From Chthonomonadaceae bacterium (GTDB lineage: Bacteria > Armatimonadota > Chthonomonadetes > Chthonomonadales > Chthonomonadaceae): a DNA stretch of 64,000 nucleotides. Where the stretch lies: positions 1 to 64,000 of the forward strand of contig DASRGZ010000001.1 in NCBI GenBank assembly GCA_035650735.1, written 5' to 3'. The notes beneath the pieces are model-generated. The model saw only the letters and a program-made list of their open reading frames with translations. It was not told the origin of the DNA and ran no database searches. The position numbers and the translations under genes are program-made. Positions 1 to 64,000 of this stretch are shown here, piece by piece (position 1 is the first letter of the stretch; every line of letters begins with the position of its first letter).

Positions 1-27
1 GATGCTCAGATTCAGGAGAAAGACGGT

Positions 28-423
28 ATGTCAAAACGAATTATCCTGGCGGTGGATGATGAACCGACGTGGACACGGCTGATCAAGATCAACCTGGAAC
101 GGGCCGGCTATGAGGTGCACACGGCGAACGACGGAGTGGAAGCCTTAAATCGCTTAACCACGATGAAGGCGGAGGCGCGCAAGCCGGATTTGATACTGCT
201 GGATATCACCATGCCTTATATGGATGGCTTTGAGATGCTGCATCGGATGAAAGAGGATCCGGAGATTAAAGATATTCCGGTGATTGTGCTGACGGCGCGC
301 TCGCGCGACTCCGATATTCTGCACGGGCAGGAAGCCGGCGCCGTTCGCTATCTGCCCAAGCCGCCGCACCCCAAAGATTTGCTGACCTACGTGCGCGAGG
401 CGTTGGGCGATGAGAAAATATAG
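28..423 (+). CDS. Single-domain response regulator (CheY-like receiver)
   Basis: ILAVDDE, PDLILLDITMP-MDG, IPVIVLTA, YLPKP receiver motifs; AGGAG RBS upstream. Confidence 0.93.
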   Translation: MSKRIILAVDDEPTWTRLIKINLERAGYEVHTANDGVEALNRLTTMKAEARKPDLILLDITMPYMDGFEMLHRMKEDPEIKDIPVIVLTARSRDSDILHGQEAGAVRYLPKPPHPKDLLTYVREALGDEKI

Positions 424-431
424 CCGGGCAT

Positions 432-630
432 TCTCGCCCTCACCCTCGGCCCACTGCTAGGGTCGGCGCTCAACAGTTCGCGCCACTGCCAGGGTCGGCA
501 AGGTTACGGCCCTTGCCTCCGCCTCGCGACAGCCCTCCGCCTAGCGACACCTTGCGACCCCCGACGCTGCGGGAGAGGGGAAAGACCTCACCCCCGGCCC
601 CTCTCCTTCGCAAGGAGAGGGGAGGAGTGA
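432..630. repeat. Intergenic composite palindromic repeat (REP-like)
   Basis: GCCAGGGTCGGCAaGGTTACGGCCCtTGCCTCCGCCT shared with about 14980-15020; CCTCACCCCCGGCCCCTCTCC...GGAGAGGGG hairpin unit. Confidence 0.7.
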
Positions 631-706
631 GTCGCCGTAGGGCGACTTCGTGCTCTGGTTGCAGCGAACTGATTCGCCTGCAACTCAAAGGGGAGGACTC
701 ACCTCT

Positions 707-1180
707 TTATCGCTGCGGCGTCCCCCTTCCTCCCGGAGGCGGCATCATCTGCTGTGGGGGATTGATTTCTGGCTGCGGGTGGCCGTGATGGCACATATAG
801 CACGACGCCTGTTTGCCGAGAATCTGGTAGTGGGCGTTGAGGCTCTGGGTCATCACGATCATCTGCCGCGCGATCCCTTTCGTTGGCTTATCATCCCGCT
901 CGAAGCCGGTATGGTTGGGATTGATGACGTGGCAGAAATCGCACCGAACCCCCAGCGAAGCGTTGATTTTCTCCATAACCGGAATGAGCTGGTCCGCCGG
1001 CAGATTTTTGAGGACTTTGATGTTCTTAAACCTCTGCGGGGCCGTTGGCGGCTTCTTGTGCTGCGGCGCGCCGTGCGTGGGCAGGCCGCTTGCCAGGGTA
1101 AGCAGCGCTAGCGGGGCGAGCAGGCTGCCGAGGAGCCATCGTTTTGGAAAGCGATTGGATGAGGACTTGCTTGGCTGCAT
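707..1180 (-). CDS. Secreted di-heme c-type cytochrome (reaction-centre cytochrome c subunit-like family)
   Basis: Signal peptide; FKNIKVLK, SLGVRCDFCHV, K-IARQMIVMT, SCYMCHHG; two CxxCH motifs. Confidence 0.88.
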   Translation of the reverse strand: MQPSKSSSNRFPKRWLLGSLLAPLALLTLASGLPTHGAPQHKKPPTAPQRFKNIKVLKNLPADQLIPVMEKINASLGVRCDFCHVINPNHTGFERDDKPTKGIARQMIVMTQSLNAHYQILGKQASCYMCHHGHPQPEINPPQQMMPPPGGRGTPQR

Positions 1181-1248
1181 AGATTAGGAACTCCTTTCAC
1201 CTCAGGGTGGAGTGAGAGAACCATCGGGCGCATTCTGCGCCCGGTGTG

Positions 1249-4035
1249 CTAATGCACATCTATTTCCAGGCGGTCGCCCGCAGAGAGGGTTTGCGGCGCA
1301 TCAAAGGTCACCAGCAGCGTACCGTCTGTTTCCAGAGCGGCGCGGCTGCCCACCGGGACCCGCCGCAGACTGACGTGCGCCGTGGGGACAGCGCGGACGG
1401 GTCGCGGCGGGCCGGGCACCCGCAAGGACCGCAGGATCAGGGAGGCCTTGCCGACCGCGCGCTGCGCGGGCGTCGTGGCGGAGAGCGGCAGGAGCCGATC
1501 CAGCCGAAAGGTCAGGACTCCGCCCCGCGCCGTAGGTCGGAAGGTCACGTGGCCCCAGAAGGTCGGCGCGAAGAGAGGCGCGGAGAGACTGCGCCAGGTT
1601 CCCGGCAGGTTGGGCGCCAGGCGAAACTCGCCAGTATTCAGGTTGCCGGTAAAGCCCTCCAGGGCATAGAGCGCGTTCCAGTCCGCCGCCTGCGCGATGC
1701 TGCCCGTGCCCGGCAGCACGGCGCGTCCCGTATCCGCACGGAAGCGGAGCGGGGACTGCCAGGGCGAGCGCAAGGCGTTGTTGCGCGTGGCGTCCAGACG
1801 CTCCCATAGTTCGACACCGGCCATCTCCTGTCCCTGCATGAGATAGAGGGCCGTCTGGCAGAGCAGGGAGGCGGGCAGGAGGCAGTCGCGCGCCTCAGGG
1901 TCTTCCGATGGGCGCTTGCCGTCGGCGCGGACGCGCTGCGGCGGGCCGAAGGGCATCCCTGCCGCCTTGTCGTTAAGGGCTTGTAGGCTCTCTATTGCGC
2001 GCGCCAGGTCGTCCTTCGGCAGCAGATCCTTCCAGCCCAGCGCGCTCGCCGCCCACAGGCCCAGCAGTTGGTCAGTGGCGCAGAGGGCGCCGGCAGCCGT
2101 CGGGCCTGCCGCCTGCGCCGGCTCCGCATAGAAGCGCCCGTTCCAAAACCGCTTCTGGATACCGGAGGCGGCGCGGGTCGCGGCATCCACGCACTCCTGC
2201 GCGAAACCTCTATCTCCTTCTCTCCGCGCCAGCTCCTGGCCAGCGCGCAGCGCCGCCAGCCATAAGGTCGCCGAGGCCGGTCGCAGCCCAAGCCCATTGC
2301 CCGACTCCCCGCCAGCGGGGAACGGCCCATCGGCGGGAGCCGCGCGGGGCAGCCCCTCCGGGTCCAGGTCGTGCTGGAGGATAGCGCGCAATGCCTGCCG
2401 CGCTGCGGGGTAGTAGAGCGCAAGAAAAGGTTGATCGTCTGTCCAGAGGGCATATTCTGCCAGCAGCAGGGCAAACGCGCTGGCGCTATCCGGGTCGTCG
2501 GGCAGGGCAGGGGATAGCGGCGCCGGGGTGGACGGCGGCTGCGCCTGGGGTTCGCCCGACGTGGGAGCGGGGGCCGGCCAATCCGGGCTTTCCAGCGTGC
2601 CCAGGTGGCGCGGCAACGCTCCAGCAGACGACTGCGCCCGCGCAAACTGGCCGAGCGCCTGCGCTTCGAGCGTGGGAAAGAAGGCCAGCAGCAGACGGCT
2701 GATAGCCAGATGTTCGGGCAGGGAGTCCAGCGCGCCGGGCGCGACGGCGCGCACATCGCCGGCTCCCGGGGCAGCGCCAACGTTGGATACAAAGGCGAAC
2801 CGGCCGTCGCGCGTGTGAATCGAATTCTCCGTGAGCGGCGCGCAGGCGTTGATCAGGCGGCGGGCCATCCAGCCGGGCAAGTTGGAGAAGAGCAGGCGTC
2901 GCTGCCACTCTTCGGTCAGGCTCAGCAGGCTGCGCCAGTCGGCCAGCAGGAGGCGCGCGGCGTGCTCGGCATCGGGGAACGCCTCGACATAGAAGTGGCC
3001 GTAGTCCGCGCCGGAGAGCGCATAGAAGTGGGGCGTGTGCCAGGCAAAGGCGAAGGGGACGGTGGCGAAGCCGCCGGGCTTGAGCGTCAGGCGCACGGCG
3101 ACAACGCCCGCCGGATGGCTCCTGCCCTCCTGGCCTTGCGGGGCATCGCCAGACACGGAGCCATTGCGGGCAAATTCGTTCCACCAGGCGGGTTGCGCGT
3201 CCAGGACATTCCACCCGGCGGTGGTGACGGCAGCGTCCGGCCGTTCCGGGCGGGCCAACAGGACGTACTCGCCGGAGGCGTTGGCGCGCAGGCGATCCGC
3301 TGAGCCGGCGTTCGCCGGGATCGGCCCGGTGAACCGCAGGCCGAAGTAGCCCTCCGTATCGGGAATGTGTGTTACCCGGTTGCCCGTGCGGTTGTGGAAG
3401 GGGCCGTAGGTCACGGTGCCGCCGACGCCCAGGATATTCTCCCAGGAGAGCGCGACGCTCACCTCCACCGGCACGAGCGAGGTGTTCTTGAACTCGAAGA
3501 GGAAGGCCGCGGCGGGGAACGAAGAGTTCTTGATGTCGAAGGGAATGAGAGGCGAAAACGCCCGCAGGGAAACCGTCAGCGGCAGGTCAGCGTTGGGGTA
3601 GGTCAGGATCGCCTGCGGATAGAGGCCCTGATAATCGATCCCGGCGATGGCGGGCAGGCCGTAGGGACTTTTAAGCGTCAGGGCGCGTGCATCGGTCCGC
3701 CCGGCAGCCCGTGTCCAGAGCGCCGCAAAACAGCCCGGAAGGTCGCCTGTCGGCTGGTTCCAGTTGTTGTTGAAGGTGGCGCGGGAGATCGCTCCATCGG
3801 TCATCAGTTGGAAGGTGCCGGCGCCGACCCCGCCCAGCGGTACGCCGGAGGCCAGCCGCCGCGAGTGGACAACGCCCGTTTCGGGATTCACCGCCGGGGC
3901 GGCGGAGGGCTGGCGCGCGTCCTGCTGCCCGACGGCCGCGCGGACCAGGCACGCTGCAGCCAGCCCCAGCCCGATGAGCCGCATTGGGAGCCCGCGCCAG
4001 ATCCGGCCCGGTCGTATGAAGGGGAAAGGTTTCAC
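1249..4035 (-). CDS. GH116-like (GBA2 / non-lysosomal glucosylceramidase family) protein, secreted
   Basis: SGVPLGGVGAG, FSPLIPFDIKNSSFPAA, VSVALSWEN, FWNGRFY, DQLLGLW motifs; N-terminal signal peptide. Confidence 0.85.
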   Translation of the reverse strand: MKPFPFIRPGRIWRGLPMRLIGLGLAAACLVRAAVGQQDARQPSAAPAVNPETGVVHSRRLASGVPLGGVGAGTFQLMTDGAISRATFNNNWNQPTGDLPGCFAALWTRAAGRTDARALTLKSPYGLPAIAGIDYQGLYPQAILTYPNADLPLTVSLRAFSPLIPFDIKNSSFPAAAFLFEFKNTSLVPVEVSVALSWENILGVGGTVTYGPFHNRTGNRVTHIPDTEGYFGLRFTGPIPANAGSADRLRANASGEYVLLARPERPDAAVTTAGWNVLDAQPAWWNEFARNGSVSGDAPQGQEGRSHPAGVVAVRLTLKPGGFATVPFAFAWHTPHFYALSGADYGHFYVEAFPDAEHAARLLLADWRSLLSLTEEWQRRLLFSNLPGWMARRLINACAPLTENSIHTRDGRFAFVSNVGAAPGAGDVRAVAPGALDSLPEHLAISRLLLAFFPTLEAQALGQFARAQSSAGALPRHLGTLESPDWPAPAPTSGEPQAQPPSTPAPLSPALPDDPDSASAFALLLAEYALWTDDQPFLALYYPAARQALRAILQHDLDPEGLPRAAPADGPFPAGGESGNGLGLRPASATLWLAALRAGQELARREGDRGFAQECVDAATRAASGIQKRFWNGRFYAEPAQAAGPTAAGALCATDQLLGLWAASALGWKDLLPKDDLARAIESLQALNDKAAGMPFGPPQRVRADGKRPSEDPEARDCLLPASLLCQTALYLMQGQEMAGVELWERLDATRNNALRSPWQSPLRFRADTGRAVLPGTGSIAQAADWNALYALEGFTGNLNTGEFRLAPNLPGTWRSLSAPLFAPTFWGHVTFRPTARGGVLTFRLDRLLPLSATTPAQRAVGKASLILRSLRVPGPPRPVRAVPTAHVSLRRVPVGSRAALETDGTLLVTFDAPQTLSAGDRLEIDVH

Positions 4036-4211
4036 GACGGGTAGTTCGGCCCCGCCTCCGCCAAAACCTGCTCTTCGGGACGCACCGGCACAATTTTAGG
4101 GGCTTGTTTGCGGAGTGGCAGGAAAGGGAACGGGACGATCGCTGTCGAAACTGGTGGCAGCAGACGAACACACATTCGAATCACCCACCCGCAAAGGAGT
4201 AAAACACCGCC

Positions 4212-6260
4212 ATGAGCACCGCAGCGCCCACCGCCGCCGAACTGGTTTCTACCCGCTTGCGTCAGATCCACCTGGATTTTCATACCTCTCCGCGGATACC
4301 CGATGTCGGCGCTGACTTCGATGCCGAGGTCTTCGCCGATACCCTGGCCGAGGCCCGCGTTAACTGGGTGACGTTGTTTGGCAAGTGCCATCACGGCATG
4401 AGTTACTACCCCACGAAAGTCGGCGTCATGCATCCGAGCCTGAAGTTCGACCTGCTCGGAGCCCAGATTGAGGCGTGCAAGAAGCGGGGCCTCGCCACGC
4501 CGGTCTATATCTCCGTGCGGGTAGATCAACATATCGGCACGACCCGCCCGGATTTGGTCGTGCGCCTGGAGGACGGTCGGCTCTGGGGCCCGAACGCCGC
4601 GCAGGCGTCCTGGTATCAGATCTGCCTGGGCAACAAGGAGTATATTGACTACGTGGCCGCCCAAACCGAAGAGGTCCTCAAGAACTATGACGCGGACGGC
4701 ATCTTTTACGACATGTGCTACTATCCTCCCGACCCCGGCTGCTTCTGCGAGAAGTGCCTGGCCCGGCTGGAAAAATCCGGCCACTCCCGCAATGATGCTA
4801 ACGCCCACCGCGTCCAGACCTTCCAGATTCTCCGCGAGTACACGACGCGCCTGGCTAATCTCTGCCGTGAGCTGAAGCCCAACGCCACCATCTTCTTCAA
4901 CTCCCGCGTCACCCCCAACGTCCATCGCGAGCTGGACACGCTCACGCACCTGGAGATCGAGTCGCTGACGACGGGCGGGTGGGGCTACCTCTACTTCCCC
5001 TGCTGGTCGCGAGTCGTGCGCACCTATCCGCGCCCCTTGCAGGGCATGACGGCCCGCTTCCACAAGTCCTGGGCCGACTTCGGCGGCCTCAAGACCACCG
5101 CGCAGCTAGCGTATGAGGCGGGCACGATCCTGGCGGCGGGAGGCGCCGTCAGCATCGGCGACCAGCTTCATCCGCGCGGCACGCTGGACAAAGGCGCGTA
5201 TAAGGTCATCGAGGAAATTTATAAACAGGTGGAAGAGGCCGAGCCCTACTGCCTGGGAGCCGAGCCGCTGGCCGACATCGCGGTGCTGCTGCTGCCCGAG
5301 TCAAAGGAGGCGCTGCACTGGGATCAGGATAGTCGCGGCCCGGTGCGTATTGATGCTTCCATCGAGGGCGCGGCGGCGGTGCTGGCCGCGCTCAAGCAGC
5401 AATGGAACGGCGAGACGCCTGACCGGGACAACCTGCTCAACTACAAGGTGGTCCTCATTCCCGACCGGGGCGTGCTGGACGACGCGATGAAGGCCAAGCT
5501 CAAGGCGTTCCGCGCCCAGGGCGGCACCATCCTCTTCTCCCATGAAGCCACGCTGATGGAGGACAAGTTCGGCCTGCCCAATAGCCCCGTCCACTACCTG
5601 GAACCCTGCCCCTGGAAACCCTCCTATATGAGGCTCGGCCCTGTGCTTGGCGCGGGCCTGCCCGAGACAGAGTTCGTTAACTATCGGGAAGGCGCCTACG
5701 TCGAGCCGGCGCACGGCATGCAGGTGCTGGGCGAGGTCTGGCAGCCCTATTTCAACCGCGCACCGGAGCACTTCTCCTCCCATGCTCAGACGCCGGTAGA
5801 TAAGCCGACGGGCCATCCGGTCGCCGTCCTCTCTCCCGATAACCATGTCGCCTACGTCTATGCCGCGCTCTTCCGGGGCTACCGCGAGGACGGCTTCTTT
5901 GTCTATAAGGAGATGGTCGCGCGCCTGCTGGAGAAGCTGCTGCCGGAGCCGCTGGTGCGTCCGGGCGCGAACGTTCCCGCCGCGATGGAGATCGCGCTGC
6001 TGCGCCAGAGGGCAGAAAACTGGATCGTGGCGCACCTGGTCAACTTCCAGCCGCAGCGCCGCACGGCCACGAACGAGTTTATCGAGTCGGCGGTTCCGGT
6101 CAACAACGTGGAGTTCGCAGTGCGAACGGGCCGAGCGCCGTCGCGGGTCTATCTGGCGCCCTCCCGCGAGGAGATCCCATTCCGCCAGGAAAGCGTCTAC
6201 TGCCACGTCACCGTTCCCTCCGTCCTCACGCACCAGATGGTCGTGTTTGAGGGCGTCTGA
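4212..6260 (+). CDS. GH151-like / GHL6 glycoside hydrolase (putative alpha-L-fucosidase) with beta-galactosidase trimerization-like domain
   Basis: RQIHLDFHTS, FGKCHHGMSYYPT, DGIFYD, HLEIESL-TGGWGY, RFHKSWADFGGLK, IGDQLHPRG; AAGGAG RBS. Confidence 0.88.
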   Translation: MSTAAPTAAELVSTRLRQIHLDFHTSPRIPDVGADFDAEVFADTLAEARVNWVTLFGKCHHGMSYYPTKVGVMHPSLKFDLLGAQIEACKKRGLATPVYISVRVDQHIGTTRPDLVVRLEDGRLWGPNAAQASWYQICLGNKEYIDYVAAQTEEVLKNYDADGIFYDMCYYPPDPGCFCEKCLARLEKSGHSRNDANAHRVQTFQILREYTTRLANLCRELKPNATIFFNSRVTPNVHRELDTLTHLEIESLTTGGWGYLYFPCWSRVVRTYPRPLQGMTARFHKSWADFGGLKTTAQLAYEAGTILAAGGAVSIGDQLHPRGTLDKGAYKVIEEIYKQVEEAEPYCLGAEPLADIAVLLLPESKEALHWDQDSRGPVRIDASIEGAAAVLAALKQQWNGETPDRDNLLNYKVVLIPDRGVLDDAMKAKLKAFRAQGGTILFSHEATLMEDKFGLPNSPVHYLEPCPWKPSYMRLGPVLGAGLPETEFVNYREGAYVEPAHGMQVLGEVWQPYFNRAPEHFSSHAQTPVDKPTGHPVAVLSPDNHVAYVYAALFRGYREDGFFVYKEMVARLLEKLLPEPLVRPGANVPAAMEIALLRQRAENWIVAHLVNFQPQRRTATNEFIESAVPVNNVEFAVRTGRAPSRVYLAPSREEIPFRQESVYCHVTVPSVLTHQMVVFEGV

Positions 6261-6462
6261 AGCCTCTGATGCCCGGTAATTAGGCAGAAAACCTGGCAGC
6301 CTCACGGCCACGACCTCTGAGAACTACACGAAAGCGCAATCCTCATCGGCCCAGAAATCATCCCTCGCAGGGAGGAAATTTGGGTGCAGGCAGAGAATCC
6401 GCCCGTGCGCCAGGCAGCCCTCGTAGGTTTGCCTGGCGACGCCCAGAACATTTTATGGAGGA

Positions 6463-7254
6463 ATGAGGAAAAGGATGTTTCACGAACTCAAGAAGGTGCG
6501 TGCAGCGGTAGGGATTGCGTCCGTGACGGCGGTGCTTGCCATGCTGTGTGGCTGTGGCGGCGGCGACAACGATACCACATTGGTAAACGGGGAAACGCAG
6601 CAGGTAGCTGGGCGGAGCGTGACCACCTGGGCGCAGGTGGGTCCAAACAACATGGTGCAGGAAGTCGGGGTCACGGTGCCTGCGGACCTGATTCAGAACC
6701 CGCCGGCCCAGGCCGGCGCCGGTCCTGCTGGCGCTCTCGTCACCCCGGCCTTTCCGGCGGTGGTGCAGAACACCACGTTCTTCAACCACTTTGAGTTGCA
6801 GTGGGAGCCAAACGGCCATCCACCCGCCGTGTATTCCGTTCCACACTTCGACTTCCACTTCTACGGAGTGCCCGTGGCCCAGGTCCAGGCGGTGACGGCT
6901 CCGGATACGGCTGTCCCGGACGCAAGCCGGATACCGGCAGGCTACACGTATCCGGGCGTAAACGCGGTTGTCCCGCAGATGGGCGCCCATGCCTCTCCTG
7001 ACGCAGATTTCGCTCCGGGCGCTCCGGCGTTCACGAAGACCCTGATCTTTGGTTACTACGGCGGCAATCTAACCTTCCTGGAGCCGATGATCACCCAGGC
7101 GTTCCTGAATCAGCGACAGAACTTCACGATAGCCGTGCCGAGGCCAGCCGCCCTGGGCCGGAATACGCTCTATCCGACGTTGCTGACGGTTACATACAAC
7201 GCGGGCACCAACTCCTATGACCTGGTCTTCTCAAACTTCGTGAGCGTGCAGTAG
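6463..7254 (+). CDS. DUF5602-like lipoprotein
   Basis: Lipobox-like LCGC-GGG; W-PNGHPP--Y--PHFDFHFY, VPQMGAH, G-YGG-LTFLEPMIT. Confidence 0.8.
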   Translation: MRKRMFHELKKVRAAVGIASVTAVLAMLCGCGGGDNDTTLVNGETQQVAGRSVTTWAQVGPNNMVQEVGVTVPADLIQNPPAQAGAGPAGALVTPAFPAVVQNTTFFNHFELQWEPNGHPPAVYSVPHFDFHFYGVPVAQVQAVTAPDTAVPDASRIPAGYTYPGVNAVVPQMGAHASPDADFAPGAPAFTKTLIFGYYGGNLTFLEPMITQAFLNQRQNFTIAVPRPAALGRNTLYPTLLTVTYNAGTNSYDLVFSNFVSVQ

Positions 7255-7276
7255 GCTTTTTACCTTCGAGAACCGG

Positions 7277-7311
7277 ACGGCCCTGAATCTTCCTCGGTTC
7301 AGGGCCGTTTT
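7277..7311 (+). terminator. Rho-independent terminator
   Basis: ACGGCCCTGAA...TTCAGGGCCGT 11-bp stem followed by a short T run, just after the stop at 7254. Confidence 0.75.
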
Positions 7312-7330
7312 CTCATGGACAAGTTCTGTT

Positions 7331-7849
7331 ATACATGAGTTTGGTTATAATGTCGTGCGGGCCTGGCGGCAGCCGGTAGAGACGGTTCTTTCCGGCGACT
7401 TAGGGACGCTGCCGCCGGCTCCCCTGGCGGATGTATCCCAAGAGGCGCTGCCTGGAGTGATCCAGCGCATGGAAGCTAGGATCAACCAAGAGGCGACGCC
7501 AACCGACGCAGGTATCTTATGGACCGCAACCTATGTGCTCATGGGGCTGCGCTACCCGCCTGAATTCGCCGCAAGACTGCTGCAAGGAGTAAGAGCAATG
7601 GAAGAATCCGCAACCTATCAAGCTATTCTTGCCAAAGGGCGCGCTGCCGGTCTACAGGAAGGACGCACGGAGGGTGCATTGGAGACGGCGCGGACTATCC
7701 TGTTGCATCTTGGCGGTAAGCGTTTTGGGCCGCCCAATGCTTCCACGCAGGCGGCCATTGACGCCATAACCTCGCCCGAAAAGCTGGAGCAGTTGACGGA
7801 ACGAATCCTGGACGTGGAGAGTTGGAGCGAACTGCTCGCCGCTGCCTGA
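7331..7849 (+). pseudogene. 5'-truncated Rpn/YhgA-like (DUF4351-type C-terminus) gene remnant
   Basis: YNVVRAW-QPVE--L-G-LGTLP-APL, MEESATYQAIL--G---G--EG--EG, LL-LG-KRFG, LEQL-ERILD-ESW-ELL; N-terminal nuclease domain and RBS absent. Confidence 0.7.
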
Positions 7850-7971
7850 AGCCTCCGCAACAGGAATAACCTGCGCCGTTCCGGTCGTGGCTGGGAGGGT
7901 TTGCTGGGCCGGGCGATCCGTGAGGCGTGAAGGCCCCACTCGCGCCCGGCTGCCTGTGAAGCGAAAGCGGC

Positions 7972-10008
7972 TCAGGCTGCGCTGCGCCCGTCCGGGGGAC
8001 TCTCTCCCTCGCAAGCTTGCGCCGCACTCCTGCGCTGATCGGCAGAGAACCGTCGGGATTCGCCGCCCACATGCAGCGCCGGTCGCCGGGAGAGATTCGA
8101 CTCGGCCTGGCGGATCACCTCATGCGTCACCGGAGCCGTGTCTCCCTCCCCGAAGACGATATAGCGCACCAGGAACAGCAGCGGATTGCCTTCCGACCAG
8201 CTAAAGTAAGCGTGGGGGATCTTGCCGGTGTGATCCCGAACATAGAGTAGGAAGGCCGCAATCGCGTTGGGCACGGTGGAGCTCTCCGCGCGCAGCACCC
8301 GGAAGCGGCCTACCTGCACGCCTTTGACCTTCATCACCCCGGTAAACTCCGAAGCGTCGCAGACGCTCACCTCCAGAAACAGCACCGGCACGTTGGGCGC
8401 GATGTTGTTATCCTCCCGCTGCTCCCGCTCCTTTTCCTCGTACTCGCGCACGTCGCCCGTCTGCCGCTTGTTGGCGATGATGTGAATGTCGCCCTTCTGC
8501 GCCGCCTCCTCGATAAATTGCCGTGCCATATCATCCAATTCGATCTGCGTCACGCGCAGCTCCATCGAGCGCCAGACGCGGGAGACCAGAGAAGTAATGA
8601 CAATCGCCGCGATGAAAAAGGCGGCAATTTTGATGCCTTCGGGCCGCTCGATGATGTTGGCGATGGTGGTATAGAAGAACATCAGCGCGATAAGGCCGAA
8701 GGCCACTATTCCCGCCCGTGTCCGCTTGCGCCAGGCGGAGAGCGCCACCGCAATCGCCGCCGAGCTTATCAGCACCAGCACGCCGGTCGCGTAGGCGCCT
8801 CCCTGCGCATTGACGTCCGCACGGAAGATCAGGGTGACTGCGAAGGCGGTCGCCGTAAAGACCAGCACCAGCGGGCGCACCGCGCGCGCCCAATCCGGGG
8901 CCATGCCGTAGCGGGGAAGGTAGCGCGGGACGATGTTGAGCAGGCCGGCCATCGCCGAAGCCCCCGCAAACCAGAGGATGAAGATCGTGCTGATATCGTA
9001 GACCGTGCCGAAGCCGTTGCCCAGAAATTGATGCGCCAGGTAGGCCAGCGCGCGCCCGTTGGCCCTGCCGCCCTCGCGAAATTCCGCTTCCGGGATAAGC
9101 GTAATCGTCACGAAGCTGCTCGTGATCAGGAAGGCGCTCATGATCAGCGCGGCGGTGAGGAGCAGTTTGCGGGTGTTGCGAATGCGCCCCTCCGGGTGAT
9201 CGGGGTCTTCGCCGGGCCTGCCCTGCACCAGCGGCATCACGGCCACGCCCGTCTCAAACCCGGAAAGCCCCAGCGCCAGTCTCGGAAACAGCAGGAACGC
9301 CAGGGCCAGCATCATCAGCGGATTGCCGTAGCGGGCAAAGAGCGTGCTCTGCCAGTGGGCGACCACCTGGGGATTCTGGATCACCTGGAGAAAGCTGACG
9401 ACGACAACGACGGCGTTGAGCGCCAGGTAGGCGGCGACCAACAGCACCGCAATGCCGATCGCCTCTTTAAAGCCTTTGAGGAAGACCCCACCCAGGATCG
9501 CGATGAGAAACAGCGTGATGCCCACCTGATGATGGTGCAAAAAGGCCGGCGTAAAGGGATTTTCGACGATATGCGCGGTCGCGTCCGCCGCCGAGAGCGT
9601 GATGGTGATGATGAAGTCGGTGGCGACGAACCCCAGCAGGCAGAGCACAAACAGCTTCCCGGTCCACCAGGACAGGAGGCGCTCGAGCATGAAGATGGAG
9701 CCTTCGCCGTGGGGGCTTTCCTCGGCGACGCGCGCGTAGATCGGCAGCGCTCCCAGCAGCGTCAGCAGCACCAGGATCAGGGTGGCGATGGGAGAGAGCA
9801 TACCCGCGGCCAGGGCCGCAATGCCGGGCTGGTAGCCGAGCGTGGAGAAGTAGTCTACGCCGGTCAGACACATCACCTGCCACCAGGGATGCTCGTGGTG
9901 GCTCTTCTCCTTCTCATACGGCCCTTCCATCTCCTCAGGATGGCCCGTAAGCAACCAGCGCCGGAAGCGATCAGAAGGGCGCTTGGGGCGGATCATGATT
10001 TCGGCCAT
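7972..10008 (-). CDS. APC-superfamily amino acid / cation transporter
   Basis: [35 protein letters not shown], many TM helices; ATG at 10008 with CAGGAG RBS (the ORF track start at 10344 is too long). Confidence 0.88.
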
Positions 10009-10059
10009 GGTCAACTCCTGCGATCTCTGTGCCTCGGCTGCGAAGGGCCGCCAGGTAGG

Positions 10060-10209
10060 ACGGCCTCCGCATGCGGAGGGATAAGCTTGATTATGGCGGC
10101 TTGCTATGCCAGAGCCTCGCACGGCCTCCGCATGCGGAGGGATAAGCTCTCCCGCATCCGCACGAATAGGCGCTCCTGTGGATTGCCTCGCCATGCGGAG
10201 GGATGGGTC
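10060..10209 (+). CRISPR. Orphan CRISPR-like mini-array: three repeats, two 33-nt spacers
   Basis: ACGGCCTCCGCATGCGGAGGGATAAGCT identical at 10060 and 10121, degenerate at 10182; exact 61-nt period; internal hairpin; no cas genes in the window. Confidence 0.5.
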
Positions 10210-10393
10210 TTGGGCAAACAGAAAGGCAAGGGAGGAACGAAGAGAAAGCGCAACAGGGCCTTGTTGTCCCTTCCTTCCGAACAGCCTATACACAGGACTC
10301 GGATGGGACGGCGACGGTTCCATAGAAATCACCGCAAAAAGCACAAATCACCGGGGGATTTCGTCACGCAGGCCCTATTCCCTGCAACCCTAG

Positions 10394-10460
10394 AAAGGAT
10401 GAAGGATGAAGAAAAGCCCTGGCTCTTTTCTGCCTTCATCCCTCATCCTTCATCCTTATT
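10394..10460. repeat. Inverted heptamer repeats (AGGATGA)n / (TCATCCT)n
   Basis: AAGGATGAAGGATGAAG ... CTTCATCCCTCATCCTTCATCCTT overlapping the 3' end of the LysR gene; similar unit at about 45597-45652. Confidence 0.65.
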
Positions 10461-11362
10461 CCCTGACCACTCGTAAGGAACGTCCAGAGCGCCTCGGCTG
10501 CGCCCACCGGAGGCCGGTCTGCCCGACAGACCAGATAGAGGGAGCGCTTTTGGCGGAATCGGACGTCACGCACCGGGCCCAGCAGGCCCCCTGCCTCCTC
10601 ACGCCGGGTTGCTAATGAGGAAAGCACGGCGATGCCCAGCCCGGCAATAACCGCTTCCTTAATGGCCTCCGCGCTCGTTACCTCCACCACACGATCAAAC
10701 TTTTCCAGCCAATCACCCAGCAACTTCTCGGCCCCGGCGCGGGTGCTTGACCCCTTCTCGCGGAGAAACAAAGATTGATTGCCTAGATGTTCTTCTGCGA
10801 TCTTCTCTACCTGGCATAGCGGGTTATCCGGTGCGGTTGTTAAGCGCAGTTCGTCTTCTCCGATCCGCTCGTGGCGCAGCTCTCCCTCCGCTGCCATCTT
10901 TGGCATCTCGCCAAGCACGCCCAGCGCAACCTGGTAGTCGTAGAGCCAGGCCAGAACCTGGGCGCTGTCTCCCAGCATCAACGTCGGCTCGGCCTCAGGG
11001 TAACGCTCCTTGAAGCGGCGCAGCAGACCCGGCAGCAGGTACGCCCCCGGCGTGCTGGAGGCCGCAATTCGGACTTCGCCGCGTACCTGCCCGTGCGCTG
11101 CCTTCACGGCATGCTCTATGTCCTCGATCTGGGCGAACAGCCTGCTGGCATGCCGGGCCACGCTGTCGCCGACCGGCGTGAGCGCCATTCCGCGCGGTGT
11201 CCGCTCGAACAGAGGCTCGCCATAGCGGGCCTCCAACGCCTTGATATGGGCGGACACAGCAGGCTGGCTGATGCAGAGTTCCTGAGCGGCACGGGTAACG
11301 CTGCCGTAACGCGTGACCAGAAGGAAGACGTGAAGCGGATAGAGGTTGAAGCGCTCATTCAT
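10436..11362 (-). CDS. LysR-family transcriptional regulator (CysL/YeiE-like)
   Basis: GSVTRAAQEL-ISQPAVSAHIKALE HTH; AASSTPG-YLLP, REKGSSTR, S-EAIKEAV-AGLG. Confidence 0.93.
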   Translation of the reverse strand: MNERFNLYPLHVFLLVTRYGSVTRAAQELCISQPAVSAHIKALEARYGEPLFERTPRGMALTPVGDSVARHASRLFAQIEDIEHAVKAAHGQVRGEVRIAASSTPGAYLLPGLLRRFKERYPEAEPTLMLGDSAQVLAWLYDYQVALGVLGEMPKMAAEGELRHERIGEDELRLTTAPDNPLCQVEKIAEEHLGNQSLFLREKGSSTRAGAEKLLGDWLEKFDRVVEVTSAEAIKEAVIAGLGIAVLSSLATRREEAGGLLGPVRDVRFRQKRSLYLVCRADRPPVGAAEALWTFLTSGQGIRMKDEG

Positions 11363-11443
11363 AATAAGCAGATTATACCCGACGTTCGGAAAATTGTATT
11401 TGACTTATGGATTGCTTTGCCTTATTCTGTAGATAGGTTCAGT

Positions 11444-11525
11444 AATCCCTCTTCACTGTGTTAACGCCGCGCATCGGCGAGATGGGGATGACCACGATCT
11501 GCGGATAGGCAATCCCTCTTCACTG
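11444..11525. promoter_or_regulatory. 15-bp direct repeat in the LysR/rhodanese divergent intergenic region
   Basis: AATCCCTCTTCACTG at 11444-11458 and 11511-11525, each preceded by GATAGG. Confidence 0.45.
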
Positions 11526-11580
11526 GGTTGGCCCCTCTCCTGGAGCGCATACCTTGCGAGAGGGAGCCGCACGATTGGGG

Positions 11581-11925
11581 ATGTCTACCGGTATGTTCAG
11601 ACTCTGGAAAAAACCAGCGCCCGCTATCACTCCTGACGAATTGGCCCGCGCTCTTGCCGGGGGCGATGCCCCGCTGCTTATAGACATTCGCAACCCGAAA
11701 GAGTACGCGGCAGGCCACCTTCCTGGAGCCGTCAACCTTCCGCTGGCGGAACGTGACCCCTGCATCCAGACGCTCGACCGCGCTGCCAGGATCGTCTTTT
11801 ATTGAAACCGGGGGATCAGGAGCGATCAGGCCAGCCGTGCGCTGGCTGCCAAAGGTTTTCAGCAGGTATACAACCTCAAGGGTGGTATGAGCGCCTGGTC
11901 AGGAGAAGTGGAGAGGCAGCCATGA
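11581..11925 (+). CDS. Rhodanese-domain sulfurtransferase with in-frame TGA at the catalytic position (putative selenoprotein)
   Basis: LIDIR-P-EY-AGHLPGA-N-P ... IVFY-[TGA 11803-11805]-NRGIRS--A---L--KGFQQVYNLKGGMSAW; the frame completes the domain and ends at TGA 11923-11925. Confidence 0.85.
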
Positions 11926-12791
11926 TCCGAGCCGAGGCTCTGCTGCAAGCCCAGACGGTTGCCGCCGTGCTGGGAATGGTGATCCTCTGGCTGCTGGAAG
12001 GCTGGTGGCCGTTCTTCACCGAAAGGAAGGGGCGGCTTCGGCACGCGGCACCTAACCTTGCCCTGGCTCTGATCAACACAGTCGTGTTAGGCGCCGTGTT
12101 TGCCGGGCTGACGGCAGGGGCTGTCGCCTGGGCCGAGCGCGCTCACTTCGGGCTGCTGCGCGGGATACCGGCTCCGGTCTGGGTAAAAACGCTGGTGGCC
12201 CTAGTGCTGATCGATGCCTGGATGTACGCCTGGCATCGGGCCAACCACCGTGTCCCGTTCCTCTGGCGTTTCCATCGCGTTCACCACAGCGACGCCGATG
12301 TGGATGTGACGACGGCAGCCCGCTTCCACGTCGGCGAGATCACTTTATCCTCGATGCTGCGTCTGGCTGTGTTCCCGCTCCTAGGGGTGGCGCTATGGCA
12401 AGCCCTGCTTTATGAGGTGATCCTCCTGCCCGTCATCCAGTTTCACCATAGCAACGTAGCCCTGCCAGAGCGGTGGGATCGGCTGTTGCGGTGGCTGGTC
12501 GTCACGCCCAATATGCACCGGGTTCACCACTCCCGCTGGCGACCGGAAACCGACAGCAACTATGCCAGCATCTGCTCGTTCTGGGATCGGCTGGCGGGAA
12601 CGTTCCGGCAAGTCCAGGACACCCACGCCCTCCGTCTGGGGCTGGACGAGTGGGAGGGGCCGGAATGGCAGACCGTCCTGGGGTTGCTGCGCACACCCTT
12701 TGCCAATCGCGCCCGGATACCCTCGGAGCGGCAGGCCACACCCTCCCTCCCGACGCCACAAAGCCAGGACGGATTGACGGCACGCCGCTAA
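11922..12791 (+). CDS. Sterol desaturase / fatty acid hydroxylase family membrane di-iron enzyme
   Basis: His boxes WHRANH, FHRVHHSD, RFH, FHHSN, MHRVHHS, DSNY; ATGA overlap with the rhodanese stop. Confidence 0.92.
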   Translation: MIRAEALLQAQTVAAVLGMVILWLLEGWWPFFTERKGRLRHAAPNLALALINTVVLGAVFAGLTAGAVAWAERAHFGLLRGIPAPVWVKTLVALVLIDAWMYAWHRANHRVPFLWRFHRVHHSDADVDVTTAARFHVGEITLSSMLRLAVFPLLGVALWQALLYEVILLPVIQFHHSNVALPERWDRLLRWLVVTPNMHRVHHSRWRPETDSNYASICSFWDRLAGTFRQVQDTHALRLGLDEWEGPEWQTVLGLLRTPFANRARIPSERQATPSLPTPQSQDGLTARR

Positions 12792-12928
12792 CCGAGAATC
12801 CACACTACTTCCCATAGCGCCGCGGCAATTCATGGATTCGCCCGGCAACCCCCGTTCGGCTTCAAAAGGCGACAGGCAGATAGGTCGCCTCCACACCGGC
12901 GTATCTCCTCCCCCCCCCTCCCTCGCTT

Positions 12929-12974
12929 AATTTTATTCAAGACTATTGAATTTTATTCAAACCTGCGCTATAAT
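12929..12974 (+). promoter_or_regulatory. Sigma70-type promoter with overlapping operator-like repeats
   Basis: TTGAAT (12946)-17 bp-TATAAT (12969); AATTTTATTCAA twice (12929, 12949); palindrome TTGAA-N5-TTCAA. Confidence 0.7.
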
Positions 12975-13020
12975 CTTTAGCAAGCATCAACAGGCGAGGT
13001 TGAGTGGGGAAGAAGGGCTT

Positions 13021-13335
13021 ATGGCAGAAGATAGCCCGCTGCGCAACCTGCTGCGGGAACTGGATGAGACCGATCTGGAGTTTATGCTCCGCTTCGTACT
13101 GACCTCTGGCTCGCTCAAGGAGATGGCCCGCGTCTACGGAGTAAGCTATCCAACCCTGCGTGCCCGATTGGATCGGTTGATTGAGCGCCTGCAAGCCCTG
13201 CTCCAGAAACGTCCCCTCGATCCGATGGCGCTGCTGCTGGGAGACTTAGTCGAGCGGGGCGAAGTCAGCGGTTCCACCGCCCGGACTATCCAGGAACTGC
13301 ATCGTAAACTCATTCAAGCCCGAAAGGAGAGTTAA
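13021..13335 (+). CDS. DUF2089-family HTH protein
   Basis: F--RFVLTSGSLKEMA--YGVSYPTLR-RLDRLI. Confidence 0.85.
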   Translation: MAEDSPLRNLLRELDETDLEFMLRFVLTSGSLKEMARVYGVSYPTLRARLDRLIERLQALLQKRPLDPMALLLGDLVERGEVSGSTARTIQELHRKLIQARKES

Positions 13336-13338
13336 GCA

Positions 13339-13698
13339 ATGGCTCAGCCGTGGTGCGATCCCGTCTGGTTTGGCACGTGGTATGGCAGCTTGGTCGGAGG
13401 GCTAGGCGGCACGCTGGCGGGGATATTGGGCGCTGTGGCAGGTACGCTGGCGCCGCAGGGCAAAGGCAAGCGGCTCGTCCTCGGTGGGATGCGCGCTTTC
13501 ATCGTCTTCGGCGCCCTTTCACTGCTGATAGGGATCATTGCCCTTATCGCTGGACAGCCCTATGGAATCTGGTATCCGCTCACCCTGGTGGGCGTGATCT
13601 TTGTAGCGGTGATGGGCAGTTTGCAGCCTATGATCCATCGCGTCTACAGGCAGGCGGAAGCGCGTAAGCTGGAGGCCGAGTCTCTCCGCAACAGTTAG
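13339..13698 (+). CDS. Small membrane protein (about 3 TM), cotranscribed with the DUF2089 gene
   Basis: Hydrophobic segments; AAGGAG RBS; GQPY-IWYP. Confidence 0.75.
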   Translation: MAQPWCDPVWFGTWYGSLVGGLGGTLAGILGAVAGTLAPQGKGKRLVLGGMRAFIVFGALSLLIGIIALIAGQPYGIWYPLTLVGVIFVAVMGSLQPMIHRVYRQAEARKLEAESLRNS

Positions 13699-13812
13699 AC
13701 GGTCCATAGAGACGGCGATCTGCAAAAATAACTTCCGTGACGCCCCTTCAAGAGAGAGGAAGGCCCTCTTGGGAAGTTCCCCTCTCTTGAAGGAGAGCGG
13801 TCTCGGGCGATG

Positions 13813-14775
13813 TCAGGCCAGGCAGTTCGCCGCATTGACCAGCGCCCGGATGTAGCCGGTCGCGTAGGCCCGCCCACGATGCCCCCAGGGCGAATCGTTG
13901 ACCATGTGGGGCACATGGTCGTCAATGATAAAGCCCCGGAAGCCGACCTCTTTGAGTTTCCTCACTGTGGTAAAGACGTCGCAGTTGCCCTCGTCAATGA
14001 AGCATTCGGTAAACTTCTCCGCGCGGCCCTGCACGTCGCGCAGGTGGACGTAGAGGATGCGGTTGCGCCGCCCGAACCACTCGATAGAATCGAGCACGCC
14101 CTCGCCGCCGCGCATCTCCGACCAGCAGCCGTGGCAGTAATCCAGGCCGTGCATGGGACTGGGGTGGGTCTCCATAGCGCGCTTGAAGTTGTCAAAATTG
14201 CGGAAGAGGCGCGCGATGCCGCCGAGCACGGGCACGGGCGGGTCGTCCGGGTGCAGGGCCATGCGTACGCCAGCCTCCTCGCACACCGGCAGGATACGCT
14301 CCATATACCAGTCGTAGTTCTCCCACAGCGCGTCTTCGTCCAGGGTAATACCGTGGGAGAGGGGGGCGTCTTTGGCCAACTCATAATCGAAGGAGTTGGA
14401 GATGGCTCCGCCGCGCACCGGCGTGGCGAAATCCGTCCGCCAGACGCCGTTGGGCATCCAGTGATAGCCCAGGAGGGGAATCCCGGCGCGTCCCATGTTG
14501 CGGACAGTGGCGATCATGTTTTCCAGTTGGCGCTCCCGTCCGGGCTGTCCGAGCATGATTCTATCATAAAAACGGACCGGCACATTCTCCAGACAGATCA
14601 GACGCAGGCCGTGTTCCTCGGCACGCCGCCGCCAGTCGCGCAAATCCTCATACTCCCACCGCTCTTCCCCCGGCAATCTGGGGGTGTTTAACAACACATC
14701 CTCGACGCCGCATTGCTGGGCAAAAGCCAGCTGCTCATCGGTCAATTCGCTGAACTGGCCGATGGCGACGCGCAT
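13813..14775 (-). CDS. uxuA: Mannonate dehydratase
   Basis: I-LG-PGR--Q-EN, YHWMP, LWENY-WY--RILPV-EEAGVRMALHPDDPP, I-YVHLRDV, DDHVP; alternative start at 14799. Confidence 0.88.
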   Translation of the reverse strand: MRVAIGQFSELTDEQLAFAQQCGVEDVLLNTPRLPGEERWEYEDLRDWRRRAEEHGLRLICLENVPVRFYDRIMLGQPGRERQLENMIATVRNMGRAGIPLLGYHWMPNGVWRTDFATPVRGGAISNSFDYELAKDAPLSHGITLDEDALWENYDWYMERILPVCEEAGVRMALHPDDPPVPVLGGIARLFRNFDNFKRAMETHPSPMHGLDYCHGCWSEMRGGEGVLDSIEWFGRRNRILYVHLRDVQGRAEKFTECFIDEGNCDVFTTVRKLKEVGFRGFIIDDHVPHMVNDSPWGHRGRAYATGYIRALVNAANCLA

Positions 14776-14906
14776 CGGAAGCTCCTCCAGGTTGATCATC
14801 CTTCTCCTCCTCAAAACCGTCGGATTGGAATAGCGTACTATGGCTCCTGTTCTACCCGGGCCACCGCGATTCCTGTCCCTCGCCCTGGAAACCCAGGGCT
14901 ATTCAG

Positions 14907-15280
14907 TTCTCGCCCCCACCCCGGCCTACTGCCAGGGTTGGGGCTACAACGGACGGCCAGGGGCGGGGCTACAACGGACGGCCAGGGTCGGCAGGGTTAC
15001 GGCCCCTGCCTCCGCCTAGCCACACCCCGCCGCCTTGCGATCCCCAACAACAGGGGAGGGGAGACTCTCTTCCTCTCAGGCTCTTCCGTTCTCCTGTATC
15101 TCCCCTCATCCCCGTCCCTTCTCCCTGCTAGGGAGAAGGGAGAGCAGAAGCCAACGCTGTCTCTTCCCTCTCCTTCTCAAGGAGAGGGGTTGGGGGTGGG
15201 GCCTTAACCCTCGCAAGCCGGGTTCCCCCTTCCCTGCTTCGCCGCTAACGCGGCAGGGAAGGGGGCCGGGGGTTAGGTGA
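14907..15280. repeat. Cluster of palindromic REP-like repeats with an internal tandem duplication
   Basis: GGGGCTACAACGGACGGCCAGGG twice at 25-bp period (14940, 14965); CCCTTCTCCCTGC-AGGGAGAAGGG hairpin also near 25250 and 51665; TTCGCCGCTAACGCGGCAGGGAAGGGG also near 49305. Confidence 0.8.
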
Positions 15281-15310
15281 AGCGGGACAGGAGGCGAGGG
15301 CGTGCCGCGC

Positions 15311-18300
15311 CTACTCCAGCGACAGCAGATACAGGATCAGCGCGTCTAGGTCCTCGGCGGAGAGCTGGGAGGTCTTGCCATGCGTGTCCTTGAGAACCGC
15401 GATGTGGTTCTGGGCCAGCACGGGATTGATCTGCCGCTGCCCGTTGACGAAGGTGATGAGAGGAGCCACATTGGAGGTCCCCAACTGGTCTATCTGCAAG
15501 ATGCCGCTCGGCAGCGTGACGAACGGGCTGTCCAGGCTGACGTAGATCGGCCCCTTGCCGTCGCCCGCCAGCCCGCCGCCGCTGTTACCGAAGGTGATCG
15601 GAACTTCGGTGGGCAGCACGACCGGAGTCTGTCCCAGATAGTCCTGCGCCACCGCGCGCCGATGGTCGGTGCGGACGGTGCGGAAGTTGAAGCCGCGCTC
15701 GCCGGGCAGCAGCCAGGGCGAATCGGGCGGCAGCAGGATCTCGCGCAGGCTGTGGGCGTCGCCGTGATGCAGCCAGCGTGGTACGCTATCCCAGAAGGCC
15801 CGTAGGTGCTTGGTATTGCGGCTGCTGATATTCTGCCGTGACCCCTCATCCTGCGGGGGGCCGAACTTCTGGAAGAAGTAGTCGTTGGTCGGTCGGAAGA
15901 AGGGCCCGTTGCCGTCCACCGTCGTCTCGCTGATGACGCCCGGCTCGTGGATGTTGTAGTCCTGGAAGGTGTTGTCCACCACGCCGTTGGTGATCTTGTT
16001 GCCATTATGATGGCAGTCCGCGCAGCCGGCCCCGCCCGCCGCGACCTTTGTGGTAAAGAGCCACTTGCCGCGCGCGATCTCCGAAGCCTCCACGTCGGAG
16101 GGGAATTGGGTCAGCGGGTTGGGCATTCGCCGCGTCTCGTTCTGCGACCAGAGGATCTGCAGGAACGCCATATCGTAGTAGCCGACCTTGAACGCCTTGC
16201 CGCTCAATTCCGGTCGCCCGATGGCCCGCGAGTTCTCCTCCGTCTTCTGAAGCACGTAGGCGTCGCGCGCCTGTAGCCGATCCACCAGGTTGTCCTGCGG
16301 GAAGAGCGCGGTCTTGCGCTCCGCCTGGACGAGCTCTCCATTGCAGGCCGAGGCGTAGGCCGTCATGTCGTTGTTGAGGCCCTCGAACCACTCCGGCCAG
16401 TTATCGGAGATGTCCTTGTTCTGCGGACAGACTTTCACGCCACCGAGCGCGTTTGCGCCGACATTCCACTGGCAGCCGTCATGACGGCTCTGCCAGTGGC
16501 AGTGCCCGCAGGATTTCTGCCCATCGTCCGAGTAAGACTGCGAGAAGAACCAGCGCAGGCCGACCTCCTCGTCCGTCGCAAAGAGGTTCGCGCCGTTGCC
16601 GCCAGTCGTCGGGTCCGGCGTGTTGGGCGTCACGCCAACGGGCAGATAGCCCTGCCGCGTCAGGTTCCCGTTCGTGTCCACGCTCAGGAAGGAGACATCC
16701 TCCGTCTGCATGTTGGCCGTGTAGACGATCCTCCCGTCCGGCGAGACGGCCACGCCCTGCGGAGTGATGCCGCCCGTGAACTGAGTGCCTATCTCGGTGA
16801 GGATCTGGGAGGGATCGGAGGGGGTCTGATTGATCCGGAAGACCTCCACTTTGTCGGAGTGCATCATACTGACAAAGAGGAAGTTGCCCTTCACGAACAT
16901 CTGTTCCGGGCCGCTGCCCTGGATGATCTTCTGTCCCGCCGCATGGTCGCCCAGGTCCACGATCTGGCCCGGCGTCACCACCATTGAGAGGTCGCGGGTG
17001 GCATCCACGTAGCGATAGACGAAGAGGTTAGTGGCGGTGTCGAAGACGTTTAGCTCGCTGCCGATGTCGTCAAAGGTGGTGGCCTTCGTCGCGTCGGTCA
17101 TGACGGGCGTATAGCCAAGCGGCTGCCCGTTGTTACGGATCGCGGCGCCGCTCGCGTCCTTTTTCGGCAGGCCGTGCCCCGACTCCGGCTGGTTGAGCGC
17201 GGTATTGGTCTCATGGCCGCAGACGATGCCCCACCGCCCGGCGATCTTTACGTCGGTCGCCAGGCCGCCGACCGGCATGTTCCTGGCCAGCGTGTTGGCA
17301 TCGCCCGCCACATTGATGGCCGCTATCGTGTGGCCGAGCGTGTTGGCGACATAGAGCGTGCGTCCATCGGCGCTCAGGGCCAGGTCGCGTGGGTTCGTGC
17401 GGTCGAGGTCGTTAGTGCCGGTCGGAATTTCGGCGATCTGGGTGAAGAAGGGGCCGGGGTCCACGCGGAAGGCGCGTATCTGATCCTTGAAGCGGTCGCT
17501 TAAGTAGAGGCGCGTTCCGTCCCGGTTGAAAACGGCCTTCTCGGCATAGAAGCCGGTCTCAAACTCGCCTATGATTGTATCCGTTGCAGTATCAATGACA
17601 CTGGCAAAGTTGCCGTACTGGTTGAGCACGACCATGTAGGGGTTCGGGTAGATCGCCGTGTTGACGGGCGCGCACTGGATGCCGGTCGGGCGCGTGCCGC
17701 GTGTCTGCCCGATGGGGCGCAGATCGAGCCAGCCGCGCACGCGCTTCAGGCCCGTATCCACGACCGCGACCCGCCAGTCCGGATAGCCCTCCCGACCGGG
17801 AAGCGTCACGAACAGCTGCTTCCCGTCCGGTGTGAGCGCCAGGGAGTTGGGCCAGGAACGGAACGGCTGGTCGCGGTGCGGCCAGAACTCGCCGCCGCTC
17901 TTGACGATGGGGTTGTTTGGGTCTATGCGCGTGCCGGGATCGGGTCGTCCGTCGAAGTAACCGGCTCCAAACATAATCTTGGTGTAGCGCTGCATCCCGC
18001 CGCGCTCCCCGGCAGGCTCTGCGCCCACGATCTTCTTGACCGGATCGCTTGTCGGGCCGGTGATGATGCGGCCCTGGGAGTCGGTCTTGACCGCCGTTGT
18101 GAAGAAGCGCAGATTAAACGGCGCTTCGCCCGGCGGCACGAGGACTTTACGCTCGAACGGCGCAGAGAGCGTGGCGCGTCCCGTCTGCCAGCCGACGGTG
18201 CAGAGGCTCGCCACGCCCAACCCGAACGTCAGCGCGGCTGCGATGAGGGCCTTCCTGCCCGATGCGCCCTGCTTCCGGCGCAGCCACGTACTGCCAGGGA

Positions 18301-18340
18301 TTCCCAGGCCATTCAGGCGACTCGAAGTGGGTACAAACAT
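15311..18340 (-). CDS. Secreted YVTN/YncE beta-propeller fused to a di-heme cytochrome c peroxidase / MauG-type domain
   Basis: Repeated P--LALSPDG--LYVAN propeller blades; SCGHCH, GCADCH; NTKHLR-FWD-VPRWLHHG-A-SL; HGKTSQLS-EDL-AL--YLLSL. Confidence 0.85.
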   Translation of the reverse strand: MFVPTSSRLNGLGIPGSTWLRRKQGASGRKALIAAALTFGLGVASLCTVGWQTGRATLSAPFERKVLVPPGEAPFNLRFFTTAVKTDSQGRIITGPTSDPVKKIVGAEPAGERGGMQRYTKIMFGAGYFDGRPDPGTRIDPNNPIVKSGGEFWPHRDQPFRSWPNSLALTPDGKQLFVTLPGREGYPDWRVAVVDTGLKRVRGWLDLRPIGQTRGTRPTGIQCAPVNTAIYPNPYMVVLNQYGNFASVIDTATDTIIGEFETGFYAEKAVFNRDGTRLYLSDRFKDQIRAFRVDPGPFFTQIAEIPTGTNDLDRTNPRDLALSADGRTLYVANTLGHTIAAINVAGDANTLARNMPVGGLATDVKIAGRWGIVCGHETNTALNQPESGHGLPKKDASGAAIRNNGQPLGYTPVMTDATKATTFDDIGSELNVFDTATNLFVYRYVDATRDLSMVVTPGQIVDLGDHAAGQKIIQGSGPEQMFVKGNFLFVSMMHSDKVEVFRINQTPSDPSQILTEIGTQFTGGITPQGVAVSPDGRIVYTANMQTEDVSFLSVDTNGNLTRQGYLPVGVTPNTPDPTTGGNGANLFATDEEVGLRWFFSQSYSDDGQKSCGHCHWQSRHDGCQWNVGANALGGVKVCPQNKDISDNWPEWFEGLNNDMTAYASACNGELVQAERKTALFPQDNLVDRLQARDAYVLQKTEENSRAIGRPELSGKAFKVGYYDMAFLQILWSQNETRRMPNPLTQFPSDVEASEIARGKWLFTTKVAAGGAGCADCHHNGNKITNGVVDNTFQDYNIHEPGVISETTVDGNGPFFRPTNDYFFQKFGPPQDEGSRQNISSRNTKHLRAFWDSVPRWLHHGDAHSLREILLPPDSPWLLPGERGFNFRTVRTDHRRAVAQDYLGQTPVVLPTEVPITFGNSGGGLAGDGKGPIYVSLDSPFVTLPSGILQIDQLGTSNVAPLITFVNGQRQINPVLAQNHIAVLKDTHGKTSQLSAEDLDALILYLLSLE

Positions 18341-18713
18341 CCTTGTTGCTCCTGTTGCAAGGTTTTAAATTGAAAGGCTACAGCGCCTTTCCGTTGTCAT
18401 TGCCGGGGAGGCACGGGAACCTGCCCCGGCAATGGCTCTGTCAGACTTTCCAGGGTCCACCGCCACTCTGCCCTGAAGCGTTGCTATAAAGCGAAGCAAT
18501 TGTCGGAGGATTCATCGTGGCAGGCGTTGGATTCTGGGAAAGTGCGGCCCATTTTACAGAGAGAAGTACCAGGCACATTGATACGTGTCACGCGCATAAA
18601 TAAAGAAAATTGCAAAATAATGGGGATAATTGGGAGGGGCGAAAGCCCTCCGTGTTTTGCTTTGCCGGCTCGTGGGTCTGGGCAAGAGAGCGGTTTAAGA
18701 GAGGAATGAGGAA

Positions 18714-19406
18714 ATGGCGGTAGAGTTGCCAGGAGCAGATCGCCCGCCGTGCCAGGTAAGATGGCTGGGGACGCGGGACTACTGCGAGGCGTGGGAGATG
18801 CAGAGAGCGCTGGCGGCGCAGCGGCTCGCCGGGGAAATCCCCGATACGCTGCTGCTGCTGGAGCATCCGCCGACGCTAACGCTGGGGCGCGCTGCGTCGG
18901 CGGCACACATCCTGGCTTCGGCGGAGGCGCTGGCAGAGGCGGGCGTCGCTGTCGTGGAGACCGACCGGGGCGGGGATGTGACCTATCACGGCCCCGGCCA
19001 ACTGGTCGGCTATCCCATCCTAAACCTGCGGGCTACGCCGCACCAGCCTGACCTGCACGCCTATCTGCGCGCCCTGGAGGAGACGCTGATCCGGGCGCTG
19101 GGCGCGTTCGGCATCGCAGCGGGCCGATTTCCCGGCTATACGGGCGTATGGACGCAGCTTTCTACGCTGCGCCCGGAGAAGATTGCCGCCATCGGTATCA
19201 AGGCCAGCCGCTGGATCACCCAGCACGGCTTCGCCCTCAACGTCTGCCCGAACCTGGCCCACTTTGACCTTATCGTGCCCTGCGGCATCCATGAATACGG
19301 CGTCACATCGCTCACGCGCCTGTTAGGTCGTCCCGTGATGGTAAGCGAGGTCGTGCTTGGCGTGCAGGCCGCCTTTGCCGAAGTCTTCGGCCTGGATTGC
19401 CGTTAG
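18714..19406 (+). CDS. lipB: Lipoyl(octanoyl) transferase
   Basis: LLLEHPPTLTLGR, TDRGGDVTYHGPGQLVGYPI, KIAAIGI, HGFALNV, IVPCGI. Confidence 0.96.
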   Translation: MAVELPGADRPPCQVRWLGTRDYCEAWEMQRALAAQRLAGEIPDTLLLLEHPPTLTLGRAASAAHILASAEALAEAGVAVVETDRGGDVTYHGPGQLVGYPILNLRATPHQPDLHAYLRALEETLIRALGAFGIAAGRFPGYTGVWTQLSTLRPEKIAAIGIKASRWITQHGFALNVCPNLAHFDLIVPCGIHEYGVTSLTRLLGRPVMVSEVVLGVQAAFAEVFGLDCR

Positions 19407-19485
19407 CGGCGCGTTGACTTTTCCCGTAATCCCGGCTATGCTAATTCCAACGAAAGCGCAGGGAAACCCTTTAGTAGATGTGGAT

Positions 19486-19549
19486 TTTCCCGCCCACGCA
19501 GGTGGGCGGCTGGCCGCAGGCTCCACAGCGGCAGGGTTTAGCCTGCCGC
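19486..19549 (+). repeat. Double-hairpin REP-like element, copy 1
   Basis: CGCCCACGCAGGTGGGCG ... CGGCAGGGTTTAGCCTGCCG; further copies at 20911, 25327 and inverted at 62401. Confidence 0.85.
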
Positions 19550-19570
19550 AAACTCGGATAAAAGTCGCGA

Positions 19571-20869
19571 ATGATGGCGTTAGATATACTGCATAATGGG
19601 ATAGTCTATCGGAAAGAGGAGGGGACCGTCACCCTTCACCGCCCGGACAGGAACGGCGGCGCCGGCACGGTGGTCGAGGTGGATGCGGCGCTGGCGGCGA
19701 GATACCGCCTTGCGACCGGCGATGTGGTCGAGGGCGACGTGGAGCCTATCGAGCCCGCGCAGTCGGCGACGGCGGCCAGCGATGAGTGCATGGAAGATGC
19801 CGCCGCCTGGGACGAGCAGTGGGATGAGCCGAGCGCGGTACGCGGCGCGAGCGTGCCGTCCTGGCTGATTAGCCGCGTCGTGCCCACAGAGCGCCTGGTT
19901 GCCGTGACGCGCATCAACGGGCTAACGCTGTCAGAAGCGGAGGAGCGTCCTTTTCCCCGTCAGCGCCGCAGTCCCTACGAGCGCGCGGTGCCCGAGCGCT
20001 GGGTTCCGATGGCGGTCGGTCCCTCCGACCTGACGGGCCGGATGCTGGACTTCGCCGCGCCGCTTGGCCTGGGCTACGCAGGCATGATCTACGGCCCGCA
20101 CGCCAGCGGCCTGACGCGCACGCTGCGGGCCGTCGTCGAAAGCACGCGCATCCATGCGCCCGACTGCGTGCTGCTCGTCTTGCTGCTGCGCGCGCGTGGC
20201 GAAGAGATCACCGAATGGCGGCGGCGCTTCCCAGAGTCGGATGTCGTGGTCTGCCCGTCGCCGCAGATGGGCGCGACGCCGGAGCAGACGCTCCAGATCG
20301 CCGACCTCACCCTGGAGTGCGCGCAGCGGCAGACCGAGCTGGGCCGGCATGTGCTGCTGGCGGTGGATTCGCTGACGGGGCTGTGGGGCGCGATGCTGGA
20401 GGCAGAGGAGGCGGACGCACAGGCGCGCGCCGATCAGTCCCACGCGCGTCAGCGTATCCGCGAGTGGATGCAGAAGGCGGGCAACTTTAGCGGCGAGGGA
20501 CCGCTGGGCCTTTCCCTGGGCGGATCGCTTACCCTGATCGGAACGGTCTGGAACCAGGAGATAGACCCGGAAGCGGAGGAGGAAAGGGAAGTCCATCCGC
20601 ACCTGCGCCTGCTGGAACACCTGCTGCACGAGACGGGGTGGCGCGTGCTGCTTTCCGGTCAACTGGCGCAGCAACGGCTCTACCCGGCGATAGATACGGC
20701 GCGCTGCCTGTCGGCGCACGAGGAGAACCTGCTGGACGCCACGACCTACGAGCGCCTGCTCTTAGCCCGCCGCGCCCTCGCCAACCTGCCCCTGCCGGCC
20801 CGCTATCACGCCCTGCTCAACGCCCTGGAAGCCACTCCCGATAACGGGGCGCTCCTCGAAGCCCTTTAG
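19571..20869 (+). CDS. Divergent transcription termination factor Rho paralog (degenerate ATPase)
   Basis: R-LD--APLG-G, R-EEITEW, A-L-LE-A-R--ELG-HVLLAVDSLT, GGSLTLIGT, L---LA--RLYPAID, EE-LL; N-terminal RY-L-TGD-VEG OB-fold motif. Confidence 0.82.
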   Translation: MMALDILHNGIVYRKEEGTVTLHRPDRNGGAGTVVEVDAALAARYRLATGDVVEGDVEPIEPAQSATAASDECMEDAAAWDEQWDEPSAVRGASVPSWLISRVVPTERLVAVTRINGLTLSEAEERPFPRQRRSPYERAVPERWVPMAVGPSDLTGRMLDFAAPLGLGYAGMIYGPHASGLTRTLRAVVESTRIHAPDCVLLVLLLRARGEEITEWRRRFPESDVVVCPSPQMGATPEQTLQIADLTLECAQRQTELGRHVLLAVDSLTGLWGAMLEAEEADAQARADQSHARQRIREWMQKAGNFSGEGPLGLSLGGSLTLIGTVWNQEIDPEAEEEREVHPHLRLLEHLLHETGWRVLLSGQLAQQRLYPAIDTARCLSAHEENLLDATTYERLLLARRALANLPLPARYHALLNALEATPDNGALLEAL

Positions 20870-20910
20870 TGCTGGCTCCGGGGCATGGACTGACCTCCCA
20901 TGAAGGGGGC

Positions 20911-20974
20911 TTTCCCGCCCACCCAGGTGGGCGGATGGCCGCAGGCCCCACAGCGGCAGGGTTTAGCCTGCCGC
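20911..20974 (+). repeat. Double-hairpin REP-like element, copy 2, flanked by a direct repeat
   Basis: Same element as 19486; GCGCTCCTCGAAGCCCTTTAGT at 20849-20870 and 20987-21008. Confidence 0.85.
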
Positions 20975-21009
20975 CAAAACGACGGCGCGCTCCTCGAAGC
21001 CCTTTAGTT

Positions 21010-21945
21010 CTAGGCAGGAAGCGGCTTGCCCACGAGGCGGCGGTAGGCTTCCCGGTACTTTTCGGCGGTGCGGGCGACGACCTCCGGGGGCAATTCCGGG
21101 GCGGGCGGCTCCTTGTTCCAGCCGGACGCCTCCAGCCAGTCACGGACGTACTGCTTATCATACGAGGGCTGGGGGTGCCCCGGCGCGTAGATGGCGGCGT
21201 CCCAGAAGCGCGACGAATCGGGGGTCAGCGCCTCATCAATCAGCGTGAGCGCTCCTGCGTGCAGGCCGAACTCAAACTTGGTATCTGCGATGATGATCCC
21301 GTTGCGCAGAGCGCGCTCCGCCGCCCGCTGATAGAGGGCCAGGCTGACCTCCGCCAGTTGCCGCGCCGTCCCCACTCCGACGATGCGCTCCACCTCCGCC
21401 AGGCTGATATTCTCGTCGTGGCCGGTCTCCGCCTTGGTCGCCGGGGTAAAAATCGGCTCCGGTAGCCTCTCCGACTCGCGCAGGCCCGCCGGAAGTTCGA
21501 TGCCGTGCAGCGTGACCGGCTGCGCCTGTCCGCCCGCCTGCCGGTACTCTTTCCAGAGGGAACCGGCCAGGTAGCCGCGCACCACGCACTCTACCGGAAA
21601 CGCCTGCGCCTTAACGCCCAGCATCGCGCGCCCGGCCAGCACCGCCCGCAGCTCCGGCGTGACGACGGCCCCGGCTTCGGCGATTCGGTCGGCGATAAAG
21701 TCATCGTCGGTCGTGATGTAGTGCGTGGAGGCGAGCGGGCGCAGATGCCGCAACCAGAAGCGGGTAAGCTGGTTGAGCACGCGGCCTTTATCGGGGATGC
21801 CGTTGGGCATAATCACGTCAAAGGCGGAGATGCGGTCGGTAACGACCAGCAGCAGCGTATCGCCCAGGTCATACACATCGCGCACTTTGCCCCTGGCGAA
21901 CAGCTTTAGCCCTGGGATCTCTGTTCTCAGCACCGGAGCGGTCAT
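21010..21945 (-). CDS. purC: Phosphoribosylaminoimidazole-succinocarboxamide (SAICAR) synthase
   Basis: GKVRDVY, TDRISAFDV, ECVVRGYLAGS, FTPATKA, IADTKFEFG, DEALTPDSSRFW, DKQYVRDWL. Confidence 0.97.
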   Translation of the reverse strand: MTAPVLRTEIPGLKLFARGKVRDVYDLGDTLLLVVTDRISAFDVIMPNGIPDKGRVLNQLTRFWLRHLRPLASTHYITTDDDFIADRIAEAGAVVTPELRAVLAGRAMLGVKAQAFPVECVVRGYLAGSLWKEYRQAGGQAQPVTLHGIELPAGLRESERLPEPIFTPATKAETGHDENISLAEVERIVGVGTARQLAEVSLALYQRAAERALRNGIIIADTKFEFGLHAGALTLIDEALTPDSSRFWDAAIYAPGHPQPSYDKQYVRDWLEASGWNKEPPAPELPPEVVARTAEKYREAYRRLVGKPLPA

Positions 21946-21999
21946 TCTCTTCTCCCCAACGTGATTTCTGGTTCATTGTACCAGAAAGAAGCCTTTTTG

Positions 22000-22100
22000 A
22001 CCTAACCCCCCGGCCCCCTTCCCTGGGAGGGAAGGGAGGGACCCGGCTTCTGCTCTCCCCTCTCCCGACGCTGCGGGAGAGGGGCCGGGAGTGAGGGCCA
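22000..22100. repeat. Palindromic REP-like repeat
   Basis: CCTAACCCCCCGGCCCCCTTCCCT-GGAGGGAAGGG and CCCCTCTCCCG...CGGGAGAGGGG hairpins. Confidence 0.7.
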
Positions 22101-22202
22101 GAACGGAATAGCCCTGATATACGGCGATTGGAATAGGAAAAACCTGGCTGCGGGCCGAATATAGTGGCATCGTCTGACTGCCCGGTTACCGTGTAATTAC
22201 CT

Positions 22203-24857
22203 ATGCGCTTACTCGCCCCTGAACATAAGACGGCGCTGACCGATCCCCAGACCTGGCGCGACAATCCGTTCGTCCATCGGGACGCCTGCCGTGACGCCAA
22301 CCGCAAGCAGCCCCTCAAATCCCTGGCCTGGATGAGCGGCACGCTGCTTGTGTTTCTCGCGCTGGCGCTATGGGGCCTGGGCGCGCTCCATGCGCGCCGC
22401 CACCATATTCCCTGGTACCTGGGCGGCGATATGGGCACGGCGCTCTGCATTGCCTTCTGCGGTATTCATGTCTGGTACGTAACCGGCACCGCGCAGAAGC
22501 TGACAACGCGCATGCTGGCGCAAGAGGCGTTCCGCAACACGCTGGCGCACCTGCTGATGCTGCCCCTCTCCCCGTTCCAGATGGTGCTGCAAGCGGCGGT
22601 CTATCCCTGGCTGGCGGCGATGCGCATGGCGGTACTCATGCTGCCGGTCTATGCCTTTTTCGTCGGGCTGGACGGCGTGGCCTGGGCGGACGTGCTCATG
22701 CTTTATGTAGTGTTCGCGCTCCTGGCCGTCTCCTTGCCGACCTGGCGGCGGCCCGCGCTGGGCGATAGCGTCCTGTTTATCTCGCCGACGCAGACGGCGA
22801 CTAACACAGCCATGACGGCTGCCTCCGGCCAGACAGCGACGACGGGAGCCGCCTCCCCGACGGGCGTCTGGGTGATGTTCGCCTGTCTGATGCCGGTCTT
22901 TGCCCTGTTCTTTTCCCTGACCTCTCGGCGCGGGGGCGTGGGCGCTGTGCATCACGTCCTGAGCGCCTACATCCCCGACTCGCTTCTGGTTCTGCTGCCG
23001 ACTTCGATGCTGTCGTGGCCGCTGCTGATGGCCCGTGCGCTCATCACGCCCTTCGACTGGTTCGGCCTGCCGGTGCCGCCGCTGCCCTTCGTCCTCACCC
23101 TCTTCGCGCTGAACCGCTACACGCAGGCTGTGCGCACCGGCGAGTACCTGAGCGTGGGCACCTATCGCGATCTGGCGCTGCTGCCGACCTATCTGCCGCG
23201 CCGCCGCCTGGAAGGCGCGCTGCGCATCGCGCAGGCATTTGTGGTAACGGGCTACCTGTGGAAGTGGGCGATATGGAACGGCGGGCTGGCGTGGGCGGTA
23301 GGGCAATCCGGCGGGGGCGTGCCGGGCCAGATGGGGTTCGTCTACGGGCTGCTGTTCCTGACGACCTACCGGGGCCTGGGACGGGCCGCGCTGCTGGCCC
23401 GCTGGCAGCGTATCCGGCAGGAGCGGCGTGCCGTCGTCAGCCGACAGGTGACGCCGCGTGCGGCGGCGCGGTTCCTGGCTGAGCCGTTCGCGAGCGCCGG
23501 GCTGTTCTACCTGGCCTGCTGTGCGGTCTCCCGCACGGCGCCCTTTCCCGCCGCCGTGTGCGCGCTGGCGGGCAAGATGCTGGCGGTTGGGCTGGCGGGC
23601 GTCGTGCTGAACTACGGCGCCAACCGTGCGCTGGGAATGCTGGCCGCGCTGATAGGATTGATGCTGCCCAGCCTCTGGATCTACGGAACGCTGTTTGCCC
23701 ATGCGCCGGAAGCGCGTCCGCTGGCCTTTTTCAGCCCGACGCTGGGCCTGCTCAACCTGAGCGGTATCACGCTGCCGGGCCTGCCGCCTCTGTTTCAGCC
23801 GCCGCTGCCCTGGTGGATGTGGGCCGTAGATGGCGGGCTGACCGGCCTGCTGCTGGCGCTCTGCGCGCTGCTGGCAGCGCTGCCAAAGCGCCCTCCCGCC
23901 GCCGAACCGGACCTCACGCTGGACCCTACGCTGGTTGGAGAGGAAGCTTTCTACGATAGAGCGTTCGCCCGAACCACCGAAGCCGCGCAGGTGGAATCGC
24001 CCGTGGCGCTGCGGCTGATCGCGGGCATACAGCGCTGCTGCGATAACGCTGTCATCATCAAAGAGCTGCGGGCACGCCTGCGCGGCAAGCTCCATCCCCA
24101 GGGTTTGCGGACGACCTTCGTCACGTTCCTGATAGCCTCCGTCGCCGTCGGCGTGATCTATCCGCCCCTAGCGGCCTTGTTCGAAAGCGGACTGGCGCCG
24201 CTGCTGTTTGGCCCTCTGCCTGCCGCCGCACAGCCCGCCGCCAATATGCTCTCCTGCTGGCATCTGCTGCTGCTGTTTGTGAGCTTTGCGAGCGGGTTTG
24301 CCGTCCTGCCGCTGGCCTTTGCCGTGGAGCGCGAAAAATCCACGCTGGGCTTCCTACTGATGACGCCGATGAGCGCCCGCTCCATCGTCTTTGGCAAGCT
24401 GATCGGGCTGCTGGTTCCCGGCAGCCTGGGGGTAGGCATGATTGGCCTGTGGACGCTGGCGCTCTCGCTGCTGCTGACGCCGACGCTCGGACTGCTGGGC
24501 CTCCTGGCCTGGCTGGAGGTGACGGCGACGGCGCTGGCGATTCTGGTGATGATCGGCATGGGATCTCTCGCTGTAGCCAGCCTGTTCCCGCGCACAGTGA
24601 CGACGCTTGGCAGCGGCTTACTGGCCTGGATACTTTTTCAGGCCTGCCTGCAGAGCTTTATCCACCTCCCGCGCGCCCTGCGCCATGTGTCTGCCGGGCC
24701 GTTCGCGCTCTTCGGCCTGCACGGCTACCTCCTCTGGCTTGGCTTCCTGGGCCTATGCCTGGCCCTGACTCTGCTGATGGCGCTGCTCTCGATCTGGGGA
24801 GTGCGCCGGATGCGCAAAGGCGATATCGCCTTCGCCGCCTCCAAACGCGAGAACTGA
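22203..24857 (+). CDS. Large polytopic membrane protein with two ABC-2 permease-like modules
   Basis: DNPF ... LAQE--RNTL--LLM-PL-P in the first half; DNAVIIKELR ... FAVEREKSTLGFLLMTPMS--SIVFGKL in the second half. Confidence 0.75.
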   Translation: MRLLAPEHKTALTDPQTWRDNPFVHRDACRDANRKQPLKSLAWMSGTLLVFLALALWGLGALHARRHHIPWYLGGDMGTALCIAFCGIHVWYVTGTAQKLTTRMLAQEAFRNTLAHLLMLPLSPFQMVLQAAVYPWLAAMRMAVLMLPVYAFFVGLDGVAWADVLMLYVVFALLAVSLPTWRRPALGDSVLFISPTQTATNTAMTAASGQTATTGAASPTGVWVMFACLMPVFALFFSLTSRRGGVGAVHHVLSAYIPDSLLVLLPTSMLSWPLLMARALITPFDWFGLPVPPLPFVLTLFALNRYTQAVRTGEYLSVGTYRDLALLPTYLPRRRLEGALRIAQAFVVTGYLWKWAIWNGGLAWAVGQSGGGVPGQMGFVYGLLFLTTYRGLGRAALLARWQRIRQERRAVVSRQVTPRAAARFLAEPFASAGLFYLACCAVSRTAPFPAAVCALAGKMLAVGLAGVVLNYGANRALGMLAALIGLMLPSLWIYGTLFAHAPEARPLAFFSPTLGLLNLSGITLPGLPPLFQPPLPWWMWAVDGGLTGLLLALCALLAALPKRPPAAEPDLTLDPTLVGEEAFYDRAFARTTEAAQVESPVALRLIAGIQRCCDNAVIIKELRARLRGKLHPQGLRTTFVTFLIASVAVGVIYPPLAALFESGLAPLLFGPLPAAAQPAANMLSCWHLLLLFVSFASGFAVLPLAFAVEREKSTLGFLLMTPMSARSIVFGKLIGLLVPGSLGVGMIGLWTLALSLLLTPTLGLLGLLAWLEVTATALAILVMIGMGSLAVASLFPRTVTTLGSGLLAWILFQACLQSFIHLPRALRHVSAGPFALFGLHGYLLWLGFLGLCLALTLLMALLSIWGVRRMRKGDIAFAASKREN

Positions 24858-24874
24858 GGCACCTTTCTAAGTAT

Positions 24875-25480
24875 CCGGGCATGGAAAATACCCGTCTAGA
24901 GGGCGGCTGCGCCGCCAACCGTCCTTCGGATGGGAAAACGGGCCTATCGGCAGGTGGCTGCCTTCGTAGAGCGGGAAGAACCTGCCGCTACGGAGCGTCC
25001 GCCAGTCGCAAGGCCGAGCCGCGAACCGTTGAGCGGCGTCCCTTGCAGTCGCTTGGCCGTAGGCCCTAGAGCCGGGGGGTGAAAACCCCGGACCTAGCCG
25101 GGCATGGAAAATACCCGTCTAGAGGGCGGCTGCGCCGCCGACCGTCCTCCGGACGCCCGACCTCACCCCCGACCCCTCTCCTTTAGAAGGAGAGGGGAGA
25201 GGCCCACACTCCCAGAGTCTTCCGTTCTGGCTTATCTCCCCTCATCCCTGGCCCTTCTCCCTGCAAGGGAGAAGGGAAAAGAGAAGCCGGGGTTTTCCTC
25301 TGCCTGCCTGCGCAGGCAGCATGTTTCGCCCACGTAGGTGGGCGACGGGCCGCAGGCCCCACAGCGGCAGGGTTTAGCCTGCCGGGAGAGCGGAAGCCGG
25401 GTCATCTACTTCCCCCTCTCCCGGCGCTGCGGGAGAGGGGGGCAGGGGGTGAGGGCGATAGGGACGGGGGTTAGGTCTGA
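24875..25480. repeat. BIME-like cluster of several REP-like families
   Basis: CCGGGCATGGAAAATACCCGTCTAGAGGGCGGCTGCGCCGCC twice (24875, 25098); double-hairpin copy 3 at 25327-25384; CCCCTCTCC/GGAGAGGGG hairpins. Confidence 0.8.
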
Positions 25481-25486
25481 GGGCAG

Positions 25487-27247
25487 CTACTTCGTGGCGA
25501 TGGTAACTACCGCCGAGAGGCCCGCGCGCAGGCGATTCAAGTCTGGCTGGTTGGGATCGAAGACGACCTTGACGGGAATGCGCTGGACGACCTTAGTAAA
25601 GTTGCCGGTGGCGTTCTCCGGCGGCAGCAGGGCAAAGGTCGCTCCGGTCGCGGGGGCGATGGACTGCACGCGCCCGGTAAATTTGCGGCCGGGGAAGGTA
25701 TCCACTTCGACCTCGGCGCGCTCGCCGGGCCGCACGTCCCGCATCTGGGTTTCTTTGAAGTTGGCTTCCACCCAGATGTCGCTGTTGGGAAGGATCGCCA
25801 TGATCTGCTGCCCAACCGCAACCTGCTGTCCGACCTCCGCCGCCTTTTTGCTGACCGTGCCGCTGACGGGAGCGATAATGCGGGTGTGCTGCAAAGCGAT
25901 CTCGGCGTTCTTCAAGGCGGCCCTGGCCTCCAGGATACGGGCCGTGGCGGTCTGCTGGTTGGCGCGGCTGACGGCGACCTGGCGGGGCGCGGTGCGCGCC
26001 TGATTGAGTTGGCCGAGGGCCTGGGCGCGCTTTGCCTCCGCCTGCGCTACATTTTGCTGGGCGGCGCGCATCTGGGCTTGCGCCGATGCCTCGGTAGCCT
26101 GGGCGGCATTCACTCCCTGCTTGGCGGCGGCAAGCTGCGCTCTGGCCTGGGCGATGGCGTCATCGGCGGCATGAACGGCCTCGCGCGTGCTGCTCAGGTC
26201 GGCCTGCCGCTGCGCGACGAGGGCCTGGGCCTGCGCGACCTGTTGCTGTGCGCTGTCCAGTTGGGCACGCGCCGAAGCGGCGGCGGCGCGCGCCGCATCT
26301 ACCGCCTGGGCGCTGACGGCATCCTCGCTATAGAGCGTGGCAAGGCGAGCCTCGTCTTTGTTCGCCTTTTCCGCATTGGCCTGAGCCGCGGTGACGGCTG
26401 CCTGCGCGGATCGGACGCCCGCCTGAGCCGTGACCAGCTGCGCCTGCGCCGCACGGACGGCGTCCTGAGCGCGATGACGGGCGCTGATCGCCGCTGAGAG
26501 GGCCGCCTGGGCGGTCTTGACGTTGGCACGCGCCGTCTGCTCGCCCGCCAGGGCGCCCACGATGCCGGCACGGGCGCGCTCGACATCGGCCTGCGCGCCG
26601 CTGATAGCGCTCTCGGCCTGCGCCACGCCGCCCTGCGCCTGCTGCACCTGCGCCGTGCCGGTCTCCGCCGTGAGGCTGACGCTGGAAGCGGCCCCCTGCG
26701 CCTGCGCTTCCGCCATAGCCAGATTGGCCCTGGCCTGCTCGACGGCGGCGCGGAACGTCGAGTCGTCGAGCACCGCGAGGAGCTGTCCGGCTTTGACCTG
26801 CTGGTTTTCCGACACGAATACCTGGGCGATGTTGCCGCTGACCTGCGGGGTCACCTGCACGATATCCGAGGTCAGGTAGGCGTCGTCCGTAGAAACATGG
26901 GTGGAGGCGAACTGCCAGTAGTGTATGCCCCAGACGATGGCGTAGCCGAGGACCGCCAGCGCCCCGACCACCAGGGCGCGCTTCAGCCAGGAGGGCCTGC
27001 CAGGTTTCGCCTGCCCGTTGTCGCCCGCGGCTTGTTCCGAATCCGCGCCGTTATGCGCCGGCTCCGGCGCATTCCTGACGGGAGCGGCTTCGGGCGGCGC
27101 CGCAGCGCTCCTCTCCTCTACAGGGCGTTCGGCCACTGCCGGAGCCGCCTGTGCGACCTCGCGTCGTGCGGCTGGGTTTTCCGACGTGAAGCCGTTTTTC
27201 TCCAGTGCGGCGGTAGGTTGTGTTTCCAGTTCACTTATCTGTGTCAT
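25487..27247 (-). CDS. HlyD/EmrA-family membrane fusion protein with a long Ala/Gln-rich coiled coil
   Basis: HVSTDDAY, V--QVSG, I-APVSG-V, WVEANFKETQM, ALLPPENATGNFTKVVQRIPVK. Confidence 0.92.
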   Translation of the reverse strand: MTQISELETQPTAALEKNGFTSENPAARREVAQAAPAVAERPVEERSAAAPPEAAPVRNAPEPAHNGADSEQAAGDNGQAKPGRPSWLKRALVVGALAVLGYAIVWGIHYWQFASTHVSTDDAYLTSDIVQVTPQVSGNIAQVFVSENQQVKAGQLLAVLDDSTFRAAVEQARANLAMAEAQAQGAASSVSLTAETGTAQVQQAQGGVAQAESAISGAQADVERARAGIVGALAGEQTARANVKTAQAALSAAISARHRAQDAVRAAQAQLVTAQAGVRSAQAAVTAAQANAEKANKDEARLATLYSEDAVSAQAVDAARAAAASARAQLDSAQQQVAQAQALVAQRQADLSSTREAVHAADDAIAQARAQLAAAKQGVNAAQATEASAQAQMRAAQQNVAQAEAKRAQALGQLNQARTAPRQVAVSRANQQTATARILEARAALKNAEIALQHTRIIAPVSGTVSKKAAEVGQQVAVGQQIMAILPNSDIWVEANFKETQMRDVRPGERAEVEVDTFPGRKFTGRVQSIAPATGATFALLPPENATGNFTKVVQRIPVKVVFDPNQPDLNRLRAGLSAVVTIATK

Positions 27248-27861
27248 CGCGCTTTCTCGTCCCCATTCTGCCTGGCATGGTTGTCAGCCGCGAACGCCTG
27301 CACACTCTGCCGCAGCTTGATGAGCAGATGCGTTAGCTGTAGGCAGTCCGGCGCCTCCATCCCGGCCCACAGGCGGCGCACGTTGGCAAGGTGCGAAGGC
27401 ATGATCCGCTCCAGCAGCGCCTCACCCTCCGGCGTCAGCACAGCCAGGACAACACGCCGGTCGCCCGGAAGGTTCGTGCGGCGCACCAGACCCTCGCGCT
27501 CCAGCCCGTCCACCAGCTTCGTGATATTGGCGCAGGTCACGCTCATGCGCTCGCCGATCTCCGACATCGGCAGGCGGTTCTCGGTCGCGGCCTTTAAAAG
27601 AATTAACAGGTTATATTTGGCTACGGAGAGACCGTAGGGAGCCAGCAGGGCCGTCAATTGCTCGTAGATCGCGCCGCACGTCCGCAGCAGAAGCGCCAGG
27701 TTCTCGCAGGCCAGCCGCGTGCCCATGTCGTCGGGAGCCAGGAAGGGGCCGGTGCGCTCGGCGATCTGGGCTTCGATCTCGGCATCATAGAATAAGGGCT
27801 GTCCGTTAAAGGTTCTCTGACAGGGCTCTGGTCTGGCCTGAAAATGGACGGTCTTGGGCAT
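27244..27861 (-). CDS. MarR-family transcriptional regulator
   Basis: GLS-AKYN-L, EIGE-M-V---NIT-LVD-LE--GLV-R----DRR-VL--LT-EG; ATG at 27861 with AAGGA RBS. Confidence 0.9.
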   Translation of the reverse strand: MPKTVHFQARPEPCQRTFNGQPLFYDAEIEAQIAERTGPFLAPDDMGTRLACENLALLLRTCGAIYEQLTALLAPYGLSVAKYNLLILLKAATENRLPMSEIGERMSVTCANITKLVDGLEREGLVRRTNLPGDRRVVLAVLTPEGEALLERIMPSHLANVRRLWAGMEAPDCLQLTHLLIKLRQSVQAFAADNHARQNGDEKAR

Positions 27862-28068
27862 GACGGCGTTCCTTAATTGAGGCAGACGCGCTCTTCTGAA
27901 GCGGCCTGCCCCCATGGAGAGGGCTTCCCCTCGAAATTGTTTAACACTAGTATTATTTACGAGTTAAGTATCGGAAAGTTTCCCGCTTGCTTCTAATTTG
28001 CAGGCCTTTTTCTCTATCCCCTTGCCGTACCGTAATTGCGCTGGAAATTCGGAAGACACAAAGCATTG

Positions 28069-28149
28069 GATAGACACCCCCAATCGTGTGGATACATCTC
28101 AAAAGCGTGCGCTCCATGAGAAGCGTCAACACGGTTGGGAGGGATTACC
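28069..28149. mobile_element. MITE copy A (81 bp, diverged) with 8-bp TSD AAGCATTG
   Basis: Ends GATAGACACCCCCAATCGTGTGGA / CAACACGGTTGGGAGGGATTACC; TSD at 28061-28068 and 28150-28157. Confidence 0.85.
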
Positions 28150-28228
28150 AAGCATTGTCGTAGCAGCACCTACCGAAAACAGGGCAACAGCGTAGGCGCT
28201 GGAGCAGCGGTCTGGGATGCGGAACCTC

Positions 28229-28267
28229 TTGCCAATAGCCCTGCGTTGTGCTATCATATTGATAACA
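28229..28267 (+). promoter_or_regulatory. TA operon promoter with FitA-type operator
   Basis: TTGCCA (28229)-17 bp-TATCAT (28252); inverted repeat TGCTATCA-N3-TGATAACA (28249-28267) over the -10 box. Confidence 0.72.
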
Positions 28268-28286
28268 TACCTAAACAAGGAGCCCT

Positions 28287-28523
28287 ATGTCCATGCCTCA
28301 GGTGCTAGTGCGGGAGGTCGAACCCGCCGTCGTTGAGCGACTGAAGCAGCGCGCCCAGCGTCACGGCCGCTCGCTGGAGGCAGAGCTCCGGGTCATTCTG
28401 CGTCAGGCCGTCGGGTTAGATATGCAAGCAGCGCTGGAGGAACTGCGGCGCATCCAGGATGACTTCGCGGGGCGCACGTTCTCCGACAGTACTGAACTGC
28501 TGAGAGAGGATCGCGAGCGCTGA
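28287..28523 (+). CDS. FitA/VapB-like ribbon-helix-helix antitoxin
   Basis: Q-LVR-V---VVERLK-RA--HGRSLEAELR-IL; DS-ELLREDRER; TGATG overlap with the toxin. Confidence 0.9.
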   Translation: MSMPQVLVREVEPAVVERLKQRAQRHGRSLEAELRVILRQAVGLDMQAALEELRRIQDDFAGRTFSDSTELLREDRER

Positions 28524-28975
28524 TGACCATAGCCTCCGCTTCCGTTGCCTCTGTGCCCTCGGCAGTCGTCGTGGACGCTAGCGTCGCTGTTAAGTGGCTG
28601 CTGCCCGAACCCTATTCTGCGGAAGCGCTGAAATTGTTGAGCAGCGCGACCACGCTGCACGCGCCCGATCTGCTCTTGCCGAAGGTCGGCAATATTCTGT
28701 GGAAGCGCGTGCGCGGCGGAGAGATCACGGTCCAGAAGGCCCGGCAACTGCTGGAATGGCTGGCGACGCTGCCGATCCAACTATATCCTTCGCTGCCGCT
28801 GATGCTGGCTGCCATAGAGATCGCCTGCCAGTACGACCGCACCGTCTACGATAGCCTCTATCTCGCCCTAGCCGTGCAGGAGAAGACCCTTCTCGTCACC
28901 GCCGATGCAAAGCTCCTCAACGCGCTTTCCGGCACTCCGCTGGCTGCCTCCCTCCTGCTGGTGCAGGCCCTCTAA
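28523..28975 (+). CDS. vapC: VapC PIN-domain toxin (conserved Glu replaced by Lys)
   Basis: VVDASVAVKW, APDLLLPK(normally E)VGN-LWK, TVYDSLYLALA, LVTAD. Confidence 0.9.
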   Translation: MTIASASVASVPSAVVVDASVAVKWLLPEPYSAEALKLLSSATTLHAPDLLLPKVGNILWKRVRGGEITVQKARQLLEWLATLPIQLYPSLPLMLAAIEIACQYDRTVYDSLYLALAVQEKTLLVTADAKLLNALSGTPLAASLLLVQAL

Positions 28976-29289
28976 CCAAGCCGCGCGCCAGATGCCGTGT
29001 CCGTCACGCCGCCCAGAGCGCCGCCCCAATCGCCCTCAAAGAGGCCGCTGTTCAGGAATCTGTGCAGGGTGTCATAGCGCCCCGGATAATCTCCGGCGTC
29101 TGCACGCCGGGTTCTCTCGCTGGACCAGGCCATCGCGTATGCGCTGGAGGAGGGGCAAGGACGACAAGACACCACAACAGACAGAAGTTGCTTATATTGG
29201 CACGATTCTTGCAATCATTCTCTGAAAAACAGGTCCCCCTTACTCCCAGCAAACCCATTTGCTGCGGCGATCAAAAACGGGAGATAATC

Positions 29290-30273
29290 ATGCCAGGGAT
29301 GAATGAAGCGCAGATAAAGGCGGCATTGGCCGCAGCCAAAGGGTTGGATGCCGCCAGGGAGGCGCGTCGCAATTTAGATCTCCGCCAGGCCAACCTTTCC
29401 CAGCGTTTGCCCATACGGGCCAATCGGCGCGCCGTCGGCAATCTGCTGACCCCCTTGTTGACGAAGGCCGGTCTTGAGCTTGACGAATTTGAAAAGATTC
29501 GGGCGCACAATCAAGCCGAGTTACGCCGTCTTTTGGAACAGCAAAAGGCGGAGGCCATCCAGCAGTCTTCCTCGGTAAAAAGGACCCTCCGTTCCGAAGT
29601 AGCCAGTCTGCACAAGCTGCTACAACAAGTGACAACTCTGGCCCCACCCGATGCCCCTCCGACCTCTCAACCCTTCTATGTCCTGTTGGAGACTCCTTTT
29701 CTCATCTGGCCCACACACGGCATTTTCCTCGATGACTCACATGTTGAGCCCGTGAATAGTTGGGCCAAAATTTCTCTCAGTTCAGGAGAATCGGCGGGTT
29801 ATGAGGAATTGGGCTTCTATTTCCTCTGGGAGAATCCAAGCGATAGGGTCGCCGTCATCAATGTGGATGCCTATATCGCGGTCAATGGATTTTGCTCGGC
29901 GGGAGCGAACGGAGGGACTTTTCCCGATGACAGACATAGCAGTTTAGTTCTTAATGTTCGTCTGAACCCCTGGCAGTGGTGGGATCAGCCGCCTACGCAA
30001 CCCATGCCGCAAGGCGATCAATCGCAACAAGTGCTGAGCCTTTACGCCTTTGCAGGGGGATGGTTTGATGTAGGCGACATCGAAGTTCAAAGCATATTCC
30101 GAGGCTATGACCTTAGCTATACTTCGTTTATCATTCCCCCGAACGGCGTGGTGGTATTTGAAACCACGCTGTCCATCTCCTACGGTAATTCGGAAGGTTT
30201 CGTTCAGGTGGACCTTGCAAGCGGCGATTTTGAGGTTTTATGTCCGGCGGTGCTGATCGCCATTTTAACTTAG
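29290..30273 (+). CDS. Hypothetical protein (helical N-terminus, aromatic beta-rich C-terminus)
   Basis: Long open frame with GGGAG RBS before ATG 29290; visibly lower GC than flanks; no recognised motif. Confidence 0.7.
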   Translation: MPGMNEAQIKAALAAAKGLDAAREARRNLDLRQANLSQRLPIRANRRAVGNLLTPLLTKAGLELDEFEKIRAHNQAELRRLLEQQKAEAIQQSSSVKRTLRSEVASLHKLLQQVTTLAPPDAPPTSQPFYVLLETPFLIWPTHGIFLDDSHVEPVNSWAKISLSSGESAGYEELGFYFLWENPSDRVAVINVDAYIAVNGFCSAGANGGTFPDDRHSSLVLNVRLNPWQWWDQPPTQPMPQGDQSQQVLSLYAFAGGWFDVGDIEVQSIFRGYDLSYTSFIIPPNGVVVFETTLSISYGNSEGFVQVDLASGDFEVLCPAVLIAILT

Positions 30274-30494
30274 AGTGCCTAACAAACCGTACTCCCTCTG
30301 CCTTGCAGGGAGAGGGCCGGGGTGAGGGGAGAGCCTGACAGCCACGTTGTGTTAGGGGTTCTTAAGTTGCCGATTGACAGCAGCGGGAATGCATAATACC
30401 GCGCCTCGCTGGTACTGTGAACAGGCCGTAGAGCTTCCTCGGTTCTACGGCCTTCTTTGAGACCCTGCGCCTCGGCCCATGCAGAGGTGGAGCG

Positions 30495-32051
30495 ATGCGG
30501 CTATCCAATCCGGTGATAAACCTCCTGAGGAAAGAGCTATGCCCACACGCCCCGCGCATCCTGATCGTCGAATGCATGCAGGAGATCTCCTCTTTCAACC
30601 CCGTTCCCTCACAGTACGAGAATTTCCACATTACGCGCGGCGTGGAGATGTTGGCGCAGGAGGGGTTGAATACCGCCATTGGCGGCGCTTTGCCGGTTCT
30701 GCGTGCCGCCGGCATGGAGCCCGTTTTCGCGATCTCCGCCCGCGCGGGATCGGCAGGGCTGCTTTCCGCCGAAGGCTGGCAACGCCTCTCGACCGAAATT
30801 CTCAACGCGGTGGCGGCGGGCGCGCAATCCGGCATCGAGGGCCTCTATTTCTCGCTACATGGCGCTATGGGCGCCGACGGGGAACTCGATCCCGAAGGCT
30901 ATCTGCTGGAGGAGACGCGCCGCATCATCGGACAACAGACCCCCATCGTCATCTCGCTGGATCTGCACGGCATCCTCACCGACCGCATGCTCCGCCAGGT
31001 GGACGGGCTGGCGATCTACCAGACCTATCCGCATGTGGATTTCGCCGACACGGGCCGGCGCGCGGCCCAATTCCTGGTGCGGCTTCTCCAGGATAGGGTG
31101 CGGCCCGTCATCGCGCGCGTGGTCATTCCCGCCCTGGTGCGCGGCGACGAGCTTATTACCAAGTCCGGCTGCTACGGCGATCTGATCCGCGAGGCCCAAC
31201 GCCTCGAGCGCGACGGCACCGCGCTCGCCGCCGGCATTATGATCGGAAACCCCTTTACCGATGTGCCGGAACTGTGCAGCCAGGTCCTCGTGGCCACCGA
31301 CGGCCAGGAAGTGACGGCGGCCCGCGAGGCGCACCGCCTGGCCGGGGAGTTCTGGGCGCAGCGCCATCGGATGCAGGGCAAACTGATCTCTCTGGAGCGG
31401 GCCATCGCCCAGGCGGCCACGATGTCGGGGCCTGTCGTCTTCACCGATGCCGCCGATGCCACCTCCTCCGGGGCCGCCGGCGACTCCAACCTCATCCTCC
31501 AGGGACTGCGCAGGCACAATTACCGCAAGCGCGTGCTGGCCCAGATCGTCGATCCGGCTGCCGCTGCCGCCGCCCACCAGGCCGGCGTCGGCGAGGTGAT
31601 CGGGGTCATGCTCGGCGGCGCGCTGGATGGCCAGCGTTTCTCGCCGATGCCGGTGCTGGCGCGGGTGCGCTTACTCTCGGACGGGCGAGCGCGCCTGGAA
31701 ACCTCTCAAGTCGGCCTGGATGCGGGGCCAACGGCAGTGCTGACCTTCGAGAATTTCACGGTCGTGGTCTTGAGCCGCACGGTGAGCCTGTTTGATCGGG
31801 CGATGTATTACTCCAACGGGCTCGATCCGCGCGACTTCGACCTGATCGTGGTCAAGTCCCCGCACACCGAATACCACATGTACGACGCCTGGGTGGAGAA
31901 GAACTTCAACATCGACCTACCCGGGGCGACCTCGGCCAATCTGCCGACGCTGGGCCACACGATCTGCGCAAGGCCGATCTTCCCGCTCGACGAGGACGTC
32001 CCCTTCGCTCCGCGCGTCCAACTCTATTCACGCGCATTCGGTGACAGATAG
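30495..32051 (+). CDS. M81-family metallopeptidase (MlrC-like)
   Basis: ECMQEISSFNP, LHGAM, DPEG-LL, SLDLHG, TYPHVD, D-AD-TSSG--GDS, IVVKS. Confidence 0.9.
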   Translation: MRLSNPVINLLRKELCPHAPRILIVECMQEISSFNPVPSQYENFHITRGVEMLAQEGLNTAIGGALPVLRAAGMEPVFAISARAGSAGLLSAEGWQRLSTEILNAVAAGAQSGIEGLYFSLHGAMGADGELDPEGYLLEETRRIIGQQTPIVISLDLHGILTDRMLRQVDGLAIYQTYPHVDFADTGRRAAQFLVRLLQDRVRPVIARVVIPALVRGDELITKSGCYGDLIREAQRLERDGTALAAGIMIGNPFTDVPELCSQVLVATDGQEVTAAREAHRLAGEFWAQRHRMQGKLISLERAIAQAATMSGPVVFTDAADATSSGAAGDSNLILQGLRRHNYRKRVLAQIVDPAAAAAAHQAGVGEVIGVMLGGALDGQRFSPMPVLARVRLLSDGRARLETSQVGLDAGPTAVLTFENFTVVVLSRTVSLFDRAMYYSNGLDPRDFDLIVVKSPHTEYHMYDAWVEKNFNIDLPGATSANLPTLGHTICARPIFPLDEDVPFAPRVQLYSRAFGDR

Positions 32052-32151
32052 AGCGTCTGCACTCAGCGTCAAGGAGAAAAGAGGAGATTTGGGAGACCGA
32101 CGAGGAGATAAGGCGGAGGGCCGGGAAGGGATAGGAAGGAGAACAGGAACC

Positions 32152-33558
32152 ATGCGGCTCGCTTTCAGCGCGCTCTCCTGCCCGGCGTGGACGCTCGTGA
32201 CGCTGACCGCTCTCGCCGGTGGTTTCTGCGTCGTTTCCGCACCGGCCCCGGCCCAGAGCAAAGGCGGCAAACCTGCCTACCCACTGAAGCAAAGCGCCAA
32301 CCGGCGCTATCTGGTGGATCAGAAGAATGTTCCGTTCCTGATCGCCGGCGATTCCCCTCAAGCCCTTATGGTTAACCTCTCCGAAGCCGACGCGGACCTC
32401 TACTTCGCCAATCGCAAGTCCCACGGCTTTAACACCGTCTGGATCAATCTCCTTTGCAGGCCGGGAACCGGGGGCCGCAAAGACGGGAGCACGTATGATG
32501 GGATTCGCCCCTTCACCGTGCCAGACGATCTCTCCGCGCCCAACGAAGCCTATTTTGCCCGCTGTGATCGGATGATACGCCTGGCCGCCAAATACGGCCT
32601 GATGGTTCTCCTCGACCCCTGTGAGACGATTGACCACCTCCGCCTGATGCTTCAAAATGGTGTCGCTAAATGCCGCGCCTTCGGGCAGTATCTGGGGAGG
32701 CGCTACCGGAAGTTTGACAATATCCTCTGGATGAGCGGCAATGACTTTCAGAACTGGCGGGACGCGAAGAACGATGCGGTGGTAACCGCATTGGCCCTGG
32801 GAATTCAGGATAGGGACCGGCGCCATCTCCACACGGTGGAGTTGAATTACCATCTCAGCAGTTCCCTGGACGACCCCAACTGGGTGCCCATCATTGGCCT
32901 GAACGCCGCGTATACCTACTATCCCACCTACGCCGAGATTCTCAAGGACTACAATCGTCCCAACGTCCAGCCCGTTTTCCTGGTCGAGTCCGACTACGAG
33001 TTCGAGCAGGGAAGCACTCCGATCATCCTGCGGCGTCAGGAGTACTGGACGCTGCTGAGCGGCGCGACGGGACAGATGTACGGCAACGGCTCCATCTGGC
33101 CGTTCAAGCCGGACTGGAAAAGCAAGCTGGATACTCCGGGTACGATCCAGATGCAGTACGTAAAGGCGCTCTTCGAGCTGCGCGCCTGGTACGATCTCGT
33201 GCCGGATCAGAATCACACGGTCGTGACCGCCGGATACGGCACGTTCGATGCCTCTACGACCGACGCAAATCGCAAGGTGATGGCAAGCGATTATGTGACG
33301 GCAGGACGCACGCCGGACGGGAGCCTGGTGATGGCCTACATGCCGACACGGCGCTCCCTGACGGTAGAAATGACGAAGCTGCGCGGCCCGACGACGGCGC
33401 GCTGGTACGATCCGAGCCGGGGCGTCTATTTTCCCATTGCGGGGTCTCCGTTCGCGAATGCAGGCACGCGCGTCTTTACGCCGCCGAACACGAAGGGCGA
33501 TGAAGACGGAGATTGGGTTCTGGTGCTGGAGGCAGGCTCTCCGCGCCAGAATCAGTGA
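32152..33558 (+). CDS. DUF4038 / GH140-like apiosidase-family glycoside hydrolase with C-terminal collagen-binding-like domain
   Basis: Signal peptide; S-N-RYLVDQ--VPF--AGDS, PNEAYF, YLG-RY--F-NI-W-SGND, P-FL-ES-YE, WYDP--G, DWVLVL. Confidence 0.85.
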   Translation: MRLAFSALSCPAWTLVTLTALAGGFCVVSAPAPAQSKGGKPAYPLKQSANRRYLVDQKNVPFLIAGDSPQALMVNLSEADADLYFANRKSHGFNTVWINLLCRPGTGGRKDGSTYDGIRPFTVPDDLSAPNEAYFARCDRMIRLAAKYGLMVLLDPCETIDHLRLMLQNGVAKCRAFGQYLGRRYRKFDNILWMSGNDFQNWRDAKNDAVVTALALGIQDRDRRHLHTVELNYHLSSSLDDPNWVPIIGLNAAYTYYPTYAEILKDYNRPNVQPVFLVESDYEFEQGSTPIILRRQEYWTLLSGATGQMYGNGSIWPFKPDWKSKLDTPGTIQMQYVKALFELRAWYDLVPDQNHTVVTAGYGTFDASTTDANRKVMASDYVTAGRTPDGSLVMAYMPTRRSLTVEMTKLRGPTTARWYDPSRGVYFPIAGSPFANAGTRVFTPPNTKGDEDGDWVLVLEAGSPRQNQ

Positions 33559-33578
33559 GCTTATCTAAGGGGGTTCTT

Positions 33579-34403
33579 ATGCAATTGACCGAACCGCAAG
33601 TACGCTTCTTTCGCACCTTCGGCTATCTAATGTTGCCCGCTCTGTTCTCTCCGGAGGAGATGGCCTGGATCACCGAAGAGTTTGAGATGGCCATTCAGAC
33701 CTACGGCGGCGGCAAGCAGCATGACGGTTCCGCCCGCACCATGTTTGGCGGGCCGATTGAGCGCACCGAGAAGCTCTGTTCGTTGTTGGACGATGCGCGC
33801 ATTCTGGGCCTGCTCGGTGGGATATTGGGGGAGGATTTCAACTATTGCAGCGGGGATGGCAACTACTATACCGGTGATACCGGCTGGCATCCAGACGGCA
33901 ACTGGGGACAGCTTTTCGCTGTGAAGGTCGCCTTCTACCTGGATCCGCTCACGCGCGATACCGGCTGTCTGCGCGTTCTGCCCGGCAGCCACGACCCGGA
34001 ACATTTCGTCCGCAAGCAGGCGATTGATATGAACCGCTCGCTCGAGCTCTTTGGCGTTGCGCCCCGCGATTTTCCCGGCAGCGTGGCGTTGGAGACCAAT
34101 CCGGGCGACATGGTGGTATTTAACCACGACACCTATCACTCGGCCTGGGGAGGCGGCTCGCGGCGACGGATGTTCACGATGAACTGTATTCGGCATTGCC
34201 ATACCCAAGAAGAGATGATCCTGGGTCGTCGGTATCTGAGCATCCATTCGCCGGGCGGCTACAAGGTGGCGACGGGGGCAGGCATGTTTTTCCCCCTGAT
34301 GCTAGACACCGCCGATGCCGGACGCATGAAGCATCTGGCGCAGCCTGCTCAGATTCATGACGAGCTCTTCCCCGAGTTCGCCCGCTCAGTCTCCGGGCGG
34401 TAG
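33579..34403 (+). CDS. Phytanoyl-CoA dioxygenase (PhyH) family Fe/2-OG dioxygenase
   Basis: LT--Q--FF-TFGYL, WHPD, YLDP----GCLRVLPGSH, PGD-VVF-H---H. Confidence 0.88.
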   Translation: MQLTEPQVRFFRTFGYLMLPALFSPEEMAWITEEFEMAIQTYGGGKQHDGSARTMFGGPIERTEKLCSLLDDARILGLLGGILGEDFNYCSGDGNYYTGDTGWHPDGNWGQLFAVKVAFYLDPLTRDTGCLRVLPGSHDPEHFVRKQAIDMNRSLELFGVAPRDFPGSVALETNPGDMVVFNHDTYHSAWGGGSRRRMFTMNCIRHCHTQEEMILGRRYLSIHSPGGYKVATGAGMFFPLMLDTADAGRMKHLAQPAQIHDELFPEFARSVSGR

Positions 34404-34667
34404 GACAGCCGCGCGCTGATCACAAGAAGCGAAGGGCCAGGACATCGAGAATTCGTCCTGACCCTTGACTTACCTATTGGGCTGCGTGCCAGGTCGAATC
34501 CGGATGGTACCGGGGTATCGCTCTGGCGCGTTGGGCTGTGTTCGGGCCGAGGTCCTTTGCGTACACAACGCCGTGTCCGGCCAGGAGCATGAGGCGTGTA
34601 GGCCAGGCCCCAAAAGAAACCAGTCTTGAGAGGGCAGCAAAGAGATCGCGGCGGGGTAGGGCCAGGC

Positions 34668-34880
34668 TTATCGTTTATGGTGGGCGGACCGCCAGATATT
34701 CTCCAGCAGGACCACGATGACACCGAGGAATAAAAGCGGTGCGTGCCAGGCCGCGCCGCCGGGCCAGCGGGGAATGACGAACGCCAGCACGCCGATCCAG
34801 AGCAGCAGAATCACTGCCAGGCTTCCGTCCTCCACAAAGAGACCATAAACTTCCTGTAAAACCGTCCAGATCGCTTTCAT
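34668..34880 (-). CDS. Small membrane protein
   Basis: MKAIWTVLQEVYGLFVEDGSLA plus 2 TM helices; ATGA overlap with the upstream gene. Confidence 0.72.
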   Translation of the reverse strand: MKAIWTVLQEVYGLFVEDGSLAVILLLWIGVLAFVIPRWPGGAAWHAPLLFLGVIVVLLENIWRSAHHKR

Positions 34881-35659
34881 GGCCTCTCTCCTTGCTCTGC
34901 CATCGGTGCGGCATTGCTTATCGGCGCGACGGCCCGACGCGCCAGCGACACGCCCAACAAAGAGACCAGCAGAAAACCTGCCGCCAGGCCGAACAGCGAA
35001 AGATCTTCTCCGGGCCAGCTGACGTGCAGCCCCTCCCCGATCCAGAAGACGCCGAAAGAGGAGAGCAGAACTCCCACGGCGAACTTGAGCGTGTTTTCCG
35101 GCACACGCACCAGGGGCCGATGCAACAAGAGTCCCAGGAGGATCACTACGATGCCCGCTGCCGCCGCGCCCAGGCCGGCGGGCAGCAGCATCTTCCCGGT
35201 CGCCCCAACCGCGATCACGATGAAGACCACTTCCAGCCCTTCCAGCACGACTGCCTTGAACGTGGTCGCCACCGCCACCCAGTCCAGCCGGGCTGCCTGT
35301 CCCCCTGCCTCCTGGCGTAACTCCGCCGTCTCCCTGGCGAAGATGGCTGCTTCGTCGTGAAAGCCGATGATATGAGCTGCCCTCAAAATCGCCTTGCGGA
35401 GCCAGCGGATCCCGAACAGGAGCAACAGAATGCCTACCACCAGTTGGAGTGTGGTGATAGGTATCCTTTGCAGGGTCGGACCGAAGAGGAGCACCAGCAC
35501 CACCAGCAGTCCTGTCCCGGCAAATGTCCCGATCAACGCGGGCCGCCATCCACGCACCGTGCCGACGGCCAGCACGATTGTCAGCGCCTCCACAAACTCC
35601 ACCAAAGAGGCCAAAAAAGAAGCGAGTACGGAGGTCCCTATATGCGACCAGGTTTCCAA
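34877..35659 (-). CDS. COG4280 / FTR1-like membrane protein
   Basis: FLASLVEFVEALTIVLAVG, FG-RWLRKAILR, FKAV-LEGLEVVFIVIA, RVPENTLKF-VG; TTG start with GGAGG RBS. Confidence 0.85.
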   Translation of the reverse strand: METWSHIGTSVLASFLASLVEFVEALTIVLAVGTVRGWRPALIGTFAGTGLLVVLVLLFGPTLQRIPITTLQLVVGILLLLFGIRWLRKAILRAAHIIGFHDEAAIFARETAELRQEAGGQAARLDWVAVATTFKAVVLEGLEVVFIVIAVGATGKMLLPAGLGAAAAGIVVILLGLLLHRPLVRVPENTLKFAVGVLLSSFGVFWIGEGLHVSWPGEDLSLFGLAAGFLLVSLLGVSLARRAVAPISNAAPMAEQGERP

Positions 35660-35684
35660 AGTTTTTTCCTCCCATTACATTAAG

Positions 35685-35766
35685 GGTAATCCCTCCCAAC
35701 GGTGTGGACGTATCTCCTCAGCAGCAGGCTGCGTGAGATTGATCCACACGGCTGGGAGTGTCTACC
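35685..35766. mobile_element. MITE copy B (82 bp) with 8-bp TSD ACATTAAG
   Basis: GGTAATCCCTCCCAACGGTGTGGA...TCCACACGGCTGGGAGTGTCTACC; TSD at 35677-35684 and 35767-35774. Confidence 0.92.
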
Positions 35767-35786
35767 ACATTAAGCCGCGTGCGACA

Positions 35787-35990
35787 CTAATCAACATCGG
35801 CAATGCATCGGACCGAGCCATTGGTCGCTTGGGTCTGCCAGTTGTCGCAATCCAGGCGTCTACAGTGCCACATACGCCGCCGGGAGCCGTCCGCCATCTC
35901 CACGGTGACAACCGCAGCGAATGGGCAAGAAAGACAGAGCGACGGTTCGAGAAGATTCACTGTCTGGGGCTTAGTATCCTCGTTTGACAT
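35787..35990 (-). CDS. Small Cys-rich hypothetical protein (possible metal binding)
   Basis: CLSC ... HCRRLDCDNW; purine-rich AAAGGAAAGG RBS. Confidence 0.6.
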   Translation of the reverse strand: MSNEDTKPQTVNLLEPSLCLSCPFAAVVTVEMADGSRRRMWHCRRLDCDNWQTQATNGSVRCIADVD

Positions 35991-36439
35991 AGCTTACTAC
36001 CTTTCCTTTCTCCCGCACGGGCTGCCCCGCAGCAACTACAAGCCATCCTCACCCGCGTTGTGCCCTATTATCACGCGCAAAACCGTTCTTGCCATCTGCC
36101 CAGAGTCCGGAGGTTTTGCCGGGAAAAAGGCGAGGCATCGCCCCGCCTTGCTAAGGTGGCCGCACCTAAACCTGGGGTTAGGCGCCATTCCGATCTGTTT
36201 GCTGGCAGGAACTCTGTTCTCCGGCAGAGCCACTCCAGACCACTTTTCCGCTAAACTGGGAACCGTCAGGCGGCGTGCATGGACTCGCGCCGCGAGGCAA
36301 AAACCAAGCAGGAGGTACAGACGCACGCAGGCGCGGCTCCCGCCGCCGGAGCGTCATGACGGAAAACGCGGCGGGCAAAGGGCCGTTGCCCCGGTCCTTC
36401 TCAGGCGACCATTGACAACGGCCCTTTGCTCGGAGTATC

Positions 36440-36624
36440 AGGTTATGGGAACAGGGAGCGACGACGGCCCTGGCTTTCCTGCCGACCTTGATCCCGATCA
36501 GTCCGGCAGTACCGGGCTGCACCTGATCACCAGCCTGGTCGGGTGGGATCTGAGCGGATAGGTGCGCTTCGAGAACCGTCCGGATCGGCAAGGCGGTCGC
36601 GTGATCGTCACTTTCCCGCTCTAA
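36440..36624 (+). pseudogene. Histidine kinase HATPase_c C-terminal remnant
   Basis: SDDGPGFP-D-D----STGL-LI-SLV-WDLSG*(TAG 36559)VRFENR---GG-VIVTFPL*. Confidence 0.7.
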
Positions 36625-36631
36625 TGGGAGT

Positions 36632-37284
36632 TCAGGCTAACTGCACCAGACCGCGCTTGAGCGCCGCCAGCACCGCCTGGGTACGGTCCTGGGCCTCCAG
36701 CTTGCTCAGCAGTCGGTTGACATGGAACTTGACGGCGGCTTCCGTGATGAACAGCGCCGCCGCTATCTCCTGGTTGCTCTTGTCCTGGGCCAGCTCCCGC
36801 AGCACCTCCAATTCCCGCTCGGTCGGTTCCCCTGCCGCGACCCGCTCCGCCAGCTTGGCCCCGATCTCCGGAGGCGCCGCCTTGCACCCGGCCTGCACCC
36901 TCCGAATCGCCTCCAGCAGCGTCTGGGGCGAGGCGTCTTTGAGGAGGTAGCCCATCGCTCCCGCCTGCATCCCCCGGTAGATGTCCTCATCCGTGTCAAA
37001 GCTGGTCCAAAGGATCACCCGCCCCCGGAACTGGGCCCGGATGGCTTTGAGGACGGCGACCCCGTCCAGGTCGGGCATGCGCACATCCATCAGGACGACG
37101 TCAGGGCGATGCCGCCGATAAGCTCCACCGCCTCCCGGCCATTGGTGGCCTCGGCCACCACGCTAAATCCGGGATGCCGCTCGACCAGGGCAATCAGGCC
37201 TTGGGGCAGCAGCGGGTGATCATCCACCACCAGCAGGCGGATCGTGTTGCTCTGTGCGGTCGGCTCGGCCTGCTGGTCTTCTAT
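36632..37284 (-). pseudogene. Frameshifted NarL/LuxR-family response regulator
   Basis: IRLLVVDDHP...[14 protein letters not shown] in one frame; [10 protein letters not shown]...T-RE-EVL...SNQEIA--L-I---VK-HV...DRTQAV in another; frameshift near 37090-37120. Confidence 0.82.
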
Positions 37285-37310
37285 CGAAGCGCCAACGGCT
37301 CTAGAAGCCT

Positions 37311-38501
37311 TCAAGCTCCCACGTGGCCGATGCCGATGCCGATCAGGTAGGTTACGATGCCCTCGACCGCTCCCACGATGGTCATCTCCCAACCGCTGCT
37401 CCACCACGACCGCACCGTCACCAGGCTCTTCGCAGCGCCTACCGCGAAGTGCGCCGCCAGCGACACAATCGCTGCCGCGATCACGGCCGGATAGCCGCTC
37501 ATGAAGAAGAAGGGCAGGACCGGGATGAAGGCGCCCACCGCCGTCGAAAGGGAGCCGGTGACCGCCGAGGTGATAGGGTTGCTCAGCGCATCTTCCGTCA
37601 GATTGAGCTTCTCGGCAGCCATCGTTTTCAGAAACTGCGCCGGATCGGCCGCCAGGTACTCGGCGATCTTCTGCGCGTCCTCCTCCGGCACGCCCTTGAG
37701 CTGGTAGAAGATGGCCAGCTCCTCTTTGGCCTCCTGCGGCTGGGCCTCCAGCGCCGCGCGCTCGCGCTGCAATTCGGCCTCGTATATCTCGCGCTCGCTC
37801 TTGGCCGCCAGGTAGGCGCCGGAACCCATGGATAGGGCGCTCGCGATCATCCCCGCCACGCCCGCCAGCAGCACCAACTTGCTGTTGCCCAGGGTTGCGC
37901 CGGAGACCCCGCTGACGATACCGAAGATGGCGCCCAGGCCGTCGTTGACCCCGTAGATGGCATCGCCGATCCAGCTTCCCGTTCCCTGGCGCTGGCGGCG
38001 CGTCAGGTAGTCCAGGACTGAGCGGGGACTGCTCTCGGTATAGAGACGCCGCAGGGTGTGCGCGTGCGCGAACTCGTCCAGGATGACCTCGCGCAGGATG
38101 GCCCGCGTCTCCTCGTCCTGGATCTGGCGCAGCTGTCGGAGGTAGGTGGCCACGTCGCGGCGCTCCTCCTCCTCGATGGCCAGGATGATCTGCTGCATAC
38201 CGCCGGGCGTGTCGGCGATGCGGACCGCATGGGCCTTGCCGCTGTGCGTGGTGGGCACCTCCGCACCCAGGTCGCGCAGCCTCTTAGCCCACTGCTCGGC
38301 GTGCTTGCGCTCTACTTCCGCGAGCTTCTGGAAGATGGTCCTGCGTTCCGGGATCTTCTCCCGGTCGGCCAGCGTGCCGTACATGGCGACCCCATCCATC
38401 TCCAGGGCCCAGTCGCGCTTGATGGTCTCGATGAGGCGGTCTCTGCTGATCGCGCCATCACCGTCCTGCCGGTTCTGTGCGGCCTTTGTTGTCTCTGTCA
38501 T
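37311..38501 (-). CDS. Ferritin/rubrerythrin-like domain fused to a VIT1/CCC1 transporter
   Basis: E-DG--MY, LA-VE-KH, DE--H di-iron motifs; DAIYGVNDGL, AG-AG-IASALSMG-GAYLA-KSE, VGAFIPVLPF. Confidence 0.9.
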   Translation of the reverse strand: MTETTKAAQNRQDGDGAISRDRLIETIKRDWALEMDGVAMYGTLADREKIPERRTIFQKLAEVERKHAEQWAKRLRDLGAEVPTTHSGKAHAVRIADTPGGMQQIILAIEEEERRDVATYLRQLRQIQDEETRAILREVILDEFAHAHTLRRLYTESSPRSVLDYLTRRQRQGTGSWIGDAIYGVNDGLGAIFGIVSGVSGATLGNSKLVLLAGVAGMIASALSMGSGAYLAAKSEREIYEAELQRERAALEAQPQEAKEELAIFYQLKGVPEEDAQKIAEYLAADPAQFLKTMAAEKLNLTEDALSNPITSAVTGSLSTAVGAFIPVLPFFFMSGYPAVIAAAIVSLAAHFAVGAAKSLVTVRSWWSSGWEMTIVGAVEGIVTYLIGIGIGHVGA

Positions 38502-38804
38502 GATGCCAATTCCCCTCCACGCAAGTCCTCTGCCGCTCACGGAGGATCTCAGCGCAAGCTTCTCGATCCCTCGCTCCAAAACCTCTTCGAGGGCCGACAT
38601 TGGCTCATCCAATTGCAGCGCCTCCGGGCAGTTCGCCGGCGTGGGAAGGGGCCGGTTCTGAGCAGGAATCGAGGGAATGGCGTCGAAGCAAGAGCGGACC
38701 AGGCCCCGGTGGGAGCGGTGGTGTCGGTAAGCGCTTACCAGGTCGAGGTTGGCTGAGACCTTCTACCCTGCCAGAGGCCGGTTGCCAGCCTGGCGGAGGA
38801 AGCC

Positions 38805-39107
38805 GTGAAGCATTACTTGCTCTTTTACGAGGTTGTCGAAGACTATGCTACGCGCCGTATGCCCTGGCGGGCCCAACACCTGGCCCACGCCCGACAAGCT
38901 CAAGCCCAGGACACGCTGCTGCTGGGGGGCGCGCTGGCCGATCCGATAGATGGGGCCGTGTTGTTGTTCCGGGCTGCCTCCCCGGAGGCGGTGGTGGCCT
39001 TTGCCCAGGCCGATCCGTATGTGCTTAACGGCCTGGTGCGGCGCTGGTGGGTGCGGGAGTGGACGACGGTGGTGGGGGAGGGGGCCATCTGCCCGGTGGA
39101 AGACTAG
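38805..39107 (+). CDS. YciI-family protein
   Basis: YLLFY, R--HL, LGGALADP-DGAVLLF, FA-ADPYV-NGLV--W-VREW. Confidence 0.9.
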   Translation: MKHYLLFYEVVEDYATRRMPWRAQHLAHARQAQAQDTLLLGGALADPIDGAVLLFRAASPEAVVAFAQADPYVLNGLVRRWWVREWTTVVGEGAICPVED

Positions 39108-39206
39108 ACCCACGCGCGCCAGGGAAGACTATCCGCCCAAAAGGAGGAGCCAGCCGTGTGCCTTGTGGAATTCCCCCCCCGAACACGCCCAGCCCATTTC
39201 TGAGTT

Positions 39207-40184
39207 TCAATCGGCAGGGATCGAAACGGGTAGAATCGTTCCGTCCGCGCCGTAGAATATCTCCCTCACCTTGACGCAGCGCAAATGGGTTATGCCTCCG
39301 GAGAGCGATGCGTCATGGTAGAACAGGTACCATTTCCCTTGAAACTCCACGATTGAATGGTGCGTCGTCCAGCCGATCACAGGCTCCAGAATTCGCCCCC
39401 GGTAGGTGAACGGCCCCAGCGGGTTATCGGCAGTCGCATAGACCAGATAGTGCGTATCCCCCGTGGAATAGGAAAAGTAGTAGATGCCTTCTCTTTTGTG
39501 GACCCAGGCGGCCTCGAAGAAGCGGCGGTCGTGATCGTCGGCATGCAGCGGCTGCCCCTCCGCATCCAGGATGGGAAGCGTCCTGATCTCTCCCGCGAAG
39601 GACTTCCTATCCGCGCCGAGTCGGGCTACGCGCGGCATCAACGCCGGGACATCCCCGGACGGTTCTTGCCCTTCCGGATCGAAGTGCCCCGATGTCCAGC
39701 ATTGCAGCTGCCCGCCCCAGATCCCGCCGAAGTAGAGGTAAGCCTGCCCGTCGTCATCCACGAAGCAGCAGGGGTCAATACTGTAGCTTCCGGCAATCGG
39801 CTCCGGTTCTGGCGTGAAGGGGCCCTCTGGAACGGAGCTGACGGCGACGCCGATCCGAAAGAGGCCCTCCTTATCACGGGCCGGGAAATAGAGGTAGTAG
39901 GTTTCCCCTTTCCTCGCGGCGTCCGGCGCCCATAACTGTCGGGAGGCCCAGGGAATATCCTCCAGCGCCAGCGCGACGCCGTGATCGGTAACCGGCCCGC
40001 CGATGGAATCGAGTGAAAAGACGTGGTAATCGACCATATCAAACTGGTCGCCGTTCTCGTTGGGGGGTATGAGCGTCTCCCGGTCATGGGAGGGATAGAG
40101 ATAGAGCCGTCCGTTGAAGACGTGGGCGGAGGGGTCGGCGGTGAAGAGATGGGTAATCAAGGGTTGGTCAGACAGGGTATTCAC
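39207..40184 (-). CDS. GH43 beta-xylosidase / alpha-L-arabinofuranosidase
   Basis: FTADPSAHVF, LWAPDAA, SIDP-CFVDDDG, RRFFEA-W, YSTGDTH, WTTHHSI. Confidence 0.93.
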   Translation of the reverse strand: MNTLSDQPLITHLFTADPSAHVFNGRLYLYPSHDRETLIPPNENGDQFDMVDYHVFSLDSIGGPVTDHGVALALEDIPWASRQLWAPDAARKGETYYLYFPARDKEGLFRIGVAVSSVPEGPFTPEPEPIAGSYSIDPCCFVDDDGQAYLYFGGIWGGQLQCWTSGHFDPEGQEPSGDVPALMPRVARLGADRKSFAGEIRTLPILDAEGQPLHADDHDRRFFEAAWVHKREGIYYFSYSTGDTHYLVYATADNPLGPFTYRGRILEPVIGWTTHHSIVEFQGKWYLFYHDASLSGGITHLRCVKVREIFYGADGTILPVSIPAD

Positions 40185-40238
40185 GGTCTTTGCTATTCCT
40201 CTTGAGTGAACGGCCTGAACTCTAGCATCCGCGACGGC

Positions 40239-42740
40239 TCACGGCGTTGCGGCCTGCCGGATGGCGAAAAACGCGGGCTTGGGCTTGCCCTCCCGGTCGA
40301 ACAGCAGCGGATAATCGGTGCGTCCTCTTACCGGAAAGTTGTTGAGCCAGGAGTCGCCATCCTGCGTGCCCCATAGCGTGACCCGGCCAATGACCTCCGG
40401 ATGCCGCAGGAACATCGCGAACGCCTGCCGGTACCGCTCGGCCTGCTGCTGGGCCACGGTGTCTGGCAGCCCAGCCGCATAGGGATTCAGGACGGCTTGT
40501 TGTTCGGGCGTCATGGTTTCGCGCACCGAGATGTCGGCGCCCTGATACCGCGTCGGCAGCACGCCAATGTCTAATTCGGTGATCATGACCTTAAGTCCCA
40601 GAGCCCCAAATTGCTGAATGGCTTTTTCTACCTCGGCGAAATCGGGAGTATTCAGCCGCCAGTGGCCCTGTATGCCGACCGCGTGGATCGGAACTTTCTG
40701 GTCCAGCAGCGACCTCAGCAGTTGCAGCGCCTTGGGCCGTTTATAGGCGAGCTCGATGTTGTAGTCGTTATAGATGAGGATCGCGTCGGGATCGGCTTCA
40801 TGGGCGGCGCGGAACGCCTCGGCAATATAGTCCTCGCCGATGGCCTTCAGCCAGGGCGTTTGGCGCAGCAATTCCCCAGGTCTATCACTGATGGCTTCAT
40901 TCACGACGTCCCACTGCTTAACGCGGCCTTTGTAGTGGCCCACCACCGTAGCGATATGCTGGCGCAGGCGCGCGAGCGCCAGCTCGCGGCTCACGGGCTG
41001 ACCATCCGGTCCCTGAAAAAACCAGGCGGGCGTCTGCTCGTGCCAGACCAGCACATGACCAATAGGAGTCGCGCCGCTCTTCTCTGCGATTTCGACGAGG
41101 CGATCTCCATCAGCAAAAGTGAACTGACCTTCAACCCGCTGAAGGGCATCCGGCTTCATGCTGTTTGCAGGCGTAATGGCGTTGAAGTGCGTGGTGGCGA
41201 TGGCCACGTCCATCGGCGCCCGGCCTTGCAGCGCCGGATAGTTCAATGTGGTGCCAATGAGAAACTTGCCTTCAAAAGCAGCCTTGAGTGGCGGTACGTT
41301 CCCCGGCACGTCCACAGATCGCACTTCCTGAAGGCGTGTGAGAACGCTCGCCCGGCCAGGAGGGTCCAGGTAGCGCGCCGCGAAGGCCAGGAAGGTGGGC
41401 CAGTTCGGTCCCGTGGTATGCCCGCCGCTATGCTGGCGAAAGGCAAGGTCTCCCTCCGTGAGCGCCGTTCCGATGGGGGGCATCTCGGTAGCGCCCAGGT
41501 CCTTCTTGCCCAGCAGCCTGTAGACCGGCCCTGCGGCCACCGCCGCCAGGAACTGCCCCCGGCTGTCCACCCAGTTGCCCTCGACCTGGGGAGAGCCGCA
41601 ACTGATGAAGACGGGGCGAGGCGCGCAGAGCGCGATAAGCTCGTGAGCGTCCACAGGCAGGTCGTTAGGCGTCAGCGGCCCGGCGTACTTGACGAAGTTG
41701 CCTGCCATCCAGTGGTACTCCCCGGAACTTGCCAGGTTCTCCACCTTCTCGCCGAAGTTGCGGCGGTAGAGCTTGGCGCCGCCCGCCCCCGACGACCCGA
41801 CGAAGGCGATGGCGAAGCGCGGGTCATAGGCCATCGTGACCAGGGCGGCTTTGCCGTAGCGAGAAAGGCCCTCTATCCCCACGCGCTTTGCATCCACAGA
41901 CCGGTCGGTCTGGAAGTAGTCGAGGGCGCGGCTGGCTCCCCAGGCCCATGCCCGCAGCGCGCCCCAGTCGTCGGGCTTGCGGGGCCGCCCTTTGTTGCAC
42001 AGGCCGATGATGCCCTCCCGCAGCCCCGCGCCATTGTCTGCCTGGATGCTGGCAGGAGAGAGGACGGCGCAGCCCCAGCCCTTCGCCAGTACCTGCTCCT
42101 GCCAGTTGGGGCCGCTCCCTTGCGGCGCGAAGTTGGGCGCGGGCGTTCCCGGATGCCTGGTGAAAAGGAAGCCGAGCTCCATAATCACGGGGACGGGACG
42201 GGCCGCGTCCGCAGGCGTGGTCAGGGTGAGCTGGATGTCCACGCTGATAGCTGGGTAAGACGTGTTGTCCACGTGCCCGACCAGCCTCTTGGTAATGGCG
42301 GGCGTTGCGCCTATGGTCTCTTGAATCGTCTCGGTCACTTCCCACCGGACCTTCGGGGTGGCTCTGGGAACGCGACCATAGACTTCGCGGTCGAACGCTT
42401 CGAACAGTTCGGCGCGGCGGCGGCGCCATTGACTCGCGTTGGTTACCGGCTTGCCATCTTGGAAGCGGAGCGGGTCGGGGAGCGTGTAGCTGCCGACCTT
42501 CGCCTCGTCGGCGTTGGCGGCGTCGGGCGCATTGGGGTTGCCGTTGGCTCCTGGTCGAAGGGCTTTGATATTGAGGAGCTCCAGCAGGTATCGGTAATCC
42601 GCCTGGGTCTTAGCCTGCTGCTCGGGAGAGGGGCCAAAGCGCGGTGGCTGGGGCCTGGGAGCTGTTGCGGTGGAAGGGGACTGGGCCGGCGAAAGGCTTA
42701 GGGCACTCAACACCGTCACCAGGGCAAAGACGTTCATCAT
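40239..42740 (-). CDS. Secreted CE15 (glucuronoyl esterase-like) - GH10 endo-xylanase fusion
   Basis: CE15: WGALRAWAWGASRALDY, GLSRYGK, LPVDAHELIALCAPRP; GH10: NSMKP, GHVLVWH-QTP-W, WDVVNEA, NDYN, GIQGH, ITELDI. Confidence 0.9.
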   Translation of the reverse strand: MMNVFALVTVLSALSLSPAQSPSTATAPRPQPPRFGPSPEQQAKTQADYRYLLELLNIKALRPGANGNPNAPDAANADEAKVGSYTLPDPLRFQDGKPVTNASQWRRRRAELFEAFDREVYGRVPRATPKVRWEVTETIQETIGATPAITKRLVGHVDNTSYPAISVDIQLTLTTPADAARPVPVIMELGFLFTRHPGTPAPNFAPQGSGPNWQEQVLAKGWGCAVLSPASIQADNGAGLREGIIGLCNKGRPRKPDDWGALRAWAWGASRALDYFQTDRSVDAKRVGIEGLSRYGKAALVTMAYDPRFAIAFVGSSGAGGAKLYRRNFGEKVENLASSGEYHWMAGNFVKYAGPLTPNDLPVDAHELIALCAPRPVFISCGSPQVEGNWVDSRGQFLAAVAAGPVYRLLGKKDLGATEMPPIGTALTEGDLAFRQHSGGHTTGPNWPTFLAFAARYLDPPGRASVLTRLQEVRSVDVPGNVPPLKAAFEGKFLIGTTLNYPALQGRAPMDVAIATTHFNAITPANSMKPDALQRVEGQFTFADGDRLVEIAEKSGATPIGHVLVWHEQTPAWFFQGPDGQPVSRELALARLRQHIATVVGHYKGRVKQWDVVNEAISDRPGELLRQTPWLKAIGEDYIAEAFRAAHEADPDAILIYNDYNIELAYKRPKALQLLRSLLDQKVPIHAVGIQGHWRLNTPDFAEVEKAIQQFGALGLKVMITELDIGVLPTRYQGADISVRETMTPEQQAVLNPYAAGLPDTVAQQQAERYRQAFAMFLRHPEVIGRVTLWGTQDGDSWLNNFPVRGRTDYPLLFDREGKPKPAFFAIRQAATP

Positions 42741-42886
42741 CTTCGATTCAGCGGTTCCCTCTTATCAAGATAGTCTCCACAGATTCGAGAAGAGCAGGCA
42801 AAAGTCCTCCGGGAAACAGAGGAGGAAAGCCCATAGATACCACCGCGAAAGAAGGGCCGTGACATGGAGTAGGACAAGACGAGAGG

Positions 42887-44640
42887 TTGCCTCCTTCACG
42901 GACTTCCGACGGCTATGAGCATCTGCGGGAGTTTTGCCATCTGCAAAGTGACACACGCCTGGATTACACCCTGGTCTTTCAAGTGGACGAGTTCTGGGCG
43001 GTCGGCAATTCTGGGCGATCGGCAATTCGGAACTGTTCGTCAGGACTTCTATCGGAACGCAGTGACCACTGTGAATGGGCGTCCGGAAGTATCGGCGACT
43101 ACGCCACCGAAAGAGCCATCTGCGCCGCAGGAAAATAAGAGCCAGCGCCGCGCCGACTTTTTTGAGACGGTCGGCTACCATCTCGACGATTTCCTCAAAG
43201 ATCAGGGGTATGGCACGTACGTTGATCGCATCCCGTACATGTGGGATTTCGGATTTTTGCTGTGCCGCAAGTCCGCGTGGGAAAACGCGGTGGAGGCAGA
43301 TTTGCTGATACCCAACTACCGCGACCAGGAGGCTCGATGCAGCGTAGAGAACGTATGGAAAGCGCTGGCAAAGGTTCAGCATCCTTCCGATTTAGGGGAG
43401 AATGGCGAAGCGAGCAAACCGGTAGGTTGGAGAACCTTCTTGCAGGCCTGTGTGGTTGTGGCCTCGGCCCAGGCCACACGGGATAACAAGCGCGTACAGG
43501 CTTTTGATCTGGATATGCTGGCCGCCGAAACCCTGTCCTGCTTGGTATTGGAATCTTCACTTCGGAAATCGCGCAGTCCTTATCGGACAAGAAAGGCAAC
43601 CTGGCAACCTCGATCATTGGTTCCCGCCTAACCGCACGCCGCCATGGGCGCACGCAGGCGCTTCTGCGTCTTCACAGGACAAGCCAAAGCCATTTAGCCT
43701 GATTGATATAGTGGAAAACTATCCCCTGGAGTTGTTCCGCGTTTGGCTGCTGCTGGGTGAGGCGCTGCCTGCCTCGCAATTTGAAATAGATGGGCTCGAT
43801 TTTCGGTGGCGTCCCGCGTATTCCAGCGCTGTCGCCGCCCGCCACTGGTTCTCGACGGCCTGCCAGACCATTCAGGAACAGACGCCGCAAGATCCCCTGC
43901 TGCCTGTCGGTCTGCCAGGCCGCTATATCACGCGCGGCGATTGGTTTCTCGCCTGTGCGAAAGGCAGCCGCTCGCCTCGACTTGGTGCATGGGCGCAGGA
44001 CCTGCTATCCAGCCGCCGCGCCAACTTCACGCGAATGCAGGCAGGGTTGGGGCTGCCCACCCGCGATATTTTGCAGCGAGAGCAGAAGGCCGATTACCGG
44101 ACACCCCTAAGCGTCTATACTGACACGGGAGAGCGGCAGGAACCAGTCTATTACGAACAGCTGCGCGCTCTAGGAGCTGGTGGTCTGGGCACGGAGATCG
44201 ACCCCTATCCAGAAGGTCGCCAAGAGATGAGGTGGCTGTGGCGTAGCGCCATGCCCGACTATGATCGGCATAGCCGTATCTGGCACAAATGGCTGTGTCG
44301 TATGATCTTCAACTGGGGAGACTGGATTCGCAAAGATGTCGGGCGGGAAATAGAATGCGATGGATAAAAGCCAAAGCGGCTTCGTAGCGGCTTTGAGATC
44401 TATGATTGGTGTCGGAGTGAGGCAGCCATCAAGGAGCTGCATACCTACCAGGAGTTCGAAAAAAGGTAGACACTCCCAGCCGTGTGGATCAATCTTACGC
44501 AGCCTGCTGCTGAGGAGATACGTCCACACCGTTGGGAGGGATTACCCGAAAAAATGCGGCGGTTCTTATTGTGGCGCTTAATCAGGCAACACCACCTCCC
44601 TTCAGGGGTCTCAAAGGGGAGATGTCCTAGCGGCATATAC
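42887..44640 (+). pseudogene. Decayed gene with extracellular solute-binding-protein-like motifs (frameshifts, premature TAA, MITE insertion)
   Basis: Pieces in three frames: VDEFW; IPYMWDFGFLLCR; RGDWFLA--KGSRS...LGLPTR; frame continues past TAA 44365 and across the MITE (...YQEFEK|MRRFLLW). Confidence 0.55.
44465..44546. mobile_element. MITE copy C (82 bp, inverted relative to B) with 8-bp TSD CGAAAAAA
   Basis: Reverse complement differs from copy B at one position; TSD at 44457-44464 and 44547-44554. Confidence 0.92.
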
Positions 44641-44708
44641 CCCTCTCTTTTAGAGGGTGCTATGCCCTTTTTTGCCTGCTTCGAGAGAGGACTTGGAGGC
44701 TGATGACC

Positions 44709-44740
44709 GCTTGGTGCTCGCTAAAAAGCGAGCACCAAGC
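44709..44740. repeat. Perfect 14-bp stem hairpin
   Basis: GCTTGGTGCTCGCT-AAAA-AGCGAGCACCAAGC. Confidence 0.7.
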
Positions 44741-45256
44741 CTCTAATGAGCGGCTGGCCTATCTCCTCAAGAGGACCCAAGTGCATCCCACGCTCTAGGG
44801 ACCATGCCCTCGTGCTGGCTAATAAGGTTATCCAACTCTGCGCCCGTTCGTGATGATTTTGAGAAGGCCTTGCGTGCTCTGGTGGCCAGGCCCTCGCCAT
44901 GCTATAGCACCTGGAAGGGTTTGGCTCCCGTGAGCGGCTGCGGCTGGCCCAGACCTTGCGGGTGGCCCTGGAGCGACAGGCTGAGCGCGAGAAGCACGCT
45001 CGGCCTGGATACGACGCCGCGGTGCCGCCGGAGGAGGAGCCAGGAAGCGGTTTAGTGGATCACTTTTACGCGGTTTGACATCCCCAGTCCATCAGGGAGC
45101 CGGGCACCTAGCTGACCATGCGCACCTTCCACACCAGAGGCGTCGCTGGAAACTACCTCACCAATGCAGGAAGGGAAAGCACAGGGGTTGCGGCTGAATA
45201 TCAGAGGCTTGATGAGCGCGCTAGAAGGATCAAATGACAGACGATCTTTCTTTAAG

Positions 45257-45583
45257 ATGCCAGAACACGAGCGTTATGCCGAAAATGCTCCCGGCCCTTT
45301 CTATGTGGAGAAGGATTACTGCCTTATCTGCTGCTTACCAGAACAGGAAGCACCTGATCTGATGGGTTTTATAGAGTCGCCAACAGCCGAGGGAAGCCAC
45401 TGCTATTTCAAAAAGCAACCTGCTACGCCTGAAGAAATGACACGAGCAGTGGCGGCGGTACGAGTCTGCTGCTGTGGGGCTTTACGATACGCAAGCAATG
45501 CCCCTGCTGTTCTTCAATCTTTGAGAGAAGCAGGGCTTAGAGAAGCAGGGCTTGAAGAGCAATGTGATGAGCTGAGCGAATAA
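45257..45583 (+). CDS. Ferredoxin-like protein
   Basis: EN-PG-FYV--D-CLICC-P--EAPDL, CYFKKQP-TPEE---A--A--VCC; start uncertain (45164 possible); 15-bp tandem duplication gives REAGL twice. Confidence 0.72.
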   Translation: MPEHERYAENAPGPFYVEKDYCLICCLPEQEAPDLMGFIESPTAEGSHCYFKKQPATPEEMTRAVAAVRVCCCGALRYASNAPAVLQSLREAGLREAGLEEQCDELSE

Positions 45584-45668
45584 GCCGTTGACGGCAGAAG
45601 AGGAAGGATGAAAGAAAGCCTTCGCTCTTTTCATCCTTCCTTCTTCCGCTTTCGTTCGAGTGGAGTCG

Positions 45669-48600
45669 TCAGGCAGCCTGGTTGGGTTGGGCCTCCTGCG
45701 CGGCCAGGGCTTGCGCCAGTTCCAGGTTGTTCTGCGCCTCGGCATGCGCGGGAGCGAGCGCCAACGCCTGACGGTAGCAGAGTGTGGCGGCAGCGTAATC
45801 GCGCGTCTGGAAGTAGCAGTTGCCCAGCATAAAGAAGCCCGGAGCATGTTCTGGTTCGACCTCCAGGCCCGCCAGGAACGTCTCGGCGGCGCGGTCGTAC
45901 ACGCCAAGCTGATAGAGGAGGTCTCCCGCGTTGAAATAGGCGTTGGCGTAACGCGGGTTGAGATGGATGGCGTCGGCGAAGCTGTCAATGGCGGCGGCTT
46001 CCGCGCCGGAAGCGGCCAGCACGCGGCCCAGGTTGACACAGATTTCCGCCGAATCGGGAGCCAGAATTCGCAGGCGCTCATAGAGGTCGCGCGCCTCCTC
46101 CAGCAGCCCCAGCGTATCGCAGCAGACGGCTAAGCGCGTCAGCGTGTCGAAGTCGTTGGGCAGGCGCTCGATGAGCCAGCGCAGGTGCGGCAAGGCTCCG
46201 GCGTAATCCTGAAGGTTAAAGAGCAGCGCACCTAAGTCACGCCGGGCGTCCTCATGGTCGGGATATTGCGCCAGGATGGTCTCCAACTCCCGGCATGCCT
46301 CCGCCGTGCGCTCCTGCTGGGCCAGCGCGATGGAGAGCAGATAGCGCGCCTCCACGAAGGTCTCCTTCTCCGCTAGGGCCTGCTGACAGGCCGGGATCGC
46401 CTCGGCGTGCCGCTCCTGCCCGACGAGCGCCAGCGCCAGACCGTAATGGGCTTTGAAGCCGGAGACGCCCACGTCGCCCGTCTTGCCGAATTTGCTTTCT
46501 CCGTCCCTGCCGTAGGCGATGGCGGCGCGGAACGCCGCCTCCGCCTCCTCATAACGCTCCAGGTGCAGCAGGCAGTAACCGCGCGCGAACTCGATGCCCG
46601 CCTCCTGGATGCCGAGGCCGTCGGCCTGCTGGCAGGCCCGCAGGCCCTCCCCGGAGCGGCCCAGCCGGTGCAGCGCGGTCGCCCACTCCGTAAACAGCGT
46701 GACCGTGAACTCCTCGGTCACGTCCGGCTTTTCGGCGGCCAGGCTCAGATAGTAGGCGGCGTTTTCCATGTCGCCAAAAGTGAAGTAGGCGTTGCCCAGG
46801 TTGAACAGGTGGAAATGGCGGAACGCCTCGTCCGGGCACTCTTCCACCTCGCGCGTGAGCATACGGATGAACCGCTCGTGCTTGTTGCGCACGGACATGA
46901 TCTCGGCGGCGTAGCCGAAGTGATCGAGTACCAGCCCCTCGCGGCGGGCATAGGTATAGCCCAACTGCTGGAGCGAGCGCATATTCTGCTCGTGGATGCG
47001 GCCTTCAAAGCGCACGCCCGGCACGCGCCGGAACAGGCGGCAGGCATGGTGGATCGCCATCTCCGAATCGGGCTGGCGCTCCGTGGATTGCAGCCAGTTG
47101 TGGAACTCGACCATGTAGCCGCCGATGTGGGCGGGCGCCTCCTCAATGGCCTTGCGGAAGGCTTCCTGGCAGCCGGGGGCGATCTCCTCGTCCGCGTCCA
47201 GCCAGAGCGCCCAATCGCCGGTGGCGTGCTCCAGCGAGACGTTGCGCGCCTGGGAGAAGTCGTCGTTCCAGGGATGGGAGAGGATCTTAGCGCCGAACTC
47301 GCGGGCGATGTCGAGCGTGCCGTCCGTGGAGCCGGTATCCACGACGACGATCTCATCCACCACGTCTCGCGCGCTTGCTAAGCAGTTGCGCAGGAACCGC
47401 TCCTCATTCTTGACGATCATGCAGAGCGAGAGCCGGGGCCGATCCGGGGCAGATGGCGTGTCCGCAGCCTGGCCTTGCGGCTTTGAGGCGAGCGCGGCTT
47501 CGGCGCGCTGGTAGAGCGCCATCAGGTTCCGGTATTCGGGGTCGCGCTTGGCCTGCGCGCGCTGCTTTTCAGGGTAGCGGCGCAGGACTTTACGCGCCCG
47601 TTTCAGGACGCCCTCGGCGGCTCGCTCGACCGTGCGGCGGATGTCCGTCTCCTCCGGCGTAAACTCCAGGGCGGCGAGCGCGTGTTCCAATGCCTCCTGC
47701 GGCCTCTCTTGCGCCAGCAGAATAAACGCCAGATTATGATGGAAGTCGCGCGGGTTGGGCGCGGAGGCGATGCCTTTGCGCAGCAGTTCGTGGGCGCGCT
47801 CTACCTCGCCCCTCCGGAACCGGACCACCGCCAGCGCGTTGACTACGTCCCAATCGTCCGGGCGCTCGACCAGACAGGCTTCCAACTCATCGGCGGCGTT
47901 CTGCCAATCGCCCGCGCGGGTCTCCTGCAAGGCCGCCTGCTTGCGATCCTCGTACATATCGCCGAGGGCGCGCAGTCCCGGCGTGTCCCCCAGCAGCCGC
48001 AGCCCGCCCAGCCCGGTCAGGCCGAGGTTGCCCAGACCCATCGGGAGCGCGAAACTCGTCGCGGTCGCGCCGCTCTCCTCGGAAAGGGCCGCCAAGCGGT
48101 CGGCGGCGATGCGGGCGGCATCGGCCCAGGTGTGCTTCGCGGCGATGTCGGCGGCGGCGCGCGCGCCCTTCGCGGCGGCTTCCTCCCGATTCTCCACGAC
48201 GCGCCGGAGCAGGGCGCGCAGGGCCTCCCGGTCCGGCTCAGCCCAGAACGGGTGCTCCACCGTCTCCATGCCGCTGATCTGCTTTTCGGGCAGGCGCTGG
48301 AGGGTGCTGGGAATGAGATAGGCGTTGGCGTCGTTGGCAAAGTCGAGGGCGGCACCGTAGCCGGTGAGGATGGTCGGCTTGCCGCAGGCCATTGCCTCTG
48401 CGATGGGCAGGCCGTAGCCCTCACCACGGTAAGGATGCACCAGACAGTCGCAGGCGGCGTAGAGGGCGGCGATCTCGGCCTCGGACATGTCGTCGGTCAG
48501 GTAGACGATGTCGGCTGCATTGGGCTTGGCTTGCAGCGCCTGGATGAGCGCGCCCGCGCCCTGGTTGGCGTAGAAGCTGTTGGCGCCGAAGTCCTTGACG

Positions 48601-49247
48601 ATGAGGGTGACGTTATCGCGGGCAGTGAAGGCGCGGTCATAGGCGTCGAGAAGGACGTCTATGCCCTTGCGTGCGATGGTGCCGCCGACGAACAGGAACT
48701 TCACCGTGTCCGGCTTGAGATGGCGGGTCTTGGGATTTGCGGCAAAGTTATAGGGCGCGACGCCGGGATGGAAGCGGGCGGGGTTGACGCCGTTGGGCAC
48801 GACGACGACCTTTTCGCCCGGCACGACGAAGCTCCTCAGATAGGTGTCGCGGACAAAAGTGGAGGGCACCCAGACTTCATCCACCGTCGCGGCGATAGAT
48901 TCCACCCAGACGCACGGCAGCGAACCGAACTCCCACGGCTGGATGAGCACGAGTTTTCCCGTCTCCGGCCTGGCAAAATTGGGCGGCCAGCGATGGCGGA
49001 CGGTGATGCGCAGGTCTTGGGGTACGGTGTCTTCCCGCGCCTGCAGGGCGGCAAAGCGGACGTCCACGCTCGCGTCGAAGGTGGGCGGCTCGTAGTGCTG
49101 AATGCCGAGGTCGAAGCGGCTGGCAAACGTCTCGTCGTCGAGCAGGGCCAGCGTCAGTTCTCGGTTGACGAGCGCCAGACTATGATGTACGAAAAAGGAG
49201 CCGTTCCATAGGATTCCCGGCTTTCCCGAAGCGATGCGTAAAGGCAT
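45669..49247 (-). CDS. Multi-domain glycosyltransferase: GT4 - TPR - GT2 - TPR
   Basis: PWEFG, FLFVG---RKG-D-LL, PYRGEGYGLPIAEAMACG; LSLCMIVKNEE, VVDTGSTDGT, WNDDFS-ARN, WLDADE, F-GRIHEQ; C-terminal TPRs. Confidence 0.92.
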   Translation of the reverse strand: MPLRIASGKPGILWNGSFFVHHSLALVNRELTLALLDDETFASRFDLGIQHYEPPTFDASVDVRFAALQAREDTVPQDLRITVRHRWPPNFARPETGKLVLIQPWEFGSLPCVWVESIAATVDEVWVPSTFVRDTYLRSFVVPGEKVVVVPNGVNPARFHPGVAPYNFAANPKTRHLKPDTVKFLFVGGTIARKGIDVLLDAYDRAFTARDNVTLIVKDFGANSFYANQGAGALIQALQAKPNAADIVYLTDDMSEAEIAALYAACDCLVHPYRGEGYGLPIAEAMACGKPTILTGYGAALDFANDANAYLIPSTLQRLPEKQISGMETVEHPFWAEPDREALRALLRRVVENREEAAAKGARAAADIAAKHTWADAARIAADRLAALSEESGATATSFALPMGLGNLGLTGLGGLRLLGDTPGLRALGDMYEDRKQAALQETRAGDWQNAADELEACLVERPDDWDVVNALAVVRFRRGEVERAHELLRKGIASAPNPRDFHHNLAFILLAQERPQEALEHALAALEFTPEETDIRRTVERAAEGVLKRARKVLRRYPEKQRAQAKRDPEYRNLMALYQRAEAALASKPQGQAADTPSAPDRPRLSLCMIVKNEERFLRNCLASARDVVDEIVVVDTGSTDGTLDIAREFGAKILSHPWNDDFSQARNVSLEHATGDWALWLDADEEIAPGCQEAFRKAIEEAPAHIGGYMVEFHNWLQSTERQPDSEMAIHHACRLFRRVPGVRFEGRIHEQNMRSLQQLGYTYARREGLVLDHFGYAAEIMSVRNKHERFIRMLTREVEECPDEAFRHFHLFNLGNAYFTFGDMENAAYYLSLAAEKPDVTEEFTVTLFTEWATALHRLGRSGEGLRACQQADGLGIQEAGIEFARGYCLLHLERYEEAEAAFRAAIAYGRDGESKFGKTGDVGVSGFKAHYGLALALVGQERHAEAIPACQQALAEKETFVEARYLLSIALAQQERTAEACRELETILAQYPDHEDARRDLGALLFNLQDYAGALPHLRWLIERLPNDFDTLTRLAVCCDTLGLLEEARDLYERLRILAPDSAEICVNLGRVLAASGAEAAAIDSFADAIHLNPRYANAYFNAGDLLYQLGVYDRAAETFLAGLEVEPEHAPGFFMLGNCYFQTRDYAAATLCYRQALALAPAHAEAQNNLELAQALAAQEAQPNQAA

Positions 49248-49282
49248 GATGTATCTCCTGATGACCTGAGCGCTCAGCCGTC

Positions 49283-49349
49283 CTCACCCCCGGCCCCCTT
49301 CCCTAATTCGCCGCTAACGCGGCAGGGAAGGGGACCGGGGGGTTAGGTT
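49283..49349. repeat. Palindromic REP-like repeat between glycosyltransferase genes
   Basis: CCCCCTTCCCT...CGCCGCTAACGCGGCAGGGAAGGGG, matching about 15225-15275. Confidence 0.7.
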
Positions 49350-51590
49350 TTAAGCAGCACGGCGGGTTCTCATCTCCTCCAGCGTCCAGAGGGGGGTGTG
49401 GGCGGCGGCGGCGTAGGCGGCCTGCTGTGGCGAGAGGTCGGCGGCGTCGCCCACGATCACGGCGTCGGCGACGTGAAACAGTTTCCAGGCATCTTCCGGC
49501 GCGAGCGGCTGGTTGAGCAGGGTAATGTTGGGCAGGGCCGAAGCGGGCAGGCCCAGATCGCGGACGAGAAACGCTTCCAGTGCGCGCAGCAGGTCTTCGG
49601 TGGGCGGGTGCGCGTGCGGGTCGGCGCGCAGCATCAACAGTGCCGGGTCTATGGGCCGGTAGGCCGCTGCAAAGGCGCGCACAAGCGCCTGCCATTGGGC
49701 CGGTTCCTGCCAATTCGGGAAGGCGAGCAGCCGCGTGAGCGGCGGCGCGGGAGCGGTGGCCTGCCGGGCCAGTTGCTTGGCCTGGTAGCGCAGGCGGTTG
49801 CAGGCGGCGCGCACGGGCGCATAGATGGGGCAGCCCTCCAGAAGCGCCGCCCACTCTTCCAGCAGCGCCAGGGCTTCGTCGGCGCGCGCCAGATCGAGAA
49901 GGAGCTGCGCCAACTCCTCCCAGGCCGTCAGCAAGAACGGCGCCTCCTCCAGCGCGCGGCGATAGGCGGCAACGGCTTCCTCTACCTGGCCGCACGCCCG
50001 AAGCGCGCGGGCCAGGAGGTACTGCGTTTCCCCCAGTTCCGGCCTGCATGCGGCGGCCTGCCCGGCATGGCGCAGGGAGAGCAGAAAATCCCCGCGCGCA
50101 TAGGCGGTCTCGGCCAGCGCCGTATGGACGCGCCAGGCCAGCAGCGTCTTAAACTTGTCGCGCCACGCCGGCGTTCCCGGCGTAAACTGCCCCCAGATGC
50201 GCTCCGCCTCCACATCGAACGTTTCAAAGCGGCGCGGGAAGTAGACGCCCCGCAGCTGCGCCGCCTCGACGTTCTCTGTTTCCAGCGCCCCGGCTACATC
50301 TCGCAGCGCCGCCTCCCCTTCGGCTGCCCGGCCCCAGACGAGATAGAGAAATCCCAGGTTTGCTCGCGCCAACAGGTAATTCGGCGCGATTTCCAGGGCG
50401 CGCTGCGCCGAGGCAATCGCCTGCTGTAAGCGGGCTTCCCGCTCCGGCGAAGGCGGCAGGCAGTTAGCCCACTCGCCATACAGGACGGCCTGCTGGTTGG
50501 CGGATTCAGGCTCCGCCTTCCATTGGTCTCTCGTTTCGGAAGGAGGAGCCAAAAGCGCCACTACTTTTGGATAGACGCGCCGGTCTGAGGAGAGGAGCCA
50601 CTGCGCGGCCCGGCGCGCTCGCCGCTCCTCGACGGAAAGCTGGCAGAAGGCGCGCGGCGCGCTGCCGGCAGCCTGCGCGCGTTTGGCGGCGATCAGCGGC
50701 TCCAGCGTGCTGAGCATCTGGGCGAAATGGTGCGCATAGGTATGATCCTGAACGCGCCGCCAGCCCGCCTCCGCGATGCGCTCCCGCTCCGCCGCGTTCT
50801 CGGGCGCGAGGTAGTAGTCGAGCAGCGCTTCCAGGTTGCTTGTATCGTAAAGAACACAGTGCTCCCTATCGGTAAACAGCGCGCGGATCTCGGCGTTCTC
50901 CGCCTCGTAGAAGAGCAGTGCGCCGCAGGCGGGAGCTTCATACGCCCGCATATTGATCTCGCCTCGGATGCTGCGGTTGAAGACGATTTTGGCGCGGTTC
51001 ATCGCCCGCACGTACTCTTCGCCAAAGATGCCGCTGGTCAGCACGACGCGGTGCTTGCGCGAAAGCCTGGCGGCGCGGGCCAGCCAGCGCGCCCGCTCCC
51101 GCTGCACCGCATGGTTAAAGTTCCCGATCATCAGCACGTCAATGTCGCGCTCAACGCCCGGCAGACGGCGGTGCTGGCTCGGATTAAAGGCCCAGAGCGG
51201 CGCGTAATGGACGTTGGAGAACCCGGCGCGGCGCAGCAATTCGCAGCCGTTGCGGTCGGCAAACAGGGCGTCGAAGGCGCCGCCGATAGCGTGCAACGCC
51301 TGCCCGCCCAGGTTCCAGTCCCCCACGACGCCGACCGTCAGGCAGTCGGCGTGCTCGATCCCATCGGGAACGGCGTTGTACTCCAGGCTCCAGTGGATAT
51401 AGACATCCGGCTTCCATCCGGCGGGACAGCGTGCCAGAAGGTCGGCCCAGGCCATGCCCGGCTCGTGAGTGACCTGCTGGTAGCCGTTGCCGAAGGCGAG
51501 GATAGCGTCCTGACAATTCTCCCGGCCCGGCAGCGGACGGTGGAGTAGGATTTCCGGCATCTGGTTGGTATGTCCGACGAGTACGCGCAT
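49350..51590 (-). CDS. CgeB / Glyco_trans_1_2-family glycosyltransferase with TPRs
   Basis: RDIDV--IGN, G-FGEEY---MNRAKIVFNRS---EINMRAYEAPACGALL, R-RIA-AG; TPR-like C-terminus. Confidence 0.85.
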   Translation of the reverse strand: MRVLVGHTNQMPEILLHRPLPGRENCQDAILAFGNGYQQVTHEPGMAWADLLARCPAGWKPDVYIHWSLEYNAVPDGIEHADCLTVGVVGDWNLGGQALHAIGGAFDALFADRNGCELLRRAGFSNVHYAPLWAFNPSQHRRLPGVERDIDVLMIGNFNHAVQRERARWLARAARLSRKHRVVLTSGIFGEEYVRAMNRAKIVFNRSIRGEINMRAYEAPACGALLFYEAENAEIRALFTDREHCVLYDTSNLEALLDYYLAPENAAERERIAEAGWRRVQDHTYAHHFAQMLSTLEPLIAAKRAQAAGSAPRAFCQLSVEERRARRAAQWLLSSDRRVYPKVVALLAPPSETRDQWKAEPESANQQAVLYGEWANCLPPSPEREARLQQAIASAQRALEIAPNYLLARANLGFLYLVWGRAAEGEAALRDVAGALETENVEAAQLRGVYFPRRFETFDVEAERIWGQFTPGTPAWRDKFKTLLAWRVHTALAETAYARGDFLLSLRHAGQAAACRPELGETQYLLARALRACGQVEEAVAAYRRALEEAPFLLTAWEELAQLLLDLARADEALALLEEWAALLEGCPIYAPVRAACNRLRYQAKQLARQATAPAPPLTRLLAFPNWQEPAQWQALVRAFAAAYRPIDPALLMLRADPHAHPPTEDLLRALEAFLVRDLGLPASALPNITLLNQPLAPEDAWKLFHVADAVIVGDAADLSPQQAAYAAAAHTPLWTLEEMRTRRAA

Positions 51591-51613
51591 GATGGTTTAC
51601 CTAACCCCTTGCG

Positions 51614-51750
51614 TAGGGTGTAGGGTATAGGGTGTAGGGTGTAGGGGCACCCTCATCCCCGGCCCTTCTCCCTGCAAGGGAGAAGGGGGAGCAGAAGCCA
51701 ACCTTGACCCTCCCCTCTCCTTTAGAAGGAGAGGGGCCGGGGGTGAGGTC
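51614..51750. repeat. Heptamer tandem repeat (TAGGGTG)n plus REP-like hairpins
   Basis: TAGGGTG TAGGGTA TAGGGTG TAGGGTG TAGGGGC; CCCTTCTCCCTGCAAGGGAGAAGGG. Confidence 0.75.
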
Positions 51751-51766
51751 TACTGGGCGAAGGTTA

Positions 51767-54700
51767 TCAGGCCAAGTGTTGCAGCTCCTCTGCGAGGATC
51801 TGGGCGACGGCAGGATAGGTGAAATGGGCCTCCAGGTCGGCGCGGGCGCGCTGCCCGATCTCGCGGCCTCCCTCCCGATCCGCAAACGCCCGGCGCATCA
51901 GGGCGCGCAGGTGCGCCACCGACGGCTCCGCCCAGCGATGGCCTCGGTACGTCGGCGTCTCGCGCCAGGCGATCTCCGGCACATCCACCAACTCGTAATC
52001 CAGCAGCAGGCTGTTCTCCGCGTTCATGAAGGCGGTCTGTCCGCTCCAGCCCGTAGCAATAACCGGCAGGCCCAGCGCCATCGCCTCCATGAAGGGACGT
52101 CCCCATCCCTCCCCGCGCGTGGGCATCACGTAACAATCGGCGGCGCGATAGAGGTTGGGCATGCGCGCATCCGGAATGTTAGCGTCCTGGAAGATGATGT
52201 CGGGAATGCGATTGGGGTCGCGGCCCAGGGTGTCGGTCAGGAAAGCGGCCACCGTATCGGCGATCTGGCCGATGGTGTAGCCCAGCGAGGAATGGGTCTT
52301 GATGAGGAGCGCGACATCCTCGTCAGGCCGGAACTCCTCCACAAACGCGCGGATCAGCACGTCCCAGCCCTTGCGCAGCGTCCAGTCGAATACCGACAGG
52401 AAGTTGAAGCCGCGCGCGCCGTTGATCCTGAGCGGCGGGCACGCCGGATCGTAGGGCTTGAGGTCAATCGCGCCCGGCACGATGCGCAGCTTCTCCGGCG
52501 GCACGCCCGCCCGCGCGAACGTCTCCCGGTTGAACTCGCCGGGCACCCAGACGGCATCCATCTGGCTGCACGCCGCCGCCCAGCCCGCCGGCAGGCGGTC
52601 GGTCTCGAACATCGTGCGGCCTACGTTGGCGCGAACCTCCGGGAGGCGCTGGAAATAGGGCGCCAGGATATGGCAGACGTGGATGGCTCCCTTCGGGAGG
52701 GGCCGCGCCATCTGCCACTGTAGGATTCGCTCCCGCTCGGCAGGCAGGACGGCTATCTTCTCGCTCCACTTGATGGGCCGCGCCGCCACCTCGATTCCGG
52801 CCTCCTCCAGCGCGAACAGGAAATGCCGTGCCTCGTCCGCGTAGCCGCTCGGATCGCGCAGCGGCGCCTGCCAGATCAGAGGAGCGGGCAGCCGGCAATC
52901 GGGGGTCGGCGGTCCGGAGGGAATGCTCCCCGTTTGCTCTTCCCGCAACCGGGCGCGCAGCTTTTCGGCGGTGGCGGCGTCGCCCATCGTCTGGGCGATA
53001 CGCAGGCGCAGATGCAGGGCCTCCGCGCGCAGCTCCCGGTTGGGCGCATGGCGCAGGGCGTCCTCGGCCTCCGCGACGGCGACGGGCGCCAGCCCCGACT
53101 CCAGCAGATCGCGCGCATAGTTGAGGCTGCCGCGCGTCGCATCCTCCGGGCGGCCCAGGTAGTCATAGGGGCATTCCGGATCGTCCTCCACGCGCACGGA
53201 GAACGGATGCGCCTCATCCCAGGTGACCTGGACGGTCGTAATGTTGCGGAAAGTGATCTCGAAGGCGCGCTGCACGTCGCGCTGGGTGTAGAGCAGAGGC
53301 ACTATCGCGCTCTTGAAGGGGATGGCGTCGAAGGGCTTGCGGCGGAAGACCAGCGTACGCGTCGGCGCCTCCCACTCGATCAGCCAGCGGTGCGTCGGGT
53401 GGCCGTAGAAGCTCTCCCAGAAGGTGTTGGGCGTCTCCAGAAAGCCGCGCCGGGCCACCCGCTGCAATTCCCGGCAGGCGGCGGCGGGGTCTGGAACGTG
53501 CTCCAGCACCATGCGGCAGCAGGCCACGTCGAACGCCCGGTCGCGGAACGGCAGCCGCTGCACATCGCCGCAGACCAACGGCTTCTCGCGGCTGATGGCC
53601 TGACCCTGCCGGTGCAGCCCCTCGAAGACATCAAAATCTACGCTCACGTCAGCGCGTCGGAGGGGCCGCTGCCCGCCGCCGACATCCAGCACGCGCTCGC
53701 CGGGCCGGATAGCCATGTCCTGCGCCAGCCGGTCGTCAAAGCTGACGAACGCATAGTAGACCTTGCCCGCGAAGTTGGACTCGATGTCTTCCTGATCCTC
53801 GCGCGGCGGCGGCAGCAGCACCAGATAGGGAGCGGACGCGCTGCCGACGGCGCTCGCGCGCAGCCGCGCGTTATAGGCGTATTCGCGGCGCTCCGGCTCC
53901 AGGCGGCCCGCCTCCGCAAAGGCCGCCAGGGCCTCCTCTTTCCGGCCCATCTGCCAGAGCGCGCAGCCGCGCGTGTTGTGGGCGATGGCCCAGTCTGGAC
54001 AGAGGACGACCGCCCGATCAACATCGGCAAGCAGGCCGATTCCCGGAATGCCGCCAAAGCGCAGCCCGTTCAGCGCGGAATCCAGGTGCGCTTCCGCCGC
54101 CTGCGCCGGAACCTCGTAATCAAAGCCGTCCGGATCGTCCTCCACGCGGAAGGCGAACGTCCCCTCCCAGGCAAACTGCGTGTACATCAGGTTGCGGAAC
54201 TGCCGCTCCCAGCGAAACCGAAAATCCTCGTCCGTGTGCCAGCGGGGACGGAGCGCATGGCGGAAGGGAGCGCGGCGGAACGGCTTACGGCGAAAGACCA
54301 GCGTCGGCTCCGTGCCGGGCAGCCGCTCCACCCAGACCAGCCAGCGGCTCGCTGGGTCGCCGCCCAGGTACTCGGCTACCGGGCTGGGAGTTTCGACAAA
54401 GCCGCGCCGGGCCACGCGCATCATCTCCCGGCAGGCGGTGGCAGGATCGAGGGCACGCTCCAGAGCCGAAACACAGTAGGCCAGGTCAAATTCACCCTCC
54501 GCAAAGGGCAGCGCCTCGATGGGACAGGGAACGCCCGCGCGCCCGGCCTGGGCGCCAGGGCCGGCAACCGCATCCGCCCGCGCAAACGGCTTGCCGCTGC
54601 CGCCGATTTCCAGCACGCGCTCGCCTGGCAGAATGCCAAGCAGCCGGGTCATCAGCTCCTCTTCGCCGGTGGGATAGTTGCGCCCGACAAAGTTGGTCAG

Positions 54701-54826
54701 CGGCACGAGACGGCGGCCCGTTCCCCAGCGCACCGGCAGCGCGCCGGCCCAGACGGACTCATCGTCCTCCTTCATGAAGAGGGCATGGGCGGCTGGAATT
54801 CGGTCGGAAGCGTCGGTAGCGATCAT
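51767..54826 (-). CDS. Tandem methyltransferase-like domains + TPR + GT4 glycosyltransferase
   Basis: PGERVLEIGG / PGERVLDVGGG, LPF----FD, REM-RVARRGF-ETP twice; SGYADEAR, TMFETDRLP, FLSVFDW--RKGWD, TRGEGWGRP-MEAM. Confidence 0.88.
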   Translation of the reverse strand: MIATDASDRIPAAHALFMKEDDESVWAGALPVRWGTGRRLVPLTNFVGRNYPTGEEELMTRLLGILPGERVLEIGGSGKPFARADAVAGPGAQAGRAGVPCPIEALPFAEGEFDLAYCVSALERALDPATACREMMRVARRGFVETPSPVAEYLGGDPASRWLVWVERLPGTEPTLVFRRKPFRRAPFRHALRPRWHTDEDFRFRWERQFRNLMYTQFAWEGTFAFRVEDDPDGFDYEVPAQAAEAHLDSALNGLRFGGIPGIGLLADVDRAVVLCPDWAIAHNTRGCALWQMGRKEEALAAFAEAGRLEPERREYAYNARLRASAVGSASAPYLVLLPPPREDQEDIESNFAGKVYYAFVSFDDRLAQDMAIRPGERVLDVGGGQRPLRRADVSVDFDVFEGLHRQGQAISREKPLVCGDVQRLPFRDRAFDVACCRMVLEHVPDPAAACRELQRVARRGFLETPNTFWESFYGHPTHRWLIEWEAPTRTLVFRRKPFDAIPFKSAIVPLLYTQRDVQRAFEITFRNITTVQVTWDEAHPFSVRVEDDPECPYDYLGRPEDATRGSLNYARDLLESGLAPVAVAEAEDALRHAPNRELRAEALHLRLRIAQTMGDAATAEKLRARLREEQTGSIPSGPPTPDCRLPAPLIWQAPLRDPSGYADEARHFLFALEEAGIEVAARPIKWSEKIAVLPAERERILQWQMARPLPKGAIHVCHILAPYFQRLPEVRANVGRTMFETDRLPAGWAAACSQMDAVWVPGEFNRETFARAGVPPEKLRIVPGAIDLKPYDPACPPLRINGARGFNFLSVFDWTLRKGWDVLIRAFVEEFRPDEDVALLIKTHSSLGYTIGQIADTVAAFLTDTLGRDPNRIPDIIFQDANIPDARMPNLYRAADCYVMPTRGEGWGRPFMEAMALGLPVIATGWSGQTAFMNAENSLLLDYELVDVPEIAWRETPTYRGHRWAEPSVAHLRALMRRAFADREGGREIGQRARADLEAHFTYPAVAQILAEELQHLA

Positions 54827-55482
54827 GGCAGTATGCCGTCCTATCCTGATCTAGCTCAGGCAAGCAGAGAAAGTGTGGAATAGGTCCTGTGGGGCACGAG
54901 AACGGCACTCCGCGCCGTCTCCGGACAAAAAGCAAGTCCCGGTAAAAATATCGGGTGGCAGGCAGGAGAACTTTAGAGAGACGAGCCGTACCTGGCCGAT
55001 CAGGCCCTCACCCCCGGCCCCTCTCCTGCTGCCATCAAAAGGTACACAACATACTTTTCATTCGACAAAATACCGAGATTTCACGTAGATGAAAGTACAA
55101 GATAGTATTCTTAGCAGGGGTATGTTATAATGATTTTCCCGGTGGTCATGCAAACCTATCTTTCACAGAGTCACAAAACTGGCACTTCGGTATGACCTTT
55201 ATCGCCGGTAGACAAGCCGCTATATAGATGACAGCGCGCCCGGATAAGTCTGTGCCATCTATATCCATCTCCATTTTCCCTCACTCGCACTTCTTCTTGC
55301 CACTGTTTCTGACCCCTTGTAACTTTGCTAGTATCGCCTGAACGCCATGCCGCTCTGTTTCCATAGGAACTAGCCTGTGCAGAATACGGGGAATTCGCCG
55401 TTTGTCGGAGGCGCGCGGGCTATGGCCCTGAGGGAACCGGGCGGCTGCCCCGATAATGAGCGCGAGGTGAGAGGAGACCGTT

Positions 55483-56103
55483 ATGTCCCCGACAACAGAG
55501 AACCTGAATGCTATCTCTCTGGATACGCTGCGCGAGATAGGCAACATCGGCGCCGGCAATGCGATGACCGCCCTGGCGGCGATGCTGGATCAGACGGTGG
55601 CTATGTCCGTGCCGCAGGTAGGCCTCGTCTCGCTCAGTCAATTTACGCAGATGGCCGGCGGGCCGGAGGCGCTGAGCGTCGGGATCTATATGCCCGTAAT
55701 GGGCGCCGCGCCGGGCCATGTGGCGTTTCTGCTGCCGGAAACCGACGCCCTGCGCCTGGCCGATAGGCTGCTGGGACGTTCCCTCGGCACGACCGCCGCG
55801 CTGGAGGAGCTAGAGCGCTCTGCGCTGATGGAGGTCGGCAATATCATGGCCTCCTCGTATCTCGTCGCCCTCTGCGAGCTGACCGGACTTTCTCTGGCTG
55901 TTGCTCCCCCGGCCCTCGCCATGGACATGACGGCGGCCATCCTATCCACCATTGCCTCGACGTTCGCTTCGGCGGAGGACAGGGCCATTACCATTGTCAC
56001 GCGCCTCCAGGAAGAGCGCGGCGTGCTAGATGGCTTCTTCATCTATGTTCCTGAGCCCGGCAGTCATGCTGCCTTGCTCGACGCCTTGCGGATGGACGGG
56101 TAA
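55483..56103 (+). CDS. cheC: Chemotaxis phosphatase CheC
   Basis: DTLREIGNIGAGNA-TAL; SALMEVGNIM--SY--AL; DM--AIL. Confidence 0.93.
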   Translation: MSPTTENLNAISLDTLREIGNIGAGNAMTALAAMLDQTVAMSVPQVGLVSLSQFTQMAGGPEALSVGIYMPVMGAAPGHVAFLLPETDALRLADRLLGRSLGTTAALEELERSALMEVGNIMASSYLVALCELTGLSLAVAPPALAMDMTAAILSTIASTFASAEDRAITIVTRLQEERGVLDGFFIYVPEPGSHAALLDALRMDG

Positions 56104-56769
56104 ATGGGAGAAGCGCTGATGGTGGGCATGGCCGAGGTCAAGGTCACCCGGTCGCCCGAGGACGTCCTGATAGCGCTGGGGCTTGGCTCCTGCATCGGCG
56201 TCTGCGCCTATGACGCGCAGGCGCGCGTGGCGGGGCTGGCCCACGTCGTTCTGCCCAACAGCGCCGGCCATGAGCCGAGCCCGGGCAAGTTCGCGGACAC
56301 GGCGATCCCGCTGCTCCTACAGGAAATGATCAAGCTGGGCGCGGTGGTCGAGCGCATTCGGGTGGCGCTGGCCGGCGGAGCGCAGCTGTTCGCGAGCGGC
56401 GGCCAGGGGACACGCCTGGAGATCGGCTCACGCAACGCCGCCGCCGTGCAGGCCGAACTGAGCAAGCGCAACCTCTGTATTCTGGCGGCCGATCTGGGCG
56501 GCTCCGTGGGGCGCACGGTAAATCTGTATGCCAACGGCTGCGTCCGGGTCAAGACCATCGGGCAGGGCGAGCGAGAACTAGTATCGCTGGCCGATCGCGA
56601 GGTACCTGCCGGCATGCCGGGCGCAGGCAGCATCCGCATCCCCGGTTCCCCCGCCGCTGCCGGACCGCCCGGCAAAACAGGGCCGGGTCCCGTCAGGGAT
56701 GCAGAAAAGAGAGCGGTATTTGAGCAAGAAGCGAGACGAAACGCATGGAGCAGCGATCGCATAGGATAA
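56104..56769 (+). CDS. cheD: Chemoreceptor glutamine deamidase CheD
   Basis: VGMAE, LGLGSCIGV, GLAHVVLP, KFADTAI, AGGAQLF, IG-RN, D-GG--GRT. Confidence 0.93.
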   Translation: MGEALMVGMAEVKVTRSPEDVLIALGLGSCIGVCAYDAQARVAGLAHVVLPNSAGHEPSPGKFADTAIPLLLQEMIKLGAVVERIRVALAGGAQLFASGGQGTRLEIGSRNAAAVQAELSKRNLCILAADLGGSVGRTVNLYANGCVRVKTIGQGERELVSLADREVPAGMPGAGSIRIPGSPAAAGPPGKTGPGPVRDAEKRAVFEQEARRNAWSSDRIG

Positions 56770-57746
56770 TTGAGGCGGAGGCAAGAGCCCGCTCTTCCGA
56801 GACCGCGCGACGGCTCCGGCAGGCAGCGGGCGCTGGCAGTCCACAGGGGCCGGCGCAGGGCGCGCGCGTCACGCTGGAGAGCATCGTCGAGGCGGTACGC
56901 CACCTGCCCGCGCTGCCCTCTGCCGTCCTCCAGATCATGCGGATGACCAACGACGAAGGCGTTTCCGCCCGCGACGTCGCCAGCGTCATCAGCACCGACC
57001 AGAGCCTGGCGGCGCGCATACTGAAACTGGCCAACTCCGCCTATTACGGCCTGCCGCGCGCCGTCGGCACCGTCAGCGATGCCGTGATCCTGCTGGGGAT
57101 GCGGACGGTGCGCAACATGGCGATTGCCGCCGCCACCCACAACACCCTGAGCAAAGAGGTGGCCGGCTATGAGCTGGGACGCGGCGACCTGTGGCGGCAC
57201 TCGCTGGCCTGCGCTCTGGCCGCTCAGATGCTGGCCGAAGTCGCCCACTATCCGGAAAAGGAGGAGGCGTTCGTCGCCGGGCTGCTTCACGACATCGGCA
57301 AGGTTGTCCTGGGAGTGCATGTCCGCGACGCGATAGCCCTGATCCAGCAGCGCGTGGAGACCGAGAACCTGACTTTTCTGGAGGCGGAGCGGGCGGTGCT
57401 GGGGTTTGACCATGCGGAGGTGGGCGGGCGCATCGCGGCCCGGTGGAACCTGCCGGCGCCGCTGGAGCAGGCCATCGCCTGCCACCATCAGCCGATGCAG
57501 AACGGCCAGGTCGCGCCGCTGACGGCCCTGGTGCATATTGCCAATATCCTCTGCCTGCTGGCGGGCGTCGGTCTGGGCGCCGATGGGCTGCACGCCAGGC
57601 TCAGCGATTGCGCGCTGGAGACGCTGGGGCTGAACGCTCAGGACATCGAGCGGGTGCTGGCGCGTCTGGTGCACCGCATCGCGCAGGCCCAGCCTCTCTT
57701 TAGCGCGGAGGCCCTGCTCGATGCGCCCAGCGCCGGCAAGGGCTAA
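56745..57746 (+). CDS. HDOD-domain protein
   Basis: LPALP, DQSL-ARILKLANSAYYG, A--LLG, W-HS, AF-AGLLHDIGK, GFDHAEVG---A-RWNLP. Confidence 0.92.
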   Translation: MEQRSHRIIEAEARARSSETARRLRQAAGAGSPQGPAQGARVTLESIVEAVRHLPALPSAVLQIMRMTNDEGVSARDVASVISTDQSLAARILKLANSAYYGLPRAVGTVSDAVILLGMRTVRNMAIAAATHNTLSKEVAGYELGRGDLWRHSLACALAAQMLAEVAHYPEKEEAFVAGLLHDIGKVVLGVHVRDAIALIQQRVETENLTFLEAERAVLGFDHAEVGGRIAARWNLPAPLEQAIACHHQPMQNGQVAPLTALVHIANILCLLAGVGLGADGLHARLSDCALETLGLNAQDIERVLARLVHRIAQAQPLFSAEALLDAPSAGKG

Positions 57747-57765
57747 CCAGGAGGTGCTTCCTATC

Positions 57766-58995
57766 GTGCCTAGCTCATGGAGCAAAAGCGAACCCTATTC
57801 GCCCAACCCGGGCGCCGCTACAGTGCGTGTTCTGGTCGTGGATGACTCGGCCTTCATGCGCAAGGTGGTCTCTAGCATCCTGGCTTCGGCGCCGGGCATC
57901 GAGGTCGTCGCCACAGCCCGAGACGGCGAAGACGCGCTGGCGAAGGTGCCGGAACTACAGCCGGACGTGATCACTCTGGATCTGGAGATGCCGCGCATGG
58001 ACGGCATGGCATTTCTGGAGGCGCTGATGCGCCTGCGTCCCACGCCCGTCGTGATGGTCTCCAGCCAGACCTCGGAAGGCGCGGACAAGACCATCGCCTG
58101 CCTGCAGCGGGGCGCGGTGGATTTTGTCTGCAAGCCCTCCGGGGCTATCAGCCTGAATATGGAAACGGTCGGGGAGGAGCTTATTGCCAAGACGCGCGCA
58201 GCAGCCAAGGCGCACCGGTGCGGCCTGGCCGGGCTCGTCGGGCGTAGCGCGTCCCCGCCCTCTGCCAAGACCCTACCGACGGCCCCTTCTTCGGCATCGT
58301 GGTTCCGACCGCAAGACTCTCTTCTGGGGCCTGGGAACGCGGCAGCGGCGCCTGGATCGCGCGCCTGTTCCCCCCGTCATGAACATGAGCTGAATGCCGA
58401 TACGGTCGTGGTCGCCATCGCTTCCTCGACGGGAGGCCCGGCGGCGCTGGAGGCCATTCTGCCGCACTTGCCTGCGGATCTCAACGCCGCCTATCTGATG
58501 GTGCAGCACCTTCCGGCCAACTTCACCCGCTCTCTGGCCGCGCGCCTGGATAGCGCCTGCGCGTTGACGGTGCGCGAGGCCCAGGCAGGCGAGAGGCCGG
58601 AACGCGGCGTTGTGCTGCTCGCGCCGGGCGGGCGCCATCTGGAGCTGGATGCGCAGGGGCGCGTCGCCCTCAACGATGATCCGCCGTTGTGGGGCGTGCG
58701 TCCTGCCGCCGATGTGATGATGCGCTCGGCCGCCGCGCGCTTTGGCCCGCGCGTGCTCGGCGTTGTCCTGACGGGCATGGGCTGCGATGGCGCCCTGGGC
58801 GTTAAGGCCATCCATGCCGCAGGCGGCCTCTGCCTGGCTCAGGACGAGGCCACCAGCATTATCTACGGAATGCCGCGCGCCGCCTACGAGACCGGGGCGC
58901 TCGCCCAGGTCGTTCCCCTGCCGGACATGGCGGCGGCCATTGTCCGCCAGATCACCTCCTGGCCGCGCAGAGATAAGGGGGCCCTCAATCTATGA
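57766..58995 (+). CDS. cheB: Chemotaxis response regulator protein-glutamate methylesterase
   Basis: Receiver VLVVDDSAFMR, LDLEMPRMDG; SSTGGP, VQHLP--FT, RPAADV, LTGMG-DG, QDE-TS-IYGMP; GTG at 57766 after AGGAGG. Confidence 0.95.
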   Translation: MPSSWSKSEPYSPNPGAATVRVLVVDDSAFMRKVVSSILASAPGIEVVATARDGEDALAKVPELQPDVITLDLEMPRMDGMAFLEALMRLRPTPVVMVSSQTSEGADKTIACLQRGAVDFVCKPSGAISLNMETVGEELIAKTRAAAKAHRCGLAGLVGRSASPPSAKTLPTAPSSASWFRPQDSLLGPGNAAAAPGSRACSPRHEHELNADTVVVAIASSTGGPAALEAILPHLPADLNAAYLMVQHLPANFTRSLAARLDSACALTVREAQAGERPERGVVLLAPGGRHLELDAQGRVALNDDPPLWGVRPAADVMMRSAAARFGPRVLGVVLTGMGCDGALGVKAIHAAGGLCLAQDEATSIIYGMPRAAYETGALAQVVPLPDMAAAIVRQITSWPRRDKGALNL

Positions 58996-59873
58996 ATTCC
59001 TACGCAGCAGATCACAACCTTTCTGGTCCCACGCCGATGACGGAGTCAGGATTTACGGAAACGGCGGACTATCGCGAGTTCAAAGCGCGCGTCTTCCAGA
59101 AGACGGGCATTGATCTTAATCTCTACAAGCAGCAGCAGATGCACCGCCGCCTGCTCAATATGGTCGAGCGGGCCAAAGCGCGCGACTTCGTGGAGTATTA
59201 CCAACTGATCGAGGGCAATCCACAAGAGTTCGCCGCGTTCCTGGACCGGATGACCATCAACGTCTCGGAGCTTTTCCGCAACCCGGAAAAGTGGCAGGAG
59301 ATGCGGGAGAAGATTCTGCCTCCGATGCTGGCCGGCAAGCGCCCTCTAAAGGTCTGGAGCGCCGGCTGCTCCTATGGGGCGGAGCCTTACTCCCTGGCTA
59401 TCCTGCTCGACCAATTGGCTCCCGGCGCAGCGCATACCATCCACGCCACCGACCTGGATCATAAAATTCTGGCTCGGGCGAAAGAGGGATTGTTCCATGC
59501 GTCGGACGTCAAGAACCTGGATGCGGCGACGCTGGAGCGTTACTTTCTTCCCCTCCAGCCTGGCGCGGCGCCGTCCGCTGCCGCCCTGGAACCGGCCTAT
59601 CAGGTCAAACCGGCGGTGCGGGCGCGCGTCACCTTCCGAGCGCATAACCTGCTGGCCGACCGCTTTGAGACCGGCTATGACCTGATCTGCTGCCGTAACG
59701 TGGTCATCTATTTTACGGACCCGGCCAAAGAGCGGCTCTATGCGCGATTCTGGCAGGCGCTCCGTCCCGGGGGCGTCCTGTTCGTCGGTGGGACGGAGCG
59801 CATCTTTAATGCCCGCGCGATCGGCTTCGATTCGCCGCTGCCCTTCTTCTATCGGCGCCGCGAGCAAGAATAG
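58992..59873 (+). CDS. cheR: Chemotaxis methyltransferase
   Basis: TGIDL--YK, TINVSELFR, WSAGCS-G-EPYS, ATDLD, I-CRNVVIYF. Confidence 0.95.
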   Translation: MNSYAADHNLSGPTPMTESGFTETADYREFKARVFQKTGIDLNLYKQQQMHRRLLNMVERAKARDFVEYYQLIEGNPQEFAAFLDRMTINVSELFRNPEKWQEMREKILPPMLAGKRPLKVWSAGCSYGAEPYSLAILLDQLAPGAAHTIHATDLDHKILARAKEGLFHASDVKNLDAATLERYFLPLQPGAAPSAAALEPAYQVKPAVRARVTFRAHNLLADRFETGYDLICCRNVVIYFTDPAKERLYARFWQALRPGGVLFVGGTERIFNARAIGFDSPLPFFYRRREQE

Positions 59874-60010
59874 GCTGTGCCGCCGGGGCCAATCTGCACT
59901 AGAGATTACAAGCAATTGTGACGATACTAGAACTGCTCTCGGAGAGAGGAACGAAAGGAGCGGGAGCGGTTCGCAGTCCATGCGAACGGGGACAGGAGGC
60001 AATACCAGCG

Positions 60011-60373
60011 ATGCCAAAGCGCGTTTTGATTACCGACGATGCCCTCTTCATGCGAATTACGCTGAAAAACATTTTGACTAAGGGCGGTTATGAGGTCGTT
60101 GGGGAAGCTGCCAACGGCAAAGAGTCCGTTGACCTTTATCTGCAGATCAAGCCCGACCTGGTGACGATGGATATCACCATGCCGGAGATGGATGGCATCA
60201 CGGCCGTCCGCGAGATCAAGAAGCGCGATCCAAGCGCCAATATCATTATGTGCACGGCGATGGGACAGAAGAACATGGTGATGGAGGCCGTGGCCGCCGG
60301 GGCCAAGGACTTTATCGTCAAGCCGTTCCAGCCGGACAAAGTCCTGGAGGCCGTCCAGAAGCTAATCGGATAA
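60011..60373 (+). CDS. cheY: Chemotaxis response regulator CheY
   Basis: ITDDALFMR, VVGEA-NG, PDLVTMDITMPEMDG, CTAMGQ, DFIVKPF. Confidence 0.93.
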   Translation: MPKRVLITDDALFMRITLKNILTKGGYEVVGEAANGKESVDLYLQIKPDLVTMDITMPEMDGITAVREIKKRDPSANIIMCTAMGQKNMVMEAVAAGAKDFIVKPFQPDKVLEAVQKLIG

Positions 60374-60400
60374 GGCCGATAGGGAGAATCGAGCACAGAG

Positions 60401-60865
60401 ATGAAAGTAGAGTATGTCAATCCCTTTATCACCGCCGCGTTCAGCGTGATCGAGACGGCGCTGAATATAAAGGCGGAGAAGGGACCGTTGGCGATGCGGC
60501 CCTGCGTCTTCACCTCCCAACAGTGCAATATTATAACGGGCGTGACGGGCATGGTGGAAGGCCAGGCTATCTATGGGATGAGCCTGATTACGGCCGACAG
60601 GATCGCCTCCCAGATGCTAGGCCAGCAGATTCGCACGTTTGATCAACTGGCGGCCAGCGCCATTGCGGAACTAGGCAATATGATAACCGGCAACGCGATG
60701 GCGCTACTCTCGGAGGCCGGCTACATTTGCGATATTACGCCGCCTTCCATCGTGCGGGGCACCAACGTCAAGATCTCAACGCTGAATATTCCGGCGCTGG
60801 TCGTGCCGATCTGCCTCGGGCTGGGCGAGATCGAGCTAACGGTCAGTCTACAGCAGCGCTCCTAA
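60401..60865 (+). CDS. cheX: Chemotaxis phosphatase CheX
   Basis: MKVEYVNPF, G-TG---G, SAIAELGNMI-GNA, ITPP. Confidence 0.92.
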   Translation: MKVEYVNPFITAAFSVIETALNIKAEKGPLAMRPCVFTSQQCNIITGVTGMVEGQAIYGMSLITADRIASQMLGQQIRTFDQLAASAIAELGNMITGNAMALLSEAGYICDITPPSIVRGTNVKISTLNIPALVVPICLGLGEIELTVSLQQRS

Positions 60866-60902
60866 GCCGCTATTCCAATTCAACAACCGGAGAACAACGA
60901 AC

Positions 60903-61088
60903 ATGGATGTAAACGCTTTACAGACCGCTTCGGCGGGTATGACCGCCAACCTCTTGCGCGCCGCCGACCAGAACCCGGAGGTAGCGGCCAAACTGCTGAA
61001 GAAGGCAATGGAATCGGATAGGAATCTGGTGGATACGCTGCTGCCGACGGTCAGCTCTGTCGGAAGCCGCCTGGACATCCGCGCTTGA
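60903..61088 (+). CDS. YjfB-like putative motility protein
   Basis: LLKKAME ... LL ... G-RLDIRA; GGAG RBS; follows the che operon. Confidence 0.65.
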   Translation: MDVNALQTASAGMTANLLRAADQNPEVAAKLLKKAMESDRNLVDTLLPTVSSVGSRLDIRA

Positions 61089-61244
61089 GAGATCATCGTC
61101 CTATTCTTCCAAGAGGGATGGGATCAAGAGGTGCTGAGGGTTCTGAAGTTTCTGAGGGTTCTGAGGTCTATCCATCGAGGAGGGATAGGATCGAGAAGCC
61201 GCAGTAGAGCCTGCCTCCTGGAACCTATTCCCTTGCGATGTCTA

Positions 61245-62204
61245 TCAATCGAAGAGGGATGTGATCGAGAGGTCGCTGTTGGCACGGTGGATGGCCTCGC
61301 CAAAGAGAGACGCGACAGAGAGAACGGTGATCTTGGGGTGGCGTTGGGCCTGCGGCAGCGGGATGGAATCGGTGACGACGAGCTCGGCGATCTCAGGCCG
61401 GGAGCAAAGCCGCTCCAGGGCGTCGCGGGCGAAGACGCCATGCGTGGCGGCGATGTGGATCTGGGGGTTGCAGCCGTGTTCGAGCAGGGCATCCACCGCC
61501 TGGAGAATGCTGCCACCGGTGGTGATCATATCTTCGACGATGATAGGGGTTTTGCCGCGCACGTCGCCGGCCAGGTGCGTCACCTCGGAGACCATGTGGC
61601 TGGGATGGTGCTTATAGCCGACGGCTAACGGGGCCTTGAGCGCGACCACTACCTTGCGGACTTTCTTGACGCGGCCCTCATCGGGGGAGACGACGACCAC
61701 GTTTTGCAGGCCGTCCTGCATTTTCTGCTCGAAGTAGTCCACGAACAGGTTGAGAGCGGTCAGGTGGTCCACCGGAATATTGAAGAACCCCTGGATGGCA
61801 TCGGCGTGCAGGTCGAGGCACATGACACGATTGGCGCCCGCCACCGTGATGATGTCGGCGATAAGTTTGGCGGTAATGGGCTCGCGCGGCTTGTCTTTCT
61901 TTTCCTGGCGCGCGTAGCCGTAGTAAGGGATCACGGGCGTGATGCGCCATGCTGAGGCACGCCGCAGCGCATCAATGGCTTCGAGCAGCACGACCAGGTT
62001 GGTATCCACCGGCGGGCAGGTCGGCTGCAGGATATAGGCGTCGGTGCCGCGCACGCTCTCTTCAAACCGCACGTAGTTTTCGCCATCGGCAAACTGACTA
62101 TAGAGCATTTTGCCGAGCGGCACGTCCAGCCAATCGGCCACAGCCTGCGCCAGCGCGGGATTGCCCGGCCCGGCAAAAAGCTTCAATTCGTGCTGAACCG
62201 CCAT
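61245..62204 (-). CDS. prs: Ribose-phosphate pyrophosphokinase (divergent)
   Basis: F-DGE, ESVRG, DALRRASA, IPYYGYARQ, DLHA-AIQGFF, VSPD-G, ATHGVF, VTDSIP. Confidence 0.92.
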   Translation of the reverse strand: MAVQHELKLFAGPGNPALAQAVADWLDVPLGKMLYSQFADGENYVRFEESVRGTDAYILQPTCPPVDTNLVVLLEAIDALRRASAWRITPVIPYYGYARQEKKDKPREPITAKLIADIITVAGANRVMCLDLHADAIQGFFNIPVDHLTALNLFVDYFEQKMQDGLQNVVVVSPDEGRVKKVRKVVVALKAPLAVGYKHHPSHMVSEVTHLAGDVRGKTPIIVEDMITTGGSILQAVDALLEHGCNPQIHIAATHGVFARDALERLCSRPEIAELVVTDSIPLPQAQRHPKITVLSVASLFGEAIHRANSDLSITSLFD

Positions 62205-62400
62205 TTTACCCCGAATCTCCTTACTTCCTGCCGCCCCGGTCTCCCTTCCCGGTATAAAGAGGCGCGAGAAACGTCTCAGTATAGCGCAGGCGCATTGACC
62301 TTGTCAACGGTGTTTTGTCCGCCAGCCCGGCAGGGAAGCAGAGGCAGTGGTAGCGGCCAAGCGCGCCTGGCTTCTCTCGGCGACGGACGGTTGGCAAGCC

Positions 62401-62459
62401 CGGCAGGCTGAACCCTGCCGCTGTGGGGCCTGCGGCCTGGTGCCCGCCTACGCGGGCAC
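62401..62459 (-). repeat. Double-hairpin REP-like element, copy 4 (inverted)
   Basis: CGGCAGGCTGAACCCTGCCGCTGTGGGGCCTGCGGCC is the reverse complement of the 19486 family. Confidence 0.8.
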
Positions 62460-62520
62460 TATCTTTTAATACATGCCGCAAGCCATGCTATAATGCAGCA
62501 ATGGAACTGGAGGCCAGGCA

Positions 62521-62785
62521 CATGGCACTGCCCAAGATGATTGAAGGAACCGGCGAGGAGTTGCAAGACTATCTGAAGCAAGCCCCACAAGAGCGCTTCC
62601 GGCTTATTCACCTGCCTGCCCAGAAAGCTTCCCCTCCAGAGAACTCGCTCAAGGGGCAGAGCCTTGCGGAGGCTCTCAAGGACTACATAGGCATTGCCGA
62701 TTTCGGGGATGCCAACCTGTCGAAGGATACCGGCAAAAAGTTCGCAGAGCTTCCCGCTCAGAAACATCGGAAGGTGCTGGCCTAG
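62521..62785 (+). CDS. Small hypothetical protein, putative orphan antitoxin
   Basis: Extended -10 TGCTATAAT at 62486 and GGAGG RBS; MA-P---EGT-EEL N-terminus shared with the ORF at 63668; start read as the ATG near 62521. Confidence 0.6.
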
Positions 62786-63667
62786 GGCTCGGACGAGATA
62801 TAGGCGGAATCCGTGACTCGAATTAAGGTCGAGAGCCGGCCGGCTTTTGTAGAGGCGAGAATGGATCAATATTCTCTGTTCGATGCTATGACCGCCGTTC
62901 GCGATCATCTTGAGGCGGAGATAATGATGCAGCGCGTAGATGTTTCGACGATCTGATCGTTACCTTCCAGACGGAATGGAGTGCTCGCAATTTCGCGTCG
63001 GCCTGCTTTGAACGACTGGGAACGGGAGCGAGCCTGGATCGAAGCAGGCATTGCGCTGGCACTGGAGCCGAATAACTAACCCAAGTTGCTACCTAGGAAC
63101 ACGTTTGAGAGAGAATCGCTCTGGAAACCGGCTTTTGCATCACCGTTTGCTTTCTCGAAGAGGCAAGGTAGCAACTTGAGTTAACTACGCTGCGTACAAA
63201 CGGTTTGCCCGCTACCTTGAGCGCGAAGGCCAGCGGGACGCAGCCCAGCGGGTTCTCGTACGCGGGTGGGAGCAGATGAAAAAACGGTATCCTAAAAAGC
63301 AGTGGGCAGACCAGCGCGCTCTCTATTTTGCCTTCTCGGAGGATGACTTGCCTTCTCACCTCGCTGATCGTTGGCGTAGCGAGCACGTCCAGCCCGCCCA
63401 GATAGAAGAGATCAAAACCGCCCTCAAACACTATCTGAGCAGAAAGGGCGAGTAGGCCGGATACGGCCTGACCCCACCTCCCTTTCTTGCACAAGCTCAA
63501 GATGGCCGACGATGGCAGACGTTGATTTGCGATGATGGACTCCTAATGAAAAGCGGGGGCTGCGCTGGCTAGGGGTTTCAGGGGAGCGCCGAGCGTCCCC
63601 TGCTTTATCGAGTGTAAGATCGCTGTGTTATAATGGGAGGAGTATGCAGCCAGAGGGAGAAAAGAAG

Positions 63668-63943
63668 ATGGCACAGCCCCACGTTTTTGAAGGCACACCG
63701 GAGGAACTTACCCAGCATATCAGTTCGCTCCCCAAGCGGAGGCGCTATAAAGTGACGATTGTTCCGGAAGGAGAGGACGAGCACGAGTTCTCCGACGAAG
63801 GGATTGCCGCTGCGGATGCGGCCCTGGAGAAGACGATTGTTTCCTTGGGATACCCAACAGGGACCGATAACGAGGGGATTGACGCGGACCTGGCCCGCGC
63901 GTATGGCGCTCCCCGTGCCCCTGTGAATGGGAAGAAGCCCTGA
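63668..63943 (+). CDS. Putative antitoxin upstream of a PIN toxin
   Basis: TGTTATAAT at 63626; MAQPHVFEGTPEEL ... DNE-IDADLARAY; TGATG overlap with the PIN gene; alternative start 63644. Confidence 0.7.
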   Translation: MAQPHVFEGTPEELTQHISSLPKRRRYKVTIVPEGEDEHEFSDEGIAAADAALEKTIVSLGYPTGTDNEGIDADLARAYGAPRAPVNGKKP

Positions 63944-64000
63944 TGCTTCTGGATACCTCCGGGCTTCCTGCCTATCACAATGACAAAGAGCACGACCATG
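63943..64000 (+). CDS. PIN-domain (VapC-like) toxin, 5' end only
   Basis: MLLDTSGL start, translationally coupled to the upstream ORF; cut by the window edge. Confidence 0.6.
   Translation, partial: MLLDTSGLPAYHNDKEHDH

Follow-up and report, generated by a model that had tools for sequence, protein, structure and literature searches.

The window, the whole 64,000-nucleotide stretch of Chthonomonadaceae DNA analyzed here, carries a LysR-type regulator gene, a divergent rhodanese gene with an in-frame TGA, and a gene for a membrane di-iron enzyme (hereafter the desaturase) whose start overlaps the rhodanese stop. The features of the locus, in window coordinates, are the following.

10436..11362, minus strand: LysR-type regulator, YeiE/CysL/LysR_Se-like (PF00126 and PF03466), divergent from the rhodanese gene
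11360..11376, no strand assigned: CATAA-N8-TTAT box that overlaps the start codon of LysR, likely the LysR operator
11396..11428, plus strand: promoter-like site, -35 TTGACT (11400) and -10 TATTCT (11423-11428)
11506..11592, no strand assigned: dispersed repeat of ~80 bp, an imperfect palindrome, present as one copy in the 5' leader and containing ATG 11581
11593..11925, plus strand: predicted single-domain Sec rhodanese, 110 aa (114 aa from 11581), motif U-N-R-G-I-R-S, PF00581
11803..11805, plus strand: putative Sec-UGA at the rhodanese catalytic column, U71 (U75 counted from 11581)
11814..11827, plus strand: hairpin GATC-AGGAGC-GATC of the preliminary description, present, not conserved
11829..11847, plus strand: SECIS candidate, 7-bp stem, loop CGUGC starting at UGA +30 nt
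11910..11916, plus strand: SD-like GGAGAGG of the desaturase, read from the sequence within the last codons of the rhodanese
11922..12791, plus strand: membrane di-iron enzyme of the fatty acid hydroxylase/sterol desaturase family, 289 aa, PF04116

The rhodanese frame reads IVFY, TGA (11803-11805), and NRGIRSDQ, continues to LKGGMSAW, and ends at TGA 11923-11925, which overlaps the desaturase ATG at 11922 as ATGA. The preliminary description had proposed this hidden frame past 11805 and the overlap, and the sequence bears both out. With TGA read through as U, the Pfam Rhodanese profile is matched over positions 1-101 of 102 (E 1.4e-24). The TGA had also been placed at the catalytic Cys of the rhodanese, and 113 tblastn alignments covering this column agree: 105 have TGC or TGT, 8 have TGA, and none has another codon, so that both members of the suggested Cys/TGA pairing are seen. 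Five of the eight TGA alignments are repeat fetches of the source genome (G000) or of a second genome with the module (G001), and three come from other organisms. The codon is covered in Logan contigs from four runs in three studies with identical letters, the source DNA perhaps being included.

To avoid selecting for TGA, we keyed the survey of the three-gene module on the desaturase, which was matched in 3 of 68 genomes of the class and 14 of 401 genomes of the phylum. In the four genomes with at least 59% desaturase identity (G000, G001, G087, and G112), a TGA rhodanese lies directly upstream and a LysR gene is divergent. From metagenomes, the best 80 of 439 confirmed desaturase loci were scanned. 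L169 and L170, which duplicate G000 and G001, were removed, leaving 78; among these, 67 have at least 350 nt of upstream DNA, and 13 carry the Sec rhodanese. The module thus totals 17 loci, which fall into four groups at 70% desaturase identity, and the divergent LysR gene is present in all 15 loci having enough DNA. The linkage to both partners that had been proposed for checking is therefore conserved, and LysR, Sec rhodanese, and desaturase very probably form, from this gene order, a co-regulated unit. Its distribution is patchy (3 of 401 phylum genomes).

TGA stands at the catalytic column in all 17 module loci, whose rhodaneses share 36-57% identity with the window protein and have an invariant Gly at U+3 (UxxG motif). 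A TGA unique to this strain, among orthologs all carrying TGC or TGT, is thus not what we find, and no Cys form of this rhodanese clade was found among the sampled loci and database proteins. Across module loci, pN/pS is 0.45 after the UGA and 0.46 before it, with 0.38 for codons 16-33, which lie past the hairpins (uncorrected proportions from non-independent pairs); pN is below pS in 136 of 136 pairs, which are likewise non-independent. Judged from these substitution patterns, the post-UGA codons of the module rhodaneses are under purifying selection. A codon model applied to the post-UGA stretch was uninformative (window score -3.5).

Databases hold the window rhodanese as a shortened 76-aa product (P0002). 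The six nearest database proteins, the window's own aside, are 73-91% identical to a module member, and all stop at the Tyr before the UGA; among full-length proteins, none of 113 exceeds 55% identity (best 120 of 1886). Since gene callers end its members at the UGA, this subfamily is hidden in protein databases. A single-protein search together with a scan of genome contigs returned no close rhodanese ortholog, and the best 150 matches of a profile search in a 1.84-billion library were multi-domain rhodaneses only. A self-BLAST of the source genome for Cys/TGA pairs was swamped by repeats, and a fold computed from four sequences had a low pLDDT (52.7). A Foldseek search gave no match at E<=0.001.

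A search for selA, selB, selC, and selD, which had been suggested as a check, found all four in the source genome (97.6% complete). SelA (E 1e-135), the SelB wing-3 domain (E 5e-18, in a 683-aa frame), and SelD (E 8e-112, Sec-type, with an in-frame TGA of its own) score over the curated cut-offs, as does the tRNA-Sec, which has 71.7 bits and anticodon TCA. The tRNA-Sec gene (L167:6922-7019, on G000 C198) follows selD at a distance of ~1.5 kb, whereas other contigs carry selA and selB. selA and tRNA-Sec also occur in the module genomes G001, G087, and G112. However, 212 of the 401 genomes sampled from the phylum carry selA, our phylum-wide marker for Sec machinery, and the co-occurrence of module and machinery in four of four genomes therefore carries little weight.

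The source genome has about 20 further genes with a TGA in a redox motif, picked by eye as candidate selenoprotein genes; 11 of the 20 lie within family matches having an internal TGA (one below the cut-off), and 9 were chosen by motif alone. Sites in G000 include C27:7031, C79:5547, C210:16160, C142:34616, C220:13941, C143:707, C152:17543, C177:26809, C204:12553, and C224:42459, and C79 has two candidate sites less than 400 nt apart. We take the candidates to be of thioredoxin and peroxiredoxin types, heavy-metal-binding-like UxxC and CxxU, AhpD-like CxxU, DsbA-like, and CU-motif proteins.

The published model of bacterial SECIS elements, as given in passages of PMC13188914, has a spacing of 16-37 nt and an energy of -7.5 kcal/mol or below. 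The hairpin GATC-AGGAGC-GATC, proposed in the preliminary description as the SECIS, exists but falls outside both limits, its loop starting at UGA +12 nt and its energy being -6.0 kcal/mol, and its pairing (48% of cells in 13 orthologs, 56% in four loci including the window) is at shuffle level; we rejected it. The hairpin at 11829-11847 (energy -12.5 with its extension) falls within the published limits under a loose version of the rule. That version was rejected as evidence, as 81 of 150 and 76 of 150 controls also pass.

After viewing the sequences, we split the module loci into two hairpin groups. In the group of 13, a 7-bp stem with a GGC loop at UGA +23 nt is paired in 90 of 91 cells (98.9%), with two pairs showing double changes (covariation), and 2 of 500 shuffles were as good. 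In the group of four, which includes the window, a 7-bp stem with a 5-nt loop starting with CG at +30 is paired in 28 of 28 cells, a statistically weak result (130 of 500 shuffles as good). A sharper rule, set post hoc (unbroken stem of at least 6 bp, G[GU] loop, 15-37 nt), selects the window and 16 of 17 module loci (the exception being G001), as well as 13 of the 20 other candidates in G000, compared with about 4-7% of controls (918 of 20,632 Cys codons, 85 of 1780 TGA ends, and 9 of 131 Cys rhodaneses). Given the hairpin groups and this rule, we consider 11829-11847 the candidate SECIS of the window rhodanese, in a position that would be shifted within the family. The sharper rule also selects the hairpins of three of three unrelated TGA rhodaneses (L032, L067, and L101, in two Deltaproteobacteria MAGs and one Chloroflexota MAG), around which the fetched DNA showed no module. 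An Rfam scan of 10000-13200 gave three sub-threshold miRNA matches only.

Because of the machinery, the orthologs, the selection, and the SECIS covariation, selenocysteine decoding of UGA 11803 is strongly supported, and on this comparative evidence we hold it to be nearly certain.

The start of the rhodanese at 11581, as first listed, is doubtful. ATG 11581 sits in the dispersed repeat, which favors ATG 11593; the latter gives MFRLWKK and 70 residues before U, matches the starts of most orthologs, and is probably the true start. Elsewhere in G000 the repeat occurs 17 times at E<1e-5 with 74-83% identity (of 26 other blastn rows) and is absent from 10 aligned orthologs. It is MITE-like, with another copy at window 28071-28149, and the source genome carries several further intergenic repeat families. 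The promoter-like site scores 9 of 12 in the scan and is conserved in 11 of 11 aligned loci, its -35 overlapping a second conserved box. A gap of 6-7 nt separates the -10 hexamer from the ATG in the 10 aligned orthologs, whose transcripts look leaderless; in the source genome ~160 nt, the repeat included, lie between the -10 and the start, and the repeat may change expression there. None of the 11 aligned loci with the window's LysR lineage varies in the half-sites CATAA and TTAT, and the box is likely the LysR operator.

The regulator had been described as CysL-like, and its membership in the CysL/YeiE/LysR_Se group is supported by resemblance. Its best NCBIfam match is NF040786 (LysR_Sec_metab; 207.7 bits, cut-off 250), of which it is the top-scoring match in the source genome. 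The same model is the best match of 11 of the 12 LysR copies scanned, all 12 being under the cut-off of 250 (193-239 bits). Against NF040889 (YeiE) the window protein scores 167 bits (cut-off 480), and the structure nearest to its effector domain is that of solved YeiE. The sulfite-pocket residues named in passages of PMC8931317 include S96/S97, N126, S127, E145, R191, S195, and T197. Of these, S96/S97, S127, R191, S195, and T197 correspond to S102/S103, S133, R201, S205, and T207 (6 of 8 identical), N126 is replaced by D132, and E145 aligns with E152 with a one-residue gap. The Glu152 column holds Glu in 9 of 11 aligned LysRs, Asp in one, and Ala in L192. Two LysR lineages occur among the module loci. 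The top LysR_Sec_metab score, 239 bits, belongs to L192:1828-2688, the protein with Ala at the pocket glutamate; in L192 and the near-identical L193, the LysR gene lies directly before the desaturase, without a rhodanese.

The desaturase matches PF04116 at E 7e-29 (101.4 bits, cut-off 31). Ten histidines (H105, H109, H118, H121, H122, H136, H176, H199, H202, and H203) are invariant in 59 of 59 rows. The predicted model has a pLDDT of 91.7, and its best fold match, Scs7p, is modest (Z 6.3, rmsd 4.9, 171 aligned). The match to the ornithine-lipid hydroxylase OlsE is weak (73 bits, cut-off 475), and a PDB sequence search gave no match at E<=1.

A rhodanese lies no more than 3 kb away in 28 of the 78 desaturase loci (from the best 80 of 439); 13 are Sec and 15 are Cys rhodaneses of other subfamilies (two of these matches weak). 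No rhodanese lies within the fetched DNA of the other 50, and the partnership of desaturase and rhodanese is therefore not obligatory. A single origin of the module is not evident on a quick tree covering 94 of 97 rows, where the Sec-linked desaturases take three label changes; another tree covered 81 of 97 rows. A more distant desaturase sits amid rhodanese fusions in two Betaproteobacterial loci.

Other neighbors also recur. SAM methyltransferases lie downstream in three module loci, and a cysteine desulfurase is among the other recurrent neighbors. Judged from scanned representatives, 7 of the 78 loci (best 80 of 439) cluster with ArsS and 7 with a TIGR04283-like glycosyltransferase (174.5 bits, cut-off 182); such clusters are L180, L181, L184, L189, L208, L210, L226, L229, and L235, and a link to arsenolipids or arsenosugars is possible. 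No ArsS over the cut-off was found in the source genome, which has a TIGR04283 gene elsewhere. In G001 (L110:5448-10807), CusB/CusA-like heavy-metal efflux genes follow the module. On the minus strand of the window, 7972-10011 encodes an APC-like amino acid transporter of ~680 aa, for which neither Pfam nor NCBIfam gave a match; its Atlas look-alikes are mostly from Actinomycetota, and the other module loci do not share it.

We propose that the three genes are a unit for handling reactive sulfur or selenium. SelB and the hairpin at 11829-11847 very probably decode UGA 11803 to give a single-domain rhodanese with a catalytic Sec. The YeiE/LysR_Se-like regulator would bind an oxyanion of the sulfite or selenite type and activate the divergent promoter. 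The rhodanese Sec would then take up and pass on sulfane sulfur or selenium, and the co-expressed di-iron enzyme would serve the same detoxification or trafficking response, probably on a lipid-like substrate, its translation aided by ordinary termination-reinitiation. We consider such a role in oxyanion-induced sulfur/selenium handling somewhat probable.

A second explanation makes the Sec gene a leader for selenium-gated expression: without selenium, translation would end at the UGA, with 116 nt still to go to the start of the desaturase, and the latter would be translated or transcribed less. The tight junction speaks for it: in 16 of 17 loci the desaturase starts -14 to +18 nt from the stop of the rhodanese, with overlap in 12 (no start was assigned in L179). 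So does the lack of a Cys version among the 17 module loci. Leaderless-looking transcripts would place the Sec gene first, and there is a precedent in Treponema primitia fdhF, which, according to passages of PMC3892789, shows selenium-dependent polarity downstream of a UGA that E. coli fdhF does not. However, an SD-like site precedes the desaturase in 14 of 16 loci, and the window start is not occluded, its predicted unpaired value being 0.55 compared with 0.47 +/- 0.12 for 68 other ATGA overlaps in the genome. Rho loading sites are C-rich, whereas the post-UGA RNA has more G than C in 17 of 17 loci, and no intrinsic terminator was found in 11300-13100. Moreover, the rhodanese is under selection and retains its complete enzyme fold, no Sec rhodanese occurs in 54 of the 67 desaturase loci (best 80 of 439) whose upstream DNA is readable, and in L192/L193 the LysR gene directly precedes the desaturase.

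Because the desaturase has its own SD, strict selenium gating is unlikely, and we put the chance of the gated reading at roughly one in five, a little above that. Of the coupling and selenium dependence suggested in the preliminary description, the tight junction stands, the SD-like sites and the unoccluded start argue against strict dependence, and a desaturase whose translation depends on UGA read-through is possible. Gating is in part compatible with sulfur/selenium handling. A joint reading, in which an oxyanion-sensing LysR opens a transcript that is leaderless in most members and headed by an obligatory Sec rhodanese, the desaturase is made only with inducer plus usable selenium, and both proteins act on a substrate containing sulfur, selenium, or arsenic, is in our view doubtful; if true, it would imply a chemistry not known for the enzyme family of the desaturase. 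Were gating itself true, the locus would be a compact natural two-input switch responding to inducer and selenium.

A third explanation is that LysR induces a sulfurtransferase and an unrelated membrane-lipid hydroxylase/desaturase for envelope remodeling under stress, in one regulon and with no shared chemistry. The standard His boxes of lipid-modifying enzymes, Scs7p as the nearest fold, the weak OlsE match (73 bits against 475), and the many contexts of the desaturase without a rhodanese are consistent with separate jobs. Nevertheless, at least three rhodanese subfamilies recur beside the desaturase, in 28 of 78 loci (best 80 of 439) and the two Betaproteobacterial loci, and this recurrence suggests a functional tie; we judge separate jobs improbable. 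Lastly, a rhodanese pseudogene whose TGA arose by nonsense mutation or through faulty assembly, as the 76-aa database product and the repeat in the leader might suggest, is extremely improbable in view of the TGA in 17 of 17 divergent orthologs, the purifying selection 3' of the UGA, the conserved hairpin, the complete Sec machinery, and the identical letters in four runs.

Sec-containing rhodaneses had been said to be reported already, and this holds: Table 1 of PMC13188914 lists UxxG rhodanese selenoproteins (PF00581) as forms 2 and 4, predicted families without tested function, with MBM9537886.1 and MCY3690685.1 as reference sequences. Passages of PMC9312934 and PMC1976440 also contain Sec rhodaneses, and according to a passage of PMC8538045, selenium can be bound by rhodanese, though what this means physiologically is unclear. 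The window rhodanese is below the cut-off of every NCBIfam model it matches. Form 3 (NF041203; 43.7 against 115 bits) and TsoB (NF045694; 35.3 against 805 bits) were rejected as assignments, the CxU and UxxxxU motifs being absent. The word "desaturase" is absent from the main text of PMC13188914 and PMC5322559, module terms had no match in PMC12880088, and no published linkage of LysR, Sec rhodanese, and desaturase was found in the literature searched (mostly open-access, as listings and abstract openings). Within that literature, the earlier view that this is not a described module is supported; the kind of selenoprotein, a UxxG Sec rhodanese, is known, and the three-gene module is apparently undescribed. 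A conserved operon with regulator, operator, promoter, and partner enzyme gives a Sec rhodanese family testable inducers and a phenotype, and it points to an unstudied bacterial subfamily of the desaturase family that recurs with rhodaneses and ArsS.

With forms 2 and 4 of PMC13188914, compared by domain and motif, the locus shares the rhodanese domain, a single catalytic Sec, the UxxG motif, and the Cys/TGA pairing, but its conserved setting between LysR and desaturase goes unmentioned in the passages of that paper. Like LysR_Se/HrsM (NF040786; passages of PMC5322559), the best match of 11 of 12 copies, its regulator adjoins a selenoprotein gene in genomes that decode Sec where this is testable, but the window LysR is below the cut-off and selA, selB, and selD are not neighbors, lying on other G000 contigs. 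YeiE (PDB 7ERP and 8SBH; passages of PMC8931317) is the nearest effector domain, with 6 of 8 pocket residues shared and Glu145 shifted by one residue, whereas the window protein, a predicted sensor, has Asp for Asn126 and adjoins a Sec rhodanese and a desaturase. In T. primitia fdhF-Sec (passages of PMC3892789) as in this locus, downstream expression could be uncoupled from translation at a UGA; in the former the effect was measured and lies within one gene, whereas here it is predicted and concerns a separate gene with its own SD. Finally, the desaturase has the invariant His boxes and membrane helices of the fatty acid hydroxylase superfamily (PF04116; Scs7p and OlsE) and Scs7p as its best fold, but it belongs to a bacterial subfamily without a close solved relative, one that is set apart by its recurrent rhodanese and ArsS neighbors.
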